Below are positions 1 through 23,425 of a stretch of DNA of 23,425 bases, piece after piece. Position 1 is the stretch's first letter. Each line of letters begins with the position of its first letter. The stretch spans positions 1 through 23,425 of the forward strand of contig NIVC01005181.1 of assembly GCA_002269645.1 (NCBI GenBank), given 5' to 3'. The stretch is from Macrostomum lignano. Lineage: Eukaryota. The notes under the pieces are model-generated. The model worked only from the letters and a program-made list of their open reading frames with translations, did not search any database and was not told where the DNA came from. Both the position numbers and the translations under genes were made by a program.

Positions 1-2081
1 AAATGCTTTTGACAATCTGAAAAGTAATGTCAATGACATTATAAATAAATTGATTTTTGTTTCAAGCATTTTAAAATATTTATAAAATGTTAAATCTATT
101 ATAGCCTTATGCCTTAGGCTAGGGGGGCCTATCGCTATCTTTAATGGAATAATTTGTAAACATTTTTAAATAAATTACATAAATGATAACAAAATTATGA
201 TTATGTAAATTACAGAAAAGCTTTAGGGCCTAATAATATATTTATTTGCTTTTGCTTATTTGTTAGTCCTATTTTATTGTTAGTCATATTTTATTGTATT
301 TATTTGTAGGCCTATTTATTTTATTTGTTAGTCCCATTTTTGCAAAGCAATGTTTTAGTGAATGTTTTACCAAAGTATTATAATGTTTTGTCAAATTCAT
401 TTTCTTAGTGTGTAGGCTTTTTTGAAAACATAATGCTATATATTTTATTAATTTCTGAACAAGTAGTATAAAGATGCACACATCGGGTGCCAGTCGTTTC
501 GTCTGCTGACAGTTTGTCTGCTGAGCAGACAAAAGTTTTCTCTTTCTAAAACTGTTTGTCTGCCGGGAAATGGGGTGGGCTAGGGTATGTGGTGGAGTGG
601 GGTGGGGAGCTGCCCAACTCACAACCTCTTCATTAACATTGTTAAACTGCTATAGGACAGTTGGTCTTTTCAAAATGAATCTCTCTGAATCTCATACGAA
701 TGAACTGGAAACCCACACATCTTTTTGCCACTAGTAAACGGGCTTCTTTTTAGACATTGGTCTTCATACTACTTGGTAAACCTAGTTTTGTACCAATGAA
801 AAAGAACTTTGAGAAGCTCAAGAAAAATGTAAATCTCTACTTCTCCCATTTTATCTCTTTGTCTGCTGTTCTGTTTTTCTTATTTCTAATCTTTCTAGTC
901 TCCCTATCTCCTCTCTTGCTTGTTGCTTCTCTCTCATCTTATCTCTTATATTGTTTCTCTTCTCTCTCTATTCTCTTTCATTTTCTCTCTTATCTGACCC
1001 GCAGCCATGAGCTAGAATTGAATCTTCTAAAATAGGCCCTCGCAGGCCTCAATCTAAAAATTGTCTAATGACTAAAGTCTTCAGAGTGTAGCAGGGTTAT
1101 GCACTTATGCCACCTCATTAAGCTGGTTGTTTTGGCGCATGATCCACTTAAGGGATTCGCAGATAAGCATCAGCTTAAGTCCTTAGAAAGTCAGGCCAGT
1201 TTTGTGGGACATAAGCCTTGTACTCTCAATCAGATAGTATACTTAAGATACTGTACGCCTCTTCTCCACTCCAATGGAGTTGCAAAGAAAGCTATAAATA
1301 AAGGTCTTTCCAAAACACTATACATAGGTAGCTACTTCATAAGCCATATTGCCTGACCTTAATAGTCTAGGGGAGGATTGTATACATAGTAACTTGGAGC
1401 TTGCCCCCACCAAACTTTGTAGGCCTACTGGGCTTGCAAATCAAATGTGCAGTTAAAAAGCTAATATTAATGCTAATCATGTGACGCCCATTTATCAATC
1501 TAATTTTCCTTGGTCTGTGTGCAAGTCAAATGAAGCTCTATTACACACCCTCCAAACCAAGTTGCCAAGCCCTCACGCCACAGCCCTCTACTTAGAAAGG
1601 ACAGGAGTGTGTGTACATTCTACGATTATTCCTTCTTTTCCTTTCCTTTCTAACCAGCTTAACTCAGCCCAACACCAAAGCCATGCAACGTGGAAGCAAT
1701 TGAATGCAAATGCAAATTTTGCAAAGCAGTATATGCAGCTTAATCTGATGAATTTTGGTGCAAAAAAAGATTTTTTTGCCTAAAAGAGCATTAAATGGTT
1801 ATGAAACTCAAAAAAAAATTGTTAAATTAGATGTCTGAAATACCCTGCATTGGTTTCAGTGCAAAATTCCAACCATTTCCCAGTTATTTAGCCCTGGAAG
1901 TAGCAAAAATGTCACTAATCAAGTTTTCAGTTTTTTATTAATAATTTTTACCCAATGAACCAAATCTCTAGAAATTGCACACAAATAGGCCTTGTCATGT
2001 GGGAAATCAGGCGTCATAAAAATATTGCCGTCCTATTGTATTTTTTGCCTGATTTCAAGCCAAATATTAAAAAATCACTAC

Positions 2082-3497
2082 CAGTATTGCCACTGACTGA
2101 TTTCGAAAAAAAAACGCAGGCCGAAAAAAATAACGCAAACTTTTTTTCTCATAAAAGGACTTCCTTGCTAGCCGTATCACTGTTACCGGATTCGAATATT
2201 GTACTTATATTGTATCTATTGCACGTATATTGTGTCTGGTGACTTCTGACACAGCGGCACTCATTCCAAAAATACCAAAGACGAAAAACCAGTAGTTACT
2301 TGTTAGCAAATTTCGAGCAAAAATTATAATAATTAGTTTTTCTTCTTCTTAGGCACATGGGGAAGGCGTGCAAGAGCAGCATTCTCTGCTTGTCGCTTCA
2401 GCCTTGCTGCTTCCTCGGCTGTACACTGAACGACTTGGTCCATTGCACGCTGTTCAATCTCGACATCTCGACCACAACACTGCCCTCAGAATTAAAATAA
2501 CGTACGCAAATCATCATAAGACCGTCACTCTCATCATAGCTGATGGAGTAAAAGCCAAATGACGATTCTAGTGCATCCACACCCACAATCGACTCAGTTA
2601 TTTTTTGCTGCACAAAAGGAACAATCGTGAATGACAGCAAGTAGGCCTGCTTGGTGCGGGCACAAGAAAAGCTTGCAGCGATTTTAGAATCCAAAAACAT
2701 GGCTTGGAATAAATCAGGGCTGTCGTCCTCCATGTTAAAGCTCTTCGATTTGTATGCCGAGTTCCACACCCAGCGAATTTCGGCTGCAGTCGTTTTGATT
2801 GACTTGTCATCGCTACTACTAGCTGCTGGATCTTTCTGTTTAGTGCAGAAGGATGTGATTGACTTCTGCTTCTGCTGCAGTGCTATAGCTGCATTTGCTT
2901 TCATGTGCTGTTTGATGGTGGAAATTCCACCACTTCCAACATGTATCGGTCTATCGCAGAAAAGGCAGAACGCGTCTGTATTGACTTTACCCTTCGTCAA
3001 CCATTTCTCTGCTTCTAGGGAAACAATCCAAGCGGCGTCGAAAGTTGTTAGCCAAGTTTGCTTTGAATCGTTCAACGCAGTGCTCATGCTCACAGAAATT
3101 ATTCTTTGTTGTTGTTGTCTGGAGTTTAAAATCAGCTTATGATTGAAATGCATATGAAAATACTTAAGTTGTCAGGTATGCTAATAATAACCTATGGTAT
3201 TGGGTGAGGGTGATTCTGTGGTGTTGAGGGCAGTTCTGTGGGTTCAAGGGCAATTCTGTGGGGTATTTTTAGTGGTTTCTAAATGTTACTAAGCAGGAAA
3301 GCAAAAGCGAGTTCTTTAAATTGTATTTTGTACAGTGTTTATTATTAGCATTACTGTTATTTGAGTGCAGTACAAAAATATTATAAGGATCAATGAACCA
3401 TTCAAGAAAAAACGCCAGAAAGTGAGAATTTGGAGAAAAAAACGCCTAACGCCAAAAAAAATGCCAGCGTTAAAAAACGCCACAAGTGGCAACACTG
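2082..3497 (-). mobile_element. Internally deleted (non-autonomous) hAT-superfamily DNA transposon, 1416 bp
   Basis: 13-bp TIRs with 1 mismatch: CAGTATTGCCACT at 2082-2094 and AGTGGCAACACTG at 3485-3497 (rc CAGTGTTGCCACT). Perfect 8-bp TSD ATCACTAC at 2074-2081 and 3498-3505. Subterminal AAAAACGC(C) motifs at both ends and a transposase fragment inside. Confidence 0.9.
2333..3153 (-). pseudogene. Truncated hAT-like transposase: N-terminal BED-like finger, region up to the first catalytic Asp, and an out-of-frame C-terminal tail
   Basis: ORF 3153-2398 contains AFCLFCDRPIHVGSGGISTIKQH (BED-like, second His missing), AAEIRW, LFQAMFLDSKIAASFSCARTK and YSISYDES...CVRYF. A different frame from ~2470 reads DVEIEQRAMDQ...RLPHVPKKKKN* (stop 2335-2333), which looks like a C-terminus with an NLS. 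Family assignment is from motif recall, not a search. Confidence 0.75.
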
Positions 3498-4255
3498 ATC
3501 ACTACTCTGATTGATTTCTAATCACTTTTGACTTTGACACATGAGCACTTGTTGCACACTCAAAAACTTGGTTGATTTTAGCCAGACATAAGGACAACTC
3601 ATTGCAGTATTTGCCTTTGATCTACCATTCTTTTAAAATTTTATTCATCCATTTTTTGGGCATCCAATCAGCCAAAAATCACTAATTATCAATTTCTGAT
3701 CAATTTTTTCAACCCGAAAGCAGCAAAATCAAATGGCAGCCATTTAAACCAATATAGTACAGCAACTATTCTATAGAAATTCGAAGTTGGATTATTCGCA
3801 CCATGTTCTCAAAATTATAATGAGCAATAATGTGAAACTCGTGATTTTTTGAAAAATTGATTCTTGTCGATTTTCTCAGCACTGCATAATCGTATGAAAA
3901 CAAAAATTTCGACACTTGTAGATTTTTGCATTGCGCATCGAACTGCACTGCTTTGAAGCCCAAACTCAAAAAGCTTCATAGGAAAAAGGGGCAAAATAAT
4001 AAAATGAGGGTCATTTTTTACCCAAAAAACCCACCAAAACTGTATAAAGATGCAGAAATAAATCAAAGCGCCATGTACAATTTTGTTTAAAAAGTTTGAA
4101 CTGATATGCTGTCTGTCTAGAGTTTGTAAACAGCCACTTACACAATCAATTCATGTGTCATTACTAATTTGTCATTACGGTTGGCAATTGAGGAAAGAAA
4201 TACACATTTTTGTGCACAAAACTTTTGTGAAAGAAGCAATGAAGTTACATTAAAG

Positions 4256-4359
4256 GTGCAGGCCAGATTACAATAATTAAGATTAAGGAAGTTTGTAGCC
4301 CACAAAGAAAGTATTTGCGGGCTGGATCTGGCCTGTGGGCCAGAGGTTGCCAACCCCTG
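4256..4359. mobile_element. One end of a hAT/Charlie-type MITE (fragment)
   Basis: GCGGGCTGGATCTGGCCTGTGGGCCAGAGGTTGCCAACCCCTG ends at 4359. It resembles the GGCCCGCGGGCC...TTGCCGACCCCTG terminus typical of such MITEs. No convincing partner end or TSD was found. Confidence 0.45.
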
Positions 4360-4728
4360 AAATAAAAAGTAAAACAAAATATTTTGGTCATTAGTGAGTA
4401 GTACAAAATGAGCCTTCTTGAGACTATAATTAATTATTTATATTAGGTTAAAATATAAAATTCTGCATAGGATTTTTTAAATTTAATTTAAATTTTTTAT
4501 TGAATATTTATCAATTATATATATATAGGCTTTAGCCTATTTAGTCTTGTCTAATGATTCCTATATATATATACCATATATATACTATATATATTGTTTT
4601 ACTAGCCTAAATGATCTATTAGTATTAGTTTTAAATATATACTATGAATTAGACTTATTTCCTATGTTAAGTTAAAAATATATATATTGGCTTGCATGAT
4701 ATAGAATTAGATAACATAATAGATTAGT

Positions 4729-5285
4729 GGCTATCCTGCATTTTCATTCGTTAAATTATTTTTTCACGTGGAATTAATTTTACATGATCTCACGAGTTCA
4801 GCACAGGTAATAAAAAATATTATGGGACATACAGAACACCCAAAAAGTTTAAGAAAGTTTGTTATAGTCAAGTCAGTTTAAACGTTAGTCTCCGGATTAC
4901 AGTGGGTAGTAATCTCTCGAAAAAGGAGCCCTTCCTTATGGACTCCTGGCTGTGACACTCCTTGCAAGCCCAAGCCCAGCCATCCACATACCAGTCACCC
5001 TGACGACGCTAAAGGCGCATTTGAGGTGCAGCAGGGCAATGGCACTGACGCTCGTTTGACAGCAGCCGGTATTTGGCCAGCCAGCGCATCAGAGACAGTG
5101 TGTCAGTGGTCAAAAGAGCCAAGTCCCGCATCCTTATGAGCGGCAGGTCGCATAGTTCCGCAGTAGGTCTTATCTCAGCTGGTGGAATGATAGTAGTAGG
5201 AGCAGCTGGACAACCCGCCATGTGGATGTGCAGTGTGGCTGAAAAAATGAAAAAATAATTTAACGAACGAAAATGCAGGATAGCC
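4729..5285 (-). mobile_element. Internally deleted Merlin (IS1016/IS1595-like) DNA transposon, 557 bp
   Basis: 38-bp TIRs with 1 mismatch: GGCTATCCTGCATTTTCATTCGTTAAATTATTTTTTCA at 4729-4766 and its inverse at 5248-5285. 8-bp TSD AGATTAGT/AGATTAGC (7/8) at 4721-4728 and 5286-5293. GG termini and an 8-bp TSD fit Merlin. Confidence 0.8.
4897..5221 (-). pseudogene. Merlin-like transposase remnant (N-terminal zinc ribbon, DDE domain deleted)
   Basis: Reads LMRWLAKYRLLSNERQCHCPAAPQMRL*(TAG 5011-5009)RRQGDWYVDGWAWACKECHSQESIRKGSFFER. The DGxxWxCxxC...SIRxGSFF pattern is typical of ISXO2/Merlin transposases. A shifted frame then ends DYYPL* (stop 4899-4897). Confidence 0.7.
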
Positions 5286-6280
5286 AGATTAGCATATCAA
5301 GATTGAATTTGGCTTTTCTATTATCAAGATCTCTATCTCCATTTTACAAAATCTAAATATACTAAATCTCTAAGGTTTGTTTGTTAGTCAGACAGTCAGT
5401 CAATCTGTTGTTAATTTTTTAGAACCCTCTGGCCAATTTTTTTCAAATTTGCATTAAAAATTGTAATTTTTCAACAATCATGCATAACTTTTTTGTTGAA
5501 AAATTTTAATGGAAAGTAGGTCAAATATTCAAAAAACTATTTTTAATGCTTCCAATGGATGCTCTATTGCTAAATTTAATTGTTCAATTCAACCATTTAG
5601 TCCTCTCCTTGACCAATGTACAATGTAGGTTGTACATTCACAATGATCCTTTGCACAATTTGTGTGGTTGGTTGAATTTTATTATTGTTTACCAACCAAT
5701 CTAATAGATAAATGATAAAAGAGTGGGTGCATAGGGGGGTTAAAAAGCTGGCCTGAAATTTATCAACCCCCTAAACTGCACTGGGGGCTGGAGGCAGTAG
5801 CTAATGTGCCCAATTAATTCAGATTCATTTGGCCAATTGGTATATAAAATTTATACCAATTCTTAGTGAGTCAACTATTTGAAAAACAAAAACAAATGCA
5901 GGCTTGGGTTGAGGAATGAAGTGGGGTGCAAGGGTTTTGTTGGATAGATTAAAGCTCCCAATCAGTTTTCTTGCATCTTTTATTGCAGAATATTCCAAGA
6001 GAAATTGATCACTGGTGCATAGAGTGGCGACTTTTCAATGTTGCTGTATATATATAAAATTTCAAACAGTGAAAAAATAAATTTGGAAGTTGGTCAAATG
6101 ATGTTTTTCTTGCTTTTAATGTTTGGATTTTGAATTTGAATGGCCCATTGGGGCTTAATGCACTAGTTTAGACTACTTATTTTATAAAATTTGTCTTAAT
6201 GCTTATTTGCTTTGCTTTTGGGTAAGATTTTAGGATTACTAAGACGCAAATTAGTAATCCTAATCCTGATAACCACATAA

Positions 6281-6340
6281 TATCAGGACATACCAAGGCA
6301 TATCAGTACACACCAAGGCACACCAGGACACACTAAAACA
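6281..6340. repeat. Short degenerate 20-bp (2x10) tandem repeat, ~3 copies
   Basis: TATCAGGACATACCAAGGCA / TATCAGTACACACCAAGGCA / CACCAGGACACACTAAAACA. Confidence 0.6.
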
Positions 6341-6553
6341 AAGGCTAAAAAGTTTTATTTTCAGCAAAATGTACATCAAATAGTATTACAGAATTAGCAA
6401 TAATATATAATAATATCCAAATAGATTGCTCAAATTTATATTTCAAACTCCCACATGTTAATACTGTTTGTTACATTGTAAACAGTATTATCTGGGTTTC
6501 ATCCATGATTATAAATTATCATTATGCAACATTTCAATGCGGTCAAAGCAGAC

Positions 6554-6945
6554 ATGTCAATTCTGGTAATGTCCCTTTGCCTAGCCGGCAGTCTGGCGCT
6601 CCTGTTCCTGGCTGTCTACCTGTTGATGACCCTCTCCGATCTGGACTGCGACTATTTGAATGTTCGGGAAGGCTGCGACCGGCTCAACAAATGGGTATGG
6701 CCGGAGGCTGCTGTGGCCGCTGCTGTGCCCATCCTGCTGCTGCTGACCCTGCACTGGGTCCTGTTCCTGCTGTCAGCGCCTCTGCCCTGCTACCTCATTT
6801 ATCGCTGCTTAACCCTGCCGAAAGGTCAGATCGGCTTGTTCGATCCGTTCGAAATCAATAATCGCAACTATATTAAACGGGCGATGTACTTTTGCACCTT
6901 TAAGCTCGTGCATTACCTGCTTGTGTTCTTTGTCCTGCTGTACAG
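6554..6945 (+). CDS. CNIH4: Cornichon homolog (CNIH4-like), exon 1 of 2
   Basis: MSILVMSLCL...VYLLMTLSDLDCDYLNVREGCDRLNKWVWPE...HWVLFLL...GQIGLFDPFEINNR...KLVHYLLVFFVLLY matches the cornichon pattern (TLSDLECDY, LNKWVxPE, GxFDPTEI). Donor TACAG|GTGCGT at 6946, phase 2. An in-frame upstream ATG at 6524 is an alternative start. Confidence 0.88.
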
Positions 6946-6967
6946 GTGCGTTTGGGTTCACTTTATC

Positions 6968-7375
6968 TGTCTGAATCTGCCACACCGCTCCCTGCTCTCC
7001 CAGTGCCTGAATCTGCCTCACCGCTCCCTGCTCCCCCAGTGCCTGAATCTGCCACACCGCTCCCTGCTCTCCCAGTGCCTGAATCTGCCTCACCGCGCCC
7101 TGCTCCCCCAGTGCCTGAATCTGCCACACCGCTCCCTGCTCCCCAGTGCCTGAATCTGCCTCACCGCTCCCTGCTCCCCCAGTGCCTGAATCTGCCACAC
7201 CGCGCCCTGCTCCCCCAGTGCCTGAATCTGCCACACCGCTCCCTGCTCCCCAGTGCCTGAATCTGCCTCACCGCTCCCTGCTCCCCCAGTGCCTGAATCT
7301 GCCTCACCGCTCCCTGCTCCCCAGTGCCTGAATCTGCCTCACCGCTCCCTGCTCCCCCAGTGCCTGAATCTGCCA
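6968..7375 (+). repeat. 36-bp minisatellite (~11 copies) in the cornichon intron
   Basis: Unit TGCCTGAATCTGCC(T/A)CACCGCTCCCTGCTCCCCCAG. Three units are 35 bp. Confidence 0.97.
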
Positions 7376-7428
7376 TATTTTAATTAATTTCAACTCCAAT
7401 CTAAAGAGTCCCGCCAACTCAATTGCAG

Positions 7429-7459
7429 CATAATCTACTATCTGGTGGCCGGTGAATAG
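7429..7459 (+). CDS. CNIH4: Cornichon homolog, exon 2 (terminal): (S)IIYYLVAGE*
   Basis: Acceptor AATTGCAG| ends at 7428. AG+C gives Ser, producing LLYSIIYYLVAGE*, which corresponds to YLYSMILALIND of CNIH4. Total CDS 423 nt = 140 aa. Confidence 0.8.
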
Positions 7460-8452
7460 AGATCCAACAGTCAGTCCCGAATCGAACTGAGTGCCAGCAC
7501 TGTGCCAATCTTAGTTTTCTATTTTGTTCTTTTTTAATCAAATATGCAATGTTTTGTACTTGCTAGCTAGATAAATTTCAGTTTGTGTAAATATCTTAGT
7601 ATTGCTTGTGAACTTGCACAGTACAGTAGCGTATTAGGTTTAATTTATCTGAAACCCACTGTTTAGGCATGTCACATATTAATTATTTCCCTTTTTATTA
7701 ATTATCTAGGTGTAACACAAAAATTATTTTACATTTACAACACGCATTCAATATTTGTACTTTGCGAACTGCACATGCCATTTTATTTTCTTACTGATTC
7801 TCGTATTAAATTGCCTACGGTCACGTGATCTGTATCAAATTAATAAAACTTGAATGGAATTTTTTGCCAACAACTGGATGTTCTGGCGCGGCTTTTGGAA
7901 AGAAATTATTTTGTTGAATGCTTGACAGTGTTGCTTCTTTGACAATGTTGGCTCTCGGTCTGACAATTCTGTCGACCAGATCTGGATCACTATAACTTAG
8001 GGATCCATGAGCTTATCGAGTAGTAGTAGTCGACTCTGCTGTATTTATATATCAATTTGAAGAGAGCAGCAAGGACGACTAAAGTACGTTTTTGTAGATG
8101 AAGAAATGTTGAACTGGGTCAGACTTTGGACTGTTTGTGACTTGTGGGTCATCGAATACCCCATCATATTTTTGCGGGAGTTGGAAGCAATCAATCCACG
8201 CCTTATCACAGTGCTTCGCCACTACTTTACTGTTTACATGTACATGTAGACGTAGGTCGTAGATCTTATTTGTAACCAAGAAAAAAACAGTACAAGTATC
8301 GTGTTTCTGTTGTTTTATCTGGATTTATGTATTACGAGCTTTGTTTCGCTTAAAAGTCGTCACGCACATTTATACCCATGTAACAGTACTTGGTATTTCG
8401 ATCTACCGGAAAATTTTACTCAAGGACGACCAAGGGTTTACGTTGCTAAAAG

Positions 8453-9055
8453 GTATGTACATGCATGTAATGGTTCTCGAATCAGAATTTGCATGATATT
8501 GTGTACGTGAATAAATATTAAAAAGTAATAGAAACTAAGGCCTTGAAACAAGCAACTTGCGTATTTACGGGGATAGGTTTGTCCGCGTCTATATGGAGGT
8601 TATAATATTTCCCATTTCTGAGAAATTTAATATTTTAACATTAAATTTAAACGAAATTGTATTTTCTGCCACTTTTCTTCTATTTTTATATCTTGATGTT
8701 CTTTTTCTTCCAACCAAAGTTAACCCTACATTCGGAGTATGTACTTATGCATGCAGGCCAACGCAACAGAGAAAAGCTTGGAAAAATGGCGGGCTTAGCA
8801 CTTTTATAATTAAAACAAACTTAGATTTGCAAAACATAAATAGTTTAAGTTGTGATTTCGTACACTTAAAAATAAAAAAATGAAGTCAAAATTCGTTTTC
8901 TTCTTTTATATTTTATGATATAAAAATATTTTTAAATATTTGCGGTGGCAATTCAGTGGTTTGATTTAGCTTTTCTGAAGTTTTTATCATCACGGATATT
9001 GTTTCCATTTTTGTAATCAAAGTAATTCGAGCTTTTCTATAATTATTTCCTTTAG
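8453..9055 (+). other. Possible 5'-UTR intron of the kinesin gene
   Basis: Consensus donor AAG|GTATGT at 8453 and acceptor ATTATTTCCTTTAG| ending at 9055, 37 nt before the ATG at 9093. There is no transcript evidence. Confidence 0.4.
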
Positions 9056-9092
9056 ATTATCAGTCCTCGGACTAGAAAAATAATTGGATATC

Positions 9093-9134
9093 ATGGCAGA
9101 TAATGTTAAAGTCGCCGTTCGTGTTCGCCCATTC
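9093..9134 (+). CDS. KIF28: Kinesin-3 (KIF28/KLP-6-like), coding exon 1: MADNVKVAVRVRPF
   Basis: Canonical motor start VKVAVRVRPF, absent from the ORF track because it is short. It joins in phase 0 to NERE at 9891. Confidence 0.9.
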
Positions 9135-9890
9135 ATATCCTTTTGACATTGCTCAGTAGTGCTGCTGTACGTTATGCATTGTCAATATATCAATTATACT
9201 AGGTGGCATTTTTCGTTTTTAAATCATTTTTGTCAAAGATTTTAGTTTTCAACAAAAGGATTAAGACGTTACTAATGAGACACATAAAATATTACGTAAG
9301 CGTGTACATCTGTAGATACACAGACGTTGACGTCACTTTTTGTATGCTATAAATATACATATGCAAGGATCTAATATTTATTTATAGCATAGAATACAAT
9401 ATAGATAGAAGATTTAACTTAACATTATGTATTTATTAAAAGAACTGTCTTTTATAGTAAAAATTATCACAAATGTTTACGTTTTGACTTGTTTGATAAT
9501 AATTAGCGAAGTGAATTGGGTGTCATTTGTTAGTTTTTAAAAAAAAACATGAAGGATGTCATGAAAATTTGTTTAATATAAAGAGCTAAAGCATAAGTTC
9601 TGAACTACAAGCTGTGGGTATTATGGTTTTAAATCCAATAAATCAATTTACATTTTACAAACGATTCACCATACACCTAACCATTCAAAGATATTTTGCT
9701 AATTACTATTTTTTAAACTTTGATTTTAGCCATATTTATAACAGATTATAACTTTATATCGTCTTTAGAAGTTATGTTTGATTAATTTCATAAATTTTAC
9801 CACGGTGCTACTTAACCTAATTAATAATCGAAAAATTATCATTATTTTTATTTTTCTTAACCGCGCACTTTTGAATCGCAACCCTGACAC
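9135..9890 (+). other. U12-type (minor spliceosome) AT-AC intron, 756 bp, phase 0
   Basis: 5' end ATATCCTTTT (consensus RTATCCTTT). Branch-like TTTCTTAAC at 9853-9861. 3' end CTGACAC|. Removal gives RVRPF|NERE, and no GT/AG pair at these boundaries does. Confidence 0.88.
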
Positions 9891-10079
9891 AATGAGCGCG
9901 AGAGGACTCGCGGCAGCAAGCTCATCATCAAGATGGACGGCACCCAGACTGTCATCACCGACCCGGCCAGCGGCCAGGATAAAAAATTTGCCTTCGATTA
10001 TTCCTATTGGTCACACGACGGCTTCACGGAGCAGGCAAACGGCTACTTTGCCCCGGCCAACCCCAAGTACGCTGATCAG
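9891..10079 (+). CDS. KIF28: Kinesin-3, exon 2
   Basis: NERERTRGSKLIIKMDG...KKFAFDYSYWSHDGF...KYADQ. Donor CAG|GTGAGA. Confidence 0.92.
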
Positions 10080-10131
10080 GTGAGAGATTTGGCCGGTTGC
10101 TCCTGGCGTGCCATGCAACTTCAGATTCCTA

Positions 10132-10435
10132 CAGTGAGCTGCCATCCCCATCTCACCAATCCTTCAGTGAGCTGCCCTCCCCATCTCACCAATCCTTCAG
10201 TGATCTGCCATCCCCATCTCACCAATCCTTCAGTGATCTGCCATCCCCATCTCACCAATCCTTCAGTGAGCTGCCATCCCCATCTCACCAATCCTTCAGT
10301 GATCTGCCATCCCCATCTCACCAATCCTTCAGTGATCTGCCATCCCTATCTCACCAATCCTTCAGTGATCTGCCATCCCTATCTCACCAATCCTTCAGTG
10401 ATCTGCCATCCCCATCTCACCAATCCTTCAGTGAT
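10132..10435 (+). repeat. 33-bp minisatellite (~9 copies) in kinesin intron 2
   Basis: Unit CAGTGA(G/T)CTGCCATCCC(C/T)ATCTCACCAATCCTT. Confidence 0.97.
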
Positions 10436-10502
10436 TAAGCATATTTAGGAGTAAACTTCAATCATTCCAACGCTAAAATCCACTATCAATTCTCAATCGC
10501 AG

Positions 10503-10820
10503 CAAAAAGTATTCAACGACCTTGGCCGAGGCGTCCTTGACAACGCCTGGGAGGGCTACAACTGCAGCCTGTTCGCCTACGGACAGACCGGTAGCGGCAA
10601 GAGCTACTCAATGATTGGCTACCAGGCCAACAAGGGCATTGTGCCCATCGCGTGCGAGGACCTGTTCAAAGCCATCGAGGCCAAGAAGCCGGAGATGAAA
10701 GCTGGCGAGGAATACCAGGTATCGCTGAGCATGATCGAGATCTATAATGAGCAGGTGCGCGACCTTCTCGTGTCCAAAACTGTCAAAGGCGGCTTGAAAA
10801 TTCGCCAGCACCCCAACAAG
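10503..10820 (+). CDS. KIF28: Kinesin-3, exon 3 (P-loop)
   Basis: QKVFNDLGRGVLDNAWEGYNCSLFAYGQTGSGKSYSM (P-loop 10581-10604)...SMIEIYNEQVRDLL. Flanked by CGCAG| and |GTAAGT. Confidence 0.95.
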
Positions 10821-11494
10821 GTAAGTTGGAGATCTAGAGCAGGTTCAGGAGGTGGATGGTCGCTCGTCCGATAGCCCTTAGGTAGATATCTGGAGAGATC
10901 TGAGTTGGGGCCGAGGTAGGTGAGCCTGTCCTGAGTAAAGACAGATTCGGTGTTCCACATTCTCAACACCGGAGAGGCAGAATGCGCATTCCTCGCTAGG
11001 GATTTTTCCCTGGAGGCGGCGATGCCTGGAAATACAGCGCCATGGCCCCCCGAGAGAGACAAGAAGGCATGATATTGGGGATTTTATGCTAAAAAACTGA
11101 CTAATTCCTATGCATACGAGCTAGATAGCTTACGAGTATCAAAACCGTCCTGAGAAACTCAAGGTCTCGTTGGTTGCAGAAACTTCAGCAGTCCTCGACT
11201 GCTATTGCCGTGCTGAACTCAACTGCTTTTCAATTATTTATTGATGACTGAAGGCTTCAGTTTGTGCTTGGCTACTCTTCAGGTTTGAGAAGCTTTTCTA
11301 TAGCCAAATCTTTTTTGAATTTCTGGTTCTTTAACTTACTCGTTAGAATTTGTTTGGAGGAAATTTCCTGCAGAAAAGTGGTTCTCTTTTGATGAGCTGT
11401 CAATGTTGTCAAAAACTGATCAATTCAGGATAAGTTGGTGGTGGTGGCGCGGGGCCCTCATTAACAGTCATATTAATCCAACTGATCACGGCAG

Positions 11495-11724
11495 GGCTTC
11501 TACGTCGAACAGCTGACCACCTCGCCCGTGAGCAGCTACGCTCAGATCGAGGCCAAGATCGCCGAGGGCTCGCACAACCGCACCGTGGCGGCCACCAACA
11601 TGAACGCCACCAGCAGCCGGGCGCACACCATCGTGGCCATCAGCTTCACGCAGAAGACCTTAGACGGCAGCGGGCAGAGCATGACACGGTCGTCTGTGAT
11701 GAACCTGGTAGATCTGGCTGGCAG
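11495..11724 (+). CDS. KIF28: Kinesin-3, exon 4 (switch I and start of switch II)
   Basis: GFYVEQLT...RTVAATNMNATSSRAHTI...NLVDLAG. Phase-2 donor CAG|GTGAAG. Confidence 0.95.
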
Positions 11725-11914
11725 GTGAAGACAATTTTACAGTACAGATTGCGCAATTAGATGACCAGACTGCGCCTTTTCGGTCCAGGGTAGCAACCAC
11801 ACAGAGACAGATGGTCGAGAGCTGTTGACCCATCATTTATCCTCAAAAGTATGAGAAAAATCAATCATGTTCGTAGGTTAGAAGATTAGATAAGCAGCTC
11901 TCGAAAAACCTTAG

Positions 11915-12646
11915 TGCTGGCGCCCCTTGGTGCTGGCGCCCCTTGGTGCTGGCGCCCCTTGGTGCTGGCGCCCCTTGGTGCTGGCGCCCCTTGGTGCTGG
12001 CGCCCCTTGGTGCTGGCGCCCCTTGGTGCTGGCGCCCCTTGGTGCTGGCGCCCCTTGGTGCTGGCGCCCCTTGGTGCTGGCGCCCCTTGGTGCTGGCGCC
12101 CCTTGGTGCTGGCGCCCCTTGGTGCTGGCGCCCCTTGGTGCTGGCGCCCCTTGGTGCTGGCGCCCCTTGGTGCTGGCGCCCCTTGGTGCTGGCGCCCCTT
12201 GGTGCTGGCGCCCCTTGGTGCTGGCGCCCCTTGGTGCTGGCGCCCCTTGGTGCTGGCGCCCCTTGGTGCTGGCGCCCCTTGGTGCTGGCGCCCCTTGGTG
12301 CTGGCGCCCCTTGGTGCTGGCGCCCCTTGGTGCTGGCGCCCCTTGGTGCTGGCGCCCCTTGGTGCTGGCGCCCCTTGGTGCTGGCGCCCCTTGGTGCTGG
12401 CGCCCCTTGGTGCTGGCGCCCCTTGGTGCTGGCGCCCCTTGGTGCTGGCGCCCCTTGGTGCTGGCGCCCCTTGGTGCTGGCGCCCCTTGGTGCTGGCGCC
12501 CCTTGGTGCTGGCGCCCCTTGGTGCTGGCGCCCCTTGGTGCTGGCGCCCCTTGGTGCTGGCGCCCCTTGGTGCTGGCGCCCCTTGGTGCTGGCGCCCCTT
12601 GGTGCTGGCGCCCCTTGGTGCTGGCGCCCCTTGGTGCTGGCGCCCC
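11915..12646 (+). repeat. 16-bp minisatellite, 45 perfect copies plus a partial copy, in kinesin intron 4
   Basis: Unit TGCTGGCGCCCCTTGG. 11915-12634 = 720 bp = 45 units with no variant seen. The edges are degenerate (CCTTAG on the left, AGTAATGGCGCCCC on the right). Confidence 0.97.
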
Positions 12647-12864
12647 AGTAATGGCGCCCCGTGTTGTGACGCGCTACCTTTGAGCACACACAAGTCATCG
12701 CACTTGGCATTTTGATACCTCGAAAATCTTTGAGTACCTTCTGCCCGACCATTCCACCAACCCTTTCAAGCAGTCCGAATGCACATTTATAAGTGGGAAG
12801 GGAGTTCATCCCAGTTACAGAAATTCAGAGCTTATCTTCCTCTCTAACCGCTCAAACCCTCAAG

Positions 12865-12998
12865 CGAGCGGGCCGACTCCACCGGGGCCACGGGTGACCG
12901 GCTGAAGGAGGGCTCCGCCATCAACCAGTCGCTCAGCACGCTGGGGAACTGCATCAAGGCGCTGGCGGACCAATCCACGGGCAATTCCAAGGTTGTCG
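12865..12998 (+). CDS. KIF28: Kinesin-3, exon 5
   Basis: (S)[35 protein letters not shown]. Acceptor CCTCAAG| (AAG) with CTAAC at 12844-12848. Phase-1 donor G|GTAAGT. Confidence 0.93.
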
Positions 12999-13093
12999 GT
13001 AAGTTGATGGCCAAAACACCTTTTTATTCGTGTTGTAGGCAGTTTCAGCTGTGTTTCATCATAGCCAACCGGTACGTTCGCAATTCATTTCAG

Positions 13094-13164
13094 TGCCGTT
13101 TCGCGACTCCGTGCTGACCAAACTGTTGCAGAATGCGCTCGGCGGCAACAGCAAGACTGTCATG
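13094..13164 (+). CDS. KIF28: Kinesin-3, exon 6
   Basis: (V)[23 protein letters not shown]. Flanked by TTTCAG| and |GTGAGG. Confidence 0.95.
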
Positions 13165-13224
13165 GTGAGGGCCGCGCCACCCTCCCCCCATTTAATTGTC
13201 TGCCTCTTGAAGTTGCCACCCGAT

Positions 13225-13707
13225 TCAGAATGACATGGCGTCACTCAGAATTGCATGGCGCCCACTCAGAATTGCATGGCGCCCACTCAGAATTGCATGG
13301 CGCCCACTCAGAATTGCATGGCGCCCACTCAGAATTGCATGGCGCCCACTCAGAATTGCATGGCGCCCACTCAGAATTGCATGGCGCCCACTCAGAATTG
13401 CATGGCGCTCACTCAGAATTGCATGGCGCCCACTCAGAATTGCATGGCGCCCACTCAGAATTGCATGGCGCCCACTCAGAATTGCATGGCGCCCACTCAG
13501 AATTGCATGGTGCCCACTCAGAATTGCATGGCGCCCACTCAGAATTGCATGGCGCCCACTCAGAATTGCATGGCGCCCACTCAGAATTGCATGGTGCCCA
13601 CTCAGAATTGCATGGCGCCCACTCAGAATTGCATGGCGCCCACTCAGAATGAAATGGCGCCCACTCAGAATGAAATGGCGCCCACTCAGAATTGCATGGC
13701 GCCCACT
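13225..13707 (+). repeat. 21-bp minisatellite (~23 copies) in kinesin intron 6
   Basis: Unit TTGCATGGCGCCCACTCAGAA with a few variants (GGTGCCC at 13511 and 13595; GAAATGG twice near the 3' end). Confidence 0.97.
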
Positions 13708-13764
13708 GCCGCCTTGACTTGCCGCTCTAGAGTGCAATTTCAACGCACTTCCCTCTGCCCGCAG

Positions 13765-14270
13765 ATCGCCGCGCTGTCCCCGGCGGACATCAACTTCGAG
13801 GAGACGCTGTCCACCCTCCGCTTCGCCGACCGGGCCAAAGCCATCAAAACCAAAGCGGTGGTGAACGAGAGCCCCACTGACAAGCTGATCAGGGAGCTGC
13901 GCGAGGAGAACCAGCGGCTCATGGAGATGCTCAAATCTGGCGGCGGCGAAGCTGTCTCTAGCAGCGGCAGCGGCGGCGGAGACGGCGAGGGATCCGAGGA
14001 GGCTGAGGAGCGGATGCGCGAGCTGATGAAGCGCAACCAGGAAGAGATGGAGGCGATGGAGCGCCAGTGGGCGGAGAAGCTGGCCCAGGCGCAGGCCGAG
14101 TCGCAGGCGCAGATTCGCGACAAAGAGGCCGTGGGCGAGCGGCGCAAGCAGCAGCCGCACCTGTGGAACCTGAACGAGGACCCGTCGCTCAGCGGCCTGA
14201 TTGTGCACTTCTGCGAGCCCGGCAGCCACACCATCGGCAGGGAGGCGGAGTTCCAGCTGCGCGGCATCAG
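13765..14270 (+). CDS. KIF28: Kinesin-3, exon 7 (motor end, neck coil, start of FHA)
   Basis: IAALSPADINFEETLSTLRFADRAK...LIRELREEN...PHLWNLNEDPSLSG...HTIGRE. Phase-2 donor CAG|GTGCGG. Confidence 0.93.
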
Positions 14271-14403
14271 GTGCGGCTTCGGAGATTTCAAGAGATTTCA
14301 TTCGATTGGCCTCTGTCTGTCGAATGGGGCAAATGCAACGCTAGAAGTAGCGTTGTGAATTTCTGTTGCAGAAAACGATTGAGCTGTTTTGAGAATTCAG
14401 CGA

Positions 14404-14742
14404 GATTCCCCAGATCCCCCAGACAAGGGATTTCCCAGATCCCAAAAAAGGAATTCTCCAGATCCCAGACAAGGGATTCCCCAGATCCCCCAGACAAGGG
14501 ATTTCCCAGATCCACCAGACAAGGGATTCCCCAGATCCCCCAGACAAGACAAGGGATTCCCCAGATCCACCAGACAAGGGATTCCCCAGATCCCCCAGAC
14601 AAGGGATTCGCCAAATCCCAGACAAGGAATTCTCCAGATCCCCGACAAGGGATTCCCCAGATCCACCAGACAAGGGATTCCCCAGATCCCCCAGACAAGG
14701 GATTCCCCAGATCCACCAGACAAGGGATTCTCCAGATCCCAG
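14404..14742 (+). repeat. ~23-25-bp minisatellite (~13 copies) in intron 7, interrupted by the LTR element; a residual unit lies at 19296-19324
   Basis: Unit approx. GGATTCCCCAGATCC(C/A)CCAGACAAG. It resumes after the 3' LTR as CCCAGGCAAGGGGTTCCCCAGATCCCAGG. Confidence 0.93.
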
Positions 14743-14964
14743 TGTTGTATATTAACAGAGAAGACACAGAGTATGCCCCCAAGCCCAATGTTTTGTTGTC
14801 TAAGGCACAACCTATTATTTTATAATAAAGTACGAGCTAGTTACAACATGAATCCCAAGAGGAGTTCGTAACTACCGGAGCAATACGATAGCTCGAACCC
14901 CTAAGCGAACCGTTGTCTTCTTACTTAAATGTAGCAGCTCCACGTCGGAGCAGAAGACATAACA
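14743..14964 (+). repeat. 5' LTR (222 bp)
   Basis: TGTTGTAT...CATAACA. TATAATAAA at 14821-14829. One mismatch to the 3' LTR (A14814 vs T19145). Confidence 0.97.
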
Positions 14965-17900
14965 ATGGCGACGAGTACAAAAATCGGCGAGTTTGACGTG
15001 GCTAAACCGGATAAATGGGAAGCCTACGAAGAGCGGCTAGAACAATTTCTCGCGTGAATAAAGTGACCGAGGAGGCACAAAAGCGAGCGAGCTTGATCAC
15101 AGTGATAGGCAATGACTGTTATCAATTGCTACGCAACCTGCTATCGCCTAAGAAGCCAAAGGATGTGGCGTACGACGAACAAGTGAAGACGCTGAGGGAA
15201 CACTTCAACCCAAAGCCGAAGATTGTCGTCGAGCGGTACAACTTCCACAGCAGAGTCCAACACGAAGGAGAAACAGTGAGTAACTTTGTTGCAAGTCTGC
15301 GGAGGTTGGCATCCACGTGTGGTTTTGACAAGTTCCTGGAGGAGGCACTGAGAGACAGGTTCGTCGTTGGCCTCAGGAACAGGCTCATCCAGCAGCGATT
15401 GCTACAAGAAGAGACACTGACCCTGTCGGGTGCATTAACGCTAGCGACTGCGATAGAAGCAGCAGAGCGAGGAGTCGTGACTATCACCTCCGCCACAGGA
15501 GTCGGTCATAGTGTCAATTTCTCGAAGGAAACTAACAAGCAATCAACTGCAGCGCAACATGGGAAAAGGAGCCGCGCCCAAGATGGATGTTTCCGCTGTA
15601 ACGCGAAGGATCATTGGGCAAGGAGCTGTCCATATAGGAATAAAACGTGCAGCAAATGCGGCCGAGTAGGACATCTTAGAGATGCATGCCGTACAAAGGA
15701 CAAGGCAAAAGAGTCTGGAAGTGGCAGGTCGAAGCGATTCAACTCTTCAAAACGTGGGAAGTCCGGTAAGGTGCATTACGCGCGGAATTTCGACAGTGAG
15801 TCAGAAAGTGAGGGTTCGGACTGCAGTGGTCGAGACAAGCATTCCGAGATCAGGACTGTGTTTGCTACAGGAATGGCTGGCTTTAGTGGATCAGCACCGT
15901 ATATGTGCGAGTTAAATATAAATGGGCATTTTGTAAATTCCAACTGGATACTGGCGCAGACAAGACCCTTATTAACGAAAATAGTGGCAAGAAAATTGGC
16001 TTAAGGTGGTCTAAATCTAATGTTAGACTGTCAAGTTACACAGATAATCTCATACCAGTTCTGGGCGAAGCTACTGTTATCGTAACTAACTATCAGGAAA
16101 GACAGTATCAACTAACTGCGCTTGTTGTGAAGGGAGACAGAGTGAATCTTCTAGGTCGGGACTGGCTCTCTTCGTTGAAAATTGACTGGAGCAAATTTGC
16201 CCATGTGAAAACAACAACGTTGGTTCCACCTATCGAGCGGTTAATGAAGAAGTATGATCAAGTGTTTGCTGAAAGCCTTGGCACTATCAAAGGGTTAAAG
16301 GCCAGAATACTGTTGAAAGAAAACTTCATTCCAAAGTTTTGTAAGAGTCGACCGGTGCCATTTGCGATCAAAAGCCTCATTGAAGAGGAGCTGGCGAATT
16401 TGCAAGCTCAAGGCATAATAAAAAAAGTGAGCGCATCAGACTTTGCATCTCCGATTGTCCCAGTTTTGAAGCGCGACGGAAAATCCGTAAGGATTTGCGC
16501 TGATTTTAAGAGAACCGTTAATCCCCAATTGGAAGTTGACAAGTACCCTCTGCCGAAACCGGAAGAAATTTTCGCAACTCTTAATGGTGGAAGAGTCTTC
16601 TCGAAATTGGATATTTCGCAAGCGTTTTTACAACTGGAACTGGAGGATTCGTGCAAAAAGTTTGCTACAATTAACACACATCTGGGTTTGTTCCAATACG
16701 AGCGACTAACAATGGGTCTGGCATCAGCCCCTGCACAATTTCAAGAAGCGATGGAGAAAATTTTACAAGGCTTGGAAGTGGTTGTCTATATAGACGACAT
16801 TCTTGTATCCGGCAGTTGTTTGGAAGACCACGACAAAAGACTGGAAGCTGTATTAGAACGTCTTTTAGCTCACGGTGTGCATTTGAATCGGAAAAAGTGT
16901 GAATTCCGCCTAAATAGAATTGAATTCTTGGGCTACGTTATCGATGAATCGGGAATCCATCCCTCGAAAGAGAAAGTTCGGGCAATTCATGAAGCTCCAA
17001 CACCAACTAACGTGTCAGAGGTTCGTTCCTTGATAGGAATGATCAGCTATTATGGAAAGTTTATTCCAAACCTATCATCAATACTGGTACCTCTCAACAG
17101 ACTATTGCACAAAGACGCAGAGTTTCATTGGAGTGAGGCGTGTTCGGCAGCATTCGAGAAAGTGAAGGCAACTCTAACTTCTGAGCGTGTTCTGGCTCAT
17201 TTTGATCCTAAGAAGCAGCTTGTATTGCAAACGGACGCCTCCAAATATGGAATCGGGTGTGTCATCTCACATTTGATGCCCAATGGCGAGGAAAGGCCTG
17301 TAGCATTTGCTTCGAGAACTCTAACAAAACCTGAGATCAACTACTCTCAACTAGAGAAAGAAGCGCTGGCCATCGTATTCGGAGTTAAAAGATTTCACCA
17401 ATATCTTTTTGGACATCATTTTATACTAGTGACTGACCATAAACCCCTACTGACCATTTTTGGAGATAAGAAGGACATTCCGAGCATAGCAGCAAGCCGA
17501 CTTCAGCGCTGGGCCGTGTTGCTTTCTGCCCATCAGTATACCATCAAATTCAGAAGAACAGAGGATCATTCGAATGCTGACGCACTTTCACGTCTCCCAG
17601 TGCCTGGTAATATCAGTAAGGTTGATCGTGTCTTGGAGGTCAGGCTAGAAATGCTACCAGTCAACGCAGAAACAATACGAACCGAGACACAGAAAGATTC
17701 ACAGCTTCAGAGAGTTGTTCGATACTGTCAAAATGGTTGGCCAGACACCTGTGAGCAAGAGCTGGAACAGTACTTCAGGAAGCGGAACGAGTTTTGCATT
17801 GAGCAAGGTGTGCTATTTTGGGGAGTAAGAGTAATTATTCCAAGAAGCTTACAACAGGTTGTGTTAGAACTGCTTCATGATGGACATCCAGGAATTGTTG

Positions 17901-19027
17901 CAATGAAATCCAGACTGCATGTATGGTTCCCAGGAATCGACAAGGCTATAGAAGCCCTAGTCCATAGTTGTGAAGGCTGTCAGCTGCAAAGGAATTTGCC
18001 TGCACAAGCACCAGTTCAGCCTCTTGTCTGGCCGGAAAGGCCTTGGACTCGAATTCAACTGGACTACATGGGACCATTCCATGGATACTACTGGCTTGTT
18101 ATAGTCGATGCAACAAGTAAATAGGTTGAGATCTTTCCCATGAAGCACGCAACTACCAACAGGACGATAGAATGTCTACGAGAAACTTTCGCACGATTTG
18201 GCATCCCACAGCAAGTGTTGAGTGACAATGGAAGCCAGTTCTGCTCAGCTGAGTTCCGTACTTTCCTAGAGCGGAATAACATCCGACAGATTTTGACAGC
18301 TGTTGGACATCCGCGTACCAACGGACTTAGTGAAAGAATGGTGCAAACAGCAAAGTCTGCTATCAAAGCAGGAATTAAGACTCACGGTGATCCAATCTTG
18401 AGCATGCAGAACTTTCTGTTTCGCTATCGCAGTACACCTCATTCAACAACCGGTAGAATACCAGCAGAGATGATGTTATGCTACAGTCGCAGAACACGGT
18501 TGGATTTTCTTAAGCCGGATGCTTACTCAAGAGTGTTAAACAAGCAGACGGATGTCACTGAACGACAAATAGAGAGAGGATCAACTATTCGAGAATTTCA
18601 AGAAGGAGACTCAGTTCTGACGTTGGACTTCAGAAGGGAGCGAGAAAACAGGTGGATTTCTGCCAAGGTGATCGCCCGCACAGGACCGCTGTCCTATAGA
18701 CTGTTGGTCAACGGACAAGTCTGGAAGCGACACGTCGACCAAATTGTCAGTGCAGAATTACCTGGACAGAACAAGCCGGAGGCTCATCACCTACCGCCTA
18801 TTCTGAAGGATCCTAGGAGAGTTCAGAGCGACAAAACTACCACCGAGAAAGAGCGGCGAGAGAGTGAATCAACTCAACCGGTCCAAGACGTGCCAAGCCG
18901 AGGAGAATCTCAGACAGCGGACACAGACCAGGATGACGCTGACTCTGGAGCAGAAGGCGTGGGCACAAGGATACTGAGGGATCGAAGCAAATTGAGAAAA
19001 CCGGATCGGTTGCATTACAGTGAATAA
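14965..19027 (+). pseudogene. gag-pol polyprotein with 2 frameshifts and 1 in-frame stop
   Basis: Gag MATSTKIGEFD...WEAYEERLEQF. Two CCHC knuckles (15588-15629, 15648-15689). Protease LDTGA (D at 15947). RT YIDD (16787-16798). RNase H TDAS (D at 17234). Integrase HHCC and D(18062)-D(18224)-35-E(18332). Lesions: -1 shift ~15052, -1 shift ~15935, TAG at 18122-18124. Confidence 0.93.
14966..14975 (+). promoter_or_regulatory. Primer-binding site TGGCGACGAG, probably for tRNA-Ser(GCU)
   Basis: It lies 1 nt after the 5' LTR and is complementary to ...CUCGUCGCCA, the 3' end of animal tRNA-Ser(GCU) as recalled. The host tRNA was not checked. Confidence 0.75.
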
Positions 19028-19062
19028 TTCCGGATAACTGACAATGCAACTTTTTTATTGAC

Positions 19063-19073
19063 AAAAGGGGGAA
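19063..19073 (+). promoter_or_regulatory. Polypurine tract AAAAGGGGGAA
   Basis: Directly abuts the 3' LTR TG at 19074. Confidence 0.9.
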
Positions 19074-19295
19074 TGTTGTATATTAACAGAGAAGACACAG
19101 AGTATGCCCCCAAGCCCAATGTTTTGTTGTCTAAGGCACAACCTTTTATTTTATAATAAAGTACGAGCTAGTTACAACATGAATCCCAAGAGGAGTTCGT
19201 AACTACCGGAGCAATACGATAGCTCGAACCCCTAAGCGAACCGTTGTCTTCTTACTTAAATGTAGCAGCTCCACGTCGGAGCAGAAGACATAACA
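19074..19295 (+). repeat. 3' LTR (222 bp)
   Basis: 221/222 identical to the 5' LTR. AATAAA at 19155-19160. Confidence 0.97.
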
Positions 19296-19394
19296 CCCAG
19301 GCAAGGGGTTCCCCAGATCCCAGGAGCCATCAGAGCTTCCTTCTTGAAGGTGCCAGGAGCAAAATGACCCCCGAGTCCTCCTTCCCCGACGCAG

Positions 19395-19684
19395 CATCCT
19401 GCCGCAGCACGCCACGCTGAACAACAGCTCCGACAAGGTGACGCTGACGCCGCAGAATGGCGCCAAAGTGTGCGTGAACGGGCGCGAGGTTGTCCAGGAG
19501 ACCCTGCTGAACCATCACGACCGGGTGCTGTTCGGAAACAACCACCTGTACGTGTTCGACAATCCCAAGGCCGCCGCGCCGTCTCCGTCGCCGATTCCGA
19601 CATTTGAGGCGGCGCAGGCGGAACTGGCGGAGAACTCCGGAGTCATGGGACTGCTGGGCGACAAGGCCAAGAGCAGCAGTGCCG
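19395..19684 (+). CDS. KIF28: Kinesin-3, exon 8 (FHA domain)
   Basis: (S)ILPQHATL...AKVCVNGREV...LNHHDRVLFGNNHLYVF...TFEAAQAELAE. Acceptor ACGCAG|. The 3' end is placed at the GC donor G|GCAAGT (19685); a weak phase-1 GT at 19679 is the alternative. Confidence 0.85.
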
Positions 19685-19699
19685 GCAAGTGCTGACTGC

Positions 19700-20982
<1,283 letters not shown>

Positions 20983-21008
20983 ACTATAAAGCTTTCGTGG
21001 AATTCCAG

Positions 21009-21163
21009 AGGACATGCTGCTGATGGACGACCTGGTGAAGCTGTACCCCCAGGTGCAGGAGGCCAACGCCATGTCCGAGGAGCTGGACAGGCGGGTGCGC
21101 TTCGAGCTGGTGCTGATGTCGCCTCAGGGCCGCGGGCTGCGCGAGAACGAGGGTCGCACTGAG
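21009..21163 (+). CDS. KIF28: Kinesin-3, exon 9
   Basis: (E)DMLLMDDLVKLYPQVQEANAMSEELDRRVRFELVL...TE, a kinesin-3 EANAxSEEL motif. Not in the ORF track. Flanked by TTCCAG| and |GTGAGT. Confidence 0.88.
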
Positions 21164-21270
21164 GTGAGTTGAATCGTTCGTGAATCCATTTTTCTTATTT
21201 GCATTTTCGCATCATGCTACTACAAGTAAAATAAAAAAGAAATAAATTTACTTTGAAATTTTGCTCTCAG

Positions 21271-21690
21271 GTGTACATCAGCTTGACGAACTTGGACTCG
21301 GGCAACGAGTTCTTCTGGTCCAAGGACAAGTTCTCAGACCGCAAGTACCTCATGCGCGACATGTACCAGAACTACATGGAGGGCGAGAGCTGGAAGCTGC
21401 CGCAGGAGAAAGATCCGTTCTGGGAGCCGGCCGACTCTCCCTTGCTGATTGGCACCTGCCATGTCTACCTGCAGAGCCTGGCGTACCTGATCGAGGTCGC
21501 CGAGAGCTTCAGCGTCACCGACTTCCGCGGCGAGGACCAGGGCAAGCTGGAGATCGAACTCAGGCCCTGCGACTCGGAGTGGCGCGAGCTGGGCGAAGAA
21601 TTCTCTGAGCCTGATGACGTCATCGGGCAGGCCATTAACTTCAAGGTCAAGCTTAACAAGGGCCACGACTTGTCGCCGAAGTACGCCGCT
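21271..21690 (+). CDS. KIF28: Kinesin-3, exon 10
   Basis: VYISLTN...WSKDKFSDRKYLMRDMYQ...DPFWEP...IGTCHVYLQSLAY. Flanked by CTCTCAG| and |GTAAGT. Confidence 0.92.
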
Positions 21691-21700
21691 GTAAGTCTTT

Positions 21701-22370
21701 GAGTCTGCCGTGACCTCCATGAGACCTTGAATCTCTTGAGACTTTTATGTGTGGTCCATTGAATCAGCTGGGACCTCTATGGGGTCCTTTGAATCAGCTA
21801 TGAACTCCATGGGGTCCTTTGAATCAGTTGTGACCTTCATGGGGTCCTTTGAATCAGCTGTGACCTTCATGGGGTCCTATGAATCAGCTGTGACCTCCAT
21901 GGGGTCCTTGAATCAGCTGTGATCTTCATGGGGTCCTTTGAATCAGTTGTGACCTCCATGGGGTCCTTTGAATCAGCTATGAACTCCATGGGGTCCTTTG
22001 AATCAGTTGTGACCTTCATGGGGTCCTTTGAATCAGCTGTGACCTTCATGGGGTCCTATGAATCAGCTGTGACCTCCATGGGGTCCTTGAATCAGCTGTG
22101 ATCTTCATGGGGTCCTTTGAATCAGTTGTGACCTCCATGGGGTCTTTGAATCAGTTGTGACCTCCATGGGTCCTTTGAATCAGTTGTGACCTCCATGGGG
22201 TCCTTTGAATCAGCTGTGACCTCCATGGGGTCCTTGAATCAGCTGTGACCTCCATGGGGTCCTTGAATCAGCTGTGATCTTCATGGGGTCATTGAATCAG
22301 CTGTGATCTTCATGGGGTCCTTTGAATCAGTTGTGACCTCCATGGGGTTCCTGAGTCCGCTGTGACCTTC
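21701..22370 (+). repeat. 29-30-bp minisatellite (~22 copies) in kinesin intron 10
   Basis: Unit GAATCAGCTGTGACCTCCATGGGGTCCTTT with degenerate edge copies. Confidence 0.95.
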
Positions 22371-22445
22371 TTAAATCTTGAACTTCCTCAGCTTCCTTAC
22401 CTGTCTCCTTAAACTCCCAATAATCTCCCTCATCAATCCCCGCAG

Positions 22446-22706
22446 TACTACTGCCAGTACAAGTTCTACTTGGAGGACGAGTTCACCCGAACTCCCGAGG
22501 CCAGCAAGGCAGTGAACCCGCAGTTCAAGTTCGAGAAGAAGTACACCTTCAAGCCGGTCACCAAGCAGCTCATGGATTACCTGCAGAACTCCTACATCAT
22601 TGTCGAACTGTGGGGCCGGCAAAAGGACTCGGGCAAGAAGTCGAGCAAGACCACCAAGGAGCTGATGCAGGGGGACAAGCCAAAGCAGGGAGCCGCTGGA
22701 GACTCT
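22446..22706 (+). CDS. KIF28: Kinesin-3, exon 11 (C2-like tail region); the gene probably continues beyond the window
   Basis: YYCQYKFYLEDEFTRT...NPQFKFEKKYTF...LMDYLQNSYIIVELWGRQ. Acceptor CCGCAG|, probable donor TCT|GTGAGC at 22707. Read-through to TAG 22761-22763 would run into degenerate repeat flank. Confidence 0.8.
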
Positions 22707-22889
22707 GTGAGCAACTATGGGAACCATGGCGACAATAATCACCGAGCAACCATGTCCCAATAGCAAAATAAATCCATAGCAACAATGAGGTCATAGAAAC
22801 GATGATGCCATAGCAACAATGGCCCCATGGCAACAATTGCTCTATAGCAAAAATGAGTCATACGAGCGTAGAAACGATGACGGCACAGG

Positions 22890-23425
22890 AACAATGACGC
22901 CATAGCAACATTGACGCCATAGCAACAATGACGCCTAGCAACATTGACGCATAGCAACAATGACGCCATAGCAACATGACGCCATAGCAACAATGACGCC
23001 ATAGCAACATTGACGCCATAGCAAAAATGACGCCTTAGCAACATTGACGCCATAGCAAAATGACGCCATAGCAACATTGACGCCATAGCAACAATGACGC
23101 CTTAGCAACATTGACGCCATAGCAACAATGACGCCATAGCAACATTGACGCCATAGCAACAATGACGCCTTAGCAACATTGACGCCATAGCAACAATGAC
23201 GCCATAGCAACATTGACGCCATAGCAACAATGACGCCATAGCAACATTGACGCCATAGCAACAATGACGCCATAGCAACATTGACGCCATAGCAAAAATG
23301 ACGCCTTAGCAACATTGACGCCATAGCAACAATGACGCCATAGCAACATTGACGCCATAGCAACAATGACGCCTTAGCAACATTGACGCCATAAGCAACA
23401 ATGACGCCATAGCAACATTGACGCC
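22890..23425 (+). repeat. 17-bp minisatellite running off the window end; degenerate copies from ~22720
   Basis: Units ATGACGCC(A/T)TAGCAACA and TTGACGCCATAGCAACA mostly alternate, forming a 34-bp dimer. Confidence 0.95.

Follow-up and report, generated by a model that had tools for sequence, protein, structure and literature searches.

A probable U12-type AT-AC intron at a conserved codon boundary of a KIF28/KLP-6-type kinesin-3 gene in the flatworm Macrostomum lignano

Introduction

Canonical U12-type introns of the AT-AC subtype (PMC3584512; SpliceRack, PMC1557818) have a 5′ splice site of the form /ATATCCTT, a TTCCTTAAC-like branch site near the 3′ end, a terminal AC, no polypyrimidine tract, and a deep conservation of position. 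The distance from the branch site to the 3′ splice site is optimal at 11-13 nt (PMC3584512); one set of classifier windows spans 8-30 or 8-38 nt (PMC1557818), and another classifier searches for the branch site from -40 to -1 (PMC11347168). Two cytosines of the branch site have been reported to be important for recruitment of the minor spliceosome (PMC11347168). AT-AC ends also occur in U2-dependent introns (e.g., in SCN4A/SCN5A; PMC1557818), the 5′ splice sites of which are U2-like save for the first base. Among flatworms, minor introns and most or all of the minor snRNAs have been reported for the genus Schistosoma (PMC10639083); U12 splicing is absent from nematodes such as C. elegans (PMC3584512). 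Our literature search retrieved no paper that joins Macrostomum with U12 or the minor spliceosome, nor one that joins Kif28 with a minor intron.

An earlier note, made from sequence alone, had proposed that a U12-type AT-AC intron splits the start of a kinesin motor in Macrostomum lignano. Here we report an analysis of the window (the whole 23,425-nt stretch of DNA that contains this locus). The proposal is supported by the splicing signals, by an enumeration of splice pairs, and above all by the presence of orthologous U12-type introns at exactly this position in six other animals; we consider it very probable that positions 9135-9890 constitute the first intron of a KIF28/KLP-6-type kinesin-3 gene and that this intron is U12-type, of the AT-AC subtype. 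It shares with the canonical AT-AC introns the 5′ splice site, a branch site of the same kind near the 3′ end, the terminal AC, the lack of a polypyrimidine tract, and the deeply conserved position; it differs in the branch distance, which is about 30 nt in Macrostomum versus the 11-13 nt optimum, and it lies in phase 0, the minority phase of minor introns (about 22% on average; PMC10639083). With the U2-type AT-AC introns it shares only its ends, given that it carries the full U12 consensus at the 5′ splice site together with a U12 branch motif. The intron is a previously unannotated member of a well-known class with one unusual feature, a 29-nt spacer, and the known workings of minor introns are unchanged by these findings.

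Results and Discussion

The kinesin gene

On the forward strand, an ATG at 9093, with an in-frame stop codon (TAA, 9081-9083) on its 5′ side, opens a first exon of 14 codons. The coding part of this exon (9093-9134) encodes MADNVKVAVRVRPF, a peptide identical to the N-terminus of the Lamellibrachia protein, and ends in phase 0. Exon 2 (9891-10079; NERERTRGSK...PKYADQ) starts with AAT GAG CGC GAG (NERE) and has GTGAGA directly 3′ to it. Exons 3 (10503-10820) and 4 (11495-11724), each with GT-AG introns on both sides, encode the P-loop (GQTGSGKS) and switch I (SSRAHT), respectively, and switch II (DLAGSE, completed across the junction) is encoded by exon 5 (12865-12998). These are followed on the same strand by exon 6 (13094-13164), by exon 7 (13765-14270), which contains the end of the motor, the neck coiled coil, and the start of the FHA domain, and by exon 8 (19395-19688), which contains the FHA domain and is collinear with the C-terminus of the M. 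lignano database protein A0A1I8GX08. The introns other than intron 1 have good GT-AG sites, with the donors GTGAGA, GTAAGT, GTGAAG, GTAAGT, GTGAGG, and GTGCGG.

The product of exons 1-7 comprises 496 residues and matches the Pfam Kinesin motor at 3e-105; further along the gene, Pfam matches to Kinesin_assoc, FHA, and KIF1B were obtained, the latter two in downstream exons. Because motor, FHA, and KIF1B domains are all present, the gene was assigned to the kinesin-3 family. The order of the domains (N-terminal motor, neck coiled coil, FHA, KIF1B-type domain) is that of a kinesin-3 of the KIF28/KLP-6 type. When the product was compared with protein databases, the top match was A0A1I8GX08 (425 of 427 residues identical in aligned columns). 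The next matches, which were 64-69% identical, came from annelids, molluscs, Ciona, and others, and carried the names kinesin-related protein 1 (Lamellibrachia), KIF28P (Biomphalaria and Ciona), and Kinesin-like protein 6 (Ridgeia). Its domains and closest named relatives, rather than a tree, place the gene among the KIF28/KLP-6-type kinesin-3 genes.

Signals of intron 1

Directly after exon 1, the intron begins with ATATCCTTTT (9135-9144), within which the putative 5′ splice site ATATCCTTT (9135-9143) is a full match to the U12 consensus /RTATCCTT. Near the other end, the candidate branch-point motif TTTCTTAAC (9853-9861) matches TTCCTTAAC (TTCCTTRAY) at eight of nine positions; the single mismatch is a C-to-T change, with which a G-U pair with U12 is still possible. 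When the intron was scanned for pairing with an assumed sequence of the U12 branch-binding box, TTTCTTAAC formed the best duplex in all 756 nt (-9.5 kcal/mol), and this value falls inside the range obtained for the orthologous branch sites (-6 to -11.7 kcal/mol). None of the sites closer to the 3′ end approached this value. The terminal dinucleotides are unmixed, with AT at 9135-9136 and AC at 9889-9890. Moreover, the sequence from 9862 to 9890 (cgcgcacttttgaatcgcaaccctgacac) contains 17 pyrimidines among its 29 nt, the longest run being cTTTT, and is without a polypyrimidine tract.

Excision of 9135-9890 restores RVRPF/NERE in frame, joining the phase-0 end of exon 1 to an exon 2 that starts NERERTRG. 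Upon retention, the frame would read ATA TCC TTT TGA (MADNVKVAVRVRPFISF, then stop at 9144-9146). A second TGA in the kinesin frame lies just 5′ of exon 2 (9885-9887) and blocks any 3′ splice site farther upstream, so that productive 3′ splice sites are limited to 9887/9888 or 9890/9891. The AT start, the branch motif, the AC end, the restored reading frame, and the early stop on retention were thus all found as the earlier note had described them.

To estimate how readily such signals arise by chance, motifs were counted in the window and compared with shuffle rates. Neither motif was enriched: RTATCCTT occurred twice over both strands (1.3 expected), and TYCTTRAY occurred five times (8 expected). 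The improbability resides in the placement of the motifs and not in their presence. The probability that the 5′ motif starts exactly where the frame breaks is about 1.5-3e-5 per position, that of a branch motif falling inside the last 40 nt by chance is about 5e-3, and the joint chance of both placements is estimated at about 1e-7. The other RTATCCTT in the window (GTATCCTT, 18967-18974, reverse strand) is located inside the integrase ORF of a retrotransposon, with nothing that points to a splice site.

Orthologous introns in other animals

The genomic loci of ten related proteins were compared at the RPF/N junction. In Trichoplax adhaerens, the 5′ junction reads MAENVRVAVRVRPF/ATATCCATTC and the branch motif TCCTTAAC is followed after 10 nt by the 3′ junction aaTCCTTAACtctgcctcAC/AACGAG (AC). 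Nematostella vectensis has ...VRVRPF/ATATCCTTTA, the branch motif TTCCTTGAT at the same distance of 10 nt, and TTCCTTGATtcctgagcAC/AATAGT (AC). In Lamellibrachia satsuma, MADNVKVAVRVRPF/ATATCCTTTG is paired with the branch motif CCCTTAAC and, 9 nt beyond it, with gCCCTTAACcaaccccAC/AATTCG (AC). The intron of Saccoglossus kowalevskii starts with ATATCCTTTT, as in Macrostomum, its junctions being MAENMRVAVRVRPF/ATATCCTTTTGT and ...tttcctAC/AATGAT. Introns of the form ATATCC...AC are therefore located exactly at RPF/N in these four animals. In Biomphalaria glabrata, the junction ...VRVRPF/GTATCCTTTG and the branch motif TCCTTAAC (10 nt) are followed by aaTCCTTAACaaagtattAG/AATGCT, which ends in AG (GT-AG U12 subtype). 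For Oratosquilla, the 3′ half was recovered (branch motif TTCCTTAAC, 10 nt, then tTTCCTTAACttctgctcAC/AACAAA, ending in AC), and a search of 10 kb of upstream sequence yielded no exon 1. Altogether, a U12-type intron was observed at the orthologous position in six other animals of five phyla (Oratosquilla by its 3′ half), with the 5′ motif at the same codon boundary in five of them. When six 5′ junctions were aligned, TATCC and the TT at intron positions +8/+9 were invariant. The comparison with KIF28/KLP-6 orthologues that the earlier note had called for thus returned the same RPF/N boundary.

The four AT-AC orthologues and the Macrostomum intron are alike in phase 0 at RPF/N, the ATATCC start, a TCCTTAAC-like branch motif, and the AC end; they are also similar in length (about 0.9-1.4 kb versus 756 nt). 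They differ in how far the branch motif stands from the 3′ splice site (9-10 nt for the orthologues, 29 nt for Macrostomum) and in the branch motif itself, where Macrostomum has T in place of the first C. Intron 1 of Biomphalaria KIF28P shares with Macrostomum the position, the TATCCTT core, and the TCCTTAAC branch motif, but has GT-AG ends and is very short (110 nt).

The site is intronless in the choanoflagellate Monosiga, in the nematode Ancylostoma, and in the monogenean Cichlidogyrus, the gene of which belongs to a second paralogue group; in Octopus, a gene of this second group carries an ordinary GT-AG intron that is displaced by eight bases in the 3′ direction. The recurrence of U12-type introns at RPF/N across phyla shows that the intron is old and that the Macrostomum copy is orthologous to the others. 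By this comparison, the last ancestor shared by placozoans, cnidarians, and bilaterians, if not an earlier one, already had the intron at RPF/N, and its U12 signals have been kept in most of the lineages examined, with one switch from the AT-AC to the GT-AG subtype, in the snail. The locus cleanly illustrates a phase-0 U12 intron that has persisted from before the placozoan/cnidarian/bilaterian split.

Two further observations were made at the orthologous loci. On the two strands of the Saccoglossus locus (L006), two KIF28-type genes are arranged head to head, and in each of them exon 1 ends ...VRVRPF and is followed by ATATCCTTTT (VRVAVRVRPF/ATATCCTTTT in the paralogue, the 3′ side of which was not located); the U12 intron thus predates that duplication. 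In Lamellibrachia (L004, 4058-4127), the intron ends with two copies of a 26-nt block containing the branch motif and AC (ttgtttctgcccttaaccaaccccac), spaced 44 nt apart; both copies are followed by AATT, yielding two candidate 3′ splice sites.

Mis-annotated N-termini

It had been anticipated that standard gene predictors would mis-annotate the N-terminus of this gene, and the public models bear this out. A0A1I8GX08 begins at RERTRG, directly past the AG at 9895-9896, and is without the first 16 residues, exon 1 being missing. It also skips 53 residues of exon 4 (GFYVEQL...ISFTQ; 11495-11653), including switch I (SSRAHT), via an internal CAG, and for this reason we regard it as a poor model. 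Where the two overlap, A0A1I8GX08 and the window differ by two residues (PASAKY versus PANPKY), and the window therefore represents another allele, another homeologue, or another assembly of this gene.

Similar defects were observed in other animals. Exon 1 is missed in Trichoplax, whose model starts with PHNERE, and in Nematostella, whose model starts by read-through (...PEHNSRE); for Saccoglossus and Oratosquilla, an internal Met of exon 2 serves as the model start. Judged from their N-termini only, the models of Strongylocentrotus and Strigamia begin past the RVRPF block. In Trichoplax, Nematostella, Saccoglossus, and Oratosquilla, the loss was confirmed at the locus. These models lack the conserved N-terminal motor strand because annotation pipelines did not splice the AT-AC intron. 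For annotation, this means that the public kinesin models of M. lignano and of several orthologues lack N-terminal motor sequence.

A long branch-to-3′ spacer

The feature that sets the Macrostomum intron apart is the spacer between the branch motif and the terminal AC (9862-9888; 29 nt when the AC is counted, cgcgcacttttgaatcgcaaccctgacAC), which lacks a polypyrimidine tract and puts 30-31 nt between the branch A and the intron terminus. The earlier note had called this distance "somewhat longer than typical"; it is indeed longer, but the wording understated the difference, given that all six orthologues have 9-10 nt past the branch motif and the Macrostomum distance is about three times that of every one of them. 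The spacer is beyond the 11-13 nt optimum (PMC3584512) and at the outer edge of the classifier windows (PMC1557818; PMC11347168). Also, TTTCTTAAC retains one of the two branch cytosines implicated in minor-spliceosome recruitment, which counts against the U12 assignment. If the distance rule held in Macrostomum with the same strictness as in vertebrates, inefficient productive splicing would be expected.

How the spacer arose was considered by removing 9862-9880 in silico, which leaves an intron end, TTTCTTAAC+ACCCTGACAC, that closely resembles those of the orthologues; by this comparison, a history in which about 19 nt were inserted is plausible. Folding of the spacer alone gave -1.2 kcal/mol, no better than shuffles. 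CGCGC at 9862-9866, immediately 3′ of the branch motif, could pair with the complementary GCGCG at 9896-9900 (exon 2 codons 2-4), and the resulting 5-bp stem across the 3′ splice site, which would loop it out, gave -8.8 kcal/mol for 9845-9900, a value equalled by 8 of 200 shuffles. A hairpin that shortens the effective branch-to-3′ distance was rejected, as the folding is too weak against shuffles and its significance is doubtful.

Alternative explanations

Two alternatives would do without the U12 machinery at this site. Intron 1 might be a substrate of the major spliceosome, which would treat it as a U2-type AT-AC intron or use a GT/GC-AG pair; this reading draws some support from the existence of U2-dependent AT-AC introns (PMC1557818). 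To examine the pairs available, we enumerated all GT-AG, GC-AG, and AT-AC combinations that keep the kinesin frame free of stops, taking donors that lie between the ATG and the TGA at 9144 and acceptors as far as 9990. Among the 49 pairs obtained, 9135/9890 alone yields ...VAVRVRPFNERERTRG..., which aligns without gaps to the orthologues (VAVRVRPFNSREK, NAREK, NEREK). GT/GC-AG splicing was rejected because each such pair deletes at least six residues of the conserved VAVRVRPFNE and uses weak sites, with donors like AAT/GTTAAA or CGT/GTTCGC and acceptors lacking a pyrimidine tract; in this sense, the earlier statement that no GT-AG solution exists withstood the enumeration. A U2-type AT-AC intron was likewise rejected, because the 5′ end (ATATCCTT) is the U12 consensus and not of the U2-like ATAAGT type; the intron has no polypyrimidine tract, and the orthologues carry U12 branch motifs. 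We regard removal by the major spliceosome as extremely improbable. The other possibility is that exon 1 is skipped in vivo and that the 35-nt M. lignano spliced leader, which ends in ATG, is trans-spliced to the AG at 9895-9896 to give M-RERTRG... in frame. About 30% of M. lignano genes are trans-spliced (PMC8629364), A0A1I8GX08 begins exactly past this AG, and 9897 is the start of a codon. However, the acceptor (aatgAG) misfits the trans-splice acceptor motif [T/C]TNCAG and has no preceding pyrimidine tract, the resulting protein would be without the VKVAVRVRPF strand, which is conserved among the N-termini of the orthologues examined, and both exon 1 and the U12 5′ splice site are perfectly preserved. 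Moreover, the database protein that suggests such a start is the same poor model that omits switch I. Trans-splicing at this AG is therefore very improbable.

The remaining alternatives accept a U12-type intron and concern its long spacer. A weaker but nearer branch site might be used, such as CTTTTGAAT (9868-9876), the A's of which are 15-16 nt from the 3′ splice site, or proximal non-productive 3′ sites (AA 9874-9875, AC 9867-9868) might compete with the AC at 9889-9890; either way, productive splicing would be inefficient. Such a scenario agrees with the distance optimum, with the error-prone choice of 3′ splice sites described for U12 introns (PMC3584512), and with the short distance in all six orthologues, and any 3′ site from 9862 to 9884 leads to a stop or to the wrong frame. 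Against it, CTTTTGAAT pairs poorly with the assumed U12 box and is not among the best duplexes of the intron, and 29-30 nt is still inside the published search windows (8-30 or 8-38 nt, PMC1557818; -40 to -1, PMC11347168); on balance we think it unlikely. Alternatively, this gene copy might be decaying in a polyploid genome, the insertion of about 19 nt having put the branch site out of range so that the intron is inefficiently removed and a pseudogene is under way. The contrast in spacer length with every orthologue, the orthologue-like end regained upon removal of 9862-9880, the presence of a very young LTR element and many minisatellites in the introns, and the description of M. lignano as a hidden polyploid (PMC10468722) could all be read in this way. 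Yet each of the eight exons examined has an open frame and good GT-AG sites, 425 of 427 residues of the protein agree with the other known copy, and the intron retains an intact 5′ splice site, branch motif, and AC, which makes decay quite improbable, more so than the use of a nearer branch site.

Splicing of intron 1 and the minor spliceosome

For the U12-type AT-AC intron that we favor, the steps of splicing can be drawn from established knowledge of the minor spliceosome; we infer both the use of the 9134/9891 junction in RNA and the identity of the branch nucleotide. The U11/U12 di-snRNP would recognize the 5′ splice site ATATCCTTT together with the branch motif TTTCTTAAC, the branch adenosine (9859 or 9860) would attack 9135, and exon 1 would be joined to 9891 to yield ...VRVRPF-NERE.... 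Since unspliced RNA stops after three extra codons and encodes no motor, production of the protein would depend on minor splicing. That minor splicing of this intron is rate-limiting and "gates" the motor, as had also been proposed, is speculation.

When the 97-residue peptide spanning the junction was searched against a collection of 5.8 billion proteins, no Macrostomum transcript product was found, the best match being 65% identical; minor snRNA genes gave no Rfam match in the 23,425-nt window. The fact that the U12 signals are intact after so long argues for continued selection, and, given the preserved signals and the minor introns of Schistosoma, a working minor spliceosome in Macrostomum is a reasonable inference. 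The preserved signals are indirect evidence that a functional minor spliceosome has been kept in free-living macrostomid flatworms.

The 29-nt spacer offers a small natural test of the rule on branch-to-3′-splice-site distance. A tentative proposal, which we consider unlikely, is that either the Macrostomum minor spliceosome works with a branch about 30 nt from the 3′ splice site, or the extra spacer of about 19 nt purposely lowers productive splicing, with the nearer 3′ sites, each leading to a stop, serving as decoys. If the former were true, the distance rule would be relaxed in a flatworm; if the latter were true, the output of a probably cilium-associated kinesin would be tuned by minor-spliceosome activity, amounting to a built-in splicing throttle.

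Other features of the window

An LTR retrotransposon (14743-19295) is located inside intron 7 of the kinesin gene, on the same strand. Its two 222-nt LTRs (14743-14964 and 19074-19295) are identical, suggesting a very recent insertion. The element contains ORFs for gag with a zinc knuckle (15015-16001), for protease, RT, RNase H, and the integrase zinc domain (15887-18121), and for the integrase core (18125-19024). Nearly every intron of the kinesin gene contains a long and very homogeneous tandem array (10127-10435, 11909-12646, 13225-13707, 14404-14740, 19700-20982, 21697-22368, and 22774-23425), with units of 33, 16, 21, 25, 30, or 17/34 bp and 84-99% matches; an (AGTT) microsatellite of about 322 copies is also present.

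On the reverse strand, a 257-residue open frame (2401-3171; …FCLFCDRPIHVGSGGISTIKQHMKANAA…) had no Pfam match and may be the remnant of a mobile element. An ORF of the cornichon family (6515-7150; Pfam 4.5e-29) lies 2 kb upstream of the kinesin gene and on the same strand; none of three start variants of this ORF was found in the protein collection. Its frame runs into a 36-bp minisatellite of 11 copies (6971-7374), such that the predicted C-terminus is a repeated CLNLPHRSLL tail.
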